NCBI GenBank assembly: GCA_042570925.1
Contig: JBHPFX010000001.1
Location: forward strand, 52,397 to 116,396
Direction of reading: 5' to 3'
From: Patescibacteria group bacterium
Lineage (GTDB): Bacteria; Patescibacteriota; Patescibacteriia; UBA10025
Length of the DNA: 64,000 nucleotides
Shown: in pieces, positions 1-64,000 of the stretch
How positions within the stretch are numbered: position 1 is the stretch's first letter
How the letters are laid out: each line of letters opens with the position of its first letter
The notes under the pieces: model-generated
Told to the model about the DNA's origin: nothing
The model's database searches: none
Seen by the model: the letters and a program-made list of their open reading frames with translations, nothing else
Made by a program: the position numbers and the translations under genes

Positions 1-453
1 TTTATCTGCAAACTTTATTACTTGTGCCTCGAGACTATCTGCTTGCTGAATTGAATTAAGAAGGTCTTTGTAGTTATAGGGGCCAATGTTTTCCGGGAAG
101 CGTCTTGAGATTTCTTCAATTGCTTTCTTTTCCTGAAGGTCTAATTGGTCGAGCTGCTTGTTATCCATTTTCTTTTTTTGGCCAGCCTGGACATCTCCCA
201 TAACAATCTCAAAATCATCATGTATGCAGCCCATGATTTCAGCTTTAGCCTGATTAAAAGATTCTCCAAATACTTCTTTAATATGTGGCGCCATCGCTTT
301 CATAATCCAGACAAGGTGCTTTGAATGCGTCCAAAGACTTGACCGGTAAAACATTGTCGGATGAATGTGAAATCGCTTGATTTCCCGTAATGCCTGCTCT
401 CGGCCTTCGAAACGTTCAAAAAGTGAAAATATATTATGCCCTTGATTTATGCT
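1..453 (-). CDS. HD-domain phosphohydrolase (YfbR-like), C-terminus lies outside the window
   Basis: Reverse-strand translation from the ATG at 453 reads MSINQGHNIFSLFERFEG…HSKHLVWIMKAMAPHI…GCIHDDFEIVMGD. The H…HD metal-binding motifs of the HD superfamily are present, and the frame stays open to position 1. Confidence 0.55.
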
Positions 454-584
454 CATAGTATAGCGGATTGTAGTACACAATTGGGTTATCCACAAGTAAA
501 TGTAATCGGTACAACCGACACGATAAAACACAAGCATTACAATATTTAAGCAACTACTTGAATACTAATTATTTATAAAAACTA

Positions 585-869
585 ATGAAAAAATATCCCA
601 AAAAGCCGAATCTTCTCAAAAAAGCACGATTATTGGAAATTGTCGGTGAACCCACACGTATCCGCATTCTCTGTATGATGCTCGAGAATTCAGAGGCATG
701 TGTCACAGATATTGCCGAATCACTTGGAATGAGTATCGCAAGCACTTCCCATCACTTACAGATAATGCGTGATAATGGATTGTTTACGACTGAACGGAGA
801 GGAAACAGTATTTACTACCGTATTGTAAAGAATGATTTTACACGGATTATTAAGAAGCTTATTTGCTAG
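585..869 (+). CDS. ArsR/SmtB-family HTH transcriptional regulator
   Basis: 94 aa. The metalloregulator-like winged-helix core is present (LLEIVGEPTRIRILCMML…ACVTDIAESLGMSIASTSHHLQIMRDNGL). It sits directly upstream of thiol-redox genes. Confidence 0.75.
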   Translation: MKKYPKKPNLLKKARLLEIVGEPTRIRILCMMLENSEACVTDIAESLGMSIASTSHHLQIMRDNGLFTTERRGNSIYYRIVKNDFTRIIKKLIC

Positions 870-918
870 TTACATAGAAAGGTCGTTTACTAAGCTATTA
901 TTAACCTTAACTTAAAGT

Positions 919-1149
919 ATGAAAAAACCAAATGTAATAGATTGGATCTCGTTTATTCTCGTCATCGTTGGTGGTCTCAATTGGGGATTAGTTGGAGCAT
1001 TTGATATCGATCTTGTTGCAGAAATCTTTGGAACCGACTCAACCATTTCAACGATTGTCTACATTCTTGTTGGCGTTTCGGCAGTATATACCTTTGTCAG
1101 TATGTTTATGAAGATGAAAAGCCCACAGAAGCAGGAACAAACACAGTAA
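919..1149 (+). CDS. DUF378-family small membrane protein
   Basis: 76 aa with two TM segments and the characteristic GGLNWGLVG motif. Confidence 0.6.
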   Translation: MKKPNVIDWISFILVIVGGLNWGLVGAFDIDLVAEIFGTDSTISTIVYILVGVSAVYTFVSMFMKMKSPQKQEQTQ

Positions 1150-1235
1150 TAGACGACATTAATTTAACAATCACCGGGCAGTGCGACAAGCTACTGCCTG
1201 TTGATTATTCTCAGTATTTAAGAGACAATGTACAC

Positions 1236-1808
1236 ATGAATTCAAAAATAATTTCACTCAAGGCCCTTATTGCGCTCATCATCGCAATAGGAATAATTGC
1301 ACTTCTGTGGTTTGTATTGAATCCAGAAAATACACAAAGTACCTCGGTGAATGGAGAAAATGCCGGCACCTCTGTCGGAGACAATGCTCCATTTTTTTCC
1401 GTAGAAACGACTACGGGAGACGTAACATCGCTTGCTGATTTTGCCAATGATAAAGTTTTAGTTATCACTTCAACCGCATCTTGGTGTCCGACCTGCAGAT
1501 TAGAAGCGAATAATTTATCTCCTGTCTATGAGCAATTCAGTGGCCAAGTTGATTTTTTATCAATGAGTATCGATCCCAGCGATAATCAAGAAAAATTAAC
1601 AACATTCCGAAGTGAGACCAATACGCCATGGATATATTCTGAACCAAATTTAGATGGCGCAAGCACGATGATTATCGACTATCAACTTACCAGGTTTGAG
1701 GTTACGTATATTATTGATAAAAACAGCGTCATTCGCTTCAAGGATACGGGAGTAACGGCAACTGACACACTTACTGAGGAGCTCGAGAAGGTGTTGGCTG
1801 AAACATAA
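1236..1808 (+). CDS. membrane-anchored TlpA/ResA-like thiol-disulfide oxidoreductase (thioredoxin fold)
   Basis: N-terminal TM anchor and a WCPTC active site in a redoxin-like domain. It directly precedes ccdA. Confidence 0.8.
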   Translation: MNSKIISLKALIALIIAIGIIALLWFVLNPENTQSTSVNGENAGTSVGDNAPFFSVETTTGDVTSLADFANDKVLVITSTASWCPTCRLEANNLSPVYEQFSGQVDFLSMSIDPSDNQEKLTTFRSETNTPWIYSEPNLDGASTMIIDYQLTRFEVTYIIDKNSVIRFKDTGVTATDTLTEELEKVLAET

Positions 1809-1810
1809 GT

Positions 1811-2503
1811 ATGAATACGGCCGTCTTATCTCTGTCATTTCTCGCCGGAGTTGCCATCTTTTTTTCACCCTGCGGCATTGCATTGCTTCCAGCATACATT
1901 TCACATCTCCTGGCACAGGGGGATGAGCAGAGATCGATGAACGCTCGTTGGCGTCAGGGATTACAAATTGGACTCGTCGTCAGCCTTGGTATTATGACCG
2001 TATTCCTTGTCACGGGCGCTCTGGTAAGTCTCTTAGGAAATGTTATCGCTCCGTATGCTCCATGGATTGCGGGAGTGACAGGATTCATTTTAGTTATTCT
2101 TGGTGTTTTCATGCTTGCCGGGAAAATGCCAACATTTGAAATTCCTCATTCTTTCACAACAGAGCGAAAAGGGTTTCTTCGTTTTTTTCTCTATGGTGTC
2201 GGATACGCTCTTGGCGGCATTAGCTGTACGCTTCCTGCTTTTCTTCTTGTTGTTTTTACATCACTTGGGAGTAAAAGTTTTATGGGTGGATTGGTAAATT
2301 TTCTCTTTTTTACGTTTGGCACAGTTTTACTCATGGTTGCTGTTACGGTACTTACCGCAGTTTCAAAGCAGCTCGTTATCCGTTGGCTCAATAAATCAAA
2401 AAAACTCATTTTTCGTTTTAGTGCTGTGGTAATTATCGGAGCCGGGATATACCTCGTCTACTTTCAGATTCGTGCGTTTGATCCATTTGGTTTTTGGTCA
2501 TGA
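1811..2503 (+). CDS. ccdA: cytochrome c-type biogenesis protein CcdA / DsbD-beta transmembrane thiol-disulfide transporter
   Basis: 230 aa polytopic membrane protein. The conserved Cys pair lies in TM helices (SPCGIALLPAYIS … ISCTLPAF). The start is 3 nt after the tlpA stop. Confidence 0.8.
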   Translation: MNTAVLSLSFLAGVAIFFSPCGIALLPAYISHLLAQGDEQRSMNARWRQGLQIGLVVSLGIMTVFLVTGALVSLLGNVIAPYAPWIAGVTGFILVILGVFMLAGKMPTFEIPHSFTTERKGFLRFFLYGVGYALGGISCTLPAFLLVVFTSLGSKSFMGGLVNFLFFTFGTVLLMVAVTVLTAVSKQLVIRWLNKSKKLIFRFSAVVIIGAGIYLVYFQIRAFDPFGFWS

Positions 2504-3345
2504 ATAAATTTATCTATCCATTGTTATTAGTAATTGTCGTTGGTGCTTTAGCGTTTGTTTTTATTTTTAACAAAGACGTGGAGCCGTCTTCTATAAATGC
2601 GCCTGTTTCTGCAGTTCATATTGATGCATGGAATGTAACTCCAAAAGGCGGAGTAAATCTCGGCGGGTACGGCAGTTTTGATCCGGACGGAGGTGACATC
2701 GTATCGTATGAATGGAAGATTATCAACACTCCACCAGCCCAAACATCTCGTAAAGGGGAAATTGTGTATTCCGGAAGCACATTTCCGGAAGTGAATATCC
2801 CCATGACCAACCAAGATGTAGGAACATGGACTTTTGAATTCACTCTAATAGACGGTGACGGGGAGAAAAACCAACAGAAGGTACAAGTGTTTGTAAGGGA
2901 AGAAATTTCTGCTTTAACGTCGGTTTCATTATCACAAGCTTCAGATGCCGTCGATATTGTCGATTCCGAGATTATCGCCGGCCTTATTGTAAATAACGAA
3001 GCTGCTGCATTTCCACGAAGTGTAATGGATGAACATGCAATCGCTAATATCGTAGTAGGTGGAGAGCCCGTGGTTCTGGTGTTATGTGAATTTTGCCAGA
3101 CGGGAGTTGCGTATTATCGTGTTGTCGAACAGCAGCAACTTACTTTTAATGGTTTTGGCGGGACGCTTATTGAAGATAATTATCAGGCACAAGATGCAGA
3201 AACCTTATCCACGTGGTCAATCGTATCCGGTGAAGCCGTCGAGGGGCAGCTTACTGGCACGAAATTATCATCTTTTTCCGTCAATATGATGACGTGGGAA
3301 GAGTGGCGAACTCTTCACCCCGAATCACTTATATTACTGAAATAA
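2494..3345 (+). CDS. secreted/membrane-anchored hypothetical protein (possible PKD-like N-domain and DUF3179-like C-domain)
   Basis: 283 aa with an N-terminal TM or signal segment. It overlaps the ccdA stop by 10 nt, so it is probably in the same operon. The family assignment is tentative. Confidence 0.5.
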   Translation: MVMNKFIYPLLLVIVVGALAFVFIFNKDVEPSSINAPVSAVHIDAWNVTPKGGVNLGGYGSFDPDGGDIVSYEWKIINTPPAQTSRKGEIVYSGSTFPEVNIPMTNQDVGTWTFEFTLIDGDGEKNQQKVQVFVREEISALTSVSLSQASDAVDIVDSEIIAGLIVNNEAAAFPRSVMDEHAIANIVVGGEPVVLVLCEFCQTGVAYYRVVEQQQLTFNGFGGTLIEDNYQAQDAETLSTWSIVSGEAVEGQLTGTKLSSFSVNMMTWEEWRTLHPESLILLK

Positions 3346-3403
3346 ATTTGCAGGGCGGCTCATTGTCATCAATGACATTTTGCCGTATACTGATCATTCA
3401 ACT

Positions 3404-4384
3404 ATGAATAGTATTATCGAAGTAAAAAATCTATCAAAGAGCTTTGGTGACATCAAAGCAGTCAATGATGTTTCATTTTCCGTACATCAGGGGGAGGTCT
3501 TTGGATTTCTTGGTCCAAATGGCGCAGGCAAGACAACGACCATTAACATGCTCATTACACTGTTAAAACCGACAGGCGGGAATGCGCAGGTCAATGGCTT
3601 TGATTCGCAAAAAGATCAAGATAAAGTTCGTGCGTCTATCGGGGTAATTTTTCAAGACCCATCACTTGATGATAAATTAACTGCAAGAGAAAATTTAAAA
3701 TTTCATTCACTTCTCTATAATCTTTCTGGAGAAAAAATGAACCAGCGCATCGCAGAAATGCTTGAAATGGTTGATCTGCAAAAACGAAAAGGTGATTTGG
3801 TAGAGACGTTTTCTGGTGGGATGAAAAGACGACTGGAGATTGCACGGGGCCTTCTACACCATCCAAAGGTTTTGTTTTTAGACGAACCAACCATTGGATT
3901 GGATCCTCAAACACGTGCTCATATTTGGGATTACATTCTAAATCTCCGCAAAAGAGAGGATATAACGATGTTTATGACTACCCATTACATGGATGAGGCG
4001 GAACACTGTGATCGCATCGCCATAATGGATCGCGGAAAAATCATTGCTCTTGATACACCGGCAAATCTTAAAAAGGCCGTCGGTGGAGATGTTATTACGC
4101 TCAAGACGGACAACAATACTGCCGCGGAAAAAGATATTGAAGAAAAATTTAATCTGGATGTCCAGATAAAAGACGGCGAATTAGTTTTTACAAAAGAAAA
4201 AGGAGATGAGTTCATCCCGGAATTGTTCAAACGAATATCGGTGGGAGTGCAGAGTATTAGCGTTCATAAACCCACGCTCAACGACGTATTTCTCAAGCTT
4301 ACTGGCCGTGAGATTCGCGACGAAGGTGCTTCGAATCTCGATAAGGCAAGAAAGCAATTTAGAATGAGGGGAGGGGGGCACTAA
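3404..4384 (+). CDS. ABC transporter ATP-binding protein (ABC-2 type)
   Basis: Walker A (GPNGAGKTT), ABC signature (LSGGMKRRLEIA), Walker B (LFLDEPT) and H-loop are all present. An alternative upstream start exists at 3380. Confidence 0.85.
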   Translation: MNSIIEVKNLSKSFGDIKAVNDVSFSVHQGEVFGFLGPNGAGKTTTINMLITLLKPTGGNAQVNGFDSQKDQDKVRASIGVIFQDPSLDDKLTARENLKFHSLLYNLSGEKMNQRIAEMLEMVDLQKRKGDLVETFSGGMKRRLEIARGLLHHPKVLFLDEPTIGLDPQTRAHIWDYILNLRKREDITMFMTTHYMDEAEHCDRIAIMDRGKIIALDTPANLKKAVGGDVITLKTDNNTAAEKDIEEKFNLDVQIKDGELVFTKEKGDEFIPELFKRISVGVQSISVHKPTLNDVFLKLTGREIRDEGASNLDKARKQFRMRGGGH

Positions 4385-4385
4385 T

Positions 4386-5198
4386 ATGTTCACCAAGCTG
4401 GCTAAAGAAACATACGTTATTTGGCTGAGGGAGATTATCCGTTACTGGCGGGTAAAAACCCGGCTTGTTGGTTCGCTCGCAATGCCCTTACTCTGGCTGG
4501 TTCTATTCGGTTCGGGAATGAAATCCACGCTTTCGCTCGGAGGCGGTGCGGACTTTGATTTCATTCAATTTCTTTTTCCCGGAGTTATTGGCATGACTAT
4601 TTTGTTTAACTCGATCTTTTCAGTCATGTCGATCGTTCTTGACCGCCAGTTCGGATTTTTAAAAGAAGTATTAGCGGCGCCGGTTTCTCGTGTCTCCATT
4701 GCGTTTGGCAAGATTTTAGGCGGATCAACTATTTCAATGATTCAGGGGACTGTGATGCTGCTTCTGGCTCCGTTGCTCGGTATTAAGCTGTCTATTGGCA
4801 TGATTCTTGCGCTATTGCCGATGATGTTTTTTGCCGCATTTGCGCTTACATCAATCGGCTTGGTAGTAGCTGCACGCATGAAATCAACGGAAGGATTCCA
4901 AATGGTGATGAACTTCATTATGATGCCGATGTTTTTCCTGTCCGGAGCAGTGTTTCCTCTGACGAATCTGCCGGGGTGGATGGACGTGCTGGCAAAGATT
5001 AATCCTGCTTCATACGCGATAGATCTTATTCGACAGGTTGCATTTCGGTTCATGGATACGCCGGCATTTGTTTTAGACAATCTAAGCTTGGAGTTATTTG
5101 GACAAAAAGTCAGCATTCTTACGGATGTTGGAATCGTAGTCGTTTTTGGGATTATTATGATGTCTATTGGCGTCGTACTTTTTCGTAAAAGCGATTAA
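4386..5198 (+). CDS. ABC-2 family transporter permease
   Basis: 270 aa with six predicted TM helices. It is immediately downstream of the ATPase. Confidence 0.8.
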   Translation: MFTKLAKETYVIWLREIIRYWRVKTRLVGSLAMPLLWLVLFGSGMKSTLSLGGGADFDFIQFLFPGVIGMTILFNSIFSVMSIVLDRQFGFLKEVLAAPVSRVSIAFGKILGGSTISMIQGTVMLLLAPLLGIKLSIGMILALLPMMFFAAFALTSIGLVVAARMKSTEGFQMVMNFIMMPMFFLSGAVFPLTNLPGWMDVLAKINPASYAIDLIRQVAFRFMDTPAFVLDNLSLELFGQKVSILTDVGIVVVFGIIMMSIGVVLFRKSD

Positions 5199-5292
5199 GT
5201 ACTTAGTTAAACTGGAGTGTAATCTTGATCACTTTGCTCTTTCTGTTACTTTGGTATGATTGATATGCATAATAATTAAAGCATGTAAACAT

Positions 5293-5901
5293 ATGTCAGA
5301 ATATACAACACCACCGTTGTCCTACTCCTACGACGCATTGGAGCCGTATATCGATAAGGAGACAATGCAGATTCACCATGATAAGCATCATGCCGCATAT
5401 ACAAAGAAATTGAATGCAGCATTGGTTGGTCATGAGAAGCTGTTTGATAAAACTGCCGAAGAGCTGTTAATGGACTTGAGTGCCATTCCTGAAGAAATAC
5501 GAACAGCCGTTCAAAACAACGGGGGTGGGCACGTAAATCATTCGCTGTTTTGGGATATCATGGGTCCTGACGCTGGCGGAAAACCCGAGGGCGAATTGCT
5601 CGGTGCAATCGAGAAAGCTTTCGGAGACTTTGAAAAGTTTACTAAACTGTTTGAAGAAGCCGCTACAACGCAATTTGGATCCGGATGGGCATGGCTGTCT
5701 GTTGATAATGGAAAGTTGGTTATCGAAAAAACATCGAATCAGGACACACCGTTATCTGAAGGTCGTACACCAATTCTTGCATTAGATGTTTGGGAGCATG
5801 CATATTATCTTAAGTATCAGAATCTTCGCCCAGATTACATTAAGGCATTCTGGAATGTTGTGAACTGGAAGAATGTGGCGAAACGTTTCAACGAAAAATA
5901 G
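5293..5901 (+). CDS. sodA: Fe/Mn superoxide dismutase
   Basis: [13 protein letters not shown]-type N-terminus, HHDKHHAAY metal ligands and DVWEHAYY C-terminal ligands. The internal start at 5293 matches canonical SOD length. Confidence 0.9.
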
Positions 5902-5914
5902 CTCTATGATGAAA

Positions 5915-5946
5915 AAGCGCCCGCCAATATGGCGGGCGCTTTTCTG
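5915..5946. terminator. bidirectional rho-independent terminator (GC hairpin gcgcccgcc/ggcgggcgc + T-run)
   Basis: A perfect 9-bp GC stem is followed by TTTTCT. It lies between convergent sodA and the protease gene. Confidence 0.7.
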
Positions 5947-5958
5947 TTACAAATATTT

Positions 5959-6753
5959 TTACGGAAGTACAGGCGTAAAGAAATCTGCCGGATCTAGATT
6001 TTCATTTTCAAGCCATGTAATTACCCAATCAACTCCAACTGCATAATTATTTTCTCCGTATTTCCCCCCTTCATCCCAAACTGGTGTTCCGATAAACTCA
6101 CCGGCGCTGTTAAATATCGCTCCTCCCGAGGTTCCTTCATCAATAACAACGGGGAGTTCTAAGAGGCTTCCCGAAGGTCCAGTAAAAGTAGAGTCAGTCA
6201 CAGCCAGCGGAGTATTCTCATACGTGGGAAATCCGGCAATAGAAAGTGCGTCATTTGCCATTAAGGTGCCTGAGGTACCTACCTTGCTGATTGTGGGGAA
6301 TGTTGTAGGAAGTAATGTATCAGCGTCAACGATTTGCAGAATCGCTACATCAAGGCTTGAATTGGATAGGTATACCTCTTCGCCGAATTGATCTATCGCA
6401 GTGACAACCTCAGCATAGTAGGTGAGTTCAGGGAATTCTGAAACATTATCAATTATACCCACGTTACAATAGAATTCATTCGTTTCATTGACTATATGGT
6501 CATTTGTAAGAAAATACCCATCAGTGTGTATGAGCGCCCCAGAGCCAAAATATACCCATTCATCATCGTCATCCAGCGGACATTCTACATATACAATCGC
6601 ATTTGCGTCGTTGCCGATCGATGATGTAGTTGTGCTAGTGGAGGATGTATTCGTTGAAACATCGGTATCTTCGGAAGTGTTATAAAATGCGAAATACCAG
6701 ACCGCTACCGCGGCGATGATTACGATAAATATAATTATTCCCGGCTTGTTCAT
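5959..6753 (-). CDS. membrane-anchored trypsin-like (S1 family) serine protease
   Basis: N-terminal TM segment and a Ser/Thr-rich linker. The His (LTNDHIV), Asp (DVAILQI) and Ser (GTSGGAIF) of a chymotrypsin-fold catalytic triad are present. Confidence 0.7.
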   Translation of the reverse strand: MNKPGIIIFIVIIAAVAVWYFAFYNTSEDTDVSTNTSSTSTTTSSIGNDANAIVYVECPLDDDDEWVYFGSGALIHTDGYFLTNDHIVNETNEFYCNVGIIDNVSEFPELTYYAEVVTAIDQFGEEVYLSNSSLDVAILQIVDADTLLPTTFPTISKVGTSGTLMANDALSIAGFPTYENTPLAVTDSTFTGPSGSLLELPVVIDEGTSGGAIFNSAGEFIGTPVWDEGGKYGENNYAVGVDWVITWLENENLDPADFFTPVLP

Positions 6754-6902
6754 AGTATTAAGGGTTAAATATTTAGTAATTTGCGTCTAAATATAGTATA
6801 TCAACGAACAGCAACGGATTCAAATGATGCCCCAAAATCACCATTTACGATACGCACGATTACTGGCATACTGTTAGTATAATCATTCAAATATGTAATC
6901 AT

Positions 6903-9311
6903 ATGGATGCAGCAAGAAATGCCCAATTAGATAAGTTTATTAAGGAAAGAAAAAAACTTGGCTATAGTAATAAGAGGATCGTTGAAGAGTTGAGTTCGGC
7001 AGGATGGAAAAGGGACGAAATCAAGGAACATATTTCTGATATCGAATATCGTCCATCAGGGCCTTCTTCGAAGATTGCGCCAAATTATTCTGTTGTTACT
7101 ACCTACATTCTTGTTATTCTGATGCTTATTGCAGGTGTTGGGGGAGTATGGTGGGTGGTTCAAGATGTAGCCGGTTTTCCATGGGGAAACAGCAATACAA
7201 ACAGCTCGGGATATACATCTCCGCTTTTTTCGACGCTTTCAGAACAACTGGCAGCACAGTCTTCACTTAAGAAATTTAACAACTACGAAGAAATTAACGA
7301 CTACTTGGAACGGACCGTAGGCCTTGATTATTACGATTCGTATTCGGGATTTGAAATGCAGCGATCAATATCAGTAGATGAAATGGCTCTTCCAATGGCC
7401 GAATTTGATTTGGGGGTCTCGGATCTTAGTTATGGGGGAGTGACTGATTATTCAACAACCAATATTCAGGTCGAAGGAGTAGATGAAGCAGATATCATTA
7501 AAACAGATGGGGAGAATGTGTATGTAGTTTCCAAAGAGAATGTATTTATCATTGATGCATATCCAGCTGGTAATGCAAAAATATTATCAACTATAGCGCT
7601 TCAATCAACCCCGCAGGATATTTACATCAACGGCGATTTTCTGGTGATATATGGGCATGATGATGATATTTACTCACGGCCAGTATTCGACGACTTACCC
7701 CATACAAGTACCAATTACACGTATCTTAAGGTATTTAACATCAAAGATCGCAGCAACCCTAAACAAGTACGAGATCTAGATTTCGAGGGTACATTTGCCA
7801 ACTCACGGATGATTGGGGACTATGTGTATTTTGTCACTTCACAGTATGCATATGTCTATGATGACGCCCCTCTTCCTTTGACGATTGAGGATGACGAATT
7901 GTTACCGACTGATCCCGGTGTTTCTGGCTGTCTATGTCCCGACGTATACTATATTGATGTCCCGTATTATGATTACTCGTTCACCACGGTCACAGCGATC
8001 AATATCCGTGACAACGACGAGGATATCTCCAGCGAAGTCTATCTTCTGGATAACAGTGAAAACATGTATGTCTCGCAGGAAAATATTTACCTCGTATACA
8101 CGAAATACGTAAGTGATATTCAGTTGTCGTTTGAAGTGATGAAAGAAATGGTATTTAGTGATTTAAGCGCTAAGAACCAGCAGCGTATCATTGACATCGA
8201 GGCTGCACCTTCTCATGTTCTTTCGGAAGGAGAAAAGATTTCAAAAGTATACTCGATCGTTTCGCGCTATATAGAGTCGCTTTCTTCTGATGAGCAGGAT
8301 GAGTTTCAAGAATCGCTCGAAGATAGAATGATGAAGAAGTACGACGATATTTCGAAAGAGCTGGAAAAAACTGTTATCCATAAAATTTCCATTGACAAAG
8401 GTGATCTGGAGTATGAGGGAAGCGGAGAAGTTACCGGTCATGTTCTTAATCAATTCTCTATGGATGAGCGAGACGGATATTTCAGAATTGCCACTACAAA
8501 AGGCCGGACGTGGTCCAGTTTTTCTTTCGGTGGCTCATCTACGGAATCATACAGCAACGTGTATGTACTCGATGGTGATTTAGATGTTGTCGGGAAAGTT
8601 GAAAATCTTGCCAAAGATGAAGAAATCTATTCAGCACGGTTTATGCAGGGACGGGTGTACCTGGTTACCTTTAGACAGACTGATCCGCTTTTTGCGATTG
8701 ATCTGACGAATCCAAAAAATCCTAAAGTACTTGGAGAGCTGAAAGTACCCGGTTTTTCATCGTACCTCCATCCGTATGATGACAACTATCTTATCGGAAT
8801 GGGGAAGCAGGCCGATGATAATGGAATTATTACCAGTTTGAAGGTGTCGCTTTTTGATGTTTCTGATGTAGAGAATATGAAAGAAGTTGATACGTATGAA
8901 ATGGGCGGTCGATGGAGCGATTCTCTTGCACTGGATGATCATAAGGCATTTCTTTTCTCAAAGAATAAAAACCTGTTAGTAATCCCGGTGACTCTTCGAA
9001 AAGAGACAGCAACGAACAGTTATGGTGACGTGGAGACAAACGGCGCGATGGTATTTACCATTACGAAGGACGGATTTGAACTAAAAGGCCGTATAGATCA
9101 CTCTGATGGTAGCTCTGATGACAACCTTCTTGATTATGATTCTTATTACAGTTATTACGAGACTTCCGTGAAAAGAAGTATGTACATAGAGGACGTATTG
9201 TACACACTCTCAAATAAGTATCTTATGATGAATGCGCTGGGTGATCTCGAGGAAATAAAAACGATTACGCTGACGCCGGGTGAGGGGGACGACTTTACGA
9301 TTATTCGCTAA
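6903..9311 (+). CDS. membrane-anchored beta-propeller domain protein (PF09826-like)
   Basis: 802 aa with a cytoplasmic N-terminus, one TM segment and a large extracytoplasmic beta-propeller region (…RFMQGRVYLVTFRQTDPLFAIDLTNPKNPKVLGELKVPGFSSYLHPYDDNYLIGMG…). Confidence 0.6.
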   Translation: MDAARNAQLDKFIKERKKLGYSNKRIVEELSSAGWKRDEIKEHISDIEYRPSGPSSKIAPNYSVVTTYILVILMLIAGVGGVWWVVQDVAGFPWGNSNTNSSGYTSPLFSTLSEQLAAQSSLKKFNNYEEINDYLERTVGLDYYDSYSGFEMQRSISVDEMALPMAEFDLGVSDLSYGGVTDYSTTNIQVEGVDEADIIKTDGENVYVVSKENVFIIDAYPAGNAKILSTIALQSTPQDIYINGDFLVIYGHDDDIYSRPVFDDLPHTSTNYTYLKVFNIKDRSNPKQVRDLDFEGTFANSRMIGDYVYFVTSQYAYVYDDAPLPLTIEDDELLPTDPGVSGCLCPDVYYIDVPYYDYSFTTVTAINIRDNDEDISSEVYLLDNSENMYVSQENIYLVYTKYVSDIQLSFEVMKEMVFSDLSAKNQQRIIDIEAAPSHVLSEGEKISKVYSIVSRYIESLSSDEQDEFQESLEDRMMKKYDDISKELEKTVIHKISIDKGDLEYEGSGEVTGHVLNQFSMDERDGYFRIATTKGRTWSSFSFGGSSTESYSNVYVLDGDLDVVGKVENLAKDEEIYSARFMQGRVYLVTFRQTDPLFAIDLTNPKNPKVLGELKVPGFSSYLHPYDDNYLIGMGKQADDNGIITSLKVSLFDVSDVENMKEVDTYEMGGRWSDSLALDDHKAFLFSKNKNLLVIPVTLRKETATNSYGDVETNGAMVFTITKDGFELKGRIDHSDGSSDDNLLDYDSYYSYYETSVKRSMYIEDVLYTLSNKYLMMNALGDLEEIKTITLTPGEGDDFTIIR

Positions 9312-9318
9312 TAGCTGA

Positions 9319-9780
9319 ATGGGGAATCAAGCTAAGAAGCTATATCGATCACGTACTAACAGAGTAATTTCAGGAGTTTGTGGCGGATTAGCGGAATATT
9401 ACGACATCGATGTTACGATTATTCGGGTAGTGTTCGTTATATTTTCTTTTGTCCAGGGTTTTGGCATTCTTGCATATATCATTCTTCTTCTTGTTGTCCC
9501 TGAAACAGAAGGATCGAAAATCCCGTACGATACTGAAGAGCGATTTAAGGGATTCGTGAAAGATATTGGAAAGAAAATGGAGTCAATCACTAAGGAACTG
9601 CCAGGCGAGAAACCCTGGATACGTGAACCGAGAAATATTTTTGCTTTGGCAATTATTTTTATAGGACTGGTTGCGCTGGCAAGTTCCTTCTTTCACATCT
9701 ACTGGCTGCAGTGGCATCTCTTCTGGCCGGTAGCATTAATCATTTTAGGGATTATTTTTATCATTAAAATGCGTCAATAA
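9319..9780 (+). CDS. PspC-domain membrane protein
   Basis: N-terminal PspC motif (RSRTNRVISGVCGGLAEYYDIDVTIIRVVFVI) followed by additional TM helices. Confidence 0.8.
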   Translation: MGNQAKKLYRSRTNRVISGVCGGLAEYYDIDVTIIRVVFVIFSFVQGFGILAYIILLLVVPETEGSKIPYDTEERFKGFVKDIGKKMESITKELPGEKPWIREPRNIFALAIIFIGLVALASSFFHIYWLQWHLFWPVALIILGIIFIIKMRQ

Positions 9781-9784
9781 TAAT

Positions 9785-10810
9785 ATGGAGCAAACATCTT
9801 TTACTCCTTCTGACAAGGACAAGGAGCAAGCACATAAGGAGGGTGAACAAGAAACAAAACAGGAGACCACCAAAGAAACTCAGAAAGAAATCCACCATCA
9901 TCACTATGGAAAAGGCAAGGGCTTTAACTTAGGGAGCATGTTTCTGGGTTTAGTATTGCTTATTGTAGGTGTCATTTATCTTCTTAGTAACACGGGAGTG
10001 TTAAATGTTGATATCGACTTTGATTTCAGCGTGCTTTGGCCACTCATCATCGTCTTTATCGGACTTGCTATTTTGACAGGGAGAGGATGGCTCTCGGGGA
10101 TTATTGGTGCGGTAGTGATAGTTGGCGTATTATTTCTCATTGTTGCCATGGTTACCGGCTGGATCGATACACCAACGCGTGAAGTTACTACCGACACCAT
10201 CAGCATAGAAGAAGAAGCTGACATAGAATCAGCAAGCTTGAGTATAGCTACTGGTGCGGGTAATTTGACCGTTGCCGGTGGATCCGAAAAACTTATAAGC
10301 GGCAAGCTGGAAGCCAACTTTCTTGAGCTCACCACTTCGTCAAAAGTTGTAGACAGCGTTCAAAAAGTAAAACTTGAAATGGAGGATATCCGGCCGAGCT
10401 TCTTTGGGAAGAAAGTAAATAACCTCGATGTGTTATTAGATTCAAAAACTCCAGTCGAGCTTGATATCGATACCGGAGCGATGGACATGGATTTTGATTT
10501 CACTGAAGTGATGCTTACCACTCTCGATGTAGATACCGGTGCATCTGATTTACATATCATCATGGGTGATTTACTGGACGAAAGCACGATTGCTGTAGAC
10601 GCGGGAGCCAGTTCAATAAACATAACGTTGCCGAAAACAGTGGGGGCAATGATCGACATTGATGCCGGAGTTACTTCGAAGAATTTTACTGATTTTGATA
10701 AGATTGATGACCAGACATACAAATCAGAAAACTACGATGATACTGAAAAGAAGGTTAATATTGAATTGAATCTCGGTGCGGCAGATGTAGATGTAGTCTG
10801 GGCTGAATAA
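9785..10810 (+). CDS. LiaG/LiaF-like membrane protein (DUF4097/DUF2807-like putative adhesin repeats)
   Basis: 341 aa with an N-terminal charged region (HHHH), TM helices and a C-terminal region of repeated DxDTGAxD beta-rich units. It is genetically paired with the PspC-domain gene. Confidence 0.55.
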   Translation: MEQTSFTPSDKDKEQAHKEGEQETKQETTKETQKEIHHHHYGKGKGFNLGSMFLGLVLLIVGVIYLLSNTGVLNVDIDFDFSVLWPLIIVFIGLAILTGRGWLSGIIGAVVIVGVLFLIVAMVTGWIDTPTREVTTDTISIEEEADIESASLSIATGAGNLTVAGGSEKLISGKLEANFLELTTSSKVVDSVQKVKLEMEDIRPSFFGKKVNNLDVLLDSKTPVELDIDTGAMDMDFDFTEVMLTTLDVDTGASDLHIIMGDLLDESTIAVDAGASSINITLPKTVGAMIDIDAGVTSKNFTDFDKIDDQTYKSENYDDTEKKVNIELNLGAADVDVVWAE

Positions 10811-10826
10811 GAATAATTAGTAATAG

Positions 10827-10856
10827 AAAACCGCCCGCTCAATGCGGGCGGTTTTA
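10827..10856 (+). terminator. rho-independent terminator
   Basis: The sequence aaaaccgcccgc-tcaat-gcgggcggtttt forms a perfect hairpin followed by a T-run. Confidence 0.75.
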
Positions 10857-10899
10857 TACTTTGCACTACTCATTAAGGAAGATGTTTCTCTTTTCGGTA

Positions 10900-11016
10900 C
10901 CTTCTTTCTGTGACTAGAAAGAAGCAAAGAGTCCTAGGGTTTCCAATTCGCGAGTGTTTATCGTGCTTATTCATCTAGAAAAGGCCCAATAAAAACTCCG
11001 GACCCCAAGTCTAGGA
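10900..11016 (+). repeat. intergenic repeat family, copy A (core CTTCTTTCTGTGACNAGAAAGAAGCAAAGAGTCC…GGTTTCCAATTCGCG…CCGGACCCCA…CTAGG)
   Basis: It shares about 50 nt of near-identical 5' core and a conserved 3' box with copies at 18631 and 41124. A 10-bp hairpin TTCTTTCTG/CAGAAAGAA lies at its 5' end. Confidence 0.7.
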
Positions 11017-11154
11017 GAATTTTGAGATCAATCCATAAACAGTGCTCCTCCCTCGTTTTATTTAATACTCGTATACAATAAATAATTAATATGTTACATT
11101 ATTCTTATAAAATCGTTCACCCAGAGGTGAAAATACAACAGCAGGGGTGCAGCC

Positions 11155-11340
11155 ATGCAGAGACATACCTTAGCTCATCTTTTGGCAGTAGCTCAGGAAA
11201 GGGGTTTTCGGATGGATCGGACTTCACTCCCTGGCACCGCAGAAATGTGGGATCAGGACTGGGAACAAATGTTCCCCCCTGGGACACAGCCCGGGTGTGA
11301 TGTTGAGAAGGCTTCACTACGAAGGCCTCCCCCATACTAA
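11155..11340 (+). CDS. small GC-rich ORF (61 aa), hypothetical
   Basis: The ATG is preceded by an AGGGGTG SD-like sequence and a hairpin terminator follows at 11361–11395. It lies in a GC-rich island, so it could instead be part of a structured RNA. Confidence 0.25.
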   Translation: MQRHTLAHLLAVAQERGFRMDRTSLPGTAEMWDQDWEQMFPPGTQPGCDVEKASLRRPPPY

Positions 11341-11360
11341 CGAATCTATTGTCAAAGAAC

Positions 11361-11395
11361 GGGGAGATGCGATGCGCGTCTCCCCTTGTTTCCTT
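11361..11395 (+). terminator. hairpin terminator (GGGGAGATGC-loop-GCGTCTCCCC + TTGTTTCC)
   Basis: 10-bp stem followed by a T-rich tract. Confidence 0.55.
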
Positions 11396-11485
11396 ATTCA
11401 AACATGGTTGACATGACGATTTCATTAGGATAAGATTCTATAAATTTAGGAAAAACAGTTCTTATCTCTTTTCACGGGAGGTGCT

Positions 11486-11683
11486 ATGAGCACGCCAAAT
11501 GATAGTGACGCAGTTAAGTTGCGTCAAGTCGGCAGAGTGATGGGAACGGGGGAATCTCCTGGAACAACGATCATGGTATGTTCAGGTTCACCCCCAGGAG
11601 ACCTTTTTGGGGGATGTCCTGTAGGATGGAGCGCCAGTTCCGGCTCTATCCCAAAAGCAACTGACGGTGATAGTCAGGAGTAA
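11486..11683 (+). CDS. small GC-rich ORF (65 aa), hypothetical
   Basis: A GGGAGG SD lies 5 nt upstream of the ATG. It is followed at 11718–11755 by a hairpin that is paralogous to the one at 11361. Confidence 0.25.
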   Translation: MSTPNDSDAVKLRQVGRVMGTGESPGTTIMVCSGSPPGDLFGGCPVGWSASSGSIPKATDGDSQE

Positions 11684-11717
11684 GTCCGTTCATCGAACGG
11701 CGACGAGAACTCACAAA

Positions 11718-11755
11718 GGGAGACGCACTGCACGACGCGTCTCCCTGATTTCTTA
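11718..11755. terminator. hairpin terminator (GGGAGACGC-loop-GCGTCTCCC), probably bidirectional
   Basis: 9-bp GC stem, then TGATTTCTT on the + strand. The stop of the minus-strand gene sits at 11753. Confidence 0.55.
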
Positions 11756-12424
11756 TGTTTGTTGAGCGAGTACATGCTTTTTACGCAACTGCACAACACG
11801 CCATAATCTGTATATAATCGCAGCTATTGCAGTTATTCCGTAAAAGAACCAAAGGTACTTCAAACCAGTTGACTGAACGTCTGATCCAAGATTCCACGAG
11901 TGAATAAAAACGAGTACAAAAATAACGTAATTTAGATAGTGAATTAGTTTCCATTTCCTTCTCAACCACGGGAGTTTCATGAGTAATGCCGTGAGCGCAG
12001 TAATGATAATTAAAATGAATGCAAGAGTTCCAAATAGTGCAAAGACTTTCATCTTATCAGATACATATTCAAAGTTGCGATACTTGGTTAATCCAATCGC
12101 CATGAGCAGGAATAACGGGTGTATAAAAGCAACACTGAGGGCAAATATTCCTTTAATTTTGTGAATGCTATTAATGTAATTAAAAAGCTTTCTAAAAAGA
12201 GGCATCGAAGCTCCGAGCACTATTTGCAGCCATACTAGAAAGAAAGCGTACAGACCAAAAATTGGGAATATGAGATGGGCGAGCGTTTTAAAGTCTGCAT
12301 CCGCAAAAAAAGACAGCCCACCTCGCTCAGCAAAAAACACATATCCGGGAATTACTAGTAGTATAAGAAAAATAATAATCGAAAGTATTTTAAGTACTGA
12401 GCCGGATTTGTGAGCAGTTTCCAT
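11753..12424 (-). CDS. ferric-reductase-like transmembrane domain protein (heme-binding, MsrQ/YedZ-like)
   Basis: 223 aa with six TM helices and conserved His residues inside the helices (HLIFPIFG, HPLFLL, HYLNY, HSWNLG). Confidence 0.55.
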   Translation of the reverse strand: METAHKSGSVLKILSIIIFLILLVIPGYVFFAERGGLSFFADADFKTLAHLIFPIFGLYAFFLVWLQIVLGASMPLFRKLFNYINSIHKIKGIFALSVAFIHPLFLLMAIGLTKYRNFEYVSDKMKVFALFGTLAFILIIITALTALLMKLPWLRRKWKLIHYLNYVIFVLVFIHSWNLGSDVQSTGLKYLWFFYGITAIAAIIYRLWRVVQLRKKHVLAQQT

Positions 12425-12425
12425 A

Positions 12426-13679
12426 CTAATTATGATTATTCTTCTTAATTAATCGTACTTTTATTATTTCACTGTCTCGAATGTCTTCGATAATCATCAA
12501 AACATCGGCAATTTCCCATTTAACATTCTTTTCAATCTTTTCTAGGTGCTGACGTATGAGTCCCTGTAAATTCACTTTTTGTACCGGCAGATCAACATTG
12601 AAGAATTTGTTAATTCTCTCAATAAGAGAATCGCCGTGAGTTACAATGGTGTTTTTATCGACACGAATGATGGTATTTGGCTTAAGATCACTCTCGTCTG
12701 TGATTTCTCCCACAAGCTCTTCAATAATATCTTCAAGCGTGACAACACCGATAACTTTATTTTTCTTATCCTTCACGAAAGCCATGTGAATTTGTTTATC
12801 TTGAAACATTTTCATTACATGATTAAGTTCGATTGTATCATCAACATATACTGACTGATTAGCGATCTCCTCAAGCGTTTTATCACCATGAATATTTTTA
12901 AATTCCCGCATCACATCTCGTATGAGTATGATGTTTGAAATATTATCTTTTTTTCCTTTATAGATGGGAATCCGCGAAAAGCCGCTTTCAATAATTTGGT
13001 TGAGGGTTTGATTGATGGTTTGAGAACAGTCTAATGAAAAGACCTTATTGATTGGCGTCATGATCTCTCTGATGGTGATATCGCTGAAACGGATAGCGCG
13101 AGCCATTATGTTCCGCTCTTCCTGATCAATAACATTTTTTTCTACACCGTACTCAAGTGTTGCTCTGATTTCTGCCTCACTTATCGATGCAATCCGTTTT
13201 AATTTAACCACACCTTCAAGCTTTTTTGAGAGCCACTCCAAGAAATATACCAATGGAAATAGTATTGTTCCAAGTATGCTAATCGGTTTAGCGATTATGA
13301 GTGCGATTGTTCCAGCATTTTTTTGTGCGAGTGTTTTTGGAGTTATTTCTCCAAAAATGAGAATGAGAAGTGTGAGAAGCCCCGTAATTACTCCAATGCC
13401 TGTGCTGCCAAATCTATCTGCTGCAAAAAGCGTTGCCATTGATGCCGCAGCGATGTTTACAATATTGTTTCCAATCAAGATTGTTATAATCATCCTTCTC
13501 GGCCGCGCTTTAAGCTTCATAAGTGCACCAGAGCCCTTTCGTTTCTCTTTTAAGAAGGTTTTAACCTTAATTGAACTTACGGATACCAAGGCGACCTCAG
13601 CCCCTGAGAAGAAGCCGGAAAAAAGAATGAGGATTAAAAGAATCAGGATGCTTTCTACCATATTATGTAATAGTTGCAA
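12426..13679 (-). CDS. HlyC/CorC-family transporter (DUF21 TM domain + tandem CBS + CorC_HlyC)
   Basis: 417 aa. An N-terminal four-TM DUF21 domain is followed by a CBS pair (…GVVTLEDIIEELVGEI…) and a C-terminal transporter-associated domain. Confidence 0.8.
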   Translation of the reverse strand: MQLLHNMVESILILLILILFSGFFSGAEVALVSVSSIKVKTFLKEKRKGSGALMKLKARPRRMIITILIGNNIVNIAAASMATLFAADRFGSTGIGVITGLLTLLILIFGEITPKTLAQKNAGTIALIIAKPISILGTILFPLVYFLEWLSKKLEGVVKLKRIASISEAEIRATLEYGVEKNVIDQEERNIMARAIRFSDITIREIMTPINKVFSLDCSQTINQTLNQIIESGFSRIPIYKGKKDNISNIILIRDVMREFKNIHGDKTLEEIANQSVYVDDTIELNHVMKMFQDKQIHMAFVKDKKNKVIGVVTLEDIIEELVGEITDESDLKPNTIIRVDKNTIVTHGDSLIERINKFFNVDLPVQKVNLQGLIRQHLEKIEKNVKWEIADVLMIIEDIRDSEIIKVRLIKKNNHN

Positions 13680-13695
13680 GTTGTTGCATCAGTAT

Positions 13696-14196
13696 TTATA
13701 TAAGTGGTGAATAAACCCGTTGTGTCTCGTCAGAAAAAACCACAAAACGAATTTCTTCTAACTTGTTATTTGTTTTTAATAATTCTTTGATTGTTTTTAT
13801 GGCAATCTCAGCTGCTTTGTCCTTTGGATATCCATATACCCCGGTTGAAATGGCCGGAAAGGCGATTGATTTGATTCCATTCCGTATTGCAAGTTCAAGT
13901 GAATTTCTGTAGCAGTTAGCTAACAACTCGGCCTCATTGTTTTTTCCTCCTTGCCAGACAGGCCCGACAGTATGAATTACGTATTTTGCCGGAAGGTTAT
14001 AACCTTTTGTGATCCTTGCCTCACCGGTTGGGCAGCTACCAAGCGTTTTACATTCCTCAAGAAGCTTAAGTCCGGCTGCTCGATGAATCGCACCATCTAC
14101 TCCGCCTCCACCAAGAAGCGTGGCGTTGGCCGCATTCACAATAGCGTCAACTTTTTGTTGAGTGATATCTCCTTGGATAAGTGTTAATTTCGTCAT
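13696..14196 (-). CDS. macro-domain protein (O-acetyl-ADP-ribose deacetylase, YmdB-like)
   Basis: Carries [21 protein letters not shown]…[16 protein letters not shown] and the GYPKD motif. Confidence 0.85.
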
Positions 14197-14198
14197 TA

Positions 14199-14780
14199 CT
14201 AATCCAGAAATGTCATACTATCGATAATACTGCTGTATTTAGCAGTGTATTTGCTGACGTCATCTCCATTTCCAATATAACCAGCGATAATAAATATGTG
14301 ACCATCTTTTATTACATAAGTAGCGATTGCATACCCTAACGTATCCACTTTCACTTTAATTGCGGGCTCGCCATCAACAATCACATCAGTTTGCTCGAAT
14401 GGTTCATCACTGTAAATTTCATTGTTGATATATGATTCAAGTGTCACATCATCTTTGACTGTCTGAGAATATATTTCCATTTTCATACCCATATATAATT
14501 CAGTCGCCTCAGTTTGTAGTAAAGCAACGGGATCATAAAAGGCTGCCAAAGAACTTGCGCTGGTGTCGTCCATCTCCCAGCCTTCGAGAAAAGTTATTTG
14601 ATAGCTAAACTCTTCGTTTGTATACACAAATCCTTTGTCTTCAGAAGACTGCTCATTCACGTTCTGGTTAGTATTTACCGTCTCTGATTGATTTTGCAGG
14701 GAAACAAAATAAATAAGACCGCCAACAATGATGATGACGATGATGATTATTACCGCTTTTAAATTACTTGTTTGAGCCAT
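14199..14780 (-). CDS. membrane-anchored hypothetical protein
   Basis: An N-terminal TM segment ([16 protein letters not shown]) is followed by a secreted domain. No family was recognised. Confidence 0.5.
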
Positions 14781-14845
14781 ATACCAAGTATAGCATGGCA
14801 CAATATACTACTAAAGATGTGGTATGATATATAGACGATTAGTAT

Positions 14846-15856
14846 ATGAAAGAAATAACCCCACAAGATTTTCTCACAAATAAACTTTCACATTGCTCTG
14901 AATATCAGTTATCTGATAAAGATCAGGAATTGCTGAACGAGGGCATGGAAGTATTTTTGTACCGCCAAATTGTAAGAAAGAAATTCCGAAAATGGAGTAT
15001 TGACGAAGATGCCCAACAACATTTTCGCAATGCAGTATCAATACAGGTCTCGAAAAATGAGCCGATTCATTTTACTTTCCCATTCGGCGCATATAAAAGG
15101 TGGAATCTGCCATCTGCGCCTCGAGTAAACTGGGCCGAGTTTTTTTCACTTGCATATTATTCCCAGTACATGGCACCGATTGCAGCGGGCTATGGGCCGG
15201 GTTGCAGGTTTTCATTTGTCGGGGATGACGTTATTGTCCCAAAGTTGAATAATTATCCAGCGGAAGAAGTTGCCCATTGGTCAGAAACGTTTGAACAGTT
15301 ACTAAAAGCCTTTCATACTTATTTTCCGAAAAATATTAAAATCGAATTACTGCACGTAAGAGATTTCTATACGCCGGAAGAATTCGAAAAAGAATTAAAA
15401 GAAAAATACGACCAAGGGAAAGCCGAGTGGGATGAATGGGATGAAAAAATCCGTACAGCGCATCTAGCCAGCTCACGTCACAACATTAAATGGAAAGGCA
15501 TAGAAGACTGGACAGGAATGCCGGAAAAAGAAAAAGAGAAGAAAATTCTCGATGCAGCAATTATGCACAATGTATATCGTCAGCTTGAAAGACGAAAGGC
15601 ATTTACCCGTGCAGAAAATCGGATCGCCATATTCCCACACAAAATATCAAAAGCAGTACCGCTTGGTACAACGAAAAACTCAGCAGTCTACTTCTGGGTT
15701 GGAACAGGAATTCTGGAGAAAAAAGGAGATGGATTTACCGAAAGAATTCTTTCATATGAACAATGGAAAGACCGCAAGGGCCGATTGCACGAAACGGATG
15801 TCGACATTAAGGGGATCCCAATGAAATCAATCATGATTGATGCCGGTTCGGAATAA
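14846..15856 (+). CDS. hypothetical protein (336 aa, cytoplasmic, Trp/Lys/Glu-rich)
   Basis: It is a long ORF with coherent codon usage. I recognise no family. Confidence 0.5.
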   Translation: MKEITPQDFLTNKLSHCSEYQLSDKDQELLNEGMEVFLYRQIVRKKFRKWSIDEDAQQHFRNAVSIQVSKNEPIHFTFPFGAYKRWNLPSAPRVNWAEFFSLAYYSQYMAPIAAGYGPGCRFSFVGDDVIVPKLNNYPAEEVAHWSETFEQLLKAFHTYFPKNIKIELLHVRDFYTPEEFEKELKEKYDQGKAEWDEWDEKIRTAHLASSRHNIKWKGIEDWTGMPEKEKEKKILDAAIMHNVYRQLERRKAFTRAENRIAIFPHKISKAVPLGTTKNSAVYFWVGTGILEKKGDGFTERILSYEQWKDRKGRLHETDVDIKGIPMKSIMIDAGSE

Positions 15857-15883
15857 TTCTGATATACTATTTATAGAAGGTAT

Positions 15884-16162
15884 ATGGAGCATAAAAGAGA
15901 ACTAAAAAAATACGTAGACAGCAGAAGGCGCGAAGGTGCTTCTGTGGAGCTGATCATTCATGGTTTGGTGCTTAACGGTTGGAATTACGCTGATGCGCAA
16001 CAAGCGGTTACTGAAGTAATTCGCGAATTGGCAACGCGCCGATCAAAGACAAAACCAATTCTCATCATTCTCATCATTCTTTTTGTCATAATTATTGCCG
16101 TTCTTGCATACGTGTTATTTGGAGATTCGACTTTCGAGATTCCATATATTTCTAATAGATAG
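15884..16162 (+). CDS. small hypothetical protein with C-terminal TM anchor
   Basis: 92 aa with a soluble N-domain and an IILIILFVIIIAVLAYVLF helix. Confidence 0.45.
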   Translation: MEHKRELKKYVDSRRREGASVELIIHGLVLNGWNYADAQQAVTEVIRELATRRSKTKPILIILIILFVIIIAVLAYVLFGDSTFEIPYISNR

Positions 16163-16164
16163 CA

Positions 16165-16197
16165 AAAAAGACCATCTGTATCAGGCGGTCTTTTTTG
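16165..16197. terminator. bidirectional rho-independent terminator
   Basis: AAAAAAGACC-loop-GGTCTTTTTT lies between convergent genes, one of which is hup. Confidence 0.65.
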
Positions 16198-16208
16198 TTA
16201 GGTTTATT

Positions 16209-16493
16209 TTAGAGGACAGTGTCCTTCACAACCTTTGCTACCCGGAATTTGACGACAGTCTTTGCCGGGATCTGGATCGTTTCACCAGTCGCAGGATTGC
16301 GTCCCTGACGGGCGTTTCGGTGCTTTTTCACCAATTTCCCGAAACCGGGAAGGGTGAATTCACCATTCGTTTTTACCTCGTTATAGGCTGTTTCAGCCAC
16401 TAAATCAAGGAAACTTGCGACGTCCTTGCGAGATTGGCCAGACTTCTCGGCGAGGTATCCGAGTAGCTGGGATTTGCTCATTCCTTTTGCCAT
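16209..16493 (-). CDS. hup: HU-family DNA-binding protein
   Basis: 94 aa. It has the MSKSQLLGYLAEKSG…FTLPGFGKLVKKHRNARQGRNPATGETIQIPAKTVVKFR signature, including the beta-arm RNPxTGE. Confidence 0.9.
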   Translation of the reverse strand: MAKGMSKSQLLGYLAEKSGQSRKDVASFLDLVAETAYNEVKTNGEFTLPGFGKLVKKHRNARQGRNPATGETIQIPAKTVVKFRVAKVVKDTVL

Positions 16494-16667
16494 ATGTCTT
16501 CTCGTTGAGTTAATTATTTGTTAGACGCTTGGAAGTATAGCAAATACAGGGGAAAAGGCATAGTTTGCGTCAAGTGGAGATTTCCACAGTTAAAATTCAC
16601 GCTTACACTTGAGATACATAATCGCAATTCATCGTCTATCAGCTTAAGTCTGATATACTGTATTTAT

Positions 16668-17342
16668 ATGGAAAAGAAGCCTATTTTTAAGGGATCTGTA
16701 GTGGTTCTGATGTGGCGTGTTAGCATTTTCATTGCTGCTGGAATTTTTATATTACTCTTTCTGTATGTGTACAGCATTGATGGCATTGTTGATCTTTTTA
16801 TGATCAGTAAAGTAGTAGCGGGTACTGCTGCACTTATGATCGGAATATCTTTTGCTCTCAGTGGATTTACGTACTACTTTGATTTTCTTGATACGAAGAT
16901 TGGGTATAGAAAATATATCGGACTAACAGGTTTCTGGTTGGCGCTGGCATACAGCATCATGCTTGTGTTTATAGATCCTGACAGATACTTTTATGGGTTT
17001 TTCGAAAACATTGGATCAGCTGACTTTATTCTCGGATTAAGTGCGGTGGGTATTCTTGCATTCATGGCGATCATTTCAAATTCATGGGCGATGCATAAGC
17101 TTGGTCCGCTTCGTTGGAGACAGCTACTGAGGTTTGGTTATGTAGCATATGCGTTATTGGTCACTCGTGCTATTGTCACTGAGTGGGATTTATGGACAGT
17201 GTGGTGGAACGCTCCGGAAACGTTGCCTCCGCCTCGGCTGACAATTTCAGTTATTGCAATCATTATAATCCTCTTTAGGATATCAATGATTATTTCAAAG
17301 TTTATCAAACAACGTAAAGTGCAATATGAACAAAAAACGTAA
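16668..17342 (+). CDS. polytopic membrane protein (possible MsrQ/ferric-reductase-like)
   Basis: 224 aa from the internal ATG, with six TM helices. The W…HKLGPLRWRQLLRFGY region resembles the YedZ W…RLHRL motif. The assignment is tentative. Confidence 0.4.
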   Translation: MEKKPIFKGSVVVLMWRVSIFIAAGIFILLFLYVYSIDGIVDLFMISKVVAGTAALMIGISFALSGFTYYFDFLDTKIGYRKYIGLTGFWLALAYSIMLVFIDPDRYFYGFFENIGSADFILGLSAVGILAFMAIISNSWAMHKLGPLRWRQLLRFGYVAYALLVTRAIVTEWDLWTVWWNAPETLPPPRLTISVIAIIIILFRISMIISKFIKQRKVQYEQKT

Positions 17343-17407
17343 GGTTGCTATAAAGAAGCACCGAAAGAAAACCAAGAAGCAGGTTGGCTCATTACGGTAT
17401 CGTTAAG

Positions 17408-18607
17408 ATGAAGCTGATCATATCTTTAGTAGTCGTTATGGGGTTTGTGTTTTCCGCACCAGCAGCACAAGCCGCGGTTTTTGATCATACATCCGGAATG
17501 ATTGTTCTCCAGGTGGAGTCTCATGGTGAGGCCTGGTATGTAAATCCACTAACACATCAGCGATCTTATCTCGGACGCTCGGCAGACGCATTTGAACTCA
17601 TGCGGGAGACCGGATTAGGAATTTCGAATACCCATTTGGCCCAAATCCCTGAAGCGGGAAGCGGTGAAGAGGGTGATATTGCGCTACGAGAAAGATTATC
17701 GGGAAGAATATTATTGCAGGTTGAGGAAAACGGTGAAGCTTGGTATGTGTATCCAAGAAATTTACAGCGTTATTATTTAGGCCGTCCTGATGATGCATTT
17801 ACTATCATGAAAAATCTCGGCCTAGGCATTTCAAATGCTCACTTGGCACTGATACCAGCAATAGGCGCACCAGTGAATTCATACGAATTGAGATCAATCG
17901 ATACATCGAGGGGCGTTTTTGAAATTCAAATGATCACTCTCGATCTTTCTAATTCAGTTTTAGAGGTTGTAACAGACACGGCAAATGAATTTGACTGTTC
18001 TGACAATTGTCCTGCAAAATCTTTAGATGAATATATCGAGGTTAATAACGGAATTGCGGGTATGCATGGAACATACTTCTGTCCGCCGGATTATTCCGTA
18101 TGCCAGGGAGAAATTGGTTCGTATTTGTGGCCAGTGTACAATTCAAACCTCGGAAGATTCTTGAATGAAGAACGTCTTGCATACACGACCGGTCCGTTGA
18201 TGGTTTTTGATACGAATAACACGCCATACTTTTTTTATCGTACGGAAGATTTTGGCTCGGTTAAAGAATTCGAAGAGCGCTTTAATACGACAATTCAAGC
18301 TGGTATTTCAAATGGTCCCGCACTTATTTTAAGCGGAGAAAATGTTGTCACTCATGAACCGATGGATGACAAACAGTTGAATACCCGAGGAAATCGGGGA
18401 GGCATCGGAGTAAAAGGTTTGACACTCTACTTATTAATTGCACGAAGTGCGACAGTCCCAGATTTGGCGGCAGTGTTTGAATCTCTAGATGTAGATCATG
18501 CAATGAATTTGGATGGGGGTGGAACGAGTGCATTGTATTTCGACGGTGCATATCGAGTTGGGCCAGGACGTTTGCTCCCAAATGCAATTGTTGTAAGAGC
18601 AAGATAA
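17408..18607 (+). CDS. secreted phosphodiester glycosidase family protein (NAGPA-like) with N-terminal tandem repeats
   Basis: Signal peptide, then two roughly 60-aa repeats (LLQVE.NGEAWYV.P…YLGR..DAF.IM…GLGISN.HLA.IP). The C-terminal domain carries HAMNLDGGGTSALYFDG. Confidence 0.6.
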   Translation: MKLIISLVVVMGFVFSAPAAQAAVFDHTSGMIVLQVESHGEAWYVNPLTHQRSYLGRSADAFELMRETGLGISNTHLAQIPEAGSGEEGDIALRERLSGRILLQVEENGEAWYVYPRNLQRYYLGRPDDAFTIMKNLGLGISNAHLALIPAIGAPVNSYELRSIDTSRGVFEIQMITLDLSNSVLEVVTDTANEFDCSDNCPAKSLDEYIEVNNGIAGMHGTYFCPPDYSVCQGEIGSYLWPVYNSNLGRFLNEERLAYTTGPLMVFDTNNTPYFFYRTEDFGSVKEFEERFNTTIQAGISNGPALILSGENVVTHEPMDDKQLNTRGNRGGIGVKGLTLYLLIARSATVPDLAAVFESLDVDHAMNLDGGGTSALYFDGAYRVGPGRLLPNAIVVRAR

Positions 18608-18630
18608 TTAAAAGATTTCACCTGGTGACA

Positions 18631-18747
18631 CCTTCTTTCTGTGACCAGAAAGAAGCAAAGAGTCCCGGGGTTTCCAATTCGCGGATATTCATCACTCTTT
18701 AATGATCTAGGATTGGCTCAATGGAAACGCCCGGACCCCACCTCTAG
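18631..18747 (+). repeat. intergenic repeat family, copy B
   Basis: CCTTCTTTCTGTGACCAGAAAGAAGCAAAGAGTCCCGGGGTTTCCAATTCGCGG…GGCTCAATGGAAAC…CCGGACCCCACCTCTAG. It lies upstream of ispH, and a TATAAT box follows at about 18766. Confidence 0.7.
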
Positions 18748-18802
18748 TAATGGAATGTGGTGCTAGACTATAATTACATTGGTTGGTACAATATTTTAGC
18801 TT

Positions 18803-19798
18803 ATGAAAATATTACTTGCTAAACCCAGAGGTTTTTGTGCCGGTGTCGACCGAGCTATTGATGTAGTTGAATTGGCACTACAAGTCTATGGCAAGCCGAT
18901 CTATGTGAAACATGCAATCGTACATAACGATCATGTAGTCAAAGATTTAGAAAAAAAGGGAACGATATTTGTCGAAAACGTCGAAGAAATTCCTAAGGAC
19001 TCCAATACAGTATTCAGTGCTCATGGAAGCCCTCCTGAAGATTTTGATAAAGCTACATCAAGAAACTTAAATATCATTGATGCGACATGTCCACTGGTAA
19101 TGAAGGTGCATTTGGAGGCAAAGCGATTTGGAAAAGAAGGATACACTATCATACTCATCGGCCACAAAGGACATGTTGAGCTAGTCGGTACGAGCGGCGA
19201 AGCACCACAAAATACCGTGATTGTTGAAACAAAGGAAGACGTTGAACAGCTTACAGTTCCAGAAGGAAAAAAAGTAGCCGTACTAACGCAAACCACATTG
19301 TCAGTGGATGATACAAAAGAAATTATTGAAGCAGTGAAGAATAAATACCCTCAGGCGTTAATACCTCCTACGTCTGATATATGTTTTGCTACAACAAACC
19401 GTCAGCGAGCGGTAAAAGCGCTGGCTAAGCAGGTCAACCTGATTCTTGTCGTTGGGTCAAAAACAAGCTCAAACACGAATAGGTTAGTTGAGGTGGCACA
19501 AACCCAGGGTGTTCCGGCATTTCGGATTAACACTATTGAGGATATTATGTCTGATTGGCTGGAGAACGTTGATGCAATCGGTGTTACTGCCGGTGCGTCA
19601 GCTCCAGAAAAACTTGTTCAGCAGGTGATAAAGTATTTACAGTCCCAAGGAGGTCAAGACGTTGAAGAGCTGGAAGTGATGCAGGAGCGCGTCTGGTTTG
19701 ATTTACCGGAAAGCATAAAAAAAGCCGCAAAGGAGCGGGGGAAGGAAGAGTTAGTCCGGAAGCACACGATCGATTCCGGAGCAAAAATGTCAGCATGA
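18803..19798 (+). CDS. ispH: 4-hydroxy-3-methylbut-2-enyl diphosphate reductase
   Basis: The N-terminus is RGFCAGVDRAI with conserved Cys ligands. It is full-length LytB with a short charged C-terminal tail. Confidence 0.9.
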   Translation: MKILLAKPRGFCAGVDRAIDVVELALQVYGKPIYVKHAIVHNDHVVKDLEKKGTIFVENVEEIPKDSNTVFSAHGSPPEDFDKATSRNLNIIDATCPLVMKVHLEAKRFGKEGYTIILIGHKGHVELVGTSGEAPQNTVIVETKEDVEQLTVPEGKKVAVLTQTTLSVDDTKEIIEAVKNKYPQALIPPTSDICFATTNRQRAVKALAKQVNLILVVGSKTSSNTNRLVEVAQTQGVPAFRINTIEDIMSDWLENVDAIGVTAGASAPEKLVQQVIKYLQSQGGQDVEELEVMQERVWFDLPESIKKAAKERGKEELVRKHTIDSGAKMSA

Positions 19799-19799
19799 A

Positions 19800-20438
19800 T
19801 TACGGACCAAACGTTGCAAGCTCATCAAGCTCAGTGACAGCGATGTATCTTTTTAGAGCGGTCCCGACTGGATAGGATGTTTGGAGGGTGAGAAGATAAC
19901 GCTCATTATTGAATTGATCGAGGACGGACACCTCCTTTGGCCCTACAATTTTAGTTTCAATTACTCGGTAGATAAACAATTCACCGTCCTCATTTGTTAC
20001 CCGTACTTCTGTTTCGAGAGGAATATCCACCAGTGATTTAAAGACTTCTTTATAATCTCCAGCTTTCCAAAAATAGTCTGATGAATGTCCGAAAATATAT
20101 GGGTTGCCACGTTCGCCCGGAAGAGAGGTACCGGGATACAGCACCACGCCGTTTTCGAGAGCTGGCTGAAATGCTTCTTCAGTTGCTTCTTCCACAAAAA
20201 CAATAGGAGTTTCAATTTCTCTATCAGGGATGCTGATCCAGTTTGCCTCACCCTTCTCAAGAGTCGGTCGTTTGATTTCTTCTACATCTCCGCTTACTGG
20301 AAGTCCGAGTGAAGCAGAATTTGCTGTTTGGGTAATCTCTGTAGAAGATTGCCAGTTTATAAACACTATCACACCAATAACCAGTATTGGCACAACAATG
20401 CTAAATGTGAGAAGTAGATTTTTACGCCCTGAATTCAT
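19800..20438 (-). CDS. sortase-family protein with Ser in place of the catalytic Cys
   Basis: N-terminal TM anchor, His motif (IFGHSSDYF), a TLQTSYP motif aligning to sortase TLxTC, and a downstream Arg (LKRYIA). Confidence 0.5.
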   Translation of the reverse strand: MNSGRKNLLLTFSIVVPILVIGVIVFINWQSSTEITQTANSASLGLPVSGDVEEIKRPTLEKGEANWISIPDREIETPIVFVEEATEEAFQPALENGVVLYPGTSLPGERGNPYIFGHSSDYFWKAGDYKEVFKSLVDIPLETEVRVTNEDGELFIYRVIETKIVGPKEVSVLDQFNNERYLLTLQTSYPVGTALKRYIAVTELDELATFGP

Positions 20439-20506
20439 AGTAGAATGATTGTAGCAGGAGTTGTGTTTCTCTTCAACAGTTTATTAATACATGATAGGGT
20501 AGGCGT

Positions 20507-21163
20507 ATGGCACATCCAGATATGTCAAAGATTATTCCTACGCTGAAGCGGGAGGTAAAAAGATTCCAAACCCCGATTGTTGAGGTTGTGGCTAAAAAAA
20601 AGCGAGATCCGTTTCGCATATTAGTATCCACCATGCTGAGTTTACGAACAAAGGATGAGACGACAGCAGCGGCTTCTAAAAAATTATTCGCTGTTGCTGA
20701 TACTCCAAAGAATATAGCAGGACTTACGCATCAAAGACTAGAAAAGCTAATTTATCCGGTAGGGTTTTATCGTACAAAGGCAAGAAGTCTTAAGAAGACT
20801 GCCGCTATCCTTTTGAGAGAATTTAATGGAAAAGTGCCTGATACGATTGAACAACTTATCGAATTGCCTGGTGTGGGAAGAAAAACTGCCAATCTTGTTG
20901 TAAGTTTGGGATTCAACAAGGACGGTCTATGCGTGGATACTCATGTGCATCGAATTATGAACCGATTTGGGTATATTCATACAAAAACTCCTTACGATAC
21001 CGAGTTTGTTTTGCGTAAGAAATTACCGCGAAAATACTGGAAATACGTGAATGTTCTCTTGGTAACGTGGGGCCAAAATATTTGTGCGCCAATTTCGCCA
21101 AAATGCTCACTTTGCGCTCTGCGGCCGTGGTGCAGAAGAGTAGGAGTGAACAAATCGAGATAA
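20507..21163 (+). CDS. nth: endonuclease III (HhH-GPD DNA glycosylase/AP lyase)
   Basis: HhH (LIELPGVGRKTANLVV), catalytic Asp, and a C-terminal [4Fe-4S] motif C-x6-C-x2-C-x5-C. Confidence 0.9.
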   Translation: MAHPDMSKIIPTLKREVKRFQTPIVEVVAKKKRDPFRILVSTMLSLRTKDETTAAASKKLFAVADTPKNIAGLTHQRLEKLIYPVGFYRTKARSLKKTAAILLREFNGKVPDTIEQLIELPGVGRKTANLVVSLGFNKDGLCVDTHVHRIMNRFGYIHTKTPYDTEFVLRKKLPRKYWKYVNVLLVTWGQNICAPISPKCSLCALRPWCRRVGVNKSR

Positions 21164-21200
21164 TTTCCACTATAGTGAAAAAAGCGTTATACTAATACAT

Positions 21201-22124
21201 ATGGCTCGAAAAGAAATAAAATTTCACAAACTCACCTGGGTTCATGTCGATAAAATGTCTGAAGAGGACGCAAGGGTGATTAAAAGACGTTTTCGCTTTC
21301 ATCAACTTGATTTAAATGATTGTATCGAGCCGGTCCAGCGACCAAAACTAGACACCTATCGGCCGTATTTCTTTTTAGTCGTACATCTACCGCAGTATGA
21401 TGCCGAAAATAAGAAAATTATCATGCAGCAACTAAATGTATTTGTTGGAAAGCACTATGTTGTGACCGCAACTCAGGAAGATATTCCCGCATTGGCAAAA
21501 TATTGGAACAGTTACGTCCGTAAAAGCAAACGACATCTTCCCTATGACAATCTAAAAAATAATGCAGGATATCTGCTATATAAGATTCTTGACGTTACCT
21601 TTCGTCAGGCAACTTCAGTTATCGACAGTTTTGGAAAAAAGATATCTGACATTGAAGACCGAGTATATGCAGATGAGAATAATGCCGCTGTCCGGGGCAT
21701 TGCACGGATTCGACGAGACATTTTTACTTTAAAACAAATGCTGGAACCTCAAGTGAGAATTGTCGGACAGCTTGTGTCACTTAAAGAATCGTTTATCTCA
21801 AGCGAGCTTGCAGTGTATTTCGATGATGTGCAGGACTATCTGGAAAAGCTGTGGTCATCCGTGTTGATTTATAAGGACACAGTTGACGGTCTTCATAACA
21901 CGAATGAGTCAATGATCTCTTTACGGACGAATGAAGTGATTAAAATGCTCACCGTTGTTTCGGTTGCCTTGCTTCCTCTTACGCTTCTGACGGGTATTTA
22001 TGGCATGAATGTGCAGGGGCTGCCTTTTGCCGGGTCGCCACTTGGCATTGTAATAATCTTTGCAATTCTTCTCGGCATCATTATTGGTATTATCGTCTTT
22101 TCAAAAAGACGCAATCTGATTTAA
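21201..22124 (+). CDS. corA: CorA magnesium/cobalt transporter
   Basis: A soluble N-domain, then two C-terminal TM helices with the YGMNV (GMN) motif. Confidence 0.85.
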   Translation: MARKEIKFHKLTWVHVDKMSEEDARVIKRRFRFHQLDLNDCIEPVQRPKLDTYRPYFFLVVHLPQYDAENKKIIMQQLNVFVGKHYVVTATQEDIPALAKYWNSYVRKSKRHLPYDNLKNNAGYLLYKILDVTFRQATSVIDSFGKKISDIEDRVYADENNAAVRGIARIRRDIFTLKQMLEPQVRIVGQLVSLKESFISSELAVYFDDVQDYLEKLWSSVLIYKDTVDGLHNTNESMISLRTNEVIKMLTVVSVALLPLTLLTGIYGMNVQGLPFAGSPLGIVIIFAILLGIIIGIIVFSKRRNLI

Positions 22125-22154
22125 CGTTCCTAATTTCGTTTACTCCTTTCGTAT

Positions 22155-23660
22155 ATGCCACTGTATTTGAGGGCAAAGAAACTTGATTTCTCGTCAGACA
22201 GCCACCCACCGATTGTAGTGCTCCGTGAAGAAGAAGGGGGTATTTTTGGAATTCAGATTGGTGACTTGGTCGAGTTATTAATCGGCGGCAGAAAAATCAT
22301 TGCCCGGGCTTTTTTTAGCAAGCAAAAAGTGAAAACCGGACAAGTCGGGCTTTTTAACGAGCTGTGGCGCAAAAAGAAAATAAAAATTAACAATGGTGAT
22401 CCGGTAGAAATTCATCAGCTTTCGCGTCCACCATCAATTCAAGCGATAAAAAAGAAACTTCTCGGCAAGCCTTTAACATATAAGGAAATTTATTCGATTA
22501 TCAAAGACATTGTTGATCATCGATTAAGTAGAATTGATCTCACCTACTTTGTCGCATCAAGTTTTATTAAAAGATATACCGATCAGGAACTGTATTTTCT
22601 AACAAAAGCAATCGCGGAGACCGGGAAAGAGGTAACTTTTTCATCTAAGATCGTGTGTGATAAACATTCAGTGGGCGGCTTGGCAGGAAACCGCACAACG
22701 ATGGTGGTGATTCCCATAGTTGCGTCTATTGGGCTGACTATTCCAAAGACATCTTCACGGGCTATCACTTCTCCGTCAGGAACAGCTGATACCATGGAAG
22801 TGCTGGCACCGGTGAGCTTCAGCACCGAAAAAATAAAGAAAATTGTGAAGCAAACGAAAGCATGCATGGTGTGGGGTGGGGGTCTCGATTTGGCACCGGC
22901 TGATGACGAGATTATTCATGTTTCACGGCCGATATCCCTCGAGCCGTATACTAAAATGCTTGTCTCTATCATGGCGAAGAAAGTTGCAATGGGAATCACT
23001 CATTTGGTGATAGATATTCCTTATGGTCCTACGACCAAGATCCCGACACGCAAAGATGCCATATGGGTTGCCACTAAATTTCGATTTCTCGCACGGAAGT
23101 TTGGCATTAAAATAAAGGTTGTAATGACGGAATCTCGCCAGCCAGTCGGCCGTGGTATTGGCCCGGCATTGGAGGCTCGCGATGTTTTGCGGGTATTACA
23201 GCAAAAAGAGTGGCGTCCAAAAGACTTAGAAGACAAGGCAATCGGTCTTGCTGGAAGTATTTTTGAATTGACTGGAACAGCGAGAAGAGGAACTGGAAAT
23301 TCATTGGCACGGGATGTCCTTGTATCGGGAAAGGCCTATAAAAAGATGAAGGAAATTATCAGAGCTCAAGGTGGAAAAACCACTGTTGATTCGGAGGATA
23401 TCACACTTGGTGTGCGACGTTACAGATTTCATGCTGGAATTTCTGGTATTGTTCGAAAAGTAAATAATCACCATATTAATGATGTTGCTCGGGTGCTCGG
23501 AGCTCCTTATGACAAGAATGCGGGTATATTTCTTAACAAACGCATTGGAAATAGGTGTCGAGTCGGAGATCGTCTTTTTACTCTGTATGCTTCCAGTCCG
23601 AATAGAATTAAGCTGGCGAAAAAGGCACTTGAAAGATTGCACATATATTCGATAAAATAA
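22155..23660 (+). CDS. AMP phosphorylase / thymidine phosphorylase-family enzyme (DeoA-like, archaeal-type)
   Basis: 501 aa. It has an N-terminal swivelling beta/beta/alpha extension and a glycosyltransferase family 3 core (HSVGGLAGNRTTMVVIPIVAS…SGTADTMEV). Confidence 0.75.
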   Translation: MPLYLRAKKLDFSSDSHPPIVVLREEEGGIFGIQIGDLVELLIGGRKIIARAFFSKQKVKTGQVGLFNELWRKKKIKINNGDPVEIHQLSRPPSIQAIKKKLLGKPLTYKEIYSIIKDIVDHRLSRIDLTYFVASSFIKRYTDQELYFLTKAIAETGKEVTFSSKIVCDKHSVGGLAGNRTTMVVIPIVASIGLTIPKTSSRAITSPSGTADTMEVLAPVSFSTEKIKKIVKQTKACMVWGGGLDLAPADDEIIHVSRPISLEPYTKMLVSIMAKKVAMGITHLVIDIPYGPTTKIPTRKDAIWVATKFRFLARKFGIKIKVVMTESRQPVGRGIGPALEARDVLRVLQQKEWRPKDLEDKAIGLAGSIFELTGTARRGTGNSLARDVLVSGKAYKKMKEIIRAQGGKTTVDSEDITLGVRRYRFHAGISGIVRKVNNHHINDVARVLGAPYDKNAGIFLNKRIGNRCRVGDRLFTLYASSPNRIKLAKKALERLHIYSIK

Positions 23661-23742
23661 TCATTGACCGGATGCACAGCATCTGGTATCGTTGTAAGTC
23701 GAAACCCTTTATTTTACCTAATAATTAATCATTCTCGAATCG

Positions 23743-23958
23743 ATGAAAGCAAAAGTAGTTCGAGAGCTCTGTATCGGTGCAGCAACTTGTCTTGCAGTTG
23801 CTCCAGATGTATACGAGCTGGATGACGAAAACAAAGCCGTCATCAAAAACCCGAAGGGTGCTGATGATCAAACACTCCTGGATTCGGCAAAAGCGTGCCC
23901 TACTCAGGCAATCATCATCACTGATGACGACGGAAAACAAATTTTTCCTGAGAAGTAG
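23743..23958 (+). CDS. small single-cluster ferredoxin (CxxAxxC…CP, [3Fe-4S]/[4Fe-4S] type)
   Basis: 71 aa carrying CIGAATC … CPTQAI. Confidence 0.65.
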   Translation: MKAKVVRELCIGAATCLAVAPDVYELDDENKAVIKNPKGADDQTLLDSAKACPTQAIIITDDDGKQIFPEK

Positions 23959-23999
23959 GAAATCAGTTGTTTCATCTTTCGTAATGTCTCACGTATGAC

Positions 24000-24743
24000 A
24001 TGAGATCTCTCCATGTCAAAAATTTACACGTTAAAGTTGAGGATAAAGAGATTCTTAAAGGAATCTCTTTAGTTGTCAAACCTGGAGAAGTGCATGCGCT
24101 CATGGGGCCAAATGGATCTGGAAAATCTACATTAGCTTCTGCGCTCATGGGACATCCGCTGTATTCGGTAACGAGCGGAGAGATGAAGCTTAATGGTATC
24201 GATTTACAATCTTTGACTCCTGATAAGAGAGCACAGGAAGGGCTTTTTTTGTCTTTACAATATCCATCCGAAGTTTCAGGCGTAAGTTTACAAAACTTTC
24301 TTAGAACAGCGTACAACAATCTTAAAAAAGATACAAAAGGTCCGGTACCTGTATTAAAATTCCGAAAGTATCTTCATGAGAAAATGAAACTGCTGGGCAT
24401 GAATCCTGAACTGGCAAAGCGATCGCTTAATGAAGGTTTCTCTGGCGGGGAGAAAAAACGATCAGAGATACTTCAATTGTCTGTATTAGCGCCGGCAATT
24501 GCCATCCTTGATGAAACTGATTCCGGTCTTGACGTAGATGCCTTGAAGGCGGTGGCAAAGGGGATCAATGCACTTCGTGGTCCCAACATCGGAATACTCA
24601 TTATTACCCACTATTCGCGTATCTTACAGTACATCGAGCCTGACAAAGTACATGTGTTGGTAAAAGGAAGGATCATAAAATCAGGGGGAGCCCAGCTCGC
24701 GCATGACATTGAAAAAAAAGGATACGATTGGCTATCGAAATAA
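24000..24743 (+). CDS. sufC: Fe-S cluster assembly ATPase SufC
   Basis: Walker A (GPNGSGKST), signature (FSGGEKKR), Walker B (ILDETDSGLD), H-loop (ITHY). Confidence 0.9.
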   Translation: MRSLHVKNLHVKVEDKEILKGISLVVKPGEVHALMGPNGSGKSTLASALMGHPLYSVTSGEMKLNGIDLQSLTPDKRAQEGLFLSLQYPSEVSGVSLQNFLRTAYNNLKKDTKGPVPVLKFRKYLHEKMKLLGMNPELAKRSLNEGFSGGEKKRSEILQLSVLAPAIAILDETDSGLDVDALKAVAKGINALRGPNIGILIITHYSRILQYIEPDKVHVLVKGRIIKSGGAQLAHDIEKKGYDWLSK

Positions 24744-24749
24744 GTTTTT

Positions 24750-26141
24750 ATGCAGGAAGCTACCAAAACAGCCACAAAGAATAATGGGGCGGACCCGATC
24801 AAATATTCATTTATTTCTCAACTTGGCTTGTCAGAGCGTGTAGTTGAGGAAATTTCTCATTATAAAAATGAACCTGATTGGATGCGTACACAAAGACTGC
24901 AGGCGCTTAAAGTCTTTGAGTCAAAAAAACAGCCAATATGGGGAGCTGACCTGTCTGACATTGATTACAATAATATTCACTATTACTTACGCCCGACGGA
25001 TCGTGTAGGAAACAGGTGGGAGGATTTACCAGATTCAATCCGTACAACATATGATCGGATCGGTATACCTCAGGCTGAAAGAAAATTTCTTGCTGGTGTC
25101 ATGGCGCAGTACGAGAGTGAGGCAGTCTACCATTCCCTAAAAGACCGGCTTGAGAAACAAGGGGTTATTTTCTTAGACATGGATACGGCTCTGCGCAAGC
25201 ATCCGGATATTATAAAAAAATATTTTGGCACCGTAGTGCCTGCCGGAGACAACAAGCTTGCGGCGCTGAATTCCGCGGTATGGTCGGGAGGAAGCTTCGT
25301 GTATATTCCCGCGGGAGTAAAGGTAGATATTCCGCTTCAGGCGTATTTTCGCATTAATGCTGAGCGTGCTGGGCAGTTTGAACGTACATTAATAATTGCT
25401 GAAGAAGGGAGTTTTGTTCATTATATTGAAGGATGTACGGCTCCGATCTATACGACCAATTCTCTTCACTCAGCTGTTGTCGAAATCATTGTGAAAAAAG
25501 GTGCACGTGTGCGGTATACAACTGTTCAAAACTGGTCGAAGAACGTGTACAACCTTGTCACTAAGCGTACCTTTGTATATGAAGATGGAACGATGGAGTG
25601 GGTGGATGGAAATATCGGGAGCAAGGTAACGATGAAGTATCCATCTGTCTATCTACTTGAAAAAGGCGCCAAGGGAGATATTCTCTCACTTGCATTTGCC
25701 GGTGAAGGGCAACATCAAGACGTTGGAGCAAGGGCGATTCATGGTGCTCCGGACACAACGTCTCACATCGTTTCTAAATCAATTTCAAAAGAATCGGGAA
25801 GAACGTCATATCGCGGAATTGTTCAAGTCCCAAAAGGTATGAAAGGCGTGCGATCGTCTGTAATTTGTGATGCCCTGCTGCTTGATGAACATTCTCGATC
25901 AGACACGTATCCGACGATGGACATTAGAGAATCGGATACGCAGATTCAGCATGAAGCAACCGTCGGGAAGATAGGTGAAGATCAGCTTTTTTACCTCATG
26001 TCGAGAGGGTTGTCTCAAGCAGAAGCAATGAGTATGGTTGTTTCAGGATTCATTGAGCCAGTAGCAAAAGAAATTCCGCTCGAGTATGCCGTGGAACTGA
26101 ATCGTCTTATTGAAATGGAGATGGAGGGAAGCGTTGGTTAG
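24750..26141 (+). CDS. sufB: Fe-S cluster assembly protein SufB
   Basis: 463 aa with a conserved SufB/SufD beta-helix core and C-terminus (…[23 protein letters not shown]…). Confidence 0.85.
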
Positions 26142-27901
26142 TAGCTTCTGCGGAAATCGTATAGGTATAATCCATATCCGATAATATCTGTTGGTGTATA
26201 TTCCCTCAGCCATTCATATGTATTTCCGCGGTCGTAAAGGAGTTGAACGCTAATTGCTGCTAAACAGTCGATGTTCATTCCCAACTCAACATCTTCTCTC
26301 GATGGAAGGGGTTGAGAGTCAATTCCCTCGTATTCCGGATTACCTTTTCCAAAATAATGTAAACACACTCGCGGGTTGTTATTTGCTTCAAGGTATGATT
26401 TAAAATGCTTGAGATTTTGGCCCCAGTCGATGTTAGAATCCATAATGTACTTATGACCGTTGGATGACCCGCCAATAATTTCCGAATAGTATGCCAGGGG
26501 GTATGGATACACCATAAATGGTGCAGTAATACCGATAATGAATATTATTCCAAAAATGTATTTCAGAATTTTCTTTCGAATTACATCTTCATGGGCAAGC
26601 CGTGTGATGCCGATAAAGATAAATGGAAACACCGGAATGAGGTGACGCACACCAAGATTGACGTGTGAATTCATTGCTAAGAGCAGGTATAGAATTGGCA
26701 CACCAGCAAATACTATTCCATTCAAGGTATATGATGAAAGCCACCTGCGAATTGACTTTAAGAATGTATTTTGGATAGCATGTAGTCGAATCGTTACGAT
26801 GCTCTTTCTCAAACCATAAAGAATCAACAGAAACAGTAAGATAACAATCGCTAGGGGAGTTTTAATAAAGAAAGCTAATGGGAAATACCACGGATTGCCT
26901 GTATCACTATACTCGCCTAGAAAGAATGACTCATGTCCGAAGTATGAATGCTCAAGGAATAACAATAGGCCGTTAAAATACGGATATGCAGGAAAAGTGA
27001 CTGATTCGAGTCCAAAGATGTATGCACCGACATACAATTTCCTAATTCCTTGCGACTCATTGAATATTTGAGATAATCTCTCAACCCGCTCGATGCTCTG
27101 GACTGTATCGTCACCGAACTTCTGTGTAATAAAACTCGTTGTTAGTAAAGTAAAGAGTATAGTAATAGCAAGCGTAATTAACACGAAAGTAAAAAAATGC
27201 CGAACTCCAATGTGAGGATACTTAGATCGCTTTTTTAAAAGGAATACGTATATAATTGGAATGATTCCGGCAAGAATCAAGCCGGTAAATTTCACGTTTA
27301 CGGCAAATGCAAAACTCAACGCAGTGAACACGAGCCACTTTGTATTTTTATTTTGAATGCTCTTTTGAAGAAAATATATGGTTGCAGTAATGCCAAGTGC
27401 GACCGGAATGTCAGTTGTAACGAGATGGCCGTGAGCCAGAATAATTGGTGAGGTTGCATAAAGCAATGTTGCGGCGTATGCTCCCAGCCAGCCCGCATAT
27501 TCATAAGCCCACCTGGCTATAAGTATACCGAGAAGAAGTGTAAGTAGAATAATTGGAAAACGCCCCCAAAACATCAACTGATCAGGATTATTGCCACTTT
27601 CATACAAAAACTGTTGTGCAAATTCATATTGATCAGCCTGTTGCCATGACACATGATCCGTCGGCATATCTGGACGGATAAAAAGCAAGGGAATGGCTGC
27701 AAGCTGTTTCGCAAACGGAGGATGTTCTGGATTTAACCGATGATCACCAGTTACCAGGTATGAGTATCCAGCTGATAAATGTACCCCCTCATCTATGGTT
27801 TGATTCTCAAGAGTACTTAAATGGATTTGCATCACACCAAGAGTGCAGAGTATTGCGGTAATTCCGCACAATAAAATGAATTTTCTTCGCTTATTATTCA
27901 T
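26138..27901 (-). CDS. GT39/PMT_2-family membrane glycosyltransferase (ArnT / protein O-mannosyltransferase-like)
   Basis: 587 aa with at least 12 TM helices. N-terminal loop motifs ([13 protein letters not shown]…[18 protein letters not shown]) are typical of polyprenyl-phosphate-sugar-dependent GT-C enzymes. Confidence 0.75.
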
Positions 27902-27907
27902 CCGACA

Positions 27908-28705
27908 ATGATAGCAACATTTCCCACAATTTCCAAGCCCCCCAAAAGCCCACTTCGATCATATCCGGAGAAGCTGAAGGTATCTAGGTCGATTAATGAA
28001 GTAGTTCAATCAGGAAAGAAGAGGGAGCTGTCTTTTTCAATTAAGGAAGGAAAACAAGATTACGTAGTTACAGGAGAACAAAACTCCCATACAAATATTT
28101 TTCTTACTGGAAGCGGGACAAAAAACCAATTTTCTCATGTACGAATTCATGGTATTCTACAGAAAGATGCATCAATGCATTTTATTGCCGGTTTCACTGG
28201 CGGGGCCCGCGTTGAGGTAGAAACATGGTTCGAGCTATGCAAACCGGGGAGCAATGTAAAAGTATCTGGAGCTTTTCTGGGAACAAAAGAACAACATCAC
28301 GGTTTCCACATAGTCATAGATCATGTAGCTCCTTCAACGAATGCCGATATTCTTCTGCGGGGAGTCTATCGTGACCAATCAAGAGGTATTTTTACCGGCC
28401 TATTAAAAGTAGGAAAAAATGCCCAGCAGACTAATTCGTATTTTACTGATAATGTGTTGCTTATGAATGAAGCGCTTGCTGAATCAATTCCTTCTCTGGA
28501 AATTCTTGCCAACGATGTAAAGGCGTCTCACGGTTCCACAACTGGCAGGATTAACGATGAACAGCTATTCTATCTCATGTCCCGTGGGTTATCTAAGCAG
28601 AAGGCGACAAAGATGATTACTGACGGATTTCTGCAAAAAGTCATTGACCGCCTGCCAAGTCAATATCATTCAACCATACAGTCAATTCTTTATGACAAAT
28701 CTTGA
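27908..28705 (+). CDS. sufD: Fe-S cluster assembly protein SufD
   Basis: 265 aa. It is a SufB/D-family paralogue (…[36 protein letters not shown]…). Confidence 0.75.
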   Translation: MIATFPTISKPPKSPLRSYPEKLKVSRSINEVVQSGKKRELSFSIKEGKQDYVVTGEQNSHTNIFLTGSGTKNQFSHVRIHGILQKDASMHFIAGFTGGARVEVETWFELCKPGSNVKVSGAFLGTKEQHHGFHIVIDHVAPSTNADILLRGVYRDQSRGIFTGLLKVGKNAQQTNSYFTDNVLLMNEALAESIPSLEILANDVKASHGSTTGRINDEQLFYLMSRGLSKQKATKMITDGFLQKVIDRLPSQYHSTIQSILYDKS

Positions 28706-29918
28706 GAAAATAAGAAATGATTTCCCTATTCTTTCTAGAAAGATTTATGGAAAGCCGCTTGTATATCTAGATTCAGCGGCAACGAGCCAGAAACCGCTAT
28801 CGGTGATTCAGGCAATTGAAAAATACTACTCCGAATACAACTCAAATATTCATCGGGGTATTTATGTTTTATCAGAAGAGGCCACCGCCGCTTATGAGGG
28901 TGCTCGTGAGAAGATAAAAAGTTTTATTAATGCAGATTCAATAGAAGAGATCATTTTTACCCGTAATGCGACTGAATCATTAAATGTAGTCGCCTATTCA
29001 TGGGGCCGAAAAAATATTTCCAAAGGAGATACGATTGTTATCACAGAGATGGAGCATCATTCAAATATGATACCGTGGCAGATTCTGGCAAAAGAAAAAG
29101 AAGCTGAATTATTATATGTACCCATAGACTTAGAGACTGGTCGTCTGGATCTGGACACCTATAAGAAATACCTCGAAAAAAAACCAAGGCTTGTAGGCAT
29201 TGTTCACATGTCAAATGCACTCGGGACAGTTAATCCGGTAAAAGAAATGATTTCGCAGGCACATGAAGTCGGTGCTATTACCGTCATTGACGGATGCCAA
29301 GCAGTTCCGCATTTCCCTGTGGATATGAAAGACCTTGATGCTGATTTATATGCATTTTCCGGTCATAAAATGCTCGGCCCGACCGGGATCGGAGTTTTAT
29401 ACGGAAAGAAAAATATTTTAGAAGAAATGGATCCTTTTTTAAGCGGTGGAGACATGATTAAGGAAGTGACGAAAGAAGGATCTACATGGAATGACTTGCC
29501 CTATAAGTTTGAAGCCGGTACGCCGAATATTGCCGGTGGTATTGGTTTTGGAGCCGCAATTGACTATTTACAGAAAGTTGGAATGGATGCAATTTGGGAT
29601 CATGAACAAACAATTTCAAAATATATTCTTAATCAGATCAAAAAGATTGATGGGGTAAAAATAATCGGACCGCAGGATGCCCCTGATCGTGGTGCGGCGA
29701 TTTCTTTCTCAATAAATGGTGTTCATCCTCATGACATAGCATCGCTTTTTGATGAAGAGGGTGTCGCAGTACGAGCTGGCCATCTTTGCGCACAACCCGC
29801 GTTAACCGCATATGGGCTTGATGCAGTGACACGAGCAAGCTTTTATCTCTATAACACACGAGAGGAAGCTGATAAATTCTTTGAAGTTGTTCAGAAAGTA
29901 AAGGAGATGTTCACATAA
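28692..29918 (+). CDS. sufS: cysteine desulfurase SufS (class II aminotransferase V)
   Basis: PLP-Lys region (FSGHKMLGPTGIGVLYG) and catalytic Cys loop (RAGHLCAQP). The start overlaps the sufD stop by 14 nt. Confidence 0.9.
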   Translation: MTNLEKIRNDFPILSRKIYGKPLVYLDSAATSQKPLSVIQAIEKYYSEYNSNIHRGIYVLSEEATAAYEGAREKIKSFINADSIEEIIFTRNATESLNVVAYSWGRKNISKGDTIVITEMEHHSNMIPWQILAKEKEAELLYVPIDLETGRLDLDTYKKYLEKKPRLVGIVHMSNALGTVNPVKEMISQAHEVGAITVIDGCQAVPHFPVDMKDLDADLYAFSGHKMLGPTGIGVLYGKKNILEEMDPFLSGGDMIKEVTKEGSTWNDLPYKFEAGTPNIAGGIGFGAAIDYLQKVGMDAIWDHEQTISKYILNQIKKIDGVKIIGPQDAPDRGAAISFSINGVHPHDIASLFDEEGVAVRAGHLCAQPALTAYGLDAVTRASFYLYNTREEADKFFEVVQKVKEMFT

Positions 29919-29942
29919 TCAATTCTATTAAAAAAGAATTTT

Positions 29943-30329
29943 ATGGATCAAGATTCTAGTCTCCAGAATGACCTCAAGCCTGACAACAAAAACAAAGTTA
30001 CTACGATGAGAGTCACAATAGTATTATTAATTCTAGGACTCTTTTTATTTTCCATAGGATCAATCTTTGTTGGGTTTCTTCAAATGGGTTTTTCTGATAG
30101 CTCTCGATCATCAAGTCCCGACTGGGTTGTATATGTGGTAGTGATAGGGATTGCCTCTGTTGTAGGCTTGATTGTATTTTTATCCTTTAAAGTATCTTCC
30201 AAAGAGACTAAAATTCGTAAAGGATTCTCGTGGCGACGCTTGATAGGTCCTTTGGCAACACTTTTATTCATCATTGCACTTCCTTTTTTAGCATATGTTA
30301 TTTTAGGTCTTATCATCAATGCAAATTAA
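29943..30329 (+). CDS. small membrane protein, hypothetical
   Basis: 128 aa with three TM helices. It lies inside the suf cluster. Confidence 0.45.
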   Translation: MDQDSSLQNDLKPDNKNKVTTMRVTIVLLILGLFLFSIGSIFVGFLQMGFSDSSRSSSPDWVVYVVVIGIASVVGLIVFLSFKVSSKETKIRKGFSWRRLIGPLATLLFIIALPFLAYVILGLIINAN

Positions 30330-30389
30330 GTGTAGATGCCAATGTTTCCTGACTCAAATCATAAGTAAAAAGTAATCAATATTGTTCAC

Positions 30390-30755
30390 ATGGACATGTA
30401 TCAGGAGAACATTCTGGATCATTATAAGAATCCTCGTAATAAGGGAAAAATTGAGAATGCTGACTATCAGCACCGTGAACCAAATCCTCTTTGCGGTGAT
30501 ATTGTTGAGCTTTTTATCAACATGGGAGATGACAGCAAAGTTACTGAAATAATGTTCGATGGTTCAGGTTGTGCGATTAGTCAAGCGTCCGTTTCTATTC
30601 TCACTGAATATATAAAAGGCAAAACGCTCGATGAGCTTAAAGCTATTGATACAAAAAAAATGCTTGACCTTCTTGAAGTGGAAGTCAATCCAGCAAGGAT
30701 AAAATGTGCTACTTTAGGACTCGTGGCACTGCAGAAAGCGTTAAAAAACCAGTAA
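30390..30755 (+). CDS. sufU: SufU/IscU-like Fe-S assembly scaffold (sulfur acceptor)
   Basis: HYKNPRNKG…CGD…GSGCAISQAS…CATLG, giving three conserved Cys residues. Confidence 0.85.
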   Translation: MDMYQENILDHYKNPRNKGKIENADYQHREPNPLCGDIVELFINMGDDSKVTEIMFDGSGCAISQASVSILTEYIKGKTLDELKAIDTKKMLDLLEVEVNPARIKCATLGLVALQKALKNQ

Positions 30756-30764
30756 GCGGTATAT

Positions 30765-31313
30765 ATGCGAGGGACGACTCACGCGGTAATAGGGGCCAAC
30801 ACAGTTTGGATACCAGTTCTTTGTAATGTCCCGGTATTTCCATGGTTTATTCTTATTGGAGCCTTTGCCGCTTTACTGCCTGATCTTGATGCTTCAGAAT
30901 CTAAAATCAAACACCTATCTCTTAGTGGGTATATCGGGAAAATGCGCATTCGTATAAAACCATTCGCTCCTCTCTCGATGATATTTTCGCGATTATTTGG
31001 CCATCGTGGAGCGCTTCATTCTCTTACTGTAGTAGTGATTGTTGCCGTAGCTACTTCCTTTCTTATCCCATATACATCGGTAGTGACATGGTATCTGTTT
31101 ATCTTCGGCTATGCCTCCCATCTTGTCGCTGATGCATGTACCCGGTCGGGAATTGAACTTTTTTGGCCTTTTAAGAATCGCTTTCGTTTCTTCCCTAAAA
31201 TTCTACGAATAAGAACGGGTGGTATGGTCGATTCTCTCCTTCTAATATTGGGTACGGGTGGAATTATTATCTTTCTCTATTCGACAATTGATTCTATCGA
31301 CAGTTTTTTCTAA
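30765..31313 (+). CDS. membrane-bound metal-dependent hydrolase (DUF457/YdjM-like)
   Basis: It begins M..TTHAVIG and has TM helices with conserved His/Asp residues (HSLT, HLVADA). Confidence 0.5.
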   Translation: MRGTTHAVIGANTVWIPVLCNVPVFPWFILIGAFAALLPDLDASESKIKHLSLSGYIGKMRIRIKPFAPLSMIFSRLFGHRGALHSLTVVVIVAVATSFLIPYTSVVTWYLFIFGYASHLVADACTRSGIELFWPFKNRFRFFPKILRIRTGGMVDSLLLILGTGGIIIFLYSTIDSIDSFF

Positions 31314-31344
31314 TAACAATGGGTGATATACTATATATCGTATT

Positions 31345-32076
31345 ATGGATAAGAATCCACCACCACTCGAACCGCAAAAGAAGCCATTGATTTACCAGTG
31401 GTGGTTTCTTGGTATACTTTTTATTTTGGTATTCACCATCTCAACATTTCTAATTTTAATAGTTCAGGGCATCCGTGAAATTCAGAGAGGGGAGTATGAT
31501 TTTTCTGATTCATTTACGCAAGATATTTCTGCAGAATCGACTGATATTGAACGAGCGAATGTTGTCACGAGCGATGATCCATCTCTCGGTCCTAAAGATG
31601 CAAAAGTGACAATCGTGGAGTTTGGAGACTTTCAGTGTCCATTTTGCCGAGAGGTATTTCCAACAGTCAGAGAGGTGCTCTCATTATATGAAGGTCAGAT
31701 TCGATATATATGGAGAGATTTTCCTGTTAGTTCTGAGCACCCTCAGGCAGCACTGGCAGCTTCTGCAGGAGAGTGCGTTGCCGAGCAGGATGTGGATAAA
31801 TTTTGGTCATTTCACGATCAGTTATTTATAAATCAAAGCGATCTTTCGCAGGAGGCGCTTATCAGGTATGCCCAAGGAGTCGGGGTTGATGTGAATGATT
31901 TCTCGGAATGTCTACTTGAGGAAAAGTACTTACAGGAGGTGATATTTGACTATAATGACGGTATTGCTGCCGGCGTTACTGGCACTCCAACGTTTTTCAT
32001 CAATGGAAGACGAATTTCTGGCGTCATTCCACTCAATGTATTTAAGGACATTATAGATATCTATCTGCAGGAATAA
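31345..32076 (+). CDS. DsbA-family thiol:disulfide oxidoreductase (membrane-anchored)
   Basis: TM anchor, then a thioredoxin fold with a CPFC active site and a cis-Pro region (GTPTFFING). Confidence 0.8.
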   Translation: MDKNPPPLEPQKKPLIYQWWFLGILFILVFTISTFLILIVQGIREIQRGEYDFSDSFTQDISAESTDIERANVVTSDDPSLGPKDAKVTIVEFGDFQCPFCREVFPTVREVLSLYEGQIRYIWRDFPVSSEHPQAALAASAGECVAEQDVDKFWSFHDQLFINQSDLSQEALIRYAQGVGVDVNDFSECLLEEKYLQEVIFDYNDGIAAGVTGTPTFFINGRRISGVIPLNVFKDIIDIYLQE

Positions 32077-32199
32077 CACAGAAGCCCAGATGCTTAGATG
32101 TACATACCATTTTTTCTAAAGAACCGAAGGGTTGACATAATTTTATTACTTTGTATACTGAGGAAACAATCTAAATAATTGATCCATATTCATATCACT

Positions 32200-32976
32200 A
32201 TGAAAGAACAGATACCTCAAAAACAGTCTAATAGCAGCATATTTAACGCTTCCCCAAAGGCAACCTTTTTTATGGGGCTGATGACGGGGCTTGCAATCGT
32301 CAGTATTGTGGGGTTTTCGATTACGTTTTCGATGCTTAAAGAAGGGAAAACTCTTGCTGATAATTCAGGAAATACTAACTCAGGAACGGTAGCTGGCGTA
32401 CAAGCAGACCCCACTCCTGCTCCGACGCCTACACCTGCTCCGACGCCTACATTTGCTGATGTAGAGGTTACAGCAACTGATCACGTAAAAGGGGGAGATA
32501 ACGCCAAGGTGACGCTGGTTGAGTATTCTGATTTTGAATGTCCATTCTGTGTGAGGGTGCAACCAACACTTCAGCAGATTGAAGAGACATATGGCGATGA
32601 TGTACGATTTGTTTTCCGCCACTACCCACTTTCATTTCACACTCAAGCTCAAAAAGCCTCAGAAGCATCAGAATGCGCTGCTGAACAGGGTAAATTCTGG
32701 GAAATGCATGACAAACTCTTTGAGTTAAATGAAGCAGGGACACTCAGTCTGGCAGATTATAAGACTGCAGCCGGTGAACTTGGTTTGAAGCAGGGACAAT
32801 TCGATGACTGTCTCGATTCAGGGAAATACGCCCAGAGGGTTACAGATGATTTAACGGGTGGTACGTCACTCGGAGTTCAGGGAACACCTGCGACGTTTGT
32901 AAACGGACAACTTGTTTCAGGCGCTGTACCATATGAGCAATTCGTATCGATAATTGACGCAGAGCTCGCAAAATAA
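32200..32976 (+). CDS. DsbA-family thiol:disulfide oxidoreductase, second paralogue with Pro/Thr-rich linker
   Basis: TM anchor, a PTPAPTPTPAPTP linker, CPFC active site, and GTPATFVNG. Confidence 0.8.
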   Translation: MKEQIPQKQSNSSIFNASPKATFFMGLMTGLAIVSIVGFSITFSMLKEGKTLADNSGNTNSGTVAGVQADPTPAPTPTPAPTPTFADVEVTATDHVKGGDNAKVTLVEYSDFECPFCVRVQPTLQQIEETYGDDVRFVFRHYPLSFHTQAQKASEASECAAEQGKFWEMHDKLFELNEAGTLSLADYKTAAGELGLKQGQFDDCLDSGKYAQRVTDDLTGGTSLGVQGTPATFVNGQLVSGAVPYEQFVSIIDAELAK

Positions 32977-32987
32977 GATTTCTCACA

Positions 32988-33779
32988 ATGTTTTTCGGAG
33001 GCGCCTACCCAGATCCCATTGCGTTCCAGGTAGGCGCTTTTGGTATACACTGGTATGCAATCATCATCATTTTGGGAATTTTTACGGGATTCTGGATTGT
33101 AAAGTCATTAGCGAACAAAGCTGATATTTCTGAAGATCTGATATGGAATTTTATATTGTATACAATTCCAGCAGCACTCATTGGAGGACGATTAGTGTTT
33201 GTATTGAGTCACTCCAGTCAGTTTACTAGTGTTGTAGATACGCTAAAAGTGTGGGAGGGGGGGATTTCAAGCCATGGAGTAATTGGTGCGGGAATTATTG
33301 TTGCTTATGTAATTGTAAGATCCCATAAAGTATCTTTTTTTAAGTTCACTGACGTATTAGTCCCAGGTATTGCGATCGCACAAGCAATCGGTCGGTGGGG
33401 GAATTATATAAATCAGGAGGCATTTGGCCCTCCTACTGAAGTTTGGTGGGCAGTTCCAATCAACATGGTATATCGACCCGTTGAATATATTGCCTCAACA
33501 CATTTTCATCCCACTTGGCTATATGAGTCACTATGGAATATCGTAATTTTTGTTACCCTGTACTTTCTTTTTAAAAAATTATTCAATCGACCTGGATTGC
33601 TAACTACGTTATTTTTTATTTTATATTATGTGGGACGATTCGCATTGGATTTTATCAGAACTGATTCTGTCCAAGCAGGATTGCTTACTGCGACTCAGTG
33701 GGTGAGTGTAGTAGTGGTTATTGCGGCGTTATTTTTTATTCTACGAAAAAAGAAACTGTCGACAAACCAGCCGTCTTGA
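32988..33779 (+). CDS. lgt: prolipoprotein diacylglyceryl transferase
   Basis: Lgt signature (GRWGNYINQEAFG) and conserved TM topology. Confidence 0.9.
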   Translation: MFFGGAYPDPIAFQVGAFGIHWYAIIIILGIFTGFWIVKSLANKADISEDLIWNFILYTIPAALIGGRLVFVLSHSSQFTSVVDTLKVWEGGISSHGVIGAGIIVAYVIVRSHKVSFFKFTDVLVPGIAIAQAIGRWGNYINQEAFGPPTEVWWAVPINMVYRPVEYIASTHFHPTWLYESLWNIVIFVTLYFLFKKLFNRPGLLTTLFFILYYVGRFALDFIRTDSVQAGLLTATQWVSVVVVIAALFFILRKKKLSTNQPS

Positions 33780-33852
33780 TTATTATCCTCATATCTGTAT
33801 ACTTCTAAGACCTCTTGCAATGGTAGTTGTTTTAACGTAAGGTATAAAACGA

Positions 33853-33927
33853 CGCGGGGTGGAGCAGTAGCAGCTCGCCGGGCTCATAATCCGGAGGTCG
33901 AGGGTGCAAATCCCTCCCCCGCAACCA
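33853..33927 (+). tRNA. initiator tRNA-fMet (CAU)
   Basis: CGCGGGGTGGAGCAG…GGGCTCATAATCC…CCCCGCAACCA is near-identical in design to E. coli tRNA-fMet. The 1:72 pair is a C·A mismatch, the anticodon is CAU, and the CCA end is encoded. Confidence 0.9.
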
Positions 33928-33950
33928 AGCGTTTACAACTCACGTTTCAT

Positions 33951-34027
33951 GGCAGGGTAGCTCAGCTGGTTAGAGCGTGGGACTCATAAGCCCAAGGTCG
34001 TGGGTTCGAACCCCACCCCTGCTACCA
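33951..34027 (+). tRNA. tRNA-Met or tRNA-Ile2 (anticodon CAU)
   Basis: 77 nt cloverleaf GGCAGGGTAGCTCAGCTGGTTAGAGC…CTCATAA…GGTTCGAACCCCACCCCTGCTACCA with an encoded CCA. Confidence 0.85.
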
Positions 34028-34081
34028 AGCAAATAATCTTTTCAAACCTATAACCTAGTATTTAGTAAAAGGGCTTTTTTG

Positions 34082-34158
34082 TGTAGTGGGGGTCGAAGGG
34101 CGCGAGCGAGCGTGGCGCCCCGGTCCGCAGGGGAACCCCACCCCTGCTACCAAGCAAT
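34082..34158 (+). other. tRNA-derived fragment: duplicate of the 3' 25 nt of the CAU tRNA forming an acceptor-stem minihelix (GCAGGGG-AACCCCA-CCCCTGC-TACCA) preceded by a GC hairpin
   Basis: GAACCCCACCCCTGCTACCAAGCAA is exactly repeated about 105 nt downstream of the tRNA. The upstream part is not a cloverleaf. Confidence 0.6.
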
Positions 34159-34281
34159 ACTAATAAGACCCGAAAGTAAAAACGGGTTTTGTTTTGGTTT
34201 GTTTAAATATTGGTGCTGGGAGAGAGAATCCCCGCTTCATTTCGCTTCACTCAATTACGCGGGGCAGGCGAACTCTCTTCT

Positions 34282-34365
34282 GGATAAAATGCCGGAGGTG
34301 GGAGTTGAACCCACATGATCTTGCGATCACAGGATTTTGAGTCCTGCGTGTCTGCCAATTCCACC
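34282..34365 (-). tRNA. tRNA-Leu (CAA)
   Basis: The reverse strand reads GCCGGAGTGGTGGAATTGGCAGAC…GGACTCAAAATCC…long variable arm…GGGTTCAACTCCCACCTCCGGCA. It is a class II tRNA with anticodon CAA and no encoded CCA. Confidence 0.9.
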
Positions 34366-34385
34366 ACTCCGGCAAGATGATTATT

Positions 34386-34560
34386 AATGGTCTGCCAATT
34401 CCTCCGGGGTTTCGCGGTCTTTCGATTACTCAGGATATCGCTCAACCCGTCTTAGCTCCTCGCGAACTGAAGCGGTTCGACATTTCTCACCGTCCTGAAC
34501 GAAGTTGAAGGACAGTTCAGTTCGCTCGTGGCTTCGACCCACCCCGGCTAAAAGATACAA
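34386..34560. ncRNA. candidate structured RNA adjacent to tRNA-Leu (unclassified)
   Basis: Roughly 175 nt of GC-elevated sequence. The termini are complementary (CCGGGGT…ACCCCGG) and there are internal hairpins (CTGAAC…GTTCAG). It contains a 12-nt duplicate of the tRNA-Leu D-arm (TCTGCCAATTCC). There is no ORF. Confidence 0.3.
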
Positions 34561-34640
34561 CGAATTGTAACATTTAATTATGGTTTGTCAAAGGCCTACG
34601 ATTTAGTTATACTACGATTACATTTTCTTTTGAAAACGTT

Positions 34641-35417
34641 ATGACTCGGATTATTTCAGTAGCGAACCAGAAAGGAGGAGTAGGGAAGACAACTACGTCA
34701 GTAAATCTTGCCGCTTACCTCGCCTCATTTGGCAACTCGGTCCTCTTGGTTGATATTGATCCCCAAGGAAACGCATCCTCTGGGATGGGTATTGATGTAA
34801 AGAAGATTGGCCGAGGAATCTATGAAGCAATAGCGGGCCAGGCTCAGGTAGAGGACATTCTTCATGCGGCGGAAGTTGATGGTCTTCATATTGCCCCTGC
34901 AACGATGAATCTCGCTGGAGCAAATGTTGAACTGGTTAATATTTCAGACCGGGAATTCCGTTTACACAATGCCCTGAAAAATGTTCACGACCGGTTTGAT
35001 TATATTATTATTGATTGTCCGCCATCACTTGGATTACTTACTATCAATGGCATTGTCGCTTCCACGGAAATCCTGATTCCAGTTCAGACGGAATATTACG
35101 CCCTAGAAGGGCTAAGTCAGCTGCTGAGTACTATCGAGTTAATTCGTGAAAACCTGAAGCAAGATATTGCCATTCTCGGCGTTGTCATGACCATGTATGA
35201 TGAGCGATATCGTCTTTCAAACGCAGTGTTTCACGAATTGCATAAATCTTTTCCAAATAAGGTATTTCGCATTGTGGTGCCGAGAAATGTCCGTCTTGCG
35301 GAAGCTCCCAGCCATGGTAAGAGCGTGATGCAATATGATGCAGGATCTCCTGGTGCTGCAGCATATCGCAGGCTTGCACAAGAAATACACATGACTAAAG
35401 CAAAACAATATGAGTAA
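34641..35417 (+). CDS. parA: ParA/Soj chromosome partitioning ATPase
   Basis: Deviant Walker A (KGGVGKTTT) and conserved ParA motifs. Confidence 0.9.
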   Translation: MTRIISVANQKGGVGKTTTSVNLAAYLASFGNSVLLVDIDPQGNASSGMGIDVKKIGRGIYEAIAGQAQVEDILHAAEVDGLHIAPATMNLAGANVELVNISDREFRLHNALKNVHDRFDYIIIDCPPSLGLLTINGIVASTEILIPVQTEYYALEGLSQLLSTIELIRENLKQDIAILGVVMTMYDERYRLSNAVFHELHKSFPNKVFRIVVPRNVRLAEAPSHGKSVMQYDAGSPGAAAYRRLAQEIHMTKAKQYE

Positions 35418-36285
35418 TACGTATGATGGTTTAGGACGGGGGCTCGATTCGCTTATTCCAAATAAGCGAAAATCAGCAACTCTAGGTGTTCGCGATCAAA
35501 TTGCCGGACCAGACGAACAGATTTCATATGTTGATCCATTGCACATTGTCGCAAATCCCCACCAGCCAAGAAAACAATTTGGGCACCAATCGATTGAAGA
35601 GTTAGTGAATTCAATTCGCGAACATGGCATTCTTCAGCCATTAATTGTAAGTAAAGCTGAAAAGGGCTACCAACTTATTTCAGGGGAACGAAGGCTGCGG
35701 GCTTCAGTAATCCTTGAAATGAAAAAAATCCCAGTGATTATCCGTAAAGCTTCCGAGCAAGAAAAGCTCGCTTTGGCATTAATTGAAAATGTGCAGCGGC
35801 AGGATCTTAATCCAATAGAAAAAGCGTGGGGATATGCCCGGCTTATTGAGGAATTCAGTTTGACACAAGAGGAAGCTGCAAAAAAAGTCGGACAACCGAG
35901 GGCGAGTTTGGCAAATACACTTCGATTGTTAAAGCTTCCAGAAAATATTCAAAAAGCCCTGACTGAGGAAAAAATCACCGAAGGGCATGCAAAGGTACTG
36001 CTAAGTATTGAAAATGAAAAAGATCAGGTTAAGTTGTTTCAAAAGATTTTACATGAGCAGTTGACCGTTCGCTCAGTTGAACAACACATTCGATCACGAC
36101 GTCCCGCCAGTTCATTATCCAAAAAGAAAGATCCTAACATTATTGATATTGAGGACCGCCTTAGGCAGGCGCTTGGCACAAAAGTAGAAGTAAAAAAGAC
36201 GGGTTCTCATGGTTCGATTAACATTCAATGGTACTCACTCGAAGAGCTTAAAAATCTAATAAATAAACTTACCCGACTGCAATGA
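35410..36285 (+). CDS. parB: ParB/Spo0J partition protein
   Basis: ParB N-domain (GERRLRAS) and HTH. The start overlaps the parA stop by 8 nt. Confidence 0.9.
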   Translation: MSNTYDGLGRGLDSLIPNKRKSATLGVRDQIAGPDEQISYVDPLHIVANPHQPRKQFGHQSIEELVNSIREHGILQPLIVSKAEKGYQLISGERRLRASVILEMKKIPVIIRKASEQEKLALALIENVQRQDLNPIEKAWGYARLIEEFSLTQEEAAKKVGQPRASLANTLRLLKLPENIQKALTEEKITEGHAKVLLSIENEKDQVKLFQKILHEQLTVRSVEQHIRSRRPASSLSKKKDPNIIDIEDRLRQALGTKVEVKKTGSHGSINIQWYSLEELKNLINKLTRLQ

Positions 36286-38570
36286 AGATATTCTCAAGGT
36301 TTTTTCACACTATATCATTGGAAGACCGGCTTATACGATATTTTCTCGGGGCGGCAGTCTTTCTGGTGCCGATACTTTTTTATCCGTCATCCAACGACCC
36401 GTACGAAACCACAAAGGTGTTTGTTTTCGGAATTCTCGTATGTACTGCTTTTGTTACCTGGTGGGTACAGAATATTCTTCGACGAGAAACCCGATTCATC
36501 TGGACTCGGCTTCACACCCTTGTAGCCATATTCACCGCAGTAGTGGTGTTTTCCGGATTTTTCTCGTCATCATTCACCAGAAGCTTTCTTGGTTCGAGCA
36601 GCTCTTTTGCAGGGACTGTTCCGGTAACTGTGTTTGTTGCAGTTTTTTTCTTCCTCATAGTCCAAGTTATACGGGAGACTAAGGATAGATTATGCATTCT
36701 ATATTCCTTTTTTGCGGGCGCGGGACTCTCACTTCTGATTATGCTGATGCAGTCATTTAGCCTATTTATATTTCCTTGGGAGGGTACCAAGAATGCAGCT
36801 TTTCAGACATTATCATCTTCAAGCATCACGCCGCCTGTGTTTTTAGGTGTAGTGGGTATTTTACTATTCAGTTTATTCTTTATCTATCGTTCGTTGGTTA
36901 TTCGATTGATACTTGGCGGCGGCATGGCGCTGGTTCTATTGGGGATGGCAGTCTATGATGCGGCATTCTCATTACTTGCATTTGCTATTGGCCTTTTTGT
37001 CGTTATTGTCTTTTTTACGATCAAATCCAAAGAAATCAAAACTTGGTGGATCTTTGTTCCGACTGGGCTGCTTGCCGTGGTAATCCTTTTAGTTTTTTTA
37101 CCGACATATTCATGGTTCGGTAATGTGATTCCACAAGAGGTTGTGCTTGATCAGGGTTCTGGGTGGAGCGTAACTGTTGACACAGCTAAATCACGTCCGT
37201 TTCTGGGATCCGGACCGCAAACGTTTGTCGATGCATTCCAGCAGTATCGGCCCCTTGAGTTCAATGACAGTTCTCTCTGGGGACTTCGTTTTGTTCGATC
37301 GAGCAATCAGTGGTTTGAGCAACTAACGACTACCGGCATTCTGGGTTTTGCCGCGTTTATCGGGATACTCGCATTGTTTGTTTCTCGATTTACTCGTTTT
37401 ATACTCCGCACGCAGCCAAAAACTCCTGATTGGTTTCTGACACTTTCCGCTGGCAGCGGGTTATTACTTATAACGTTTGTTGGTTTTCTCTACTCATGGA
37501 ATTTTATCTTATTATTTCTCTGGTGGACATTACTTGCCCTCACAAGTAGCGCATTTATTTCTGAAAAAAATCAAAAGACAATAGCTTTTAAAAGATCTCG
37601 GTCCCAAACCATGCTCACTGTGTTGATATTTTTAGTCGCACTTATCGGAAGCGTTCTCTTTGCAGTATTCGGTATCCGGGTGTGGAATGGTGAGCGTTTA
37701 CAGGCAAAAGCATTAGAACTTTCTTATGACAGTTCCACACTAGTTCAGGATTTGCGTGAGATGGCGGAACGCAGTGTCAGCTGGAATGCCTTTTCAGCCT
37801 CATCAGAGTTTTTACTGGCTGATGCATATGCTATTGAAGCACTCGGCTTTGCTCAAAATAGCGACGATGTCGAAAATATCTTGTCAATTCGTGATAAAAG
37901 TATTGAGCATATTAACGAGGGAATTGCCAAAGATCCAGATAATGCCATGACATATGAATCCGCGGCTGAAGTGTATAGGATTCTTCAACCCTTATATCCT
38001 GAAAGCGATCGTATGATTGCAGAGCTCTATGAACAGGCGGCAGAACATGATCCTTATAATCCAAACATACATTCCGAGTTAGGCCAGGCATATCTTGCGT
38101 ATGTGCAAAGAGTCGGAGTCGAAACTTCACCCAACGAACTAGAAAAAGCCGTAAGTGCATTCACTAAATCACTTGAGCTAAAATCAAATTTCATTGATCC
38201 GGCTTTATTCTTAAGTCTTGCAGATGAGACAGCCGGTCGGATAGAAGAAGCCATTGAGCGATTAGAAGCGACTCACGAGCAGTATCCGCTTGCTGTTGAG
38301 GTCACATTAACACTTGCAGGACTCTACCAAAGAGGTGAACAACATGACAAAGCCGTTGAACTTCTCCAGGAAGTATCAGCGCTTTCTGCGAGCAATTTTG
38401 AAGCACATGCTCAAATTGGCACTATTTATGAAAATCTGGGTCTCTTGTCTGAAGCTCTTCAAGAATATCTCACGGCACAGCAGATCAATCCCGCCAATGA
38501 GTTTGTGAATAACAAAGTTATAGAGTTGAGTCAGGATGGCAACTCTGGAGAAGAAGCTGTTACAGAATAA
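36282..38570 (+). CDS. O-antigen ligase-like (Wzy_C) polytopic membrane protein with C-terminal TPR repeats
   Basis: 762 aa with about 12 TM helices and a large loop, then a soluble C-terminal helical-repeat (TPR-like) domain. Confidence 0.6.
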   Translation: MKIFSRFFHTISLEDRLIRYFLGAAVFLVPILFYPSSNDPYETTKVFVFGILVCTAFVTWWVQNILRRETRFIWTRLHTLVAIFTAVVVFSGFFSSSFTRSFLGSSSSFAGTVPVTVFVAVFFFLIVQVIRETKDRLCILYSFFAGAGLSLLIMLMQSFSLFIFPWEGTKNAAFQTLSSSSITPPVFLGVVGILLFSLFFIYRSLVIRLILGGGMALVLLGMAVYDAAFSLLAFAIGLFVVIVFFTIKSKEIKTWWIFVPTGLLAVVILLVFLPTYSWFGNVIPQEVVLDQGSGWSVTVDTAKSRPFLGSGPQTFVDAFQQYRPLEFNDSSLWGLRFVRSSNQWFEQLTTTGILGFAAFIGILALFVSRFTRFILRTQPKTPDWFLTLSAGSGLLLITFVGFLYSWNFILLFLWWTLLALTSSAFISEKNQKTIAFKRSRSQTMLTVLIFLVALIGSVLFAVFGIRVWNGERLQAKALELSYDSSTLVQDLREMAERSVSWNAFSASSEFLLADAYAIEALGFAQNSDDVENILSIRDKSIEHINEGIAKDPDNAMTYESAAEVYRILQPLYPESDRMIAELYEQAAEHDPYNPNIHSELGQAYLAYVQRVGVETSPNELEKAVSAFTKSLELKSNFIDPALFLSLADETAGRIEEAIERLEATHEQYPLAVEVTLTLAGLYQRGEQHDKAVELLQEVSALSASNFEAHAQIGTIYENLGLLSEALQEYLTAQQINPANEFVNNKVIELSQDGNSGEEAVTE

Positions 38571-38573
38571 ATA

Positions 38574-40013
38574 CTATTTCTTATTCAGCTGTGCAATGAT
38601 TCCTGTACGCGCTCTGTGCGTTTGAATATGATTAAGCCAGTCACGCGACGGCTTTTTTCGGTTTTTAGATTTAATGATTTCGACCAAATCACCATTTTGC
38701 AGTGTTGAAGTGAGCTTACCTATTTTCTCATTAATTTTTGCTCCTGTTGTGTGATTTCCCAGATCGGTATGAATAGCATACGCAAAGTCGATGGGAGTTG
38801 AATTCTCCGGAAGGTCAATCACATCTCCTTTTGGTGTGAAAATAAAGATACGGTTTTTAAAGATATCGATTTTTAAACCCTCAATGTACTTGTCATTATC
38901 AGCAATGCTTTTCTGCCATTGCATGAGGTGATTAATCCATTCAAGGCGCTTCTTAACTGGCGTTCCTTTTTTTGGTTTGCCGGTTTCTACATAATTCCAG
39001 TGAGCGGCGATTCCAAATTCAGCCGCATGATGCATTTCCTGGTCACGAATCTGGATTTCCACAATCCTGTTATCAAGACAAAAAATGTCTGTATGGAGCG
39101 ATCGGTACCCATTAGGCTTTGGTTGAGCGATATAGTCTTTTATTCTGCCTTTGATGGGGGCGCACTCACTATGTATCGCTCCGAGAGCCGTGTAGCATGA
39201 TGATACGTCCGGAACAATGATTCGAACTGCAATAATGTCATGGATACGCGACAAATCATTATCATATTTTTTCAACTTCTTATATAGGCTATATAGTCGT
39301 TTTGCCCGCCCGTGGATGTCAATGACGTTAATGTTGACTTTTTTTAGGATTTTTTTTATCTGAGGAATAACTTTCTTATTTACCAGTTTTTCCTGACTCC
39401 CATACGTTTCCTTAACAAGTTCTTTGAGTTTTAGATAATCCCTTTTTTGTGCGATGGGAAATGCAAGATCTTCGAGCTGACCTTTGATTTCCCCCATACC
39501 GAGTCGATTAGCGATTGGTGCATAAATTTCCAGCGTCTCACGCGCGATTCGCAGTTGCTTGCTTGTTTCAAAAACGTGAAGCGTCTTGATATTATCAAGC
39601 CGATCTGCGATTTTGATCATAATCACCCTGATGTCGGACGACATTGCGATAAAAAGTTTCCGTAAAGATTCCGCATAACGCTCACGTCCCTGGTAGGATA
39701 ATCGCCCCAGTTTCGTAACACCTTCGACAAGAAACGCGATATTTTTCCCAAAAGATTTTTCAATTTCATCAACAGTCGTATTAGAATCCTCAAGCACGTC
39801 ATGGAGAATTCCGGCAACAATTGTATCGGGGTCCAGCTTCCATTCAGCCAGAATAAGTGTTGACCGCAGAGGATGTTCCACATAATCCTCTCCTGTCAGG
39901 CGCTTCTGTCCTTTGTGAATTTTTTCAGCAAATGCTACCGCTTTTTCAACGAGCGGCATATATTTGCTGGTGACAGCCTGTTCAATTTTTCTGAAAAAAT
40001 CAAGTCGATCCAT
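38574..40013 (-). CDS. short RelA/SpoT-homologue (HD hydrolase + (p)ppGpp synthetase + TGS; lacks C-terminal ACT/ZFD regulatory region)
   Basis: HD motif (HPLRSTLIL…HDVLED), synthetase motifs (RAKRLYSLYKK…DIIAVRIIV…YRSLHT) and a TGS domain (IFIFTPKGDVIDLPENSTPIDFAY). Only 479 aa. Confidence 0.8.
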   Translation of the reverse strand: MDRLDFFRKIEQAVTSKYMPLVEKAVAFAEKIHKGQKRLTGEDYVEHPLRSTLILAEWKLDPDTIVAGILHDVLEDSNTTVDEIEKSFGKNIAFLVEGVTKLGRLSYQGRERYAESLRKLFIAMSSDIRVIMIKIADRLDNIKTLHVFETSKQLRIARETLEIYAPIANRLGMGEIKGQLEDLAFPIAQKRDYLKLKELVKETYGSQEKLVNKKVIPQIKKILKKVNINVIDIHGRAKRLYSLYKKLKKYDNDLSRIHDIIAVRIIVPDVSSCYTALGAIHSECAPIKGRIKDYIAQPKPNGYRSLHTDIFCLDNRIVEIQIRDQEMHHAAEFGIAAHWNYVETGKPKKGTPVKKRLEWINHLMQWQKSIADNDKYIEGLKIDIFKNRIFIFTPKGDVIDLPENSTPIDFAYAIHTDLGNHTTGAKINEKIGKLTSTLQNGDLVEIIKSKNRKKPSRDWLNHIQTHRARTGIIAQLNKK

Positions 40014-40123
40014 AGTGTTTCATATTGTACCGCAACTTGCGTGTAACATCAATCATTGAAATTTTTTATCAGAAAAGGTATGATAGAAGCCAATAACTCT
40101 TAAGTAATATATTTTATAAAAGT

Positions 40124-41065
40124 ATGCCTGATAAAAAAGTATTTGATCTTGTCATTGTCGGCGGCGGTGCGGCCGGATTATCAGCAGGAATGTACGCAGG
40201 GAGATATATGATCAAGACAGCAATTATTAAAGGTCCTAAACCAGGAGGAGAAACTGCGACAGCTTCAACCATAGAAAACTGGCCGGGCACTCTTTCAATC
40301 GACGGGCTCGAGTTGGTACAAAATATGGAGAAGCATGCGAAAGCTTCAGGTGCTGAGCTTTTTGACGGTGAAGTCACAAAGATTGAAAAGAAGGGTGATT
40401 GTTTTTATTCAACCGTCGGAGATGATACATATATTTCAAAAACAATTATTCTTGGCACGGGATCTGAAAGAAGAAAGCTTGGACTTCCCAACGAAGATAA
40501 TCTTCGCGGCAAAGGAGTTTCATATTGTGCGACATGCGATGCGCCGCTCTATAAAGAAAAAACGATTGCAATTATCGGCGGCGGAGACTCTTCGGTGAAA
40601 GGTGCGAATCTGGCAGCAAGGTTTGCGAAAAAAACATATCTCATAACTCGTGGCAAAGAACTTGTCGGAGAGCCAATAAATCTCAAACAATTGAAAGAAA
40701 AAAAGAATGTAGAGGTTGTGTACGAAACCGAAGTAAAAGAAATTATTGGAGAAAAAATGATTAAGAAGATTGTGTTGAGCAAACCTCTCAATGGATCGAC
40801 GGAACTTGCCCTTCATGGTCTTTTTGTGGAAGTCGGTGCGATGCCACGGACAGATCTTTCTGAAATGCTTGGACTGGATTTGGAAAGAGGATATATTAAA
40901 GTTAATCGATTCATGCAGACGAATGTTGAGGGTGTATATGCTGCCGGGGACATTTCCAACGGAACAGGGGATTTTAAGCAGGACATTACCGCTGCGGCGC
41001 AAGGGGCAATGGCTGCTACTTCAGCATATAAATATATCGGAGCGCATAAGGATATTGTTTGTTGA
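40124..41065 (+). CDS. trxB: thioredoxin-disulfide reductase
   Basis: FAD motif (GGGAAGLSAGMYAGR), redox-active CATCD, NADPH motif (GGGDSS). Confidence 0.9.
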   Translation: MPDKKVFDLVIVGGGAAGLSAGMYAGRYMIKTAIIKGPKPGGETATASTIENWPGTLSIDGLELVQNMEKHAKASGAELFDGEVTKIEKKGDCFYSTVGDDTYISKTIILGTGSERRKLGLPNEDNLRGKGVSYCATCDAPLYKEKTIAIIGGGDSSVKGANLAARFAKKTYLITRGKELVGEPINLKQLKEKKNVEVVYETEVKEIIGEKMIKKIVLSKPLNGSTELALHGLFVEVGAMPRTDLSEMLGLDLERGYIKVNRFMQTNVEGVYAAGDISNGTGDFKQDITAAAQGAMAATSAYKYIGAHKDIVC

Positions 41066-41123
41066 GCATCCGAAGATAGGAACCACTTGATTGGTATTTA
41101 TTAGTTAGAATCCGCTTTTGGTT

Positions 41124-41270
41124 TCTTCTTTCTGTGACCAGAAAGAAGCAAAGAGTCCCGGGGTTTCCAATTCGCGGGTATTTATCATGCTTGATATATC
41201 TAGGAGTGGCTCAATGGAAACCCTCCTCGAGCCCGAGACTCGGAGCCGAGGGCCGGACCCCACCTCTAGG
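41124..41270 (+). repeat. intergenic repeat family, copy C (with internal GC hairpin insertion)
   Basis: TTCTTCTTTCTGTGACCAGAAAGAAGCAAAGAGTCCCGGGGTTTCCAATTCGCGGG…GGCTCAATGGAAACC…[CTCCTCGAGCCCGAGACTCGGAGCCGAGGG]…CCGGACCCCACCTCTAGG. Confidence 0.7.
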
Positions 41271-41635
41271 AGGATTTTATTGAGTGAACTTTTCACGCTG
41301 CTTCACTCAGGATTTAACAGAGCGCCGTGCAGAATATTTAATAAAACTTGACCATATTAGTTGTGGATAAGGGGTCTTTGTAATTGACAAACATTCAAAT
41401 TAATGTCAGAATAATTCCATTATTGCACCTTCGCACTTTCAACAATGCATACTGAACTAAACAGTTCGATCACTAGATCCTTACCGCAACAATAACCGGA
41501 ATTGGGAAAAGCCATGCCAGCATGGCAGAAAGGAGGGTTAGAGTTCTAGAGTAGAGCTTTTTGCATTACCGTAGTACGGTAGGGATCAAGTGAATTCACT
41601 CGAGTGAAACGCTGTTTCAAACGGAGGGTATTACC

Positions 41636-42778
41636 TTGAAGAGGTCAAACCGATTCATTTTACCCGTGATCCTTCTGGTCACAGCCGTTATGACGTTCGG
41701 GACGATGAGCCTGACGTATGCGACGACGACCAAGGACGCGATGAAGATCGAGGTCAACCAAAACGGACCTCCGGTGTCATTCTGTAACGTGCAACACAAT
41801 CCGGCGATCACCGACAACACGACCGCAGTGACGTGCACCGCAAACACAGCCCCGGCCATCGACGAGAAAAAGACGGCCACGTTTGCGACCTGCACGGAAG
41901 GTACGATTGAGCTATCAGCTCCTCCTACTCCCGGCCTGGACGCGACCCGCGCCAGCCCCGACAACTTCTGCCTGGCCAAAGTCGACAATGCCGTGGAGAG
42001 CAATATCGAAGTCTATGACGCGACCGAATACTCCGTGACGAACCGTGCCGGCCCTACGACGACCGCCGAGTGTTCGACCATGGAGAGCAATACCGAAGTC
42101 TACGATGAGACGCCCGTCACCGCCGCGATGAACCGCGCTGGCCCGACAGCAAACTGTGCTGAGAACGTGGCTGAGTGTTCGACCGTGGCGACCGGCGCCC
42201 CTGCCAACCTGGCGACGACTGATTATCCGAACCCCGCGATGAACGGTTCGAGGCAGACGACTGATTATCCGAACCCCGCGATGAACGGTTCGAGGCATAT
42301 GACGGTCATGAAGGTTGACGAGGGCGCGAATCAATCACGTGCTGTTACTGCGACCGCTGACTCGTGGGACGGCACCGATATGTGGACAGTTGAGAAGACC
42401 TGGACGGCGATTGCTGACGAAAATGCGACGCGGACCAACATGAAGGCAGGGCTACCGAACGAACTTGTCGTCGAGCTGACGAGTGGTATCCTGGCCGCCA
42501 ATTCTCGGATGAAAACGACGATCCGTGCGACGGATGTCTCGAAGGCGATGGCGAATGCCGGTGGAATTCAAGACGACGGCGCGATGTGCTGCGGTGCACA
42601 GACCGCCGGTACCAACGTGGAAGATGGCTGGAAACTGACGACGGAAATCGCGGCCGACGCGGCTATGAATACCGTCGTGGAAGAAACAAATCGGGCACAG
42701 AAGCCGGTGATGACGATTACGGACGACGCCAGCTACGCCTATCCGAATCCGTTCAACGCCGGGACGATCGCGGCCTAA
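41636..42778 (+). CDS. GC-rich secreted Thr/Ala/Asn-rich protein with tandem TTDYPNPAMNGSR repeats (probable horizontally acquired)
   Basis: TTG start and a signal peptide (FILPVILLVTAVMTFGTMSLTYA). There are 380 codons with a strong GC3 bias, unlike its neighbours. Overlapping shadow ORFs occur in every frame. It ends …AYPNPFNAGTIAA. Confidence 0.6.
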   Translation: MKRSNRFILPVILLVTAVMTFGTMSLTYATTTKDAMKIEVNQNGPPVSFCNVQHNPAITDNTTAVTCTANTAPAIDEKKTATFATCTEGTIELSAPPTPGLDATRASPDNFCLAKVDNAVESNIEVYDATEYSVTNRAGPTTTAECSTMESNTEVYDETPVTAAMNRAGPTANCAENVAECSTVATGAPANLATTDYPNPAMNGSRQTTDYPNPAMNGSRHMTVMKVDEGANQSRAVTATADSWDGTDMWTVEKTWTAIADENATRTNMKAGLPNELVVELTSGILAANSRMKTTIRATDVSKAMANAGGIQDDGAMCCGAQTAGTNVEDGWKLTTEIAADAAMNTVVEETNRAQKPVMTITDDASYAYPNPFNAGTIAA

Positions 42779-42834
42779 AGTCATTCAAGGCGAATGGCGC
42801 GATCTACAACTGGATTAGTTCTGCATTGAATTTG

Positions 42835-42876
42835 CTCCCCCGCACACATTGTGCTGTGCGGGGGATTGTTTTTTTA
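42835..42876 (+). terminator. rho-independent terminator
   Basis: CCCCCGCACAC-attgtgctg-TGCGGGGG followed by ATTGTTTTTTTAT. Confidence 0.8.
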
Positions 42877-42881
42877 TTCCT

Positions 42882-42990
42882 ACCATCCTGAGGAGTCGAA
42901 CGGAGTGAGACAACGAAGGATCACTTAGTTACCGTAAAACAGGGGGATCCTTCGTCACCATGACTAAAGGCATGGACTCCTCAGGATGGT
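42882..42990. repeat. 109-bp palindromic element with 16-bp perfect terminal inverted repeats (ACCATCCTGAGGAGTC / GACTCCTCAGGATGGT) and a nested 9-bp IR
   Basis: The terminal IRs are read directly. The inner IR is CGAAGGATC/GATCCTTCG. The element lies between a terminator and the next promoter. Confidence 0.6.
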
Positions 42991-43013
42991 TTGTTATTTA
43001 TTAAGCCAATAGG

Positions 43014-43042
43014 CTTGACAGGGACGAGATGTCATGCTAACA
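43014..43042 (+). promoter_or_regulatory. sigma70-like promoter TTGACA-N17-TAACAT
   Basis: It has a consensus -35 box with 17-bp spacing to a good -10 box. It sits about 180 nt upstream of the 43225 gene. Confidence 0.45.
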
Positions 43043-43224
43043 TGTTCGGTCAAATGATCTTTGCCAACTATAAAGGCCTTTTCGCCATTTTACTGTCCTT
43101 ATTGAACAGGGACTATCACACAAATACACCTGAAGGAGGCAGGTTTATATTCGATGTGAAAGTGAATGTGCAGAAGGGTCATTCTGACCACTCATAACTA
43201 GATGAAGAACAGGAGAACTACCGG

Positions 43225-43737
43225 ATGAAGACGAAGATTTGCATTTTTGCGGCCATTGCCGCGTTCTTATGCACCTTTGTGATCTCCAGTCCGGCCATCG
43301 CCGAGACCCACGACGGGTACTCGATCTGGACACTCGATGACCAGGCCGTACCGCCAGCGGATGTCACGGTGAAACAGTTCACCGCAAACTCGACGACTCC
43401 GGCGGCCAGCAATTCTCCGCCGGCCGCGTCCCATTTCGTTTCTTATTTCACTTTGATACAGACGAACCCGGCCGCGTTCGAGTCACCGTACACTTCGATC
43501 ACCTCTCTGAACCGTTCAGGTCCGCCGGCATCCGCGTGCGCGAACTGTGGAACCGATATCAGCGTGCCACGGCCAGCCGACGCCAACCTGTTCAACGGCT
43601 TCTGGCAACCCGACTCCGACGTCCGGGATCAGGCAGAGGTCGACACTTCGACATGCTCAGTGTCGGCCTGTAACACCCGTCGCTATGACGACATTAATGT
43701 GATCCCGATCTCCGGCCCGACCGGCGCCGCGGCCTAA
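43225..43737 (+). CDS. GC-rich secreted Ala/Thr/Pro/Ser-rich protein (probable horizontally acquired)
   Basis: Signal peptide (ICIFAAIAAFLCTFVISSPAIA), 170 aa, GC-rich codons, C-terminus …ISGPTGAAA. Confidence 0.55.
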   Translation: MKTKICIFAAIAAFLCTFVISSPAIAETHDGYSIWTLDDQAVPPADVTVKQFTANSTTPAASNSPPAASHFVSYFTLIQTNPAAFESPYTSITSLNRSGPPASACANCGTDISVPRPADANLFNGFWQPDSDVRDQAEVDTSTCSVSACNTRRYDDINVIPISGPTGAAA

Positions 43738-43756
43738 CGACGGCCGACGCCCAAAA

Positions 43757-43797
43757 CCCCCGAGCACTCTTTGAGTGCCCGGGGGTCGATTTTTATT
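43757..43797. terminator. bidirectional hairpin terminator
   Basis: CCCCCGAGCACTC-ttt-GAGTGCCCGGGGG + TCGATTTTTATTT. The topA stop lies on the other strand at 43809. Confidence 0.7.
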
Positions 43798-43808
43798 TAC
43801 ACCAATTG

Positions 43809-46031
43809 TTAATCAATCAGCTTCTCGAACTTGCATTCCTTGCTTGAACATCTCGCTTTGCCTTTTGCGGCAAAGACCAGGAGGTCTCCCGATTCTGGAC
43901 ATTTCTCACCAGATGGCTTGGACCACAGAGCAAATTTACATGAAGGATACTGGTTGCATGCGAAGAACGTTCTGCCGCGTTTGCTGCGTTTTTCAATTAT
44001 ATCGCCTTTATTACACTGCGGGCAGGTGACACCTGTTTTCTTTTCAATATTCTTAATGAATTTGCAGTCCGGGTAGCCGGTGCATCCAAAGAATTCACCG
44101 AACCGTCCGCGTTTCACCTGAAGCGGTTTTTTACACTCAGGACATTTCTCATCCGTCACTTTTGGTTCTTCCGGCTCACCGTCCCCATTCACGGGTTTAG
44201 TAGTCTTACACTCGGGATAGCCGGTACATGCCAGGAATTTTCCGAACCGGCCCATTTTAATCACCATCGGCTTTCCGCATTTTTCGCATACTTCTTTTGT
44301 CGCTTCTTCAGTAAGCTCTTTTTTAGATAAAGTTTTATCTTTATTCATAAGATTTTCCTTGAAGGGTTTATAAAATTCTTTTACAACAGGCATCCATTTC
44401 TTCTTTCCGGCGGCGATTTCATCAAGATCATCTTCCATATGGGCCGTGAATGTATAGTCGACTATTCTTGGAAAGTGATCAACAAGCAGGTCATTCACCA
44501 GTGTGCCGACGTCGGTTGGTTGGAGTTTTTTTTCTTCTCGTAACACATAATTACGATCAATGATCGTGCTGATGATTGATGCATATGTCGACGGTCTTCC
44601 AATATCATACTCTTCAAGCGCTTTTACCAACCCTGCTTCAGAATATCTCGCGGGGGGTTCAGTAAAGTGCTGAATTGGCTTGATTTCTTTGGAATCTACT
44701 GAATCCTTTTCTTTTACATCTGGTAGCTGATTTTCTTTTACACTATCGGTGTATACTTTTAAAAATCCATCAAATTTAATGATCGATCCGGTTGCCCGAA
44801 AAGTATAAGCATGTTCCTTTGATCCGACATCGATGGTGGTTGAATCCAGAATCGCCTGAGGCATTTGTGAGGCAATCGCGCGCTTCCAAATTAAACTGTA
44901 TAAGCGAAACAGGTCAGGCGTGAGGTATTCTTTTATCTTTTCAGGTTCATTCTTCGGATCTGTTGGACGGATTGCCTCATGCGCTTCCTGGGCCAATCGT
45001 GACTTTGCTTTGTATTTATTAGGCTGAGCAAGGGCGTATTTTTCTCCAAAAGAGGATGTGAGGAATGCTTTGGCTTCATTGAGAAATTTGTCAGCGAGAT
45101 TGACTGAGTCCGTTCTCATATAAGTGATTAAACCAACAGAGCCCTGGGATCCCAATTCAACACCCTCATAAAGCATTTGGGCTGCACGCATAGTCTTTTT
45201 TGCAGAATACCCGAGCTTTCTATTCGACTCTTGCTGCATTGTGGATGTGGTAAATGGAGGAAGCGGGGAACGCTTAATTTCTTTTCGATTTATTGAAGAA
45301 ATTTCATACACAGCTTTTGTCAGGTCGCCAAGTATGTTCTTAGCATCCTTTTCATTTTTAATAGCAAACTTATCAAGCTTTTTTCCATCTTGAGCATATA
45401 ACTTTGCTTGAATTGTCGCTGAATCTCCTTTTTTTTCAAAAACAGCCTCGATTGTCCAGAATTCCTGTGGTTTAAAAGCTTTAATTTCCCGTTCGCGTTC
45501 CACAATTAATCGGACAGCCACGGATTGAACTCGCCCCGCAGATAAACCTCTCGCCACTTTTCTCCAGAGAAAGGGGGATAATTCATATCCCACAAGACGA
45601 TCCAAAACACGCCTCGCCTGTTGGGCGTCTACCATATGTGGATCAATGTCTCGAGGTTTATCTAGAGCCTCATTAATAGCTTCCTTCGTGATTTCGTGGA
45701 AGACAATTCGTTTTACTTTATCTTTTTTCGGCTTGATGGCTTCGACAAGGTGCCAGGCGATTGCCTCACCTTCACGATCTTCATCAGTAGCAAAGTAGAT
45801 GAGATCCGATTTTTTAGCCAGTGTTTTTAGCTTTGTGATGGTCTTTTCGCTGCCCTTTGGTATCTCGTAGGTGGGAGTGAAATTTTTCTTTACATCAACA
45901 CCTAACTTACTTTTTGGCAAGTCGCGAATATGTCCATATGACGATTCGATATGATAATCCTTCTTTCCAAGGAATTTGCTGATCGTCTTGGCTTTTGTTG
46001 GTGATTCGACAATGACGAGATGTTTGGCCAT
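43809..46031 (-). CDS. topA: DNA topoisomerase I
   Basis: TOPRIM N-terminus (HLVIVESPTKAKTI), the catalytic Tyr region, and three C-terminal C4 zinc-ribbon repeats (C.C…C.GYP.C). Confidence 0.95.
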   Translation of the reverse strand: MAKHLVIVESPTKAKTISKFLGKKDYHIESSYGHIRDLPKSKLGVDVKKNFTPTYEIPKGSEKTITKLKTLAKKSDLIYFATDEDREGEAIAWHLVEAIKPKKDKVKRIVFHEITKEAINEALDKPRDIDPHMVDAQQARRVLDRLVGYELSPFLWRKVARGLSAGRVQSVAVRLIVEREREIKAFKPQEFWTIEAVFEKKGDSATIQAKLYAQDGKKLDKFAIKNEKDAKNILGDLTKAVYEISSINRKEIKRSPLPPFTTSTMQQESNRKLGYSAKKTMRAAQMLYEGVELGSQGSVGLITYMRTDSVNLADKFLNEAKAFLTSSFGEKYALAQPNKYKAKSRLAQEAHEAIRPTDPKNEPEKIKEYLTPDLFRLYSLIWKRAIASQMPQAILDSTTIDVGSKEHAYTFRATGSIIKFDGFLKVYTDSVKENQLPDVKEKDSVDSKEIKPIQHFTEPPARYSEAGLVKALEEYDIGRPSTYASIISTIIDRNYVLREEKKLQPTDVGTLVNDLLVDHFPRIVDYTFTAHMEDDLDEIAAGKKKWMPVVKEFYKPFKENLMNKDKTLSKKELTEEATKEVCEKCGKPMVIKMGRFGKFLACTGYPECKTTKPVNGDGEPEEPKVTDEKCPECKKPLQVKRGRFGEFFGCTGYPDCKFIKNIEKKTGVTCPQCNKGDIIEKRSKRGRTFFACNQYPSCKFALWSKPSGEKCPESGDLLVFAAKGKARCSSKECKFEKLID

Positions 46032-46036
46032 AGTAT

Positions 46037-47224
46037 TTAAAGTATGCGAATATAGTTCATCCCACCGAGATGCCTGATGAGGCCTCGTAGTTCCATCGTG
46101 GTGAGCGCTGCATTAATGATATTTGTTTGCAGTTTACTTAGTTTTACAATTTCGTCAATGTGACGAGGTTCACGCGTGAGTAGAGAAATAATTATTCGCT
46201 CTTCATTAGACAGACGGGTATGCTGTTGATTGTTATCAAAGTCAGAAATGTTGTCAACCCTTCGGTTCCTCAGGGTTGACACTGAGTCTGATTCCGAGTC
46301 TAGCGAGGAATCACTGAAGGTGTCAAGTCCTGAAGCGGATTTTTGTTCCAATTTTTCTAGATTAAATGCGCCTAATACATCTTGTACGGAGGCTACGGGG
46401 TGCGCACCAAGTTTTATCAATTTATTCGTTCCTTCTGAAGTTTTTCTGAAAATATCTCCGGGCACTGCGAGCACCTCGCGATTGTAGTCCAAGGCCACTT
46501 TAGCCGTTATAAGAGAGCCTGAATCATTACTTCCTTCAATTACTATGACCCCCAGAGATAGTCCGGCAATGATGCGATTTCTGATCGGGAAATGGTGCTT
46601 CTGGGCATGGGTGCCGAGAGGGAATTCGGATACCAAGGCACCACTACTTATGATTGATTGAGCAAGCCTGCTATTGGCCTGTGGATAAATCTGATCAAGG
46701 CCCGATCCTAAGACAGCAATTGTGGCACCTTGTACCTCTAACGCAGACTGATGTGCTATGGCATCAATGCCGAGTGCTAAACCTGACACGACACAGATTC
46801 CCAGCTTGGCAATTTCTGAAGAAAGCCATCGTGCCACTTCGCGTCCGTATGAAGTTGTTTTCCTTGTTCCGACAATGGCGATAGTTGGTTGGTATTCGGA
46901 AATGGTACCTCGGTAGTATAAAAGGTGGGGAGGATCAGAAATTTCCTTTAAAAGTCTGGGATAGTCATCATCATTGAGTGTGACAACCTTAATATGTTCC
47001 TTATACACATGTTCAAGCTCGCGTTCAGGCTCGATAGTAGATCGATGCTCCAATATTGCACGAATAGTCTTTGGCAGGAGGCCGGCACGAACCAGCTCAA
47101 ATTCATTACTATTCCATGCACGATTAAAATCTCCAAAGTATTTGTGGAGACGGGTAAGTTGTCTGGATCCCAAAAAAGGGATTTTAGAAAAAGCGATTTG
47201 ATATGCAAGGTCTTGCGTTGACAT
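46037..47224 (-). CDS. dprA: DNA processing protein DprA (Smf)
   Basis: Rossmann-like DprA core (IAIVGTRKTTSYGREVAR…GLALGIDAIAH…GSGLD), then a Ser/Asp-rich linker and a C-terminal winged-helix (DprA_WH). Confidence 0.85.
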   Translation of the reverse strand: MSTQDLAYQIAFSKIPFLGSRQLTRLHKYFGDFNRAWNSNEFELVRAGLLPKTIRAILEHRSTIEPERELEHVYKEHIKVVTLNDDDYPRLLKEISDPPHLLYYRGTISEYQPTIAIVGTRKTTSYGREVARWLSSEIAKLGICVVSGLALGIDAIAHQSALEVQGATIAVLGSGLDQIYPQANSRLAQSIISSGALVSEFPLGTHAQKHHFPIRNRIIAGLSLGVIVIEGSNDSGSLITAKVALDYNREVLAVPGDIFRKTSEGTNKLIKLGAHPVASVQDVLGAFNLEKLEQKSASGLDTFSDSSLDSESDSVSTLRNRRVDNISDFDNNQQHTRLSNEERIIISLLTREPRHIDEIVKLSKLQTNIINAALTTMELRGLIRHLGGMNYIRIL

Positions 47225-47292
47225 AGGATTTTAAGGATAATAGATTAAGACATTCGTTCTTCAATAGGTCTCATTCAAACATGGAGGAAAGA

Positions 47293-47571
47293 ATGGGATT
47301 CCAATTAGATAAGTGGGAGCTTGTCAATCAGGTTTTTCTTTGCTCTGGCAACTTTCCGGAAGCTGGAGGTCTGACAAAGTCTGAGATCAATCTTTTACCA
47401 AAGTCAGATTTGTATGGCCGGTGGCGATCCTGCCAATGCGGATCCCATATTGGGAACGCCCGGATATTCTTTACCTGGCTTAAAGTGGAAGTTGAAAGAC
47501 GAAAGAAAGCCCGAAGCGACAAGGCTCGTACGAAACGTCAACAAGCAAAACAGGCCAAGACGGCCGACTAG
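47293..47571 (+). CDS. small hypothetical protein with Lys/Arg-rich C-terminal tail
   Basis: A GGAGGA RBS lies 5 nt upstream of the ATG. 92 aa. A hairpin (GCTGCA…TGCAGC + TTTTGC) follows at about 47575–47605. Confidence 0.4.
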   Translation: MGFQLDKWELVNQVFLCSGNFPEAGGLTKSEINLLPKSDLYGRWRSCQCGSHIGNARIFFTWLKVEVERRKKARSDKARTKRQQAKQAKTAD

Positions 47572-47610
47572 CTGCATGTGGAAACGATCACCGCCTGCAG
47601 CTTTTGCTAT

Positions 47611-50600
47611 TTATTTGTTATTACTTTTCTCCTTTTCGTTCTCCGTGTCATCAAGCCGCCACAGCTTCATGACCTTTTTAAGCTCATCAAGCCATTCGCT
47701 TCCAAGATAATCAAGATCGATCTTAATCTGATTTTGAGTGAACTGCCACTGGTTGTTGGATTCTAGGAGCTCGCCAAGTTTCTTTGGGTTCAAGTGGTGA
47801 GCAAAAGTAATGATTACGCGCTTTCGCTTTTCTTTTTCCGGTCCCGGAAGGCTTATAGTATCAATCGTAGTGATGTCTGTTTTTTGGGCAAGTAATTTGA
47901 TTTCCAAAACGTCAAAAAGGTTTTCAAAGACTGTTGGGATTTTATGCCGGTAGGTAACGCGTTTTTTAAATACGAGAAGTTCTTCCGGTGTGTTTAAATT
48001 AGCAATTTTCTGGTATATCACCATTCGTTCGCCTTCAGCCGGCACAAACGTTTTTGGTACGCCGATTTCAACTGGCAAGTCGATCGTAACGTCTCGGACG
48101 GTTTCGATCTTACCGGTCTTTAATTCATTGACTGCCTGCGCGAGAAGTCTCGTATACATCGCAAGACCGATTGCGGATACTTTGCCGTGTTGTTCCTTGC
48201 CTAGAATGTTTCCGGTGCCGCGAATTTCCAGATCTCGCAGTGCAAGCTGAAATCCGCTTCCAAGCTCTTTTGCCTCAAGAAGAGCATGCAATCTTCGTTT
48301 TGCCGTGCCGGTAAGTTTTTTCCGATCATAGAGAAAGTATGCATATGCTTGGCGCAAACCACGGCCGATACGTCCACGCAGCTGATAGAGCTGGGCAAGT
48401 CCAAACTTGGTTGCATTTTCAACAATGAGGGTGTTTACATTTGGAAGATCGAGGCCATTCTCAATAATCGTGGAACATACCAACACATTTGTTTTTTTGG
48501 TGTCGAAGTCTCTCATTGCTTTTGATAGAAGTTTTTCTGACAGTTTTCCGTGGGCAATGCCGATCTTTACCTCTGGTATAAGTTTTTTAAGCTCTCTTGC
48601 GGCGAAGTCGATCGTTTCAACATTATTATATAAATAGTATACCTGGCCCTTTCTATCCAATTCCTGCCGTATTGATTTGGCAATCAGATTACTGTCGTGA
48701 CGTTCAATTATCGTTTCAATCGGTAGCCGTCCTTCCGGGGGTGTCTCGATCAGACTTACATCCCTGATGCCTGAGAGCGCGATATTTAACGTTCTCGGGA
48801 TTGGTGTAGCGGTAAGAGTTAATACGTGTGCCTGTGTTCGCATGGATTTCAGCCGCTCTTTGTGCTGGACACCAAAACGCTGTTCTTCATCGATAATAAT
48901 GAGGCCGAGGTTTTTAAACTTAATGTCCGGGGAGAGCAGCCTATGGGTGCCGATAACTATGTTGACTTCACCTGTTTTAAGACCTGCGATAGCGGCAAGT
49001 TCTTCTTTTTCTGAAGCAAAACGAGAAAGGATTGCCACTTTCACCGGAAGTTTTCCGAGTCTCTCCACAAATGTGTCGTAATGCTGTTGAGTGAGAATTG
49101 TTGTAGGTGAAAGGAGTGCTACCTGTACGCCGTTCATCACAGCTTTAAATGCAGCGCGGATTGCTACTTCAGTTTTACCAAAACCTACGTCACCGCAAAT
49201 AAGCCTGTCCATTGGCCGCACTCGCGAAAGATCTTTTTCAATTTCTGAAATTGCCCGGAGCTGATCAGGTGTTTCTTCAAATTGAAAGGATTGCTCGAGC
49301 TCGTGCTCTTCTTTTACTTTTGCATTAAAAGCCGGTGCTTTACTTGCAGTTCTCCGAGCGTACAATTTAAGCAAATCATGAGCAAGTAGTTTAGCCTCTT
49401 CTTTTATCTTTCGAGTAATTTGATACCACTGACCGCCTGAAAGCCTGTGGAGTTTTGGATTGGCCAGACCGATGTATTTATTTATCTTTTCAGCAGTTTC
49501 AATCGGTACGTAGAGTTTGTCACCTTCGGCATATTCAAGCACGAAATATTCCTTACTGATGCCCTCGACAACATTTTTTGTCATGCCCTTGAAGCGGGCT
49601 ACTCCGTGATCGATGTGGACGACATAGTCGCCGGGGCGCAATTCAGTGATAAATGCCATCTCCACTCGTTTTGGCAGTCCATTACTATGTTCTGAGTATC
49701 CAAATATCTCGATGTCGGTGAGTAAAAGGAATTTCTCTTTCTCATTTCCGAAGCCGGTAAATAAGCCAGGAGGTTCTTTGAGAAATGTTATCTTTTTCGC
49801 GATATTTTTTTCTTCGAGAAATTTATTCAGCTCATTCTTTTTTCTTGATGCGATAAATATCTGTATTCCATCGTCCTGGTGCTTTTTTAAATCCTGAGCG
49901 AGTGTTTTTAATCGGTTATGATAAAATGGGGCTCGTTTGTATTTGAGGTCCAGATCTCGTTGGCGCGTCTTAAAGCTCTCCCAGATTATTTTTTTAAACG
50001 GCTGGATGCTTTCTTTCAGCTTTTCCCAGTCAGCAACTCGCTCTGATAGTTCATCCGGACTGTCGAGAATGACATACGGATGAACTGCCTTTTTTAAATA
50101 CGTCCACGCATTTGCTCGATAACTCGAGTGAAGCTTAGCTGGTGCGCATTCAAGCACGGACACTTTTGTCGAACGTTTCTTTGAAACAGGATCCAGGTGA
50201 GTAATGGAAATGATTTTTTTATCATCACATTCGATTCGTGTTGGTTGTTTTGCACCCATTGGGTAGATATCAACGATTCCGCCCCGACGGGAAAACACCC
50301 CTTGCTGATCTGCAGATACGTTCCATTCATATCCCTGCTTCACACATTCCTGAGCGACATCTTGGGGGGATATGGTCTGGCCCACTTCATATCTCAGGAT
50401 TGAAGAGAGAAGTTCATCAGGGTGGGGAAATGGCTCAAGAGTCTGTTCTGCGGGGATAATTAAGACATAAGGTTTTGCTTGAGTGAGCGTAAGAAGCTGG
50501 TCCGGGGTCATCTCTTCATCACCATGAATGATCGTCAGGTTTGGATTCCAGTAGGAGAGAAACTGAGAGATGATTTCCTGATCTTTCTCATTTGCCGTTA

Positions 50601-50781
50601 TCCAAAAGACTCCTCCCTTATCAGTAAGTAAAGGGAGTTTGGTGATAATGAATGTTTGCGCAGACCGACTTGTAGTTCCGCTAATGTATGTTTCCTGGTA
50701 TTTTTCCAGGTGTTTTGTCAGTTTCGGAATTGCGGAAGGATCCCCAAGTACGTCTGCAGGATGGGTAGCAGAGTTGTCCAC
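47611..50781 (-). CDS. mfd: transcription-repair coupling factor
   Basis: 1056 aa with a UvrB-homology N-region, a CarD/RNAP-interacting domain, an SF2 helicase (GDVGFGKTEVA, DEEQRFG) and a TRCF C-domain. Confidence 0.95.
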   Translation of the reverse strand: MDNSATHPADVLGDPSAIPKLTKHLEKYQETYISGTTSRSAQTFIITKLPLLTDKGGVFWITANEKDQEIISQFLSYWNPNLTIIHGDEEMTPDQLLTLTQAKPYVLIIPAEQTLEPFPHPDELLSSILRYEVGQTISPQDVAQECVKQGYEWNVSADQQGVFSRRGGIVDIYPMGAKQPTRIECDDKKIISITHLDPVSKKRSTKVSVLECAPAKLHSSYRANAWTYLKKAVHPYVILDSPDELSERVADWEKLKESIQPFKKIIWESFKTRQRDLDLKYKRAPFYHNRLKTLAQDLKKHQDDGIQIFIASRKKNELNKFLEEKNIAKKITFLKEPPGLFTGFGNEKEKFLLLTDIEIFGYSEHSNGLPKRVEMAFITELRPGDYVVHIDHGVARFKGMTKNVVEGISKEYFVLEYAEGDKLYVPIETAEKINKYIGLANPKLHRLSGGQWYQITRKIKEEAKLLAHDLLKLYARRTASKAPAFNAKVKEEHELEQSFQFEETPDQLRAISEIEKDLSRVRPMDRLICGDVGFGKTEVAIRAAFKAVMNGVQVALLSPTTILTQQHYDTFVERLGKLPVKVAILSRFASEKEELAAIAGLKTGEVNIVIGTHRLLSPDIKFKNLGLIIIDEEQRFGVQHKERLKSMRTQAHVLTLTATPIPRTLNIALSGIRDVSLIETPPEGRLPIETIIERHDSNLIAKSIRQELDRKGQVYYLYNNVETIDFAARELKKLIPEVKIGIAHGKLSEKLLSKAMRDFDTKKTNVLVCSTIIENGLDLPNVNTLIVENATKFGLAQLYQLRGRIGRGLRQAYAYFLYDRKKLTGTAKRRLHALLEAKELGSGFQLALRDLEIRGTGNILGKEQHGKVSAIGLAMYTRLLAQAVNELKTGKIETVRDVTIDLPVEIGVPKTFVPAEGERMVIYQKIANLNTPEELLVFKKRVTYRHKIPTVFENLFDVLEIKLLAQKTDITTIDTISLPGPEKEKRKRVIITFAHHLNPKKLGELLESNNQWQFTQNQIKIDLDYLGSEWLDELKKVMKLWRLDDTENEKEKSNNK

Positions 50782-50868
50782 AAATGAAAAATATCAGCAC
50801 TTGTTAACTGTCTATCTGTATAATAGCGCATTTATTGGCTTTTGGCAAGAGCTGGGCACGGTAGGGTC

Positions 50869-50897
50869 TTGACAGTCATTTTATCTTATGATAAGAT
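50869..50897 (+). promoter_or_regulatory. sigma70-like promoter TTGACA-N17-TAAGAT
   Basis: It is read directly from the sequence and heads a GC-rich structured leader. Confidence 0.4.
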
Positions 50898-51296
50898 GCT
50901 CCATTCACTAGAAAATTGACACTTCGGCGATCCCTCGTTAACTCGGGATGCTCAGTGTCAACCCGCCATAGCCTTGGCGGAAGTGAGGTTGACAATCTAC
51001 CCGTGCAGAACGCTGCTCGCAAGTGAGTGTGATAGTTCATCCCTCCTAGAACTCTCACATTCATAAAAGTTAAGGTGTTGTGAGTTTTCTCACCTCACTT
51101 TATACTTGTGAGTGGCGTCATGACCGGGTAGCAAAACAGATAAGAGGATCCCTCGGCAAGCTTTCCTCGGCATCAAGCCTCGGGACTGAAGGCAGGGTCT
51201 TCCAAAGACGGTTGGACGGTAGCAATGTTAATGTTCAGCCGTCTTTGTCAATACAAAAACAGCATATTCACGTGTGTCCTGAATGGGAGGGGTGCA

Positions 51297-51515
51297 ATGA
51301 GTGCAACGGCAATGAACGACGTCATTGCATTAATGACGAAGGTTCGTGCAGGTATGGATCCTTTGACGCATGTCGCCTGCGCAGGCGGAAGTGTTCAGAG
51401 TGCCATGGGACAACCGACGGGTGATAAAGGGCAAATCTTGAGTGCGGCGGATATCGCCAGGGAACTCGCAGCCCTTCTTCGTGGATTTGCCGACGAAGCC
51501 GACCAGATCACCTAA
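51297..51515 (+). CDS. small GC-rich ORF (72 aa, Ala/Gly-rich), hypothetical
   Basis: A GGGAGGGG SD lies 6 nt upstream of the ATG, and a strong terminator follows immediately after the stop. The composition is unlike the host genome. Confidence 0.4.
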   Translation: MSATAMNDVIALMTKVRAGMDPLTHVACAGGSVQSAMGQPTGDKGQILSAADIARELAALLRGFADEADQIT

Positions 51516-51536
51516 GCAGGACATCGGTACACCATT

Positions 51537-51582
51537 TACCCCGACCAGTGCTAGTCACGATTGGTCGGGGTGTTTTTTTTAT
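51537..51582 (+). terminator. rho-independent terminator
   Basis: CCCCGACCAGTG-ctagtcacgat-TGGTCGGGG followed by TGTTTTTTTTAT. Confidence 0.8.
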
Positions 51583-52151
51583 TTACCCCAGACACTCATT
51601 GCTTTCTCCGGGGAAGTTTGTATTGCTTTAATGACAGTTTCAACCACTTGAGGAATAAGTTCATCAAGCTTTTTTTTGTCATCCCGGGAGAAGTTTGCCA
51701 TGACAAATTTATTTGTCTCACCTTTTCGCTGCTTGTCAGTTCTCGAATCGATTCCTATCCGAAATCGATAGAAATCTTTTGTTCCAAGTATCTGAATAAT
51801 ATTCTCAACCCCGCGATGGCCTGCAGAAGATCTGCCATGATGAATTTTTAGCTTTCCAAACGCTAAGTCAATATCATCATGGATAATCCACACATCTGAC
51901 GGATTTGCCTTATAGTACTGCAGGGATGCGTTTACCGCGTTACCGGTGAGATTCATAAAAGTAGTTGGTTTTGCGAGGATGATTTTCTCTTTACCAATAC
52001 GCCCTTCTGCCACTAGAGCATGTAAGTTTGATTTCATGCTAAAAGGTGTTTGAAGTTCTTTGGCAAGCGCCTCCACTATCATATATCCGAGGTTGTGCCT
52101 CGATTTTTCGTACTTTGATCCTGGATTACCGAGTCCAATGAGTATTTTCAT
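51579..52151 (-). CDS. pth: peptidyl-tRNA hydrolase
   Basis: MKILIGLGNPG…TRHN.G…, the canonical Pth N-terminus with catalytic His, and the GHNG-like motif (GHRGVENI). Confidence 0.9.
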   Translation of the reverse strand: MKILIGLGNPGSKYEKSRHNLGYMIVEALAKELQTPFSMKSNLHALVAEGRIGKEKIILAKPTTFMNLTGNAVNASLQYYKANPSDVWIIHDDIDLAFGKLKIHHGRSSAGHRGVENIIQILGTKDFYRFRIGIDSRTDKQRKGETNKFVMANFSRDDKKKLDELIPQVVETVIKAIQTSPEKAMSVWGK

Positions 52152-52152
52152 A

Positions 52153-53493
52153 TTATCGAAGCCGGGTTGTAAGTGTTATAGACAGGGGAGTACCGACAAA
52201 GCCAAATGTTTCACGTAAGTGCTTCTCCATGAATCTGACAAATGACGGATGGATTGTTTCAGGATCATTGACCGTAAGTCGGAATCGGGGAGGATCAGTG
52301 CGTTCTTGTACGAGTGAGAATATGCGGGGCTTTTTCTTTGCTTGCCGTTGGTTTGGCCCATGTTTGCCGAGAAATTTTATTAAAAACGTTTTCAATTCTT
52401 CATCAGGTATGTGCTTAAGCTGTGATTCTCGGATAGTGTCAGCGAGCGCAAGCAAGTTTCGTACACGCTGTTTCTTTGTCGCGGAGGTAAAAACCAGCGG
52501 GGCCCATGGGATCATTGAAAGGACATAGCGATAATATTTTGTGAATTCTTTCATTGAATCAGGAGTTTTATTTTCTACCAGATCCCATTTGTTTCCTACA
52601 ATGATAATTCCTCGCCGAGCTTTCCGTGCTAAATCAACAACATGAAAGTCATGCATCGTAAGCCGTTCAGTGACATCCGTAATGACTACAGCAATATGTA
52701 CTTTTTTAATTGCCTCGGCACTTAAAAGGTTTGCGGCACGCTCAATCGAATCGGACACTTTTCGTTCTTTCCTAAGTCCGGCAGTGTCTATAAACACGTA
52801 AGTTTTACCTTCGTGGGTTATTCGTGTATCCCTTGGTTCACGGGTCGTGTGGGGAAGTGGTGATTCGATAAGCCGTTTTTCCCCGATAAGAGCATTGATA
52901 AAAGTTGATTTACCCGTGTTTGTTTTTCCAATAAGCGCGAGGCGGATTTCGGAACCGGTCTTTTCTACTTCTTCCAGAGTAGTTTTTTTAATCTTTTTTA
53001 CGATTTCATCAAGAAAATCTCCAACTCCCATTCCTGTTGTTGATGAAAGGGGAAAAATTTCCTTATATCCAAGTGAGTAAAAATCTTTACTAATTGATCC
53101 GCCATCCTTTGGACTGTCGAGCTTATTAATCACTAGCATGACCGGCACACCTAGCTTCTGTAAATGTTTGGCGATGAGGCGGTCTTCGTTCGTTACCCCT
53201 GTCTTTCCATCCACTAACTGGCAAATGACACTTGCGGAACTCAGAATAGTACCTACTTGCTCTTGAACCGAAGTGTCAATGACGGTTCGTTCTTTTCGCT
53301 CCAATCCGCCACTGTCGATAAGCAAACAATGTACGTCGCGCCATGCAATTTCAGCTTGGTTTGAATCACGAGTCGTTCCAGCTATGGTAGACACCAGGGC
53401 CTGTTTTTTACCCAAAATAATATTAAAAAGCGTTGACTTGCCAACGTTTGTTCGCCCGACGAGTGCCACGACGGGAAGTGCTTTTTTGCCCAT
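52153..53493 (-). CDS. der: ribosome-associated GTPase Der (EngA)
   Basis: Two tandem G-domains (GRTNVGKSTLFN…DSGG ; GKTNTGKSTFINAL…DTAG…NKWD) and a C-terminal KH-like domain. Confidence 0.9.
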   Translation of the reverse strand: MGKKALPVVALVGRTNVGKSTLFNIILGKKQALVSTIAGTTRDSNQAEIAWRDVHCLLIDSGGLERKERTVIDTSVQEQVGTILSSASVICQLVDGKTGVTNEDRLIAKHLQKLGVPVMLVINKLDSPKDGGSISKDFYSLGYKEIFPLSSTTGMGVGDFLDEIVKKIKKTTLEEVEKTGSEIRLALIGKTNTGKSTFINALIGEKRLIESPLPHTTREPRDTRITHEGKTYVFIDTAGLRKERKVSDSIERAANLLSAEAIKKVHIAVVITDVTERLTMHDFHVVDLARKARRGIIIVGNKWDLVENKTPDSMKEFTKYYRYVLSMIPWAPLVFTSATKKQRVRNLLALADTIRESQLKHIPDEELKTFLIKFLGKHGPNQRQAKKKPRIFSLVQERTDPPRFRLTVNDPETIHPSFVRFMEKHLRETFGFVGTPLSITLTTRLR

Positions 53494-53517
53494 ACGCTTA
53501 TTATATGAAATAGTGTG

Positions 53518-54987
53518 CTACAGACTTGTTCCTGTGCTTTCAACCTGATCAAGACCGAGAACGATAAGGAAGTCGGCTGATGGCATTGTTGGAGATTCCT
53601 CGATATCTCCAGTCGGATTCTGAAGAGAATTGATAGTGACAGGCGAAGAGGCATTTACGAGGAATCCCGGGAGCGTAGTGCTTACCTCTGCGTCGAAATG
53701 ATCTTTTAATCTGGAAAGGGAATAGGGCTTCGTTCCGCTGGTGAGATCATATATTACGGTTGTTTCATGGTCTTGTTCTACGGCATTGCCAATATCGACG
53801 ATGGTAAATTCGTCAGCTGATAACTTCTGTGACGCCTGATATGCAAGTCCTGACACCTTCGTTCCGTTCTGAATTTCGATTTGCGGGTTTTCTTGGATAA
53901 GAGTTTTTTCTGAAAAGATATTCTCTGCGAGGTCATGAATTTCGTCATAGGATCCTGAAATTGGCTGTAGAAGATATGCTCCATCAACAGATGTGACCGG
54001 CTCTAAAAGTCCTCCAGGAGAAGTATCAAGCACCTTGGTAACGATACTGTTTTGTTCGAGGTCATCGCCCATTTCAGCAAGACGCAGTATTTCCCATATC
54101 TGTAAGTCTGTTCTATTGTGTTCCCCAAGATCTTCAAGAGCCGAAATTATTCGCTTTGGGGCAATGAGCGTCTCAAAGGCGAGCCCCTGGTCTTTAATCG
54201 CGAGGAGCACTTTTTGCTGACGCTGAGATCTGGCAAAGTCTGATCCCTCTCCATTTGTCCCGTGTCTGGAGCGTACATATTTCAATGCAGTCTCACCATT
54301 CATTTTTTGATATCCTTTTTCGAATTTCAGGAATTGATATCCAAAGTTGTTATCCGGATATTGATAGTCCGTAAAACCCCTTTCAACATCTACCCAGATG
54401 CCGCCGAGATCGTCAATTATTTTTTCGAAGCCGGTGAAGTCGATTCGCATGAAATAGTTAATTTGCTGGCCGGTAACCTGCGAAACCACCCGACTCAGGA
54501 GCACCTCACCTCCCCCAGGATAGTCGTTTGTATGGCCAAATGCCATTGCGTTATTGATTTTTCGGTACCCATATTCAGGTATTTCAACGTATAAATCACG
54601 GGGGATTGAAAGCATTGCCACATTACCCGTTGAAGGCTGGATACTCGCGAGAATGATGGTATCTGCGAGATATGCGCCCTGATGTCCTTCACCACCTATT
54701 CCGATAAGTAAAATATTAACTCGATCCTGAGCCTCACCGCGAAGCTGTTTGTCAGGACTTAAGATAAGGTGCTTGAGTTGTTCAAAAAAAGCGACCTTCT
54801 CTCCGGTCTCCGTGTTGGTACTGTTTACAGAAAGAATAACTTTTGCCGTCACGCCAAAACCAAATCCCAAAAGCACCATACCCAGGAGCACAAAGAGTAG
54901 ACCAATTTTTCTACTTTTTACTTTAGTATCCTTAAGTTTTGGCTGATCGTTTGTTTCTGGTTCTACGTGCTTTTGAAAGTCAGGCAT
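53518..54987 (-). CDS. LytR-CpsA-Psr (LCP) family cell-envelope phosphotransferase with LytR_C domain
   Basis: TM anchor, then an LCP core (LLIGIGGEGHQGAYLADTIILASI…MLSIPRDLYV) and a C-terminal LytR_C-like region. Confidence 0.8.
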   Translation of the reverse strand: MPDFQKHVEPETNDQPKLKDTKVKSRKIGLLFVLLGMVLLGFGFGVTAKVILSVNSTNTETGEKVAFFEQLKHLILSPDKQLRGEAQDRVNILLIGIGGEGHQGAYLADTIILASIQPSTGNVAMLSIPRDLYVEIPEYGYRKINNAMAFGHTNDYPGGGEVLLSRVVSQVTGQQINYFMRIDFTGFEKIIDDLGGIWVDVERGFTDYQYPDNNFGYQFLKFEKGYQKMNGETALKYVRSRHGTNGEGSDFARSQRQQKVLLAIKDQGLAFETLIAPKRIISALEDLGEHNRTDLQIWEILRLAEMGDDLEQNSIVTKVLDTSPGGLLEPVTSVDGAYLLQPISGSYDEIHDLAENIFSEKTLIQENPQIEIQNGTKVSGLAYQASQKLSADEFTIVDIGNAVEQDHETTVIYDLTSGTKPYSLSRLKDHFDAEVSTTLPGFLVNASSPVTINSLQNPTGDIEESPTMPSADFLIVLGLDQVESTGTSL

Positions 54988-55203
54988 GATGTTTGAAAGT
55001 AATGGAATTATACGGATCTAAACGCTATTCGTCAATTCTCACTCTATTTATTAGTACTACATTCTTCTCAAAAGCGGTTATTTCATTTGGCGGGTGGACA
55101 AAACCATTTTTTTCTGTTATACTCGTGTTAAGAAAACTTGGTAAGTGAGACTAATATTTCCCCTAAGTAGAGCCAAAAATAGTTCAAAAGGGAGAAAAAA
55201 GCT

Positions 55204-56835
55204 TTGTTTAATACAGTACGAAAAAACCTCACTTCTGGGAGGCAAGAAGATAAGCCTATAGACTTTGACTCGCTTCCACAGCTCCTTACTCTTGAACAGG
55301 TAAGTGAGTTTCTTGGTGTACACCCAAATACGCTCAGGAATTGGGATGCAAATGGTAAGTTGCGTGCAGTGAGAGTAGGGAAGCGACGCGACCGTAGATA
55401 TGATAAGAAAGATGTACGCATCCTGTATCTCGCAAAAAACGGATTAGATGATGTTCAGCAAGAACCCGAGGTTGCTGGTGATGAGCCAAAGAAAGAGTTG
55501 GCGCCTGTTAAGAAACCAGTGTTCAATTGGTCAATGGTTCATCTTGTCATTGCCGCACTTTTTCTTCATGTCGCAGTTGCTGCAAATGACACCCCTGGAC
55601 TTGTGCTTGGCACCCAGATTGAGATGTACAGGCTCGAACCCGCTAATTGTACCGGTTGGACAAATGCAGAGCATGCAAAACGAATAAATGCACTGTCAAC
55701 ATCCGCCCTATCTGACTTCAATGAGGGAGTATCTGCCTATTACTCCACATCAAAGCTTTTTCCGGTAGAAGACGATATGGCTGAATCGCTTCAAGCTCCG
55801 GTTTCAGATATCGTGTGTTCCGGTTATCTGTTACCAGAAGATGTATCCACAGAAACAGTGCCGGAATACGTATCATTAAACGAAGCCCGGGTACTCATAT
55901 CAATGGGTGCAAAAAGCTTCAAAGGAAATGAAGACGTTTTGTCATTCTCTTACTCTCTTGATGGACAAACATGGATTCCACTAGATTCTTTCGGAATACT
56001 TGACGAGATGAGCAACTCAACACACGAAGGTTACTGGGCATTTCCAATACGGGTTGATTCTTTTGAAGAAATTTCTCAAATACAAGTAAAAGCCGATTAC
56101 AATGCTGTGCCAGCAATTGAAGAATCGCTGGTATATGTAGACGGAATAATAATTGAAGCTGATATCGGCGAATTGGATAAGACATCAAAGAATATTGTTG
56201 ACAGCGTGAAAGTAGAAAAGAGAGATTACGATGTATCAGAGAATCCTGTTGTATCAATTGATGTTGAGGAGCGCTCAGCCCTGTCATTTATCGGCATAGG
56301 CACCACGGAAAGAACAGTGAAAGAAGCAACTCTTACGAGACCTGACGGAACCCAAAAGATTGTTGCGTTAGAAGAAAAAGAGGTACAGGAAGGGGATATC
56401 AAGCGGGTTGAATACTCTGTGTCAAAAGATGAGCTGGCTCGCGGAGGGGAGTATGAACTGAGCTTTAGCGTCGAGCAGGATGGGGAAGTTGAAATAGTTA
56501 CAAAAAGTTTTTCATGGGGCGTGCTGGCAATAAACCCTGATCAATCTGTATATCGCCCGGGCGATCTTTCAATATTATCGATCGGAGTATTGGATGATAA
56601 GGGGGGTATTGTATGCGATGCAGACATTGAGCTTCTCATCACTGATCCAAATGGAAAAATTCTACCCAAAATGACTACGGAAAATGGCGGTATCGCAGTT
56701 TCCGACAAGTGCCATATCAAGGATATCTACTTCGAACCCGATTATTCAGCGTACTTTCGACCAAAAATTTCCGGTACGTACAATATTCAACTCACCGCAA
56801 CCCACGTGAATGGTACGCATACGATCAGCCAATGA
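55204..56835 (+). CDS. membrane-spanning protein with N-terminal cytoplasmic MerR/excisionase-type HTH and large extracytoplasmic domain
   Basis: HTH_17-like segment (LTLEQVSEFLGVHPNTLRNWDANGKLRAVRVGKRRDRRYDKKDV), one TM helix (WSMVHLVIAALFLHVAVAA) and about 430 aa outside the membrane. The stop overlaps the start of the giant gene (ATGA). Confidence 0.6.
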   Translation: MFNTVRKNLTSGRQEDKPIDFDSLPQLLTLEQVSEFLGVHPNTLRNWDANGKLRAVRVGKRRDRRYDKKDVRILYLAKNGLDDVQQEPEVAGDEPKKELAPVKKPVFNWSMVHLVIAALFLHVAVAANDTPGLVLGTQIEMYRLEPANCTGWTNAEHAKRINALSTSALSDFNEGVSAYYSTSKLFPVEDDMAESLQAPVSDIVCSGYLLPEDVSTETVPEYVSLNEARVLISMGAKSFKGNEDVLSFSYSLDGQTWIPLDSFGILDEMSNSTHEGYWAFPIRVDSFEEISQIQVKADYNAVPAIEESLVYVDGIIIEADIGELDKTSKNIVDSVKVEKRDYDVSENPVVSIDVEERSALSFIGIGTTERTVKEATLTRPDGTQKIVALEEKEVQEGDIKRVEYSVSKDELARGGEYELSFSVEQDGEVEIVTKSFSWGVLAINPDQSVYRPGDLSILSIGVLDDKGGIVCDADIELLITDPNGKILPKMTTENGGIAVSDKCHIKDIYFEPDYSAYFRPKISGTYNIQLTATHVNGTHTISQ

Positions 56836-59800
56836 CTTTGGAGGTTACAGCGTATAAGGACTTTACCGGAGAGATCATTGAGCGAGTTCCGCGTGAATTT
56901 GGCGTCGAAGTGGAGTACGGAGGTGCGAGCAGAGACATAGAAGGTGTACTTGAATTAGTGTGGGACACTTCAATATCTAAGGGAGATACCATCACCCTTG
57001 GTTATACATTTAAATCACCGGAAGTGAGCCCCGCATTGTATCATCTTGGTCCGGCAACAATTGGAGAATGGTCTGAAGGGCGTGAGTGGCAGTTGGCAAT
57101 TGATCCAACATACATGTATCTCTATTGGGATGGAGCCGGTCCGCCTACTGGATGGTCGGTTGTTTCAACATATGATGGTAAATTTGCCCGTGGTGAAACT
57201 GCTGCAAATTTCGGTATAACTAGTGGAAATGCAACTCACACTCCTACCATAGCTACTCAATCGCCTACAAGTCAGCCAGGTACAACAAAATTGGCAAATT
57301 CTGGATTTGGTTATTCAAATGCTTCTGGCACTCACACACACGCTGTTATTGGAACGACAATTGGATCGGCAAACAATCTTCCGGCGTACAGGGATTTAAT
57401 CCTAATTAAGAATGATACTGGAATTCCTGCCACGATCCCTGGTGGTGGTATCGCATTTTTTGATGACGATCCTGGTTTACCTGGGGCGGATTGGACCAGG
57501 CAGAGTGCTCAAGACGCAAAAATGACTCGCACAAATAGCTCGGTCGCAACTGCTGGCTCTGATACCCATACCCATACTATTACCTGGGCTGCACCTGCTA
57601 GTGGTCGAGCGGGGGCTTTTCATGAGGACAATTGTATAAAAGGTGGATCTGCCGTGACCCACGGACATACAGCACCATCAGCTGGTGCGACTACAGGCAT
57701 GTCCGCTCTACCCCCCTATATCGAAGTAATTGTCGGAAAGGCCGATTCAGATACTTCGGTTCCTTCAGGAATAATACCGATGTTTGACGCCGATCCAGGA
57801 GCTGGATGGGATCTACGTTCAGATTCTGGGGATGATTTCTATCAGAACTTTGTTCGAGGGGCAGCTGCGTATAACGGATCATCCCAAGGTGCTACTACGC
57901 ATAATCATGCGCAGGAGACAAGTGGAAACACTGGGTCGGGTGGAAGTGTTAATGGCGGATGTGGAAGTGGAACAGTTACGCTTGCGGGGAGTAATCACAA
58001 TCACACAGAAACAGTTACCTTTACCACAGGTACCGACAACATGCCGGAGTATTGGAACGTCGTATATGCAGAAATGGCGACAACGGCCGATACCGTTTCA
58101 GGGTCTGTGAAGGGGACGGATGAATCAAGCTTTATTGGCAATCCTCCTTGTGATGGTGTGACTGCTGCGGTTTCACTTAAAATAAACGGAGCTGGCACTG
58201 ACACGACGGACTGCGATAACACAACGGGCAATTACGAGTTCTCTGGCCTTACTTTTAGTGCGGGCGATACGGTATCAGTCTACCTAAATAGTAATTCTAC
58301 TGAGAAAGCTAATTTGAATATGGTTATCGGGTCGGCGAACGTCACGGATGCGGACTTATATGAGGAAAAAGTAATAGTGCGTGACGAAAACGATGGAACA
58401 TCCACTATTTTGGATATGGTCGATTATGATAATGATCAAAATTCGACTGATATGCTCTTTGATGCCGATGATCTTGCTACGGATACACTCAGTACCGAAT
58501 CAGGCAAAGAACTTCATATATGGACCGGCGATACGCTCGATCCAAATGGCGATGTAGATACAGGTAGTGATATTCATATTGATGATAGCGCGACAATGAA
58601 TCTCGATACTGCTACGTCGACCATTGGAGGCGATATCGACGTTGATACAAGCGCGACATTGAATGTCAGTGCGAGTGCTACGGTTAATGGAAATGATGTT
58701 ACAACTACCGGAGCGGTAAATCATTCCGCGGGAACTTTTACTATTGGTGATAGCACGACCGAAGACTTTATTGTAAATGGCGGGACGGTAACATTGAGCG
58801 GCGGCACGACAGTCTTAAAGGATGATTTTGACATTAATGGCGGAACGATCACGATCAGCAATACCATGAATATTAATGGAAACTCTGCTGCAATTGTCGA
58901 TCAAGATGGTGGAACTTTAAACATCAATGCCGGAGCTGATGTAAATGCTCTTGGTGCAAATGCTACGTATGCTATTGATGGTGCGAGTACTATCCTAAAT
59001 CTTAATGGCGGATCTTTTGATTTGGGTCAGTATTGGTTTAATAATGAGGGGACGGTTAATCTGAACGGCGGTGATCATAATATCGGGACAGGGGGACAAT
59101 TTCGATTTGGAAATGCCGCAGGAAAGGGGAATGTGATGGACTTCAATATGACTGGTGGGGAGATTACAACGCCAATCATGTATACATTTGATACGAGTAC
59201 GTTAACTACGACAACAGTGACTGGAGGTACTATCAATCTCGGTGTTGACGGAGTCAGCGATGTAATTGGTGAACAAAATACTGATAGTCATGAGTTTTAT
59301 AACTTTGTAATTGAAGAAAATGCGTCGTTTTGGGCATCAAGTACGGTACCTCTCAATCTTGTCGGATCGTTTACCATTAATAATGGAAAATCATTTGATG
59401 CAAACGCGGAGATGATCGTTGCTTCTGGTGGGTGGGTGAATAACGGGACATACACGTATGACACAAGCACAGTGACGCTTCTTGGAGGTAATATCAGCGG
59501 TACATCTGACACAACTTTCTATAACCTGAATATTGGTGATGCAACAACCACCGGGACAGTAACTTTGACCGGCACGGATGATCCGATTGTCAATGGTACG
59601 CTTGATGTTGATGCGGGCGATACTTTAAGCATTGGCGCAAGCCGCACTGTCCAGTCAAATAGTACCGGCTCACTCACTTTAGATGGAACGATATCCGGAG
59701 CAGGGAAACTTATCTATGAGCCAGCAGCCGCGTTCCCGACGTCTGGCACCATTTCTTCCATCCTACGATTTGATACGACAGTCAATAACCAGACAATGGG

Positions 59801-62800
59801 TGCCACGAGAACATACGGCGGGGCAGTGGAAATTTATAACAACAGCGCATCAGCTCGAAGTGTGACCGGAGCTGCAGGTACGATTACCATGTCGTCCACT
59901 CTTGATATTTCGAGGGACGGAGCAGGTGGAGTGACACTTGAACTCAACACGAATGATCCGACTACAATTATTGGGGATGATGTCACTATCGGTGTAGGGA
60001 CCACTCTGTCTGCAAACAGTGCAAATGGAATCACCATGAATGGGAGCTTTACGAATAGCGGGACATTTACGAGTAATAATGGAACCGTTACATTCGGATC
60101 CGGATCACCCGAGAACATTACAACTGGTGGAGGTAGTGGACAATTCTACAATCTTACGTTCGATGGTACAGGCCCATGGACACCGCTAGCAAATGAAATC
60201 AGAGTGGGTGGCGACCTTCACATGGTGGCAGGTACTCTTCAAGGTTCTCAAGATTTATGGGCGTTCGGAGATATAGAATGTAATGGTACATGCGGGACTA
60301 TCACCTTTAGCAATAATTCAGTATTCATTATGGGTGCTGGACAAAATATCGGCACTAATGTAGCTGAGGGAGATGTATGGACATTTCATAATCTTGACTT
60401 TATAGGAGGCAATGTGACATTCAATGGATCTGGGACTGGCACAATTATCGTCAATGGCACTATGCAATTTGTAACAGGAACAGCTGATAACGAAACAAAT
60501 GATCGGAATATTGATGTTGTTGATGTGATAATTGCTGGCGGGACATATCAGGCATCATCATCGGCTACGTTTAAAGTATCGGGTAGCTGGACAAAAAATT
60601 CAGGGACTTTTACCCCAAACAGCGGCACGATTACATTTGATAATGACGGAGCTTCAATAGGGGGTTCTCAAGGTACCAATTTTAATAACCTTACTATTGA
60701 TCCCGCGGCTCCTCATACTAGTCCAGGTACAGTATCAATTGACATTTCTAGTGGCTATATACTCGTTAATGACACATTAAACATTGCATCAAATGATTCG
60801 GTATCGATAGCAGTAAATGATATGCTCACTATCGCTGGGGAAACAGGGTCGATAACACTCAACGGTACTATCGAAGGAAGCGGAATACTCCGCTACTGGC
60901 CAACATCAGGCTTTCCAGATACCGGAACAGTCTCTTCTATTGTTAGATATGATACATCATATGGAACAGGTCACACGATTACAGACCGAACCTATGATGG
61001 AGATGTAGAGTTCGTAGGTTACATTTCAGCTAAGACACAGACTGCAGATGCCGGCACTTTTATCTTTAACGGGGACGTGCTTATTGATTATCTTTCCGCG
61101 TCACATATCGTGGACTTTATCACCAATGATCCCGATGTCACGATCGAAGGATCATTGACCATTGAAGCTTCGAGTGTGTTTCAAGCACCGAGCTCATTGA
61201 CGCTTAATGGTGATTATTCTAACAGTGGGACGTTTACCGATGGCAGTGGAACGGTGACACTCGATGGATCAGGACAACAGACTTTATCAGGCACGATGAC
61301 AGGGGAGTCAGAATTTAATGATTTAACAATTACAAATAACTCGGGAAGTTATGCGGGTTCATGTGGTACTCCAACGTATAGTGTCATCTTCGCAGCTGCC
61401 GCAACTATTAATGGTACCTATGAAATTACGACTGCAGGTGTGAGAGTCCAATACCTTGCCGGAGCTAATTATACCGTAAACGGAGAAATCAATTGGACGG
61501 GTAGCGGAGGGGATAGTAATCTAATAGTTTTTAGAAGCTCAACTACCAGTGTATGGAATCTCATTGTTGATGCTGGGGCTACCCAAACGGCTGTGTCATA
61601 TGTAGATGTTTCTTATTCATATGCGGATGGCGGAGCTACCATTGATGCTGACGACGGTACTAACATCAACTGTCTCAATAACTCCGAATGGGACTTTGAT
61701 GCTCTGCGGAATATTTCGGGTTATGTCAAAGGAACAGACGAGTCAAGTCACATCGGTAATCCTCCATGCGATAATTTAACAAATAATATCGGTCTACGAA
61801 TAAATGGCGGCTCAGAATTTTTAGAAGAATGTTCAAATGCAGGAGAAACTGGAAGTAGGGATTTTTACTTTGCAAATTTGGACGTCGTGCCCGGTGATAA
61901 AATTACGATTTATATAAAAGGCGAAACAGAGAAAGCCAATCTTGTTTTGGTAGCATCAGGAACAGATGTGAATGATCTAGAGCTTTATGAAGATAGAGTT
62001 ATTGTACGAGACGATAATGATGGAACAATGAATGTTATTGATACAAATACATGGGATAACGGCGACGACTCTGCAAATATGCTTTTTACCGCAACTGATG
62101 CATCTCCCGATACGCTCAGTGTTGAGGCCAACTACGAACTGCACGTGTGGACGGGTGATACACTTGATTCGGAGGGGACTATCACGACGCAAGGGACGGG
62201 AGATGTCCATGTAGATGACAATGCGACGATGTATTTTGACAATGCGACGAATACGGTTGCCGATGACATATTTGTGGATGCTGGAGCGATAGCATATATT
62301 GATGCAAATACATTTGTGAATGGGGGTTCCATTACTACTACTTCTACTGGTGTAGTTGATACAAGTTCAGGTACTCCTACAGTTACCATGTTTACATCGG
62401 GTGCGATAGGTGGAGGCAGTGGAGATATCACCATCTATGATCTTGCAACTATAGGGGGTGGGACAACTTCAATAACCGGTACGGGAACGAATACTATTAG
62501 CAACGGAATTTCCGTTGGAGATGGGACTACTTTAGATATCCAACAATCACTTTCAGTTGATAGTGTTGGTTTGGGTGATTTTGCTACAGCTGGTAGTGGA
62601 TCTGTCACCACAACGTCGGGTACTCCACTCGTTACCTTAGGAAGTGGCTGTGACATCGGAGGTGGCTCAGGATCAATTACGTTTCACGATCTTACCTTTG
62701 GTATAGGTACCCATACTTTTAGTTCTGATTTCACGGTAAATAATGACTTAACATTTGGTGCAGGTGGAGTTATTTCAGAATTAACAAGCACTGTGACCAT

Positions 62801-64000
62801 GGCAGGCACTGATGGTACGGGTACGCTGATAGGAGACAATGAACATCTCTATAATCTCACTATTGACCGCCCGGGCTTAGCGACTAATATCTCTCTTTCC
62901 TCATCCGACATCGGAATAACAAACAATCTCGTTGTCGAAACCGATGATACCTTCACAATTGGTACCGGACGTACGGCATATTGGTATGGAGACGGCTTCA
63001 CACTTAATGGAACTATAAGTGGAGATGGAAAGTTACAAGTAGAAACTACTAGTCCTATTGCCACAACTGGAACGTTTTCAGCCGATATATATTATGACGC
63101 GACTGATTATGCAGAAATGCAAATGTCAGCCCGAACGTATGGCGGTGACGTGACGATTTATAATGATCTTGCCCAAGACGTGATTCCCGGAGGCTGTACA
63201 GGGGGTGAGCACATTCCCTACTACAACGATGATAATAAACATTTCGTACAAGTTACCCACGCAATAGGCGAGCAAAAGGTTATCATGCTTGCCGGCTCGC
63301 ATGTCATTTCCGGCAATTTATATATGAATGCAAATGATGACTGCGATATTTGGCTGAGTGGCACTGAATACAATCCAACAGTGACTATCAATGGCAGTAT
63401 CGAATATCTTAGCGCCCCTCTTGATGGTAGAGAAGAAATATACACAGGTGCGTCAAACACCTGGACAGTAAAAAATGATATTAGTATCTCCGTTGGGGAC
63501 TTTAGAGCTGATCCAACGAGTACCCTCGTGCTTGATGGTTCAGCAGACGGCTCAGCCACAATTACGTCGGGTGGTTCAAACACCGAATATGGAAATCTGA
63601 CATTATCCGGGGGAAATATAACGTTTTCAGATAGTTATCATCAAGTTTATGGAAATCTGGACATGACGGGTGCGAGTTCTATTATTCCCGGTTCTTCAGA
63701 TATTTGGATGAGAGGCAGTTCAAAAAATATTATTGGAGCGAATAGGACGCTTTATGACCTAACTATTAATCCGGTTTCTACAAGCACGATCACACTTCAG
63801 AATTCCGATCTTACTGTCTCAAATGAGTTGACGGTGAGTGATGGGGATACTCTGACAATCGCATCAGGCAGGACACTGACTCATCTTGGTCCCGATATCA
63901 TTCTTACCGGATCGCCGGGTGGCACTATCACCGGGGCAGGAACATTACAATTTACGAGTGCATCTGGTGGACCCAGTGCTGATGGAATAATTAGTTCGGT
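56832..64000 (+). CDS. giant repetitive cell-surface protein (partial, >2380 aa; phage-tail-collar-like domains, CarbopepD_reg-like domains and beta-helix-like Gly/Thr/Asn repeats)
   Basis: The frame is continuous from the ATG at 56832 to the window end, which I verified at several points. Only short shadow ORFs occur on the other strand. There are HTH/HNH motif repeats (GTHTHAVIG, SDTHTHTITW, THNHAQE), two copies of a roughly 180-aa module (~58100–58640 and ~61718–62250), and GGTxTLxG repeats. Confidence 0.75.
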   Translation, partial: MTLEVTAYKDFTGEIIERVPREFGVEVEYGGASRDIEGVLELVWDTSISKGDTITLGYTFKSPEVSPALYHLGPATIGEWSEGREWQLAIDPTYMYLYWDGAGPPTGWSVVSTYDGKFARGETAANFGITSGNATHTPTIATQSPTSQPGTTKLANSGFGYSNASGTHTHAVIGTTIGSANNLPAYRDLILIKNDTGIPATIPGGGIAFFDDDPGLPGADWTRQSAQDAKMTRTNSSVATAGSDTHTHTITWAAPASGRAGAFHEDNCIKGGSAVTHGHTAPSAGATTGMSALPPYIEVIVGKADSDTSVPSGIIPMFDADPGAGWDLRSDSGDDFYQNFVRGAAAYNGSSQGATTHNHAQETSGNTGSGGSVNGGCGSGTVTLAGSNHNHTETVTFTTGTDNMPEYWNVVYAEMATTADTVSGSVKGTDESSFIGNPPCDGVTAAVSLKINGAGTDTTDCDNTTGNYEFSGLTFSAGDTVSVYLNSNSTEKANLNMVIGSANVTDADLYEEKVIVRDENDGTSTILDMVDYDNDQNSTDMLFDADDLATDTLSTESGKELHIWTGDTLDPNGDVDTGSDIHIDDSATMNLDTATSTIGGDIDVDTSATLNVSASATVNGNDVTTTGAVNHSAGTFTIGDSTTEDFIVNGGTVTLSGGTTVLKDDFDINGGTITISNTMNINGNSAAIVDQDGGTLNINAGADVNALGANATYAIDGASTILNLNGGSFDLGQYWFNNEGTVNLNGGDHNIGTGGQFRFGNAAGKGNVMDFNMTGGEITTPIMYTFDTSTLTTTTVTGGTINLGVDGVSDVIGEQNTDSHEFYNFVIEENASFWASSTVPLNLVGSFTINNGKSFDANAEMIVASGGWVNNGTYTYDTSTVTLLGGNISGTSDTTFYNLNIGDATTTGTVTLTGTDDPIVNGTLDVDAGDTLSIGASRTVQSNSTGSLTLDGTISGAGKLIYEPAAAFPTSGTISSILRFDTTVNNQTMGATRTYGGAVEIYNNSASARSVTGAAGTITMSSTLDISRDGAGGVTLELNTNDPTTIIGDDVTIGVGTTLSANSANGITMNGSFTNSGTFTSNNGTVTFGSGSPENITTGGGSGQFYNLTFDGTGPWTPLANEIRVGGDLHMVAGTLQGSQDLWAFGDIECNGTCGTITFSNNSVFIMGAGQNIGTNVAEGDVWTFHNLDFIGGNVTFNGSGTGTIIVNGTMQFVTGTADNETNDRNIDVVDVIIAGGTYQASSSATFKVSGSWTKNSGTFTPNSGTITFDNDGASIGGSQGTNFNNLTIDPAAPHTSPGTVSIDISSGYILVNDTLNIASNDSVSIAVNDMLTIAGETGSITLNGTIEGSGILRYWPTSGFPDTGTVSSIVRYDTSYGTGHTITDRTYDGDVEFVGYISAKTQTADAGTFIFNGDVLIDYLSASHIVDFITNDPDVTIEGSLTIEASSVFQAPSSLTLNGDYSNSGTFTDGSGTVTLDGSGQQTLSGTMTGESEFNDLTITNNSGSYAGSCGTPTYSVIFAAAATINGTYEITTAGVRVQYLAGANYTVNGEINWTGSGGDSNLIVFRSSTTSVWNLIVDAGATQTAVSYVDVSYSYADGGATIDADDGTNINCLNNSEWDFDALRNISGYVKGTDESSHIGNPPCDNLTNNIGLRINGGSEFLEECSNAGETGSRDFYFANLDVVPGDKITIYIKGETEKANLVLVASGTDVNDLELYEDRVIVRDDNDGTMNVIDTNTWDNGDDSANMLFTATDASPDTLSVEANYELHVWTGDTLDSEGTITTQGTGDVHVDDNATMYFDNATNTVADDIFVDAGAIAYIDANTFVNGGSITTTSTGVVDTSSGTPTVTMFTSGAIGGGSGDITIYDLATIGGGTTSITGTGTNTISNGISVGDGTTLDIQQSLSVDSVGLGDFATAGSGSVTTTSGTPLVTLGSGCDIGGGSGSITFHDLTFGIGTHTFSSDFTVNNDLTFGAGGVISELTSTVTMAGTDGTGTLIGDNEHLYNLTIDRPGLATNISLSSSDIGITNNLVVETDDTFTIGTGRTAYWYGDGFTLNGTISGDGKLQVETTSPIATTGTFSADIYYDATDYAEMQMSARTYGGDVTIYNDLAQDVIPGGCTGGEHIPYYNDDNKHFVQVTHAIGEQKVIMLAGSHVISGNLYMNANDDCDIWLSGTEYNPTVTINGSIEYLSAPLDGREEIYTGASNTWTVKNDISISVGDFRADPTSTLVLDGSADGSATITSGGSNTEYGNLTLSGGNITFSDSYHQVYGNLDMTGASSIIPGSSDIWMRGSSKNIIGANRTLYDLTINPVSTSTITLQNSDLTVSNELTVSDGDTLTIASGRTLTHLGPDIILTGSPGGTITGAGTLQFTSASGGPSADGIISS

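Follow-up and report, generated by a model that had tools for sequence, protein, structure and literature searches.

A structured three-copy intergenic element in a patescibacterium near Ca. Kerfeldbacteria, possibly a repeat spread by insertion and now under selection

The stretch of DNA analysed here (64 kb in full, called the window below) comes from a patescibacterium placed near Ca. Kerfeldbacteria by the next relatives of its IspH, and its gene content is that of housekeeping genes. It contains three copies of an element, A, B and C, which are intergenic without exception. Copy A lies between a liaF-like gene and a small conserved ORF, copy B between the gene for a NAGPA-like phosphodiester glycosidase and ispH, and copy C between trxB and a signal-peptide ORF coding for a secreted protein. 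These flanking genes are of no common class. All of them are located on the plus strand, and the orientation of the element is that of the neighbouring genes at every copy. The three-copy intergenic block of the preliminary description was found on the plus strand at all three places, and its claim of a single orientation holds for every copy. In a self-comparison of the window the element was the sole substantial dispersed repeat family. Genes for a transposase, an integrase or another mobility function were found neither in the 64-kb window nor in the loci of the sister genome described below, ~52 kb in all.

The 34-nt pattern CTTCTTTCTGTGACYAGAAAGAAGCAAAGAGTCC from the 5' part of the element has three exact matches in the window (10901, 18632, 41125), on the plus strand only, and was matched in 0 of 100 shuffles. 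The previously reported 3' box CCGGACCCCANNTCTAG was recovered three times (10998, 18731, 41253) against a chance expectation of 0.06. When a covariance model derived from the copies was scored along the whole window, position by position, it returned the three copies and no further one. The element consists of a hairpin (P1), a second helix (P2) that encloses a loop of variable sequence, and a tail, CCGGACCCCA-NN-TCTAG(GAG). In the alignment of the copies P1 reads CTTCTTTCTG-TGAC-CAGAAAGAAG. The perfect 10-bp hairpin proposed earlier was seen in copies B and C, while the loop-closing pair in copy A is G-U. A short, A-rich linker, CAAAGAGU, is followed by the GC-rich 5' arm of P2, CCGGGGTTTCCA, and P2 is formed by the pairing of CCGGGGUUUCCA with UGGAAAC(C)CCGG. 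The long-range helix between GGTTTCCA and TGGAAACC, suggested before for copies B and C, is present in both and is degenerate in copy A. The loop enclosed by P2 is AT-rich, variable and ~45 nt long, contains TTCGCG and ATCTAGGA, and tolerates an extra hairpin. A GC hairpin insertion had been described for copy C and was borne out with a length of 29 nt; it forms a stem-loop of its own, leaves P2 intact and occurs a single time in the window. P2 is followed by the tail ACCCCA-NN-TCTAGGAG(G). As ACCCCA-NN-UCUAGGAG(G) this tail is predicted to be single-stranded and resembles a ribosome-binding site. It ends with a Shine-Dalgarno (SD)-like GGAG(G) in five of six copies, and in four copies a TTG or ATG is located 4-6 nt later. 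The conserved core has a length of ~120-150 nt (about 135), or ~175 nt with the weaker flanks. The unit length of 117 nt given earlier is too short; the block of copy A shared with the sister genome runs from ~10871 to 11047. The coordinates of all features are listed in Table 1.

Table 1. Positions of the three copies, their parts and the surrounding features in the window; L081 is a contig of the sister genome.
Feature	Position	Strand	Remarks
Terminator-like hairpin and T-run of the liaF-like gene, 5' of copy A	10835..10851	+	
Spacer before copy A	10811-10870		43% identity with L081
Copy A, full block	10871..11047	+	Conserved with sister genome; covariance model 145 bits
Copy A, 5' extension	10871-10898		20/28 identity with L081
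Copy A, core	10899-11017	+	105/119 identity with L081
Copy A, P1	10901-10910 paired with 10915-10924	+	Loop TGAC
Copy A, P2	5' arm 10933-10945; 3' arm 10990-11001	+	
Copy A, tail ACCCCAAGTCTAGGAG	11002-11017	+	
Copy A, copy-specific 3' extension	11018-11047	+	27/30 (90%) identity with L081
Stretch after copy A	11048-11155		50% identity with L081
Promoter-like site 3' of copy A	11086-11113		Consensus scan
Small conserved ORF 3' of copy A	from 11156	+	Start of the GC-rich small ORFs
Copy B, inserted stretch	about 18604-18786, ends uncertain	+	Suggested by empty-site comparison
Copy B, core	18630..18752	+	Covariance model 154 bits
Copy B, P1	18632-18655	+	
Copy B, P2	5' arm 18665-18676; 3' arm 18722-18734	+	
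Copy B, 3' box	18731-18747	+	
Promoter-like site TAGACT-17-TACAAT between copy B and ispH	18764..18792	+	Overlaps TATAAT
Copy C, 5' extension, weaker	from ~41104	+	
Copy C, core	41123..41275	+	Covariance model 153.8 bits
Copy C, P1	41125-41148	+	
Copy C, P2	5' arm 41158-41169; 3' arm 41215-41223 plus 41253-41256	+	
Copy C, GC-rich hairpin insert (29 nt) in P2 3' arm	41224..41252	+	Alignment gap, fold
Copy C, 3' box and GGAGG	41253-41274	+	
Copy C, 3' extension with hairpin GAGTGAA/TTCACTC	to ~41305	+	
Promoter-like site TTGACA-17-CAGAAT, preceded by TG, of the secreted-protein gene	41384..41412	+	
Signal-peptide ORF (secreted protein) 3' of copy C	41636-42778	+	58-61% GC

Copy A is located 3' of the terminator-like hairpin of the upstream gene, and copies A, B and C are all located 5' of a promoter-like site of the next gene. 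Co-transcription of the copies with their neighbours is therefore not evident. The TATAAT box reported earlier between copy B and ispH is present (18769-18774). Consensus scans of the window revealed no promoter-like (sigma-70-like) site 5' of the copies on either strand, the promoter rules of this phylum not being established. No hairpin-plus-U terminator was found 3' of the copies, but a weak one follows the truncated copy of the sister genome. The GC-rich islands, which had been placed immediately downstream of copies A and C, begin 140-360 nt beyond the copies, past the promoter-like sites. They are protein-coding, consisting of the small ORFs and the secreted-protein ORF, and are therefore not non-coding cargo.

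The sister genome is represented by syntenic contigs of the Logan assembly SRR22387827, with proteins ~86-93% identical (about 90%) to those of the window. The material available comprised about 5.5 copies from the two genomes. A total of 879 four-fold degenerate sites in seven flanking genes, which are 57.5% identical, served as the neutral yardstick. An orthologue of copy A is located at the same site in the sister genome (L081 1364-1498, 158 bits) and is identical at 104 of 117 positions (89%), compared with 57.5% at the neutral sites (binomial P about 1e-13). The conservation ends sharply at both bounds of the block, and the DNA on either side cannot be aligned. Six changes are specific to the window's copy A; five are G-to-A or C-to-T, and the sixth, in column 95, is T-to-C. 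Several of these changes weaken P2, and still the amount of change in copy A is several-fold below the neutral expectation.

Copy B is missing in the sister genome, where the stop codon of the NAGPA-like gene and the ATG of ispH are separated by 10 nt, compared with 195 nt in the window (filled site 18604-18790; empty site L081 10024-10039). A TA duplication is possible at this site, which provides a single filled/empty pair with flanks too diverged to place the ends. At the site 3' of trxB the sister genome contains a diverged full copy, V (L087 6696-6832, 67.7 bits), and ~65 nt 3' of V a 5'-truncated copy, C', whose match in the window is the 3' half of copy C. This half and its counterpart (L087 6894-6995) are identical at 86 of 102 positions (84%, P about 6e-9), and the spacers adjoining the conserved blocks are 43-50% identical. 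The truncated copy carries the GC hairpin insert with a 2-nt indel in the loop. The insert is common to both genomes and therefore older than their split. Overall, the resident copies evolve four to seven times slower than the neutral sites.

The earlier view that the element is structured is supported by folding and by compensatory changes in the diverged copy of the sister genome. The folding z against shuffles is -1.8 in the L081 copy A and about -2.7 to -3.5 in the other four full copies. As DNA the helices are palindromes, so both strands fold, and the counts of G-U versus A-C (about 3 vs 4) do not single out the folded strand. Among the four near-identical copies there are no compensatory changes. 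In copy V, P1 reads TACTTTTTG-AGAT-CAAAAAGTA, a 9-bp hairpin in the position of CTTCTTTCTG/CAGAAAGAAG, with two or three pairs altered on both sides, including U-A to A-U and C-G to U-A. At the base of P2, CCGG/CCGG is changed to CUGG/CCAG in V, and one more C-G pair is changed to U-A. The fold of V computed without the model has the same P1 and P2 architecture. In the model-fitted alignment 94.6% of the paired cells are kept in pairs and six pairs have changed on both sides, compared with 1.6 in shuffles and 0 in slid controls; all six stem from V, and the count partly rests on the model-fitted alignment. A lack of covariation had been named beforehand as an argument against a structured element. 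Strictly, covariation is present, all of it from one diverged copy, which makes this evidence thin. An outer helix between the linker and a GGAG-AUUUU tail was considered and rejected; it is found in V and copy C and is missing in copy B and the L081 copy A.

Copies were also searched for in more distant relatives, as had been proposed. Beyond the sister genome, a covariance search returned no copy in the syntenic loci (~160 kb) of relatives that are 71-75% identical, and a blastn self-comparison of 42 kb from one such lineage (L082 and L093) revealed no analogous repeat family. The gaps that hold the copies (liaF-ferric reductase, NAGPA-ispH and trxB-topA) vary among the relatives. Exact and degenerate DNA patterns of the element had no match in the GTDB genomes, the JGI metagenomes or IMG/VR, and blastn gave no match to phages or plasmids. 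The GTDB loci found via IspH are at most 59% identical and uninformative. The element belongs to no Rfam family: at gathering thresholds Rfam 15 identified nothing but three tRNAs in the window, and permissive scans of the copies of both genomes gave chance-level matches only (E at least 0.1, far under gathering). A search of the literature on repeats or structured RNAs in Patescibacteria yielded nothing relevant.

The element is non-coding, in agreement with the preliminary description. The copies differ by 1-nt indels, and each candidate frame on either strand is stopped or frameshifted in at least one copy. The minus-strand frame RELETPGLFASFWSQKE of copies B and C is interrupted elsewhere, by a stop in copy A and by either a stop or a frameshift in V, and the mini-ORFs on the plus strand after GGAG have 2 to 24 codons and are mutually unrelated. 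A type I toxin-antitoxin system was rejected on the same grounds, no conserved small ORF being present and the frames on both strands being broken in at least one copy. A tRNA-derived origin was also rejected; the 8-mer ACCCCACC, common to the element and the 3' end of tRNA-Met, is within chance, and neither ARAGORN nor Rfam reported a tRNA-like fold. Inspection of P1 and the loop by eye gave no convincing match to parS, CIRCE, LexA, Fur or IHF-type sites.

Several known mobile structures were compared with the element and discarded. The P2 arms GGTTTCC ... GGAAACC have a polarity opposite to the core RYYYAAC ... GTTRRRY of an integron attC site; the copies are scattered among housekeeping genes at distances of 7.7 and 22.5 kb, with no integrase in the window, unlike an attC cassette array. 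As for a classical MITE, the ends of all copies share an AT-rich match of at most 5 nt (ATTAA/TTAAT) at inconsistent distances, and the inverted pairs found in the element are the internal P1 and P2 helices. As for IS200/IS605 or REP elements, no hairpin like P1 is present at the 3' end, and no Y1 transposase domain was found in the window. The earlier idea that the element borders GC-rich mobile cargo was abandoned: neither island has another full or partial copy at its distal end, copy B is not followed by any cargo, and the genes of the islands are ancestral, being found in the sister genome as well.

The element is best explained, with a probability of about 0.42, as a lineage-specific, ERIC/BOX-like structured repeat whose copies arose by insertion and are at present kept by selection. 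The filled and empty sites, the tandem of a full and a truncated copy, the nested hairpin, the restriction to a small clade and the indifference to the neighbouring genes are hallmarks of a repeat spread by insertion. As is usual for dispersed repeats, there are several non-coding copies, some of them present in one genome and missing in its close relative, and as in repeats of the ERIC/BOX type the copies are intergenic, form a stable stem-loop and show insert and 5'-truncation variants. The purifying selection, which includes the copy-specific 3' extension, and the compensated helices indicate that the copies do something. The family would have inserted itself into intergenic gaps that are permissive and change fast, and the selected feature would be a single-strand fold, most probably that of a plus-strand RNA, with the UCUAGGAG motifs exposed. 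This RNA might be a structural module, e.g. in processing or stability, or a protein-binding platform that uses the two UCUAGGAG motifs. Against the repeat reading, no terminal inverted repeats were found on the copies and no mobility genes in the window or the sister loci. The position of copy A behind a terminator and of all copies before a promoter-like site, the origin of all compensatory changes in V, the undecided strand and the small number of copies also count against it. A conserved resident copy with 90% identity in its 3' extension is also unlike inert repeats, and a functional gene fits this observation at least as well.

As the main rival, the copies could be paralogous genes for trans-acting small RNAs, each a transcription unit of its own of ~150-180 nt; we consider this unlikely on the whole. 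P1, P2 and the tail would then be the common scaffold, the loop and the 3' extension would provide specificity for a target or partner, and an RNA-binding protein could be titrated by the two UCUAGGAG motifs, unless these serve as mimics of ribosome-binding sites. Small-RNA genes would be in line with the sharply delimited block of copy A, with a conservation far over neutral that includes the copy-specific 3' extension, and with the compensatory change that keeps the helices in a diverged paralogue. Copy A is situated between a terminator and a promoter-like site, the place of an independent gene, and copies B and C are also 5' of the next gene's promoter-like site; the sharp block together with this placement is explained better by small-RNA genes than by a repeat. 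On the 3' side of copies C, C' and V there is in each case a short hairpin in which TTGAGT pairs with a different partner. These points have to be weighed against the consensus scans, which revealed no promoter-like site 5' and no clear terminator 3' of the copies, and against the G-U and A-C counts, which assign no strand. The absence of the element at 71-75% identity is unusual for a core regulator, but not for young small RNAs. Copy B occupies a spacer whose counterpart in the sister genome measures 10 nt, which requires an insertion, not an ordinary gene duplication.

We consider it similarly unlikely that the element represents a new class of selectively maintained structured non-coding RNA of the Kerfeldbacteria-related clade, with P1 and P2 as the scaffold and possibly acting in trans. 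The tail, if single-stranded, would set an anti-SD-like CACCUCU beside the SD-like AGGAGG, and a copy-specific 3' extension would be kept between orthologues. If such a class exists, it could act on translation or on an RNA-binding protein in an organism for which very few regulators are known, and could also propagate as a mobile RNA gene.

It appears improbable that selection acts at the DNA level, on P1 (a 10+10 palindrome) and/or P2 as a protein-bound site or a site of recombination or attachment. The element would then mark gaps of lineage-specific gene gain and loss, a weaker form of the scar or border idea. The gaps holding the three copies all differ among relatives, copies A and C have lineage-specific genes with a higher GC content on their 3' side, and a dimeric binding site would also show symmetric changes in a palindrome. 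In addition, copy A is outside evident transcription units and none of the copies is preceded by a promoter-like site. The far ends of the islands, however, have no full or partial copy and no core motif, no recombinase was found nearby, copy B is without cargo, and the same gaps also vary in relatives that do not have the element. The ~135 constrained nt, the long-range helix and the tolerated insertion far exceed the needs of a binding or crossover site, and P1 differs in the diverged copy, so that one protein would not recognise both forms.

A cis-acting leader or riboswitch for the downstream gene, whose fold would sequester or release the GGAG tail, had been considered in the preliminary description, fits the SD-like GGAG(G) with its following TTG or ATG and the shared orientation of element and downstream genes, and is nevertheless largely refuted and very improbable. 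The ORFs after GGAG show no relationship from one copy to another or from one orthologue to the other. The actual downstream genes begin 55-360 nt beyond, each preceded by a promoter-like site and an SD sequence of its own, and have no function in common. The element is missing before ispH of the sister genome, and no Rfam cis-regulatory family matches.

The element is a new family by sequence and architecture, while the general kind, structured dispersed repeats or multi-copy small RNAs, is known. ERIC (enterobacterial repetitive intergenic consensus) has a length of about 127 bp, and BOX and RUP are pneumococcal elements. These families share with the element a length of 100-200 nt, non-coding and strictly intergenic copies in multiple numbers, a stem-loop, size variants by internal insertion or truncation, filled and empty sites between close genomes, copies that are unusually conserved, and the irrelevance of the class of neighbouring gene. 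The element has no known sequence similarity to them. ERIC is one long imperfect palindrome and BOX a boxA-boxB-boxC array, whereas the element is composed of a perfect hairpin, a long-range helix and an SD-like tail; its one orientation throughout, its small-genome patescibacterial host and the lack of evident co-transcription also set it apart from ERIC and BOX. MITEs such as Correia of Neisseria are likewise small, non-coding, dispersed, insertion-polymorphic and structured. They are defined by terminal inverted repeats, which were not found in the element, and by target-site duplications, for which the one filled/empty pair gives no more than the possible TA. Neither the 64-kb window nor the ~52 kb from the sister genome contains a candidate parent IS, and a resident copy is strongly constrained. 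The IS200/IS605-derived and REP/BIME elements also have hairpins, no inverted termini and a strand bias (here at three sites), but the ends of the element are without similar sub-terminal hairpins, and neither a REP unit of 20-40 nt nor a Y1/RAYT gene was seen.

Families of small RNAs of the Qrr, LhrC, csRNA and RsmX/Y/Z type resemble the element as paralogues of ~100-200 nt that combine a scaffold with variable parts and stand alone. The element differs in that it has no recognisable promoter or terminator and that one copy was inserted into an operon spacer. Its repeated (A)GGA motifs recall the RNAs that titrate CsrA/RsmA, with only two conserved GGA motifs in the element and no CsrA gene in view.

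In Patescibacteria the genomes are tiny, regulators and repeats have been described in small numbers, and to our knowledge almost nothing is known of their non-coding RNAs beyond rRNA and tRNA introns. The signs of spread, the purifying selection and the compensated helices together mark the element as a concrete candidate when functional RNA modules of this phylum are sought, its value being limited by the narrow range of two closely related metagenomic genomes. It shows how a streamlined CPR genome may retain a small repeat. GC skew is positive throughout the window, which places the copies on the probable leading strand, with little weight at three sites. The promoter-like site between copy B and ispH is within the stretch missing from the sister genome, and that of the secreted-protein gene, ~110 nt 3' of copy C, is kept there.

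Between the NAGPA-like gene and ispH, where copy B of the structured intergenic repeat lies, the window has 195 nt (compared region 18605-18805). In the sister genome (Logan assembly SRR22387827) only 10 nt separate the stop codon of the former from the start of the latter (contig L081, 10024-10039), and no ribosome-binding site is evident for ispH. The longer spacer supplies promoter-like sequences, with TATAAT at 18769, and because these are added relative to the 10-nt arrangement, the insertion may have altered ispH expression. Coordinates of most remaining features are summarized in the table.

Features in the window outside the repeat copies
Feature	Position	Strand	Remarks
Small ORF 1, 61 aa	11156-11341	+	First in the "GC-rich island" after copy A
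GC-rich hairpin GGGGAGATGCG..CGCGTCTCCCC	11361-11385		Flanks small-ORF region after copy A
Small ORF 2, 65 aa	11487-11684	+	Second in the same island
GC-rich hairpin GGGAGACGCAC..GCGTCTCCC	11718-11745		Flanks small-ORF region after copy A
Leader, ~250 nt	41384-41635		Upstream of GC-rich secreted-protein gene; L087 counterpart ~7040-7280
ORF, 380 aa	41636-42778		58-61% GC (genome 42%)
ORF, at least 2451 aa	56646-64000, past window end	+	Single open frame

The "GC-rich island" of the preliminary description that follows copy A consists of the two small ORFs. The first is kept in the sister genome (MQR..MWDQDWEQMFP..GC..EKAS), and the listed 102-aa ORF on the - strand (11117-11425) is probably spurious. 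The two flanking hairpins resemble each other, and the sister genome has a related one at the equivalent position (L081, ~2268-2292). They are probably terminators with a common sequence.

The leader of the GC-rich secreted-protein gene begins with a promoter-like site, TTGACA-17-CAGAAT, and contains three hairpins (GCCATG..CATGGC, TACCGTAGTACGGTA and TCACTCGAGTGA). Conservation of these hairpins between the window and the sister genome (contig L087) is well above the neutral level. No Rfam family matched the leader, which may be a cis-regulatory RNA. The 380-aa ORF has an N-terminus resembling a signal peptide, carries a 42-nt tandem repeat with identical copies (42214-42297) and matched nothing in Pfam. 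It lies in the trxB-topA gap, a variable region, since related genomes carry zero to four hypothetical genes there, which differ among them.

The second tRNA-Met gene ends in 25 nt (34008-34032) that recur unchanged 125 nt downstream (34133-34157), separated by GC-rich filler, and part of the end of the adjoining tRNA-Leu gene (- strand) is likewise duplicated directly past that gene (~34385-34405). The arrangement resembles a tRNA hot spot at which integrative elements have left remnants of their attachment sites. Long ORFs are unlisted in the last 7 kb only because one frame, that of a giant protein gene, stays open past the window end.

Follow-up and report, generated by a model that had tools for sequence, protein, structure and literature searches.

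Two candidate small-protein transcription units in a GC-richer intergenic island of a Patescibacteria genome

The window analysed here is a 64,000-nt stretch of a contig of a Patescibacteria group bacterium (GCA_042570925.1, JBHPFX010000001.1:52397-116396), and all positions are counted from its first nucleotide. The island at 11100-11755 is flanked by two convergent genes, a LiaF-like gene (9785-10810, + strand) and a ferric-reductase-like gene (11753-12424, - strand). The GC content of the island was 0.49-0.52 compared with about 0.40 nearby, which bears out the enrichment that had been noticed when the DNA was read without further data. Per 300-nt window, the values were 0.507 (11100-11399) and 0.517 (11500-11799), with 0.33-0.42 in the flanks and approximately 0.42 over the 64-kb window. 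The increase is real and modest, a second island at 41600-44000 reaching 0.57-0.60. Only Beta_propel, PspC, LiaF-like, Ferric_reduct, CNNM/CBS, and Macro domains were detected by Pfam in the six neighbouring genes; among their products, the ferric-reductase-like protein is a membrane protein, and the CNNM/CBS protein is a transporter. Directly upstream of the island, outside both of the units described below, lies copy A of a repeat termed D1 (10872..11048, + strand).

Two successive units were recognised on the + strand. Unit 1 (11086-11385) consists of a weak, putative promoter found by a consensus scan (TTAATA-16-TAAAAT, 11086..11113, +), an SD-like AGGGGTG (11143..11149, +; anti-SD duplex energy, -6.6 kcal/mol) 5 nt before an ATG, a 61-aa ORF (ORF1, 11155..11340, +), and a hairpin, T1 (GGGGAGATGCG-ATG-CGCGTCTCCCC, followed by an interrupted U-tract; 11361..11385, +; -21.8 kcal/mol, z -4.8). 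Unit 2 (11408-11746) consists of a sigma-70-type promoter from the same kind of scan (TTGACA-17-TAAGAT, 11408..11436, +), an SD sequence GGGAGG (11476..11481, +; -11.6 kcal/mol) 4 nt before an ATG, a 65-aa ORF rich in Gly, Ser, Pro, and Asp (ORF2, 11486..11683, +), and a hairpin, T2 (11717..11746, +; -19.2 kcal/mol, z -4.7). The two + strand ORFs, the SD-like sites, and the hairpins were thus all located where the sequence-only reading had placed them; its C-x10-C cysteine pair in ORF2 is in fact spaced as C-x11-C. The leader of unit 2 is 43 nt long and the stop codon of ORF2 lies 34 nt before the terminator, so that the ORF fills the transcript.

ORFs of at least 30 aa occur in all three frames of the + strand (starts at 11091, 11155, 11297/11486, and 11667) and on the - strand (11117-11425 and 11674-11799). 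Because 92% of dinucleotide shuffles of the island contain an ORF of at least 55 aa, the presence of ORFs is by itself uninformative, and the composition-corrected codon scores of ORF1 and ORF2 were no different from those of ORFs in shuffled sequence.

One close relative (L082), whose ferric-reductase-like protein (P0003) is 90% identical to that of the window, was found on a 43.9-kb Logan contig and shared synteny with the window along approximately 20 kb. The comparison of the intergenic regions yielded three conserved blocks, and the remainder cannot be aligned. The first block (10872-11048, +) corresponds to the D1 repeat at 86% identity. The second (11146-11340; 195 nt, gapless, 74% identity) extends from 9 nt before the ATG of ORF1 to exactly its stop codon, and the third (11717-11770; 81% identity) comprises the T2 terminator and its right flank. 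Upstream of ORF1, the -10 region TATAAAAT of unit 1 is identical in the L082 alignment, and a weak blastn block was obtained (11087-11116 against L082 11409-11380, 73%, E=1.6); the relative carries GGAGG (-10.0 kcal/mol) where ORF1 has AGGGGTG. Between the shared promoter region and ORF1, it also carries approximately 470 nt that are lacking in the window, with two more small ORFs (SD energies of -8.9 and -13.5 kcal/mol) for which no similarity to anything was found. Neither ORF2 nor its consensus promoter is present in L082. The comparison with related genomes that had been suggested earlier therefore shows a relative that keeps ORF1 as codons and is without unit 2.

More distant relatives contributed little to this picture. 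Five loci with ferric-reductase-like proteins 46-47% identical to that of the window (L083, L084, and L089-L091) showed no island and no similarity to D1, ORF1, or ORF2, and those other than L083 were not syntenic. In L083, where the flanking protein is 47% identical, the ferric-reductase and beta-propeller genes are separated by 146 nt, with no island between them. A scan of a genome collection with the CNNM neighbour gave a best identity of 40% and no useful synteny.

ORF1 and its L082 counterpart (alignment: MQRLTLATILATARANGLQRDGVLLPGTSEMWDQDWEQMFPEGTHPGCSIEKASDRRPSPD) are both 61 codons long, keep their start and stop codons, show 66% amino acid and 74% nucleotide identity, and share an invariant EMWDQDWEQMFP core. 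The 50 nucleotide substitutions between them cause 21 amino acid differences, with no gap or stop over the 61 codons. When the same 50 substitutions were placed at random (20,000 trials), 30.7 ± 2.5 amino acid differences arose (minimum, 22) and the frame stayed open in 11% of the trials, corresponding to a probability below 5e-5 for no stop together with at most 21 differences. In a six-frame comparison of the conserved block, few amino acid changes and no stop codon coincided in frame 0 only. Nei-Gojobori counting resulted in a dN of 0.246, a dS of 0.773, and a ratio of 0.32, and the corresponding values for the flanking ferric-reductase-like gene were 0.053, 0.368, and 0.14. Since the frame is kept in L082, with a dN/dS of 0.32 and P < 5e-5, ORF1 is, as far as this one sequence pair indicates, a real, fast-evolving orphan protein-coding gene under purifying selection. 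A preserved frame, start, and stop with fewer amino acid changes than expected, the pattern by which a small ORF is accepted as a gene, was found for ORF1 only.

The island might instead be decaying, functionless foreign DNA, in which ORF1 is a C-terminal remnant, ORF2 a chance product, and the hairpins only the terminator of the convergent gene. The frame of ORF1 stays open for 128 codons in L082, continuing upstream into a 128-aa ORF, and a longer gene could have been truncated to give the window copy; nevertheless, the ATG and SD are kept in both genomes, and the homology begins just 9 nt upstream of the ATG. Decay would fit the different content of two close relatives, the lack of homologues elsewhere, the poor codon-usage and AlphaFold2 signals, and the absence of the island from the syntenic junction in L083, but would hardly leave 61 codons without gaps or stops at 26% nucleotide divergence and a dN/dS of 0.32. 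Chance is likewise unlikely to have brought ORF2, a strong SD, and a consensus promoter together. We consider decay decidedly improbable, and favour a coding role for ORF1.

Neither peptide resembles a known protein, as had been suspected: searches with ORF1, ORF2, and the small ORFs of L082 against Pfam, NCBIfam, PHROGs, PADLOC, and PDB sequences gave nothing significant (best PHROG match, E=0.25; PADLOC, none), nor did blastn and tblastn searches of phage and plasmid records. Among 1.84 billion representatives, the sole true homologue of ORF1 was the L082 protein (P0033). WD40, Calx-like, and other repeat proteins also appeared, each aligning over 2-9 short stretches, and were set aside as repeat-driven artefacts. 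A word-indexed protein search with ORF1 produced no candidate, and a metagenome scan with the ORF1 alignment produced three loci that had only DWEQMFPP in common with unrelated proteins, which we attribute to chance. In IMG/VR, ORF1 had no match, and ORF2 matched over 14 aa in antisense orientation inside a 1045-aa phage tail-fibre-like ORF; identity beyond this core was random, and the match was also regarded as chance. A similarity of ORF2 to the activation segment of M. tuberculosis PknA (E=0.09) was rejected on the same grounds, being confined to PknA, with a negative result for the Pfam Pkinase model. Exact-protein look-ups of four window proteins and of P0001 returned no record.

The two ORFs also differ in their annotation. 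ORF2 is identical to the NCBI hypothetical protein ACFL0L_00340, encoded on a 145.6-kb contig, and in a collection of 5.8 billion sequences its cluster has a single member, ORF2 itself. Because the same collection holds the neighbouring NCBI-annotated proteins of the contig and ORF1 is not among them, ORF1 is probably missing from the NCBI annotation of this contig. Thus, ORF1 is apparently absent from public annotation, though the sole available comparison supports a real gene, and ORF2 is annotated but is without comparative support. The single-sequence AlphaFold2 models of both were of low confidence (pLDDT of 58 for ORF1 and 54 for ORF2). With correspondingly low certainty, ORF1 may be a two-helix protein of the cytoplasm, with its invariant acidic-aromatic helix EMWDQDWEQMFP as the binding site for a partner, and ORF2 may be a disordered, acidic accessory peptide, this too at low certainty. 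The tryptic peptides expected from ORF1 include TSLPGTAEMWDQDWEQMFPPGTQPGCDVEK.

For ORF2, the argument comes from the organisation of its unit. Perfect TTGACA-N16-18-TAnnAT sites number four on both strands of the 64 kb, and the promoter of unit 2 is one of them. The ORF begins at the first ATG to follow a very strong SD, and duplex energies of -10 kcal/mol or lower are found at 0.9% of all ATGs in the window. When unit 2 was dinucleotide-shuffled, a + strand ORF that was 50 aa or longer and preceded by an SD as strong as that of ORF2 arose in 0.3% of the shuffles. Because promoter, SD, ORF, and terminator are laid out in this way, we rather lean towards translation of ORF2, which is specific to this genome. 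A match to the promoter consensus is also present antisense to ORF2, at 11527-11499.

Unit 2, at about 11443-11746, could also be a new structured RNA, namely a non-coding or dual-function small RNA in which ORF2 is incidental or secondary. Folding was evaluated against a background of 255 windows of 250 nt (mean z, -0.35; sd, 1.34; 5th percentile, -2.65). The first folds, which included the terminators, gave z values of -2.3 and -4.2 for units 1 and 2, respectively. Without the terminator, unit 1 was no better than its shuffles (z -0.29), and unit 2 retained moderate excess structure (z -3.0 on the + strand and -2.2 on the - strand). The + strand value lies in roughly the lowest 5% of windows in the genome, and the stretch at 11501-11750 (z -5.45) ranked 3rd of the 255 windows. 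This folding would suit a small RNA, as would the perfect TTGACA-17-TAAGAT promoter with its strong hairpin, the lack of an ORF2 homologue in the collections searched, the ORF2 pLDDT of 54, and the fact that host genes do not use SD sites. However, the - strand z of -2.2 implies that part of the folding signal comes from base composition and palindromes, no Rfam family matches, and the ORF nearly fills the transcript after a very strong SD, as in 0.3% of shuffles. On balance, an RNA function for unit 2 appears unlikely, though far from negligible, and translation of ORF2 is preferred.

The folding data also bear on the suggestion that the whole 650 nt form one structured RNA, such as a divergent RNase P RNA, tmRNA, 6S RNA, or OLE-, GOLLD-, or ROOL-like RNA. 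With Rfam 15 at the gathering score, three tRNAs were detected in the whole window and none in the island. When 10700-12000 was searched at E<=10, only noise was found inside the island, and none of the 4227 families spanned the region. RT-9 (17 bits, cutoff 46) and WT1-AS_2 (14 bits, cutoff 45) scored in the island far below their cutoffs and were discarded as noise. ARAGORN found no tmRNA, and Rfam and ARAGORN thus agree with the earlier failure to recognise RNase P and tmRNA signatures by eye. The raised GC in an AT-rich genome and the many local hairpins of unit 2 are what such an RNA would show, but a terminator and a consensus promoter, both internal, divide the region into two promoter-to-terminator units, and unit 1 has no excess folding. 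L082 is without half of the region, and the half that it keeps is conserved as codons, within bounds set by the SD and stop codon of ORF1. In the ORF1 block, the substitutions follow codon structure, and the consensus fold from RNAalifold, based on the window and one relative, is weak (-37.7 kcal/mol over 206 nt), with both partners altered in 4 of 46 pairs. OLE, GOLLD, ROOL, HEARO, RNase P RNA, tmRNA, and 6S RNA have in common with the island that they stand out from an AT-rich genome as GC-rich DNA with no apparent genes; the island differs from these large GC-rich RNAs in having no covariance-model match, an internal terminator and promoter, and codon rather than base-pair conservation. The evidence thus does not support a large structured RNA here, and we regard such an assignment as exceedingly improbable.

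Taken together, the island is best explained, at a probability that we put at about 0.6, as a small accessory region with two independent small-protein transcription units, each of which would have its own promoter, SD-bearing leader, small ORF, and GC-rich hairpin terminator. The small-protein cassettes that had been proposed as one of two alternatives are strongly backed for ORF1 (in-frame conservation, dN/dS 0.32) and moderately for ORF2 (layout of promoter, SD, ORF, and terminator). Genes for orphan small proteins of 50-70 aa, which stand alone in intergenic or accessory DNA of bacteria, are likewise monocistronic, as here with an own promoter, SD, ORF of 61-65 codons, and intrinsic terminator, and they are likewise lineage-restricted, fast-evolving, and either missed in annotation or labelled 'hypothetical'. 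The present pair differs in that the host lacks an SD signal, the GC content is approximately 10 points higher, and the content of the locus differs between relatives. A pair of orphan small proteins is by itself a common kind of finding.

Peptide-encoding, dual-function small RNAs include SR1/SR1P of Bacillus, RNAIII/hld of Staphylococcus, and SgrS/SgrT of E. coli. Unit 2 resembles them in that its transcript of approximately 300 nt is bounded by a strong promoter and a terminator, folds better than average, and contains a small ORF. ORF2 fills most of its transcript, whereas in most such RNAs the ORF is a small part, and unit 2 differs further in being without a known base-pairing target, conservation, or an Rfam family.

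Among the specific labels offered for the cassette by the sequence-only reading, the phage-derived one found no significant PHROG, PADLOC, phage, or plasmid match. The toxin-like label is at odds with the hydrophilic character of both peptides and the lack of a PADLOC match, and the RiPP-precursor-like label with the lack of a modification enzyme nearby (Pfam, six neighbouring genes). The small size of the peptides, the tandem units, and the two cysteines and Gly/Ser/Pro-rich C-terminal part of ORF2 would accord with RiPP precursors, type I toxins, or bacteriocin-like peptides. Yet no modification enzyme, transporter, or immunity gene was found within 5 kb, neither hydrophilic peptide has a transmembrane or signal segment, and no PADLOC, Pfam, NCBIfam, or PHROG family matched; among the six neighbouring genes, none was a linked LanM, YcaO, or radical SAM gene. 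Type I toxin-antitoxin and tandem small-peptide modules share with the island the tandem small ORFs, similar hairpins, and an antisense promoter-like site. They differ from it in that the peptides here are hydrophilic, acidic molecules instead of membrane-spanning ones, with no hydrophobic segment in either, that the two ORFs bear no relation to each other, and that the antisense RNA is represented by a single consensus-level promoter match only. Any such function is thus very hard to credit, and the two units are better regarded as encoding orphan small proteins.

In both units, the ORF is followed by a hairpin of the form GGGAGAyGC...GCGTCTCCC, and the exact GCGTCTCCC, with no mismatch, occurs only in T1 and T2 in the 64 kb. 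The U-tracts that follow are interrupted (UUGUUUCCUUAUU and UGAUUUCUUAUGUUU, respectively). Relative to the convergent gene (11753-12424, -), T2 is located 7 nt past the stop codon, and it therefore probably ends transcription from both directions. L082 has a single terminator, which nhmmer aligned to T1 by extending the ORF1 block and which blastn aligned to T2 and its right flank (11717-11770, 81% over 54 nt). In a three-way alignment, it was composed of the left arm of T1 (AGAAC, which lengthens the stem) and the right flank of T2. Since the L082 terminator joins these two parts, T1 and T2 are, judging from the alignments, copies of one ancestral terminator that also serves the convergent gene ending at 11753.

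The likeness between T1 and T2 extends from the hairpin to ...CTTAT only, that is, over the hairpin and approximately 12 nt on its 3' side, so that approximately 45 nt are duplicated. ORF1 and ORF2 are unrelated (blastp, E=8), no similarity between the units was found for ORFs, leaders, or promoters, and a self-blastn of the island revealed no further paralogous segment. The proposed duplication of a whole module therefore holds for the terminator, which is paralogous, and fails for the peptides, leaders, and promoters in pairwise alignment, blastp, and self-blastn. Unit 2 sits exactly between T1 and T2, and it may have been inserted together with the duplication of approximately 45 nt of terminator, or it may have been lost from L082 by recombination between the copies; the two histories fit equally well.

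We also compared the SD sites with the rest of the genome. For 45 long native genes, the median anti-SD duplex energy was -0.2 kcal/mol, and 7% had values of -6 or lower, the same as all ATGs; with alternative start codons allowed, native genes and internal controls did not differ (Mann-Whitney p = 0.99). Among the 45 genes, 10 have a -10-like hexamer whose end lies 6-12 nt ahead of the start codon, versus 4.4% of background ATGs, which suggests that many host mRNAs are leaderless. The five small ORFs at the locus (window and L082) have SD energies of -6.6 to -13.5 kcal/mol, values that say nothing on translation if host ribosomes do not use SD pairing. SD sites were also observed at the GC-rich genes at 41636 and 43225 and at a 72-aa ORF at 51297, and SD-led, GC-richer units are driven by three of the window's four promoters with a perfect consensus. 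Because the GC content of the units is approximately 10 points above that of the genome and they carry SD sites in a host without an SD signal, these units look like acquired genes, foreign or recent, or otherwise atypical ones.

The content of the locus appears to be in flux. Unit 2 is present only in the window and the approximately 470 nt with two small ORFs only in L082, and on this basis the locus reads as a hotspot of small-gene turnover around the conserved ORF1. D1 is a structured repeat of about 150 nt, with three copies in the window, one of which is lacking in L082. Copy A had no Rfam match; a 19-mer of the D1 core found in IMG/VR lay in a purine-rich coding stretch of a phage gene and was not accepted. 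Copy A is 86% identical to its orthologous copy in L082, and its downstream cargo differs between the two genomes. It is a speculative and rather doubtful idea, drawn from three D1 copies and two genomes, that D1 would serve small gene cassettes as a landing site or as a mobile carrier and thus be an undescribed route of gain and loss in the CPR lineage; such D1-linked cassettes would perhaps carry DNA from an SD-using host. SD-led units in a host without an SD signal, with turnover by a repeat, would hint at how reduced CPR genomes exchange small genes. Units of the same design, in which a sigma-70 consensus promoter (or TTGACA box) and an SD site precede an ORF of raised GC and a GC-rich hairpin, were found at 11086-11746, 41300-43800, and 50869-51580 in the window, and two of the three D1 copies are directly followed by such promoter/SD/ORF/hairpin units.

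No Shine-Dalgarno (SD) signal was seen among the genome's own genes, as represented by 45 long ORFs across the whole window; their median anti-SD duplex energy was -0.2 kcal/mol, which did not differ from that of internal controls. A -10-like hexamer ended 6–12 nt 5' of the start codon in 10 of these 45 genes, compared with 4.4% of all ATGs, which suggests that leaderless mRNAs are widespread in this genome.

The D1 repeat family was represented in the window by three copies of approximately 150–180 nt, all on the plus strand (copies A to C at 10872–11048, 18610–18770, and 41100–41290, respectively), and GC-rich, SD-led genes lay downstream of two of the three. The repeat comprised a long invariant core and a perfect 10-bp hairpin, CTTCTTTCTG-TGAC-CAGAAAGAAG, and two segment pairs, GGGGTTTCC/GGAAACCCC and CTAGGAGTGG/CCACCTCTAG, could form a pseudoknot. 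Copy C carried an additional hairpin of approximately 30 nt, and copy A had CCTAGG in place of CCCGGG, with the palindrome retained. The repeat had no match in Rfam, and L082, a syntenic contig from a close relative, lacked the copy located upstream of ispH.

Directly 3' of copy C, a strongly GC-rich island (41300–43800, plus strand; GC 0.57–0.60, GC3 0.72) contained two ORFs of 380 and 170 aa, both of which look foreign by composition and neither of which matched a protein family. Both ORFs were individually equipped with a TTGACA promoter, an SD site, and a terminator in the form of a GC-rich hairpin, and the 170-aa product had a clear signal peptide. A long inverted repeat of approximately 115 nt (42880–42995) separated the two ORFs, the 250-nt window at 42751–43000 gave a structure z-score of -6.5, and the first ORF contained an exact 42-nt tandem repeat at 42214–42297.

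A stand-alone unit at 50869–51580 (plus strand) showed the same design as the units of the GC-rich island at 11100–11755 and had a promoter (TTGACA-17-TAAGAT), an SD site (GGGAGGGG), an ORF of 72 aa (51297–51515, plus strand), and a strong terminator at approximately 51537–51572 followed by a U8 tract. Its leader was approximately 400 nt long and included the most structured 250-nt window of the 64 kb (51001–51250, z-score of -7.4). The unit matched neither an Rfam family nor a protein family.

At the locus of ORF1 and ORF2, the two small ORFs of the 11100–11755 island, L082 carried a stretch of approximately 470 nt (L082 10914–11400, on the minus strand of the locus) that was missing from the window, with a GC content of 0.505 compared with 0.41 for the contig. 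This stretch encoded two small ORFs, each with a strong SD site; the first was 67 aa long, and the second extended the ORF1 homologue in frame by 67 aa at its N terminus. No resemblance to any other sequence was seen for either. In a PDB-wide search, residues 8–61 of ORF2 (11507–11668) weakly matched the activation-loop-to-helix-F segment of Mycobacterium tuberculosis PknA (E=0.09, approximately 39% identity over 54 aa). Because no other kinase was matched, nor was Pfam Pkinase, the likeness was treated as chance, with only a slim possibility that ORF2 is a decayed kinase fragment.

One plus-strand frame was stop-free for more than 5.6 kb (from 56700 or earlier to at least 62300), and probably extends past the window end. 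It likely encodes a giant surface protein, and the seeming lack of ORFs in this part of the window arose because the ORF listing leaves out open-ended frames. Near 34 kb, the last 25 nt of a tRNA-Met gene plus its flank recurred as an exact repeat 125 nt downstream (34008–34032 and 34133–34157), an arrangement resembling the scar of an att site. The window's fourth perfect consensus promoter, at approximately 34591 on the minus strand, pointed into the approximately 180 nt upstream of tRNA-Leu.

Follow-up and report, generated by a model that had tools for sequence, protein, structure and literature searches.

O-antigen and capsule clusters are well-known examples of loci that occupy fixed sites between conserved genes and retain an atypical composition for a long time; they encode biosynthetic enzymes and are usually AT-rich. 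Among exported proteins, those rich in Ala, Pro, Ser and Thr can be O-glycosylated as substrates of PglL/PilO-type or PMT-type transferases, and the type A C-terminal sorting domain of the T9SS (TIGR04183 / PF18962), about 80 aa in length, often has YPNPF as its first strand; to our knowledge, Patescibacteria have neither an outer membrane nor a T9SS. An anomaly in GC or codon usage is routinely taken as proof of recent transfer. A different interpretation has been given for the vls locus of Borrelia, which has a GC content of 49% in a genome of 28.6% and a GC skew of 0.52; its high G+C is conserved over strains despite sequence divergence, from which the authors concluded that its composition is under strong selection (PMC11499132). 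Here we describe a locus in which a 12-sigma outlier in third-position GC (GC3) appears to belong to a gene family that is old, syntenic and restricted to one clade. It offers a clean natural case for asking what holds synonymous-site composition against genome-wide mutation pressure, be it selection acting on mRNA, biased gene conversion or a force specific to the locus.

In the stretch of DNA that was analysed, from an uncultured Patescibacteria (CPR) bacterium (64,000 nucleotides; hereafter the window), GC content peaks at 58-62% in two segments, at about 41.70-42.80 kb and at about 43.25-43.80 kb, while the window as a whole is at about 42%. Two plus-strand genes lie here in the gap between trxB and topA, ORF1 (41636-42778, 380 aa) and ORF2 (43225-43737, 170 aa), and the GC-rich coding DNA of the locus is 59% GC against a background of 42%. 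Their GC3 values of 0.72 and 0.73 correspond to z = 11.8 and 12.1 relative to the 38 other long ORFs of the window (mean 0.383, sd 0.028, maximum 0.49), and on a CAI-like index they lie at z = -6.3 and -6.8; an earlier, sequence-only reading of this DNA had pointed out the coding-GC anomaly, and these values bear it out. The same reading had described a GC-rich island of about 2.5 kb, of which the two GC-rich coding sequences stand while its continuity does not: GC is a native-like 37-47% in the leader at 41.29-41.63 kb and in the spacer at 42.80-43.22 kb. ORF1 shows strong three-base periodicity (GC1/2/3 = 0.52/0.52/0.72), both ORFs favour the codons ACG/ACC, GCG/GCC, CCG, CTG, GAC and AAC, as in GC-rich genomes, and shadow ORFs of 84-139 aa, also reported before, fill the remaining frames and the opposite strand. 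The two ORFs are real coding sequences. We rejected high GC3 as a general trait of exported proteins, since the Beta_propel, NAGPA and LytR_cpsA_psr proteins of the window, judged likely extracytoplasmic by family name, have normal GC3. Compared with synonymous-codon shuffles, the mRNAs of ORF1 and ORF2 showed no excess folding (z = +0.9 and -0.4), which leaves one candidate reason for selection on GC3 without support.

The start of ORF1 at the TTG of 41636, as proposed earlier, is supported by a ribosome-binding site (RBS; GGAGGG) 7 nt upstream and by alignment with the ATG of its homologue; the NCBI model of the protein, 362 aa long, begins 18 codons downstream. Its product is Thr/Ala/Asn-rich and acidic, contains 9 Cys and ends in ...YAYPNPFNAGTIAA, and that of ORF2 is Ala/Ser/Thr/Pro-rich, acidic and Cys-containing; both are predicted to be exported. 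ORF2 is a distant paralogue of ORF1, with which it has the motifs (S/V)PP and NR[AS]GP in common. The signal-peptide features noticed earlier in both genes (N-terminal K/R, a hydrophobic stretch, small residues at -3/-1) recurred in a heuristic scan, which found n-, h- and c-regions in 9/9 family members, with 2-3 K/R in the n-region, a mean Kyte-Doolittle value of 2.2-3.6 in the h-region, small residues at -3/-1, no lipobox Cys and a mature pI of 4.1-5.4. Candidate cleavage sites were placed by an automated -3/-1 rule (e.g., AMA|TT, VMA|AT) and read by eye from the translations as TYA|TT for ORF1 and AIA|E for ORF2. We infer that the family proteins are Sec-exported, and the role suggested for the two products as secreted effectors or adhesins is plausible.

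The window also encodes two DsbA-like genes and a PMT_2 glycosyltransferase, and the family proteins would probably be disulfide-bonded and possibly O-glycosylated. They resemble known O-glycosylated secreted proteins in being low-complexity, Thr/Ser/Ala/Pro-rich and, by prediction, exported, with PMT_2 and a Wzy_C-like/TPR protein encoded nearby; they differ in that the Wzy_C match of this neighbour is sub-threshold (26.4 bits against a Pfam cut-off of 31.7) and in that the neighbour is kept in a relative, L028, which lacks a gap gene. Similarly, YPNPF as the C-terminal motif of an exported protein resembles the T9SS sorting domain, but in family members the motif is followed by only 0-8 residues, where the sorting domain has about 80 aa, and YPNP also occurs inside ORF1. 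The sorting domain was rejected, there being no Pfam or NCBIfam HMM match to it at E <= 1 for ORF1 or five family members, and a literature search for 'YPNPF' found nothing relevant. As the sequence-only reading had stated, neither protein has a recognisable domain: Pfam, NCBIfam and PHROGs gave none in ORF1, ORF2 or their relatives, and sequence-profile searches of the PDB gave no match. AlphaFold2 models reached a pLDDT of 27 for ORF1 (from a 2-sequence alignment) and 35 for ORF2 (from a single sequence).

Searches of libraries of 5.8 billion and 1.84 billion proteins with ORF1 returned only the protein itself and P0002, its single sequence homologue (40% identity by BLASTP, 47% in the alignment), and a profile of the two searched against the 1.84 billion representatives gave back just these two proteins; the sole match of ORF2 was the ORF2 protein itself. 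Collections of phages, plasmids, viral contigs and JGI metagenome contigs contained no relative. P0002 sits at the syntenic trxB-topA gap of a sister genome, L001, whose flanks are 84% identical in DNA and whose contig ends before the position of an ORF2 counterpart. In a comparison of seven lineages, the order parA-parB-Wzy_C/TPR-relA-trxB-[gap]-topA-dprA-mfd was found in the window, L001, L002, L024-26, L027, L028 and L029, and the more distant Kerfeldbacteria-like relatives L002, L027 and L024 carry positional homologues of ORF1; ORF2 has weak positional homologues in L002 and L027. The gap genes of L001, L002, L024 and L027 have in common a signal peptide, an N-terminal ATT..D..K.EA..PP and a C-terminal YPNPF. 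The marks of the whole family are a signal peptide ending in A-x-A|T, (S/G/V)PP about 15 residues into the mature chain, NR[AS]GP, PN[IV]G[YF], a Thr/Cys-rich body and, in the first gene, the C-terminal YPNPF. In six-frame translations of the window and nine clade loci, 19/20 family-motif matches fell within gap genes, the other being on the minus strand of L027 and outside the gap. Between the window/L001 pair and the distant gap genes, sequence homology is weak (E = 3e-4 by BLASTP; 1.4e-3 and 3.8e-3 by hhalign) and lies mostly in position and short motifs. Gene content of the gap ranges from 0 to 4, with the gap empty in one lineage, L028; in a tree of RelA+TrxB, carriers are found on both sides of the root and the empty L028 is nested among carriers. 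The clade carrying the locus spans RelA+TrxB identities down to 69-77%. A wider conservation of the locus was rejected, as trxB neighbourhoods differ in three Patescibacteria with TrxB at 57-62% identity.

Copy C of an intergenic repeat family (41125-41290, plus strand), which opens with the hairpin CTTCTTTCTG-TGAC-CAGAAAGAAG, is one of three copies in the window (10901, 18632 and 41125), each just 3' of a plus-strand gene. It carries a 30-nt hairpin insert, and L001 has the same copy with the same insert after trxB, which makes this copy older than the window/L001 split and not the insertion scar of an island. Downstream, a promoter-like P1 of ORF1 (41384-41412, plus strand; TTGACA-N17-CAGAAT, with TG before the -10 element) is followed by a 5' leader of about 215 nt (41420-41635, plus strand), as AT-rich as the genome and with the RBS GGAGGG at 41623-41628. 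The TTGACA of P1 and the downstream leader can be aligned in L001, L002, L027, L024 and even the empty gap of L028; the ORF1 leader region has 70.7% identity to L001 over 297 nt; and the TTGACA promoter, GGAGGG RBS and MK start align over five genomes. The leader contains hairpins at 41512-41527, 41567-41581 and 41595-41608. A conserved leader RNA structure was considered and dropped, as the fold from RNAalifold was weak and its covariation term positive, and Rfam had no match to the leader or the rest of the region at the gathering threshold or at E <= 1.

Family GC3 is 0.68-0.75 in every genome, over backgrounds of 0.36, 0.38, 0.51, 0.55 and 0.59 (z from 2 to 12.7). Under a simple decay model, a value of 0.72 today would require an ancestral GC3 above 1 at the window/L001 split, which means that the family GC3 is not an un-ameliorated foreign relic; third positions are stationary, with 54 S-to-W and 53 W-to-S differences. 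Protein sequence, by comparison, changes quickly: between the window and L001, dN/dS is 0.59 for ORF1 against 0.03-0.09 for the flanking genes, with similar overall dS (about 0.7-1.2 in the flanks). The pair ORF1 and P0002 is mosaic: blocks of nearly identical nucleotide sequence alternate with segments that cannot be aligned. Differences between the two include long indels and are not adenine-specific. Block A (42131-42234, plus strand) encodes NRAGPTANCA..ECST.ATGAPANLATTDYPNP and has 88.6% nucleotide identity to L001 across 114 nt, with exact runs of 14-20 nt; block B (42492-42570, plus strand) encodes AANSRMKTTIRATDVSKAMANAGGI and has 2 mismatches to L001 in 79 nt; its 22 identical degenerate codons show a single synonymous difference, as against 37% in flanking genes. 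In the two blocks pS is 0.10-0.15, compared with 0.46-0.59 in the flanks, and in the pair L002 and L027 gene 1 has a pS of 0.45 against flanks of 0.71-0.88; such lower synonymous divergence could reflect exchange after speciation and not strict vertical descent. Internal duplications add to the diversity of ORF1. An imperfect one (41991-42111, plus strand; family D3) has an 87-nt period and 85% identity and repeats a 29-aa unit, ...ESN.EVYD.T...NRAGPT..ECST, of which P0002 has a single copy. The exact tandem repeat that the earlier reading had seen was located at 42214-42297 (plus strand; family D2; 2 x 42 nt, TTDYPNPAMNGSRQ / TTDYPNPAMNGSRH), and its 100% identity points to a recent slippage or duplication event. 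Ongoing hypermutation was rejected, as near-clonal relatives differ by 0-1 SNP in gap genes: 1 SNP among L024, L025 and L026 (99.4-99.7% identical) and no difference between L029 and L030.

Taken together, we consider it most probable, at roughly 70%, that this is a vertically inherited, clade-specific and fast-diversifying secreted or surface locus, the GC3 of which is kept up either by selection or by biased conversion linked to recombination. On this reading, the trxB-topA gap of the Kerfeldbacteria-like Patescibacterium contains a resident locus with zero to three paralogous genes for predicted Sec-exported, acidic, Thr/Ser/Ala-rich, Cys-containing proteins. With its promoter, leader and RBS of native composition, it predates the radiation of the clade, was passed on at the same site and disappeared from one lineage. 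Substitution, indels and tandem duplication make its proteins diverge very fast, and third-position GC stays at about 0.7 whatever the GC3 of the genome; it is not a decaying foreign signature. The products may be secreted or located at the cell surface and may experience diversifying pressure from the host or phage interface, and GC3 together with the conserved synonymous sites may be held by nucleotide or mRNA selection, or by GC-biased gene conversion (gBGC) arising from recurrent recombination. Like O-antigen and capsule loci, the locus has a fixed position, a lasting atypical composition, high diversity between lineages and a likely cell-surface role; unlike them, it consists of one to three small GC-rich genes for predicted secreted proteins. 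It also represents a previously undescribed, fast-evolving family of predicted exported proteins with a C-terminal YPNPF in Kerfeldbacteria-like Patescibacteria, about whose cell surface, and hence about whose attachment to hosts, next to nothing is known.

Several other histories could be proposed for such a locus. The sequence-only reading took it for cargo acquired not long ago, plausibly from a host or neighbour of high GC such as an Actinobacterium, and the extreme GC3 and codon-usage deviation and the orphan proteins do speak for this; indeed, like a classical genomic island, the locus combines atypical GC and codon usage with orphan genes in a variable gap between conserved genes. Unlike such islands, it is syntenic clade-wide, down to the conserved promoter, RBS and N-terminus, its regulatory DNA is native and its composition is stationary and not ameliorating. 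There are also no integrase, tRNA or att-like boundaries at the locus (the trxB-topA gap contains only ORF1, ORF2 and shadow ORFs, the nearest tRNAs being at 33.8-34.4 kb), and no direct repeats were found flanking the region. Recent import, to which we give hardly any weight, is largely refuted: no donor, phage or plasmid matches; only the coding sequences, and not the spacers, are GC-rich; promoter, leader and upstream repeat are shared with relatives; and since the sister genome and deeper relatives carry this family, equally GC-rich, in the same place, the locus is an old resident. An ancient acquisition, from a high-GC donor into the ancestor of the clade, followed by domestication behind a native promoter with codon usage kept by selection, is possible but in our view unlikely. 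It would account for codon usage resembling that of a GC-rich genome, for the absence of the family outside the clade, where trxB neighbourhoods of more distant Patescibacteria differ, and for the variable content of the gap, 0 to 4 genes; against it, neither of the two protein libraries yielded a donor homologue, mobility genes and att-like boundaries are missing, the non-coding parts are native in composition, and a separate force would still be needed for the persistence of GC3. Such an acquisition concerns the origin of the locus only and is otherwise compatible with vertical inheritance of a fast-diversifying locus. Rather doubtful, too, is a locus that homologous recombination, among related lineages or with an unsampled GC-rich pool, would repeatedly replace or patch; trxB/topA or the conserved internal blocks would serve as anchors, and frequent conversion would raise GC3 through biased gene conversion. 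This would fit with the mosaic of ORF1 and P0002, with the variable gene content and with two independent genome pairs in which gap genes have diverged less at synonymous sites than the flanks. However, ORF1 and the flanks have equal overall dS, gap genes show 0-1 SNP and no mosaicism within species, and a possible source genome with a background GC3 near 0.7 is lacking in the clade. Moreover, known bacterial gBGC effects are much smaller than the shift of +0.34 in GC3 seen here.

The comparison with vls raises the question of whether the locus is an expression site rewritten from silent copies or a template repeat, by programmed antigenic variation (as in Borrelia vls or Neisseria pilE/pilS) or as the target of a diversity-generating retroelement (DGR). 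As in vls, DNA coding for putative surface proteins is far GC-richer than the AT-rich genome, a trait that is conserved in vls (PMC11499132), and ORF1 alternates conserved and variable blocks. Unlike vls, the locus occupies a chromosomal site flanked by housekeeping genes, has no G-runs or sequence homology to vls, and lacks a pronounced GC skew (-0.17 to +0.17 over ORF1, about -0.1 to -0.2 in ORF2). Within the 64-kb window, blastn and tblastn revealed neither a silent cassette array nor a further copy of any portion of ORF1 or ORF2, the protein database gave no paralogous protein from the same assembly, and closely related strains do not vary. For a DGR, the long indels and lack of adenine specificity count against it, and the immediate neighbours (RelA/SpoT, TrxB, TopA, DprA, Mfd) include no reverse transcriptase. 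We therefore regard programmed variation of either kind as very improbable. A looser version, for which we see only an outside chance, is that the GC-richness is mechanistically required in a recombination-driven diversification system of a CPR bacterium, functionally analogous to Borrelia vls but in another phylum and with unrelated proteins; under this long shot, the nucleotide-ultraconserved blocks 42131-42234 and 42492-42570 would be anchors, variable segments would be swapped between lineages or with unassembled silent copies, and high GC3 would be a prerequisite for recombination or its product through biased gene conversion. Finally, a region that is not protein-coding, namely a GC-rich structured RNA or an assembly chimera, might be suspected because structured RNAs frequently account for GC-rich islands in AT-rich genomes and because shadow ORFs abound, but this is already refuted by the periodicity of ORF1, by the retention of its 380-codon frame as a 341-codon frame with RBS and signal peptide in L001, and by the lack of an Rfam match or excess folding; the same junction of trxB with a GC-rich gene in L001, an independent assembly, excludes a chimera, and further independent assemblies of the clade have the junction too.

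The remaining elements lie downstream of ORF1. Of the promoter and terminators announced by the sequence-only reading, an intrinsic terminator of ORF1 was located at 42836-42875 (plus strand; a hairpin at 42836-42865 with an 11-bp stem and 8 GC pairs, then a T run), and a promoter-like P2 of ORF2 (TTGACA-N17-TAACAT) at 43015-43043 on the plus strand. Between the convergent ORF2 and topA, a hairpin and T run at 43756-43797, with 14-nt arms (43756-43786) that are 93% complementary, is probably a bidirectional terminator. The region had also been described as bracketed by repeats; both copy C and a 109-bp palindromic element (42882-42990) exist, yet copy C is shared with L001, and the palindrome is single-copy in the 64-kb window and gives no sign of mobility there. 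This palindrome has a 16-bp perfect outer stem and a 10-bp inner stem and folds with an MFE of -51 kcal/mol (z = -5.2). A half-copy of it (GGATCCTTCGTC...CTCCTCAGGATGG) is found just after trxB in the gap of L002.

Two GC-rich genes occupy the gap between trxB and topA, ORF1 (41636-42778, + strand, 380 aa, TTG start) and ORF2 (43225-43737, + strand, 170 aa), and their sequences point to a new, narrowly distributed family of predicted exported proteins at an old and variable locus. Both are real genes: three-base periodicity is strong in each, and the frame of ORF1 is kept in P0002, a 341-aa homologue encoded on an independently assembled Logan contig (L001). A structured RNA is ruled out by this periodicity, by the lack of an Rfam match and by folding that is no stronger than in synonymous shuffles. 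The TTG at 41636 is supported as the start of ORF1 because the alignment with P0002 keeps ribosome-binding site, start and signal peptide; it has GGAGGG 7 nt upstream, gives a complete signal peptide, and is favoured by where the ribosome-binding site lies and by how P0002 and remoter relatives align. The NCBI model of this gene, ACFL0L_00515 (362 aa), begins at an internal Met 18 codons downstream (41636-41689), probably too late by those 18 codons, which would cut off the beginning of the signal peptide.

The sequence-only reading had credited both proteins with signal peptides and with no recognisable domain, and we agree on both counts. Each N-terminus has 2-3 basic residues and a hydrophobic core 12 residues long, and positions -3 and -1 are small, with candidate cleavage sites, placed by eye, between TYA and TTT (ORF1) and between AIA and ETH (ORF2); no relative of either was found in Pfam, NCBIfam, PHROGs or PDB. 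After the signal peptide, both chains have an acidic pI of 4.2-4.3, an abundance of Thr, Ala, Asn, Ser and Pro, and 4-9 Cys each, the background being 0.6% Cys. Their AlphaFold2 models were unusable (pLDDT 27 and 35).

What sets the two genes apart is their composition. GC content averages about 42% in the window and peaks at 58-62% at ~41.70-42.80 kb and 43.25-43.80 kb. GC1/2/3 values are 0.52/0.52/0.72 in ORF1 and 0.50/0.56/0.73 in ORF2, whereas the window's 38 remaining long ORFs have a GC3 of 0.383 +/- 0.028, with a maximum of 0.49 (z = 11.8 for ORF1 and 12.1 for ORF2); by a CAI-like index derived from the genes of the window, they lie at z = -6.3 and -6.8, respectively. Both genes prefer ACG/ACC, GCG/GCC, CCG, CTG, GAC, AAC and AAG, while the genome favours A/T-ending codons. 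The suspected anomaly in GC, GC3 and codon usage is thus confirmed, and the shadow ORFs and terminators are present as described, as are two promoter-like sites. The proposed continuous 2.5-kb GC-rich island, on the other hand, holds only for the two coding sequences, as the ORF1 leader and the 450-bp spacer between the genes have a GC of 37-47%, the level of the genome.

The sequence-only reading had taken these genes for recently acquired foreign cargo from a high-GC donor, an interpretation that fails despite the confirmed anomaly. Against 5.8 billion proteins, ORF1 matched itself and one homologue only, P0002 (40% identity by BLASTP, 47% in alignment), and ORF2 only itself; a profile of ORF1 and P0002 found nothing further among 1.84 billion representatives, and viral contigs, JGI metagenome contigs, phages and plasmids held no relative of either. 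Since none of these searches gave an outside relative, there is no candidate donor. P0002, in turn, is decisive: it lies directly after trxB on L001, whose gene order parA-parB-Wzy_C/TPR-relA-trxB has 84% DNA identity to window 34.5-41.1 kb, and the ORF1 leader matches its L001 counterpart at 71% identity. The genes are therefore conserved and syntenic in related genomes, an outcome that the sequence-only reading itself had named as refuting its claim, the adjoining non-coding DNA has native composition, and the trxB-topA region contains no integrase, no tRNA and no flanking direct repeat, so the cargo claim is not supported. The repeat copy seen as the left bracket of the island (copy C, 41125 onward) is present, but it carries a 30-nt hairpin insert common to L001 at the same place, which argues against recent import. 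An assembly chimera is excluded because independent assemblies have the same left junction.

With TrxB as a handle, we recovered the same neighbourhood in five further lineages, in which RelA and TrxB are 72-75% identical to those of the window (the named one being Candidatus Kerfeldbacteria RIFCSPLOWO2_01_FULL). Where the window has ORF1 and ORF2, locus L002 encodes proteins of 262, 257 and 176 aa (the second from an unrelated ORF with GC3 0.59 and without a PHROGs match), L027 four proteins of 240, 157, 242 and 221 aa, the near-clonal L024/25/26 one of 188 aa, and the near-clonal L029/30 one different exported protein; the gap of L028 is empty (332 bp). The first gap gene of L002, L027 and L024 has the architecture of ORF1, namely a signal peptide ending in A-x-A before T, the pattern ATT..D..K.EA..(S)PP, a Thr/Cys-rich body and an invariant YPNPF 0-8 residues before the C-terminus, and the last gap gene of L002 and L027 is ORF2-like, with the motifs NR[AS]GP and D[VM]RD[QR]. 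The evidence base comprises seven lineages, and the deeper relatives rest on weak pairwise or profile statistics (E = 3e-4, 1.4e-3, 9e-3 and 3.8e-3). In six-frame translations of the window and nine clade loci, 19/20 matches to YPNP, NR[AS]GP and PN[IV]G[YF] fall in gap genes. As some motifs are common to both, ORF1 and ORF2 look like distant paralogues.

The promoter TTGACA, the ribosome-binding site and an MK start align in five genomes. The empty gap of L028 (10937-11267) contains a TTGACA...TAGCAT promoter-like site, ~200 nt and then a strong terminator hairpin, either what is left of the deleted locus or a gene for a small RNA. Midpoint rooting of a RelA+TrxB tree leaves carriers on either side of the root, with L028 branching within them, so the simplest history is that the ancestor had the locus and that it was lost once. 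This resident locus is specific to the clade: in three Patescibacteria at a greater distance (TrxB 57-62%), trxB has other neighbours. A more distant Patescibacterium (L032) has, at 3284-4657, an RVT_1 reverse transcriptase beside a bAvd-like gene ~1.5 kb upstream of trxB; this looks like a diversity-generating retroelement and is unrelated to the window locus.

The gap proteins evolve fast. Between the window and L001, dN/dS is 0.03-0.09 in five flanking genes and 0.59 in ORF1, at similar overall dS. ORF1 also changes by indels and duplications: it contains the expected exact tandem repeat of 2 x 42 nt (42214-42297), a 14-aa unit, and a second, older duplication with an 87-nt period, whose 29-aa unit is single in P0002. 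Divergence from P0002 is mosaic, with blocks A (42131-42234) and B (42492-42570) near-identical in nucleotides and the segments between them barely alignable. Block B has 2 mismatches in 79 nt, and synonymous differences affect 1/22 of its identical degenerate codons vs 37% in the flanks (binomial P ~5e-4, our own calculation). In an independent pair, L002 and L027, pS is 0.45 in gene 1 while the flanks are saturated at 0.71-0.88, and 28% of identical-residue codons differ in gene 1 vs 57-71% in the flanks. In alignable parts, synonymous sites are thus more conserved than in the housekeeping neighbours, a sign that either the nucleotide sequence is itself under constraint or exchange took place once the species had separated. 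Ongoing hypermutation is disfavoured by the near-clonal sets L024/25/26 and L029/30, which differ by 0-1 SNP in gap genes; also disfavoured is variation from silent copies or template repeats of ORF1 or ORF2, of which the 64-kb window has none.

High GC3 is, unexpectedly, a lasting property. Gap genes reach 0.72 and 0.73 in the window (background 0.38), 0.71 in L001 (0.36), 0.75 in L024 (0.51), 0.70 and 0.68 in L027 (0.55), and 0.68 and 0.72-0.75 in L002 (0.59). With dS of 0.7-1.2 in the flanks of window and L001, a two-state model of relaxation to the genomic equilibrium predicts the loss of 54-72% of any excess GC3 since their split, and the present 0.72 would require an ancestral GC3 >1. 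Aligned third positions of ORF1 and P0002 show 54 S-to-W and 53 W-to-S differences; both copies are therefore stationary. The GC3 is not a fading import signature, and something maintains it. It is no general trait of exported proteins, as other window proteins that are probably extracytoplasmic by family name have normal GC3. Two explanations are live. Selection could act on codon or mRNA properties, although it leaves no trace as extra mRNA secondary structure, none being detected relative to synonymous shuffles. Alternatively, recurrent recombination at the locus could bring GC-biased gene conversion with it; the mosaic blocks and low synonymous divergence agree with this, but such an effect would be of unusual size. 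The combination of maintained GC3 and constrained synonymous sites is genuinely odd.

Borrelia vls cassettes have 49% G+C in a genome of 28.6% and a GC skew of 0.52; the authors infer strong selection on composition (PMC11499132). No known system comes closer than vls to a surface-protein gene whose high GC is actively maintained within an AT-rich genome, and the likeness extends to the mosaic of conserved and variable parts. However, the trxB-topA locus lacks the skew, a cassette array (in the 64-kb window), within-strain variation and homology, and is therefore not a member of the vls system. It also resembles O-antigen and capsule clusters, examples of polymorphic surface loci at fixed chromosomal sites, but these differ in the sign of the GC deviation and in gene content.

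Judging by its sequence features, the locus would be transcribed from its own conserved sigma-70-like promoters, closed by predicted intrinsic terminators, and encode putative paralogues with Sec-type signal peptides. We infer that the products may be cell-surface or secreted components facing a changing partner, for example a host cell or phage, which would explain both diversification and presence/absence polymorphism. Two DsbA-like genes 8-10 kb upstream are consistent with the Cys content of the proteins. O-glycosylation is plausible given the Thr/Ser/Ala/Pro-rich composition, a PMT_2 glycosyltransferase and the sub-threshold Wzy_C/TPR neighbour. The YPNPF motif at the C-terminus probably acts as a signal for processing, anchoring or recognition; it is similar to the first strand in sorting domains of the T9SS, a resemblance rather than membership, as the domain itself is absent, with no profile match among the gap proteins.

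The reported 109-bp palindrome is present at 42882-42990 and occurs once in the window; it has a perfect outer stem of 16 bp and an inner stem of 10 bp (fold z = -5.2). The distant relative L002 has a half-copy in the same gap (10992-11037), but across gene 1 from the position in the window, and the palindrome may be a long-standing resident of the gap or a mobile one. The intergenic repeat family (~150-190 nt; window 10901-11060, 18632-18790 and 41125-41290; L001 ~6700-6990) always lies directly 3' of a + strand gene and opens with a perfect 10-bp hairpin, CTTCTTTCTG-TGAC-CAGAAAGAAG, followed by the motifs GGGGTTTCC...GGAAACCC and TCTAGGAG. It has no Rfam match; a MITE/REP-like element is one possibility, a small RNA associated with terminators another. 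One copy opens a ~940-bp gap at 10811-11752 (GC ~0.45-0.51, no Rfam match), whose ORFs have no codon periodicity (e.g., 11117-11425, - strand, GC1/2/3 = 0.52/0.50/0.51) and which may be an unrecognised RNA or a decayed gene. Between convergent genes at 5861-5974, Rfam Atu_C9 scores 29.6 and 23.8 bits on the two strands (gathering score 40), most likely just a bidirectional terminator hairpin. The 800-bp mfd-pth gap (50782-51578, GC raised to ~0.46-0.51) has no ORF with codon periodicity, and this position in L024 and L028 holds a gene of 153-171 aa without Pfam domains. Finally, the segment 33853-34374, just upstream of parA-parB, contains a tandem pair of tRNA-Met(CAT) genes and, convergent with them, a tRNA-Leu(CAA); together with a steadily rising cumulative GC skew, this suggests a location of the window within one replichore and close to the origin region.

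Follow-up and report, generated by a model that had tools for sequence, protein, structure and literature searches.

The window analysed here is a 64,000-nucleotide stretch of Patescibacteria (CPR) DNA. These bacteria are believed to live attached to hosts, and little is understood of how they control and sense their surface machinery. Toward the end of the window, the following features are arranged around the start of what appears to be a very large surface-protein gene.

53518 to 54987, minus strand: LytR-CpsA-Psr (LCP) gene, a divergent conserved neighbour (Pfam LytR_cpsA_psr, 1.3e-40)
55095 to 55123, plus strand: sigma-70-type promoter of the giant gene, TGGACA-17-TATACT (10/12 matches, with TG before the -10)
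55138 to 55178, plus strand: conserved 41-bp element, TTGGTAAGT-N17-CTAAnnTnAGCCAAAA, a candidate operator for the helix-turn-helix (HTH)
55190 to 55194, plus strand: Shine-Dalgarno GGGAG, 9 nt 5' of the TTG, as read from the sequence
55204 to 56835, plus strand: ORF1, 543 codons, the putative 5' fragment of the giant surface-protein gene, with a premature frameshift end
55282 to 55437, plus strand: winged HTH of the HTH_17 / MerR-N / BldC-Xis type, residues 27-78, predicted cytoplasmic
55519 to 55584, plus strand: hydrophobic segment, residues 106-127, a signal anchor or else a cleavable signal peptide's h-region
55618 to 56832, plus strand: three extracytoplasmic beta-sandwich domains, residues 139-325, 335-440 and 441-543
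56824 to 56835, plus strand: putative deletion scar ATCAGCCAATGA, where 82 nt (27 conserved codons plus 1 nt) are missing relative to all homologues
56832 to 64000, plus strand: rest of the giant gene, in a different frame from ORF1, 2,389 codons or more and running past the window end

Read from the window sequence, ORF1 begins at a TTG codon and encodes 543 aa; the protein database contains ORF1 and not the downstream ORF. The initial annotation suggested an independent ToxR-like sensor-regulator, a membrane-tethered protein whose gene is translationally coupled through an ATGA overlap to a separate giant adhesin gene. Several observations favour two genes. The overlap at 56832 is indeed present in the sequence, with the ORF1 stop TGA (56833-56835) sharing bases with an ATG (56832-56834), and the two long open frames are real. 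The downstream frame stays open, with 0 stops, over the 2,389 codons up to the end of the window, and the other two frames hold 121 and 227 stops. NCBI lists ORF1 as a separate protein from a MAG ("HTH domain-containing protein"). Finally, in L086, a locus from another lineage, a separate HTH_17 gene overlaps the start of a giant paralog.

Against this stands the comparison with relatives. Searched with phmmer, 1.84 billion cluster representatives yielded 2,510 matches, the top ones 1,000-7,700 aa long, and about 26 cluster representatives carry the HTH, hydrophobic segment and ectodomain as their N-terminus. In related Patescibacteria, the HTH opens one uninterrupted ORF in 24/24 loci, of at least 2,300-4,000 aa or reaching the contig end; intact giant proteins of the family occupy 2,300-6,700 aa in one uninterrupted ORF. 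The single-chain homologue P0002 aligns both with ORF1 residues 387-542 (E 8e-26) and with residues 1-91 of the downstream ORF (E 3e-11). In single-chain homologues, the stretch after the ORF1-like part is homologous to the beginning of the downstream ORF. All 21 aligned homologues (21/21) have a conserved 27-28-aa segment that fills the junction gap, and in them a QPM motif precedes a TLE motif. The missing 82 nt would encode approximately ...D-TFxVxxxPxFTxxRTGPTRVFPxxYQP-M.... The closest relative, L011, was compared at both the amino-acid and the nucleotide level, and the nucleotides give a gap of 82 nt. The 27 conserved codons missing exactly at the boundary include the last strand of an MG2-like domain.

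The signals expected at the start of a second gene are also wanting. The downstream "start" ATG is the conserved internal Met of the QPM motif: the conserved codons CAG CCA ATG A (QPM-T), one base out of phase, become AGC CAA TGA, and the ATGA overlap is thus a by-product of this shifted reading. On inspection of the sequence, no Shine-Dalgarno precedes this ATG. The downstream ORF is devoid of a hydrophobic segment, KD(15) peaking at 0.49 over its first 165 aa, and its product appears to carry no signal peptide, transmembrane (TM) segment or other export signal of its own. The sole other apparent split in the family, P0056 (538 aa), was considered as a second case and set aside, since the downstream sequence of its locus, L089, is unrelated and AT-rich, pointing to a chimeric contig. 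We conclude that the two-gene model, with its translational coupling, already fails the comparative test, and we regard it as highly improbable.

On these comparisons, ORF1 is best read as the N-terminal 543 residues of a giant protein, and its boundary as the scar of a frameshifting deletion within one ancestral gene. The loss of 82 nt explains why ORF1 stops at the TGA. The window copy thereby departs from the single open frame that characterizes the HTH-headed giant family. A programmed frameshift at the junction was also considered; there is no slippery heptamer in ACGATCAGCCAATGAC, and a deletion better fits the missing 27 codons. Possible homology of the downstream frame 5' of the ATG (NPREWYAYDQPM versus PTRVFPYIYQPM) is convincing only for QPM, the rest overlapping codons whose homology in the ORF1 frame is clear. 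Microhomology of about 3-5 nt (CAG/ATCAG) lies at the break and may have been the route of the deletion.

Given that the downstream part lacks an export signal, the window copy would be a pseudogene of recent origin or else an assembly variant. On the second view, the organism itself would have an unbroken gene, and the missing 82 nt would be an artefact of assembly or consensus calling in the MAG. The absence of stops throughout the downstream codons is what a still functional gene would display, the source is a MAG, and another public contig of the giant family is visibly chimeric. Yet an 82-nt loss with so little microhomology is atypical of errors in short-read assembly, GC content shows no break at the junction, and the sequences on its two sides come from one and the same ortholog. 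We therefore consider an artefact possible, although the less probable outcome. Scanning a metagenome collection with ORF1 yielded no close relative in which the junction could be checked.

The surroundings of the gene are conserved as well. In 16 related loci, tblastn places an LCP gene directly 5' of the giant gene in divergent orientation, with Der, Pth and a 1,056-aa protein also present, and the window has the same order of a divergent LCP gene followed by Der and Pth. By sequence and synteny, the window gene is apparently orthologous to the giant surface-protein gene (2,300-6,700 aa) that members of a Patescibacteria clade carry as a single, syntenic copy. Members of the family share an order of parts. 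A BldC/Xis-like winged HTH without a dimerisation domain, predicted to be cytoplasmic, is followed by a linker of variable and often basic sequence, a hydrophobic segment with a conserved A-x-A at its end, Ig/MG-like domains and a giant repeat region. The last of these comprises thousands of repetitive, Thr/Gly/Ser-rich residues with no family match. Tail-collar-like HxH repeats, which we considered for the downstream ORF, find no support in Pfam, PDB or PHROGs.

The part of the initial annotation that placed an excisionase/MerR (HTH_17) type HTH at the N-terminus holds up well. Pfam HTH_17 matches ORF1 residues 27-71 with 37.5 bits (gathering score 27) and MerR_1 matches with 31.6 bits (gathering score 21.6); 18-20 of 21 giant-family members match as well. 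A PDB sequence search places the mycobacteriophage Xis gp37 structure 4j2n nearest (E 6e-6) and also retrieves the BldC structures 6amk (E 9e-4) and 6ama, and PHROGs matches are to excisionase and MerR-like families. The AF2 model gives a confident winged HTH (strand-helix-helix-hairpin-helix, pLDDT 92-95). In this model the fold ends with a helix at residues 68-78 and gives way to a disordered linker at 83-108, so that the domain is predicted to lack the coiled-coil dimerisation and effector domains of MerR. No match to the OmpR-type Trans_reg_C was found in ORF1; Pfam at E values up to 1 returns only HTH_17, MerR-type and generic HTH families. Across 21 sequences whose overall identity is only 25-40%, 15 HTH residues are invariant, among them H40, N42, T43, R45, W47, D48, R57, R61, D63 and R64, and the HTH residues are the best conserved part of the N-terminal 550 aa. 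From the Pfam score, the homology to Xis and BldC, the conservation and the modelled fold, we predict that the HTH is functional and binds DNA.

The portion of ORF1 beyond the hydrophobic segment had been described as having no recognisable fold. The AF2 model (mean pLDDT 83) instead resolves it into the three beta-sandwich domains, the third of them MG2-like and without its final strand. Foldseek matches residues 139-543 to the MG arrays of complement C3 and alpha-2-macroglobulin, to RbmA and to AgI/II (E about 5e-7), with TM-scores that are low (0.11-0.36) as multidomain chains are being compared. Pfam MG2 is sub-threshold on ORF1 itself (21.7 bits, gathering score 32.8) and matches 5 homologues, at best with 1.4e-10. 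The supposed sensor domain is, in this light, made up of the adhesin's first three Ig-like domains. The likeness to the MG arrays and to the Ig-like adhesin stalks RbmA and AgI/II is one of fold; unlike alpha-2-macroglobulin and C3, this ORF1 ectodomain shows no thioester or bait region.

Between the two parts lies the single hydrophobic segment of ORF1 (residues about 106-127, Kyte-Doolittle 2.0), where AF2 places a helix at 109-129. Lys and Arg residues precede it, and invariant Cys residues follow it. The predicted order of cytoplasmic HTH, hydrophobic segment and extracytoplasmic domain, as first proposed, is strongly conserved. Read by eye, the ORF1 segment ends ...HVAVAA followed by ND. 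Essentially all HTH-bearing and HTH-less members have [AVLI]-x-A and then [EDGN] at this place, 10-13 residues before the first strand of the ectodomain, at LxPxxCxGW, and the A-x-A position is a nearly invariant Ala in alignment A1. Some HTH-less members with this motif have ordinary short signal peptides. With its conserved signal-peptidase-like motif, the "TM helix" is possibly a signal peptide that is cleaved off, and permanent tethering of the HTH is consequently not assured. ORF1 does have the h-region and the small residues at -3/-1 of a Sec signal peptide, by our own reading of the motif. It does not have the short, positively charged n-region, the would-be n-region being about 105 aa long and holding a folded domain.

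These features allow for regulation that is coupled to secretion. Signal peptidase would cut after the 105-aa n-region and free the giant ectodomain; an intramembrane protease would next free the HTH-signal-peptide stub, yielding one soluble regulator per exported protein. Arguing for this are the motif shared by HTH-bearing and HTH-less members and the short h-regions (13-15 aa) with a following polar c-region of Kerfeldbacteria-type members. Counting against it, the hydrophobic stretches of class A members are about 30 aa long and more anchor-like, and the releasing protease is hypothetical. Furthermore, we know of no precedent for a folded domain within the n-region of a signal peptide. Such release is rather unlikely in our view. 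More doubtful again is the specific case in which the n-region is a folded BldC-like transcription factor and the stub, released after cleavage, counts exports one-for-one and feeds back through the 41-bp element. If true, it would be a secretion-coupled transcription factor of a kind undescribed in bacteria, and a new way of coupling secretion to transcription.

Evidence that bears on regulation comes from the DNA upstream of ORF1. The 41-bp element includes the boxes TTGGTAAGT, CTAA and AGCCAAAA; with up to 3 mismatches allowed, the 64-kb window holds no second match. Scanned with a position weight matrix, 20 of the 24 HTH-bearing loci show a single copy per 20 kb, placed just 5' of the giant ORF, and its length is fixed at 41 bp across loci. 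No copy above the score threshold was found in the remaining four (L003, L004, L005 and L010, the last with a weak match of 12.5). The element is also absent from 8 HTH-less relatives; these are non-syntenic paralogs too, and the correlation between HTH and element is therefore confounded by phylogeny. By our own reading of alignment A2, the candidate site holds TAAG-like direct repeats; cooperative, head-to-tail binding to direct repeats is a mark of the BldC-Xis class.

The element keeps a fixed distance from a promoter, in one of two placements. In class A, to which the window belongs, 11 loci, the window and 10 others, have a T(G/A)GACA-17-TATA(C/A)T promoter whose -10 ends 12-14 nt before the element (14 nt in the window). 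In the Kerfeldbacteria-type class the order is reversed, and the -35 starts 17-19 nt after the element ends (9 loci). Other identities for the element were considered and rejected. RNAalifold gives no consensus pairs for an RNA hairpin, pairing by eye being seen in some loci and not in the window, L006 or L011, and an Rfam search of the element returned nothing above noise. A 10-codon ORF found in the window and L006 is not conserved elsewhere in alignment A2. The box spacing is wrong for a sigma-70 promoter, and canonical promoters lie alongside. A possible second operator inside the gene, AATGGTAAGTTG (HTH codons N-G-K-L), is a coincidence, as other loci encode G-x-L by many codons.

The closest stand-alone homologues of the HTH are proteins of about 60 aa with 55-69% identity, encoded 0-30 nt upstream of restriction-modification (R-M) genes. 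R-M genes were their neighbours in all of the tested cases (10/10). The arrangement of an R-M controller, a small stand-alone HTH gene upstream of R-M genes, is thus that of these homologues and not of ORF1, which is fused to a surface protein. Their leaders are enriched in a GGTAAGT core (12 observed against about 2.3 expected, a count that includes closely related genomes), with ...AATGGTAAGT in the stand-alone HTH/R-M leader. Homology over the full leader was tried and dropped, with a 20-nt model ranking the giant-gene leader first in only 3/24 loci; judged from the sequences, only the GGTAAGT core is robustly common to stand-alone and giant-gene leaders. A portable, putative controller module of "HTH plus leader" also heads R-M operons across CPR phyla. 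The classical C proteins of R-M systems are Xre-type HTH proteins that autoregulate through C-boxes. A regulatory role is further favoured by L086 and L087, in which a separate HTH_17 gene abuts a giant paralog that has no HTH of its own. Precedent for a regulator domain fused at the N-terminus of its own product comes from M.SsoII and M.Ecl18kI (PMC3978073, PMC2760811). What these enzymes and the C proteins have in common with the giant gene is a regulator module, putative in the latter, at the very start of the controlled gene or operon. They differ in cargo, an R-M enzyme there and a surface protein here, and the operator here is a candidate.

Taking these observations jointly, the best explanation is a single, split giant gene whose HTH serves as a cis-encoded autoregulator through the 41-bp element, and we consider it probably correct. 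Cis-encoded autoregulation of the giant gene is the most likely function. The HTH would be a controller fused to its own cargo and would bind the element beside the giant gene's promoter. Because one HTH would be made per giant protein, its amount would report the amount of product and could provide feedback on a very costly gene. It might stay tethered, as in ToxR, or signal peptidase might separate it from the ectodomain; if cleaved, the HTH-signal-peptide stub would remain and could later be released. The link between HTH and element is purely correlative, and the element could be bound by some other factor instead. The earlier suggestion of a DNA-binding factor specific to the adhesin locus is plausible, and gains indirect support from the conserved element beside the promoter.

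Alternatively, the HTH may not be transcriptional at all, and may be a protein-interaction or architectural module. RodZ spans the membrane once, with an HTH at its cytoplasmic N-terminus and a further domain outside; this HTH is Xre-type (HTH_25) and binds MreB, not DNA. RodZ illustrates that a bitopic membrane protein may use its HTH to bind another protein, and its layout resembles that of ORF1 with no homology between the two. The HTH here could similarly anchor the giant protein to a cytoplasmic partner. In a second variant, it could tether a chromosomal site to the membrane, in the manner of RacA or as an aid to transertion during the minutes-long co-translational export of a protein of at least 4,000 aa. 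The domain is membrane-proximal by construction, and the 41-bp element could just as well be the site of such a tether. MerR-like winged HTH domains have non-transcriptional roles too, architectural or anchoring, as in Xis and RacA (PMC5859096), and transertion is documented for other membrane-tethered regulators (PMC9977878). On the other hand, the closest homologues are free 60-aa proteins heading R-M operons, a position usual for controllers rather than anchors, the element is rigidly phased with the -10 or -35, which points to interplay with RNA polymerase, and the conserved A-x-A argues against a permanent tether. We consider a non-transcriptional HTH unlikely, and retain autoregulation as the preferred reading.

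The surprising part, then, is a trait of the family: a giant surface protein unusually headed by a predicted cytoplasmic, BldC/Xis-like DNA-binding domain. BldC, the lambda-type and mycobacteriophage Xis proteins and RacA are homologous to this HTH and have the same strand-helix-helix-hairpin-helix fold; they have no coiled coil, and this HTH is likewise without a dimerisation or effector domain (PMC5859096). Whereas those proteins are small and soluble, the domain here forms the first 80 residues of a giant exported protein, and its DNA binding is predicted. ToxR, CadC and TcpP resemble the predicted layout of ORF1, with an N-terminal cytoplasmic DNA-binding domain, one hydrophobic segment and an extracytoplasmic C-terminal part. 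Their DNA-binding domain, however, is an OmpR-type Trans_reg_C and not a BldC/Xis-like winged HTH, and their outside part is a small sensor domain, not a surface protein of 2,300-6,700 aa. In addition, the hydrophobic segment here has a conserved signal-peptidase-like site, and regulation from the membrane upon an external signal, as in the ToxR-like receptors, would be putative here. The conserved HTH head and the promoter-phased element together offer a testable link between cell surface and gene expression in Patescibacteria.

It had also been stated that membrane-tethered regulators normally use winged-helix domains of the ToxR and CadC kind. This is not borne out by Demey et al. 2023, in which Trans_reg_C makes up only 6.9% of predicted transmembrane regulators (Table S1A), and MerR, MerR_1 and HTH_17 account for 386, 350 and 151 of 50,302 (PMC10269533). 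The ORF1 polypeptide, with a Pfam DNA-binding domain (HTH_17) and at least one predicted TM region, falls within the broad definition of a transmembrane regulator, a definition that is purely predictive. For annotation purposes, the 543-aa public MAG protein would be better described as a fragment of a disrupted giant gene, and should not be counted as a regulator.

The initial annotation read the frame at 55204-56835 (ORF1) as the gene of a ToxR-like membrane regulator, translationally coupled to a separate gene for a giant adhesin. The two frames are almost certainly one gene, and the window copy appears to be a disrupted member of a family of giant proteins.

Features of the locus (window coordinates, strand)
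51579-52151, minus: Pth (peptidyl-tRNA hydrolase), in the conserved syntenic block
52153-53493, minus: Der GTPase, same block
53518-54987, minus: LCP (LytR-CpsA-Psr, LytR_C domain), same block, divergent from the giant gene
55035-55007, minus: LCP promoter TTGACG-17-TATAAT, in the intergenic region common to LCP and the giant gene
55095-55123, plus: sigma-70-type promoter TGGACA-17-TATACT, in the intergenic region ahead of ORF1
55138-55178, plus: 41-bp element TTGGTAAGT-N17-CTAAnnTnAGCCAAAA, 14 nt behind the -10
55204-56835, plus: ORF1, 543 aa, TTG start with GGGAG ahead of it
55570-55590 (ORF1 residues 123-129): signal-peptidase-like motif, conserved at the equivalent position in homologues
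56832 to window end, plus: downstream ORF, stop-free for 2,389 codons; the other two frames hold 121 and 227 stops
~58090-58650 and ~61500-62060: copies of a ~180-aa module (downstream ORF aa ~420-600 and ~1560-1740)

A word-indexed protein search with ORF1 found few relatives. One of these, the 810-aa single chain P0002, matches ORF1 387-542 over its residues 119-272 (E 8e-26) and the first 91 residues of the downstream ORF over its residues 302-404 (E 3e-11). Searching 1.84 billion cluster representatives with phmmer gave 2,510 matches, the best of which are 1,000-7,700 aa long with the ORF1-like region near the N-terminus. When the 150 listed proteins were re-scored with three parts of ORF1, about 26 were found to combine an N-terminal HTH (~15-100), a hydrophobic segment (~100-160) and the ectodomain in one polypeptide (2,251-6,677 aa among the matches listed); the rest of the 150 have only an N-terminal signal sequence. 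Across one genome per GTDB species, 24 loci have a full-length ORF1 match, all in Patescibacteria MAGs (the closest, with 50% identity, is GW2011_GWA2_48_9). At each of these loci a continuous ORF starts with the HTH and extends for 2,300-4,000 aa or more, or as far as the contig end; the two-gene pair sought in other CPR genomes is found in none of them.

The TGA stop of ORF1 (56833-56835) does overlap the ATG at 56832-56834, as the initial annotation had it. In an alignment of 21 homologues, a conserved segment of 27-28 residues follows the end of ORF1 and precedes the start of the downstream ORF (TFIVEERPSFTVKRTGPTRVFPVLYQP in L011, a related locus); the supposed start Met corresponds to the M that is conserved in QPM(T/K/Q)LE. 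Relative to L011 the window lacks 27 codons plus 1 nt, or 82 nt, and microhomology of ~3-5 nt may flank the break. The ORF1 frame there reads ...ACG ATC AG|C CAA TGA and the downstream frame ...GAT CAG CCA ATG ACT; conserved Q-P-M-T codons are thus read one base out of phase, which makes the ATGA overlap a by-product. Furthermore, the predicted downstream product could not be exported by itself, since a Kyte-Doolittle scan found no hydrophobic segment across its 2,389 aa (maximum KD(19) 1.06; maximum KD(15) 0.49 in the first 165 aa). It is missing from the protein collection, whereas ORF1 is there, with its own NCBI entry. Two coupled genes are very improbable given 24 continuous loci, the lost codons and an internal ATG. 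We estimate that the deletion is biological rather than an assembly variant, with fair but not strong preference; the absence of any stop downstream would make the lesion, if real, recent. That the gene is intact in the organism and the gap an assembly artefact is rather unlikely, and would not conflict with the main account. The only other family member that seems short, P0056 (L089:2486-3103), was rejected as a second split, as its contig (JGI Ga0490040_009346) joins GC-rich P0056 to AT-rich unrelated sequence inside the MG2-like domain and is probably a chimeric assembly.

The N-terminal HTH of HTH_17/MerR/excisionase type described initially is borne out by four approaches. Pfam HTH_17 matches residues 27-71 (37.5 bits against a gathering score of 27) and MerR_1 matches too; the nearest solved sequences are mycobacteriophage excisionase 4j2n (E 6e-6), BldC (6amk, 6ama) and the MerR protein SkgA; and PHROGs groups the domain with excisionases and MerR-like regulators. 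AlphaFold2, run on 21 input sequences, predicts a winged HTH at pLDDT 92-95 (mean of the whole model 83), made up of strand 27-29, helices 30-37 and 41-49, hairpin 55-67 and helix 68-78. The sequences compared share only 25-40% identity and keep 15 positions of the HTH unchanged (L24, P25, H40, N42, T43, R45, W47, D48, G51, L53, R57, G59, R61, D63, R64). The HTH is the best conserved part of the protein, which argues for a function under selection.

Behind the HTH the model shows a disordered linker and then a helix (109-129), overlapping the one hydrophobic segment that had been noted, residues 106-127 (Kyte-Doolittle 2.0). The 105 residues ahead of it contain 21 K/R, and an acidic or neutral run follows. 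In virtually the whole family, [AVLI]-x-A then [EDGN] occurs ~10-13 residues ahead of the first ectodomain strand (LxPxxCxGW), the spacing being longer in the window and L011. The motif Ala is nearly invariant in the family alignment, with VQA|EE, ARA|GQ, ALA|DG and VAA|DT in HTH-bearing members and AVAA|ND in the window. Small residues at -3 and -1 are the signal peptidase I rule, and the A-x-A motif fits it. Because the motif is common to HTH-bearing members and to HTH-less members with ordinary short signal peptides, the 'TM helix' could be a signal peptide open to cleavage, its n-region being 105 aa long. Signal peptidase may then cleave, leaving a stub of HTH and signal peptide; alternatively, the HTH may stay membrane-tethered, ToxR-like, through this segment. 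Kerfeldbacteria-type members have a short h-region and a polar c-region, and hydrophobic stretches are longer in the window's class. In several HTH-less members (P0045, P0035, L084:2761-3060, L085:2554-2900) the signal sequence is preceded by a cytoplasmic N-tail of 60-100 aa rich in Arg and Lys, another type of enlarged n-region in the same family.

Gene order indicates that the locus is orthologous across the clade: as many as 16 related loci keep the divergent LCP gene in synteny, together with Der, Pth and a 1,056-aa protein. The 41-bp element matches once in the whole window and is fixed in length across loci. In a matrix search of 24 loci (20 kb each), 20 held a single copy, immediately in front of the giant ORF; 7 of these 20 lay outside the matrix training set. 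For the window and 10 further loci, the gap between the end of the -10 and the element is 12-14 nt; 9 Kerfeldbacteria-type loci have a strong TTGAC(A/T)-17-TAxAAT promoter whose -35 starts 17-19 nt behind the element. RNAalifold gives no consensus pairs for the element and Rfam no match. Fixed phasing with promoter hexamers in two arrangements, together with the lack of RNA structure, suggests that a protein binds this DNA. Outside the window the element sits just upstream of the giant ORFs in loci L001-L061. Eight HTH-less relatives are without it; the same eight are also non-syntenic, so the co-occurrence of HTH and element is a weak correlation.

Comparison of these sequences thus shows conservation, in a syntenic locus, of an HTH-headed giant protein predicted to be exported, and of a promoter-phased DNA element. 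We tentatively suggest, at somewhat less than even probability, that the HTH binds the element beside its own promoter and autoregulates the giant gene. One HTH would be made per giant protein, so that product-proportional feedback would follow, and the HTH would act either in its tethered state or as a form set free once signal peptidase has cut. That the HTH instead has an architectural or tethering function, or binds a protein, we consider unlikely.

The HTH also occurs by itself. The species scan matched 56 further loci via the HTH only, almost all encoding stand-alone ~60-aa proteins that share 55-69% identity with the ORF1 HTH and come from Saccharibacteria and many other CPR lineages. 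These genes lie 0-30 nt upstream of the next gene, often overlapping it, and restriction-modification components were downstream in 10/10 tested (C5, N6/N4, Eco57I-type and type III methylases; SNF2/ResIII/PLD proteins).

HTH genes outside the giant ORFs
L024-L080 (e.g. L028:10001-13311, L057:2511-4917, L060:2813-4070): stand-alone HTH loci, heading R-M or defence operons
L086:2650-2830 and L087:1000-1190: separate HTH_17 genes before giant paralogs

Stand-alone leaders carry TTGTAAACTAATGGTAAGT or AATGTTARCAAATGGTAAGT, ending in (A/T)ATGGTAAGT. The GGTAAGT core occurs 12 times against ~2.3 expected in 16 kb upstream of these genes, a count inflated by related genomes. The giant-gene leader of L006, AATGTTAAAAATTGGTAAGT, is identical at 18/20 positions to one stand-alone leader; in general only the GGTAAGT core is common to the two sets. 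With these small proteins, the CPR as a whole seem to have an equivalent of R-M controller proteins that is of HTH_17 type. In L086 and L087 a separate 56-60-aa HTH_17 gene (MEQLLTLKEVTEILRVSERTIYRYIDSGEL...) precedes an HTH-less giant paralog, its stop overlapping the giant ATG in L086 (TAATG), an independent association of an HTH with this family. Taken together, the R-M neighbours, GGTAAGT leaders and L086/L087 suggest that the HTH behaves as a portable controller module heading costly or dangerous genes, here fused in frame to its cargo.

Precedent for such a fusion exists in M.SsoII and M.Ecl18kI, where an N-terminal regulator domain controls the very protein to which it is fused (PMC3978073, PMC2760811), and BldC, Xis and RacA illustrate the actions on DNA of which MerR-like domains without a dimerisation part are capable (PMC5859096). 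The ToxR comparison holds in part: the ORF1 protein fits the broad, purely predictive definition of transmembrane transcription regulators (Demey et al., PMC10269533), but has no Trans_reg_C domain and so is not a member of the ToxR family. The Demey survey already includes MerR, MerR_1 and HTH_17 members, and Trans_reg_C makes up only 6.9% of it; the type of HTH is therefore not new by itself. Apparently new is the DNA-binding head on a giant surface protein, of which we found no description in a limited literature search that took in the West-Roberts et al. survey of giant genes.

The ectodomain had been described as having no recognisable fold. AlphaFold2 models three beta-sandwich domains in ORF1 (139-325, 335-440, 441-543), and Foldseek matches them to complement C3 and alpha-2-macroglobulin MG-domain arrays, RbmA and AgI/II adhesin domains; Pfam MG2 is sub-threshold in ORF1 and reaches 1.4e-10 in homologues. 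Based on the model and these matches, the supposed sensor domain would be the membrane-proximal stalk of an adhesin-like protein. Further along, five or six His-x-His repeats (THTH, HGHT, HNHA, HNHT; 57100-58120, downstream ORF aa ~90-430), each followed by (P)PY or PAY, have no match in Pfam, PDB sequences or PHROGs; they may resemble phage tail-collar or fibre metal sites. The ~180-aa module (…VKGTDESSxIGNPPCD…LHxWTGDTLD…) occurs twice, and the remaining giant ORF is repetitive, rich in Thr/Gly/Ser/Asp/Asn and without a Pfam match. The window ends ahead of the region matching the homologues' C-terminal domain. In the complete giant homologues P0012, P0015 and P0019 this common domain (last ~150 residues, ending ...G(S/T)Y....T(Y/V)......F) might be a cell-surface attachment module.
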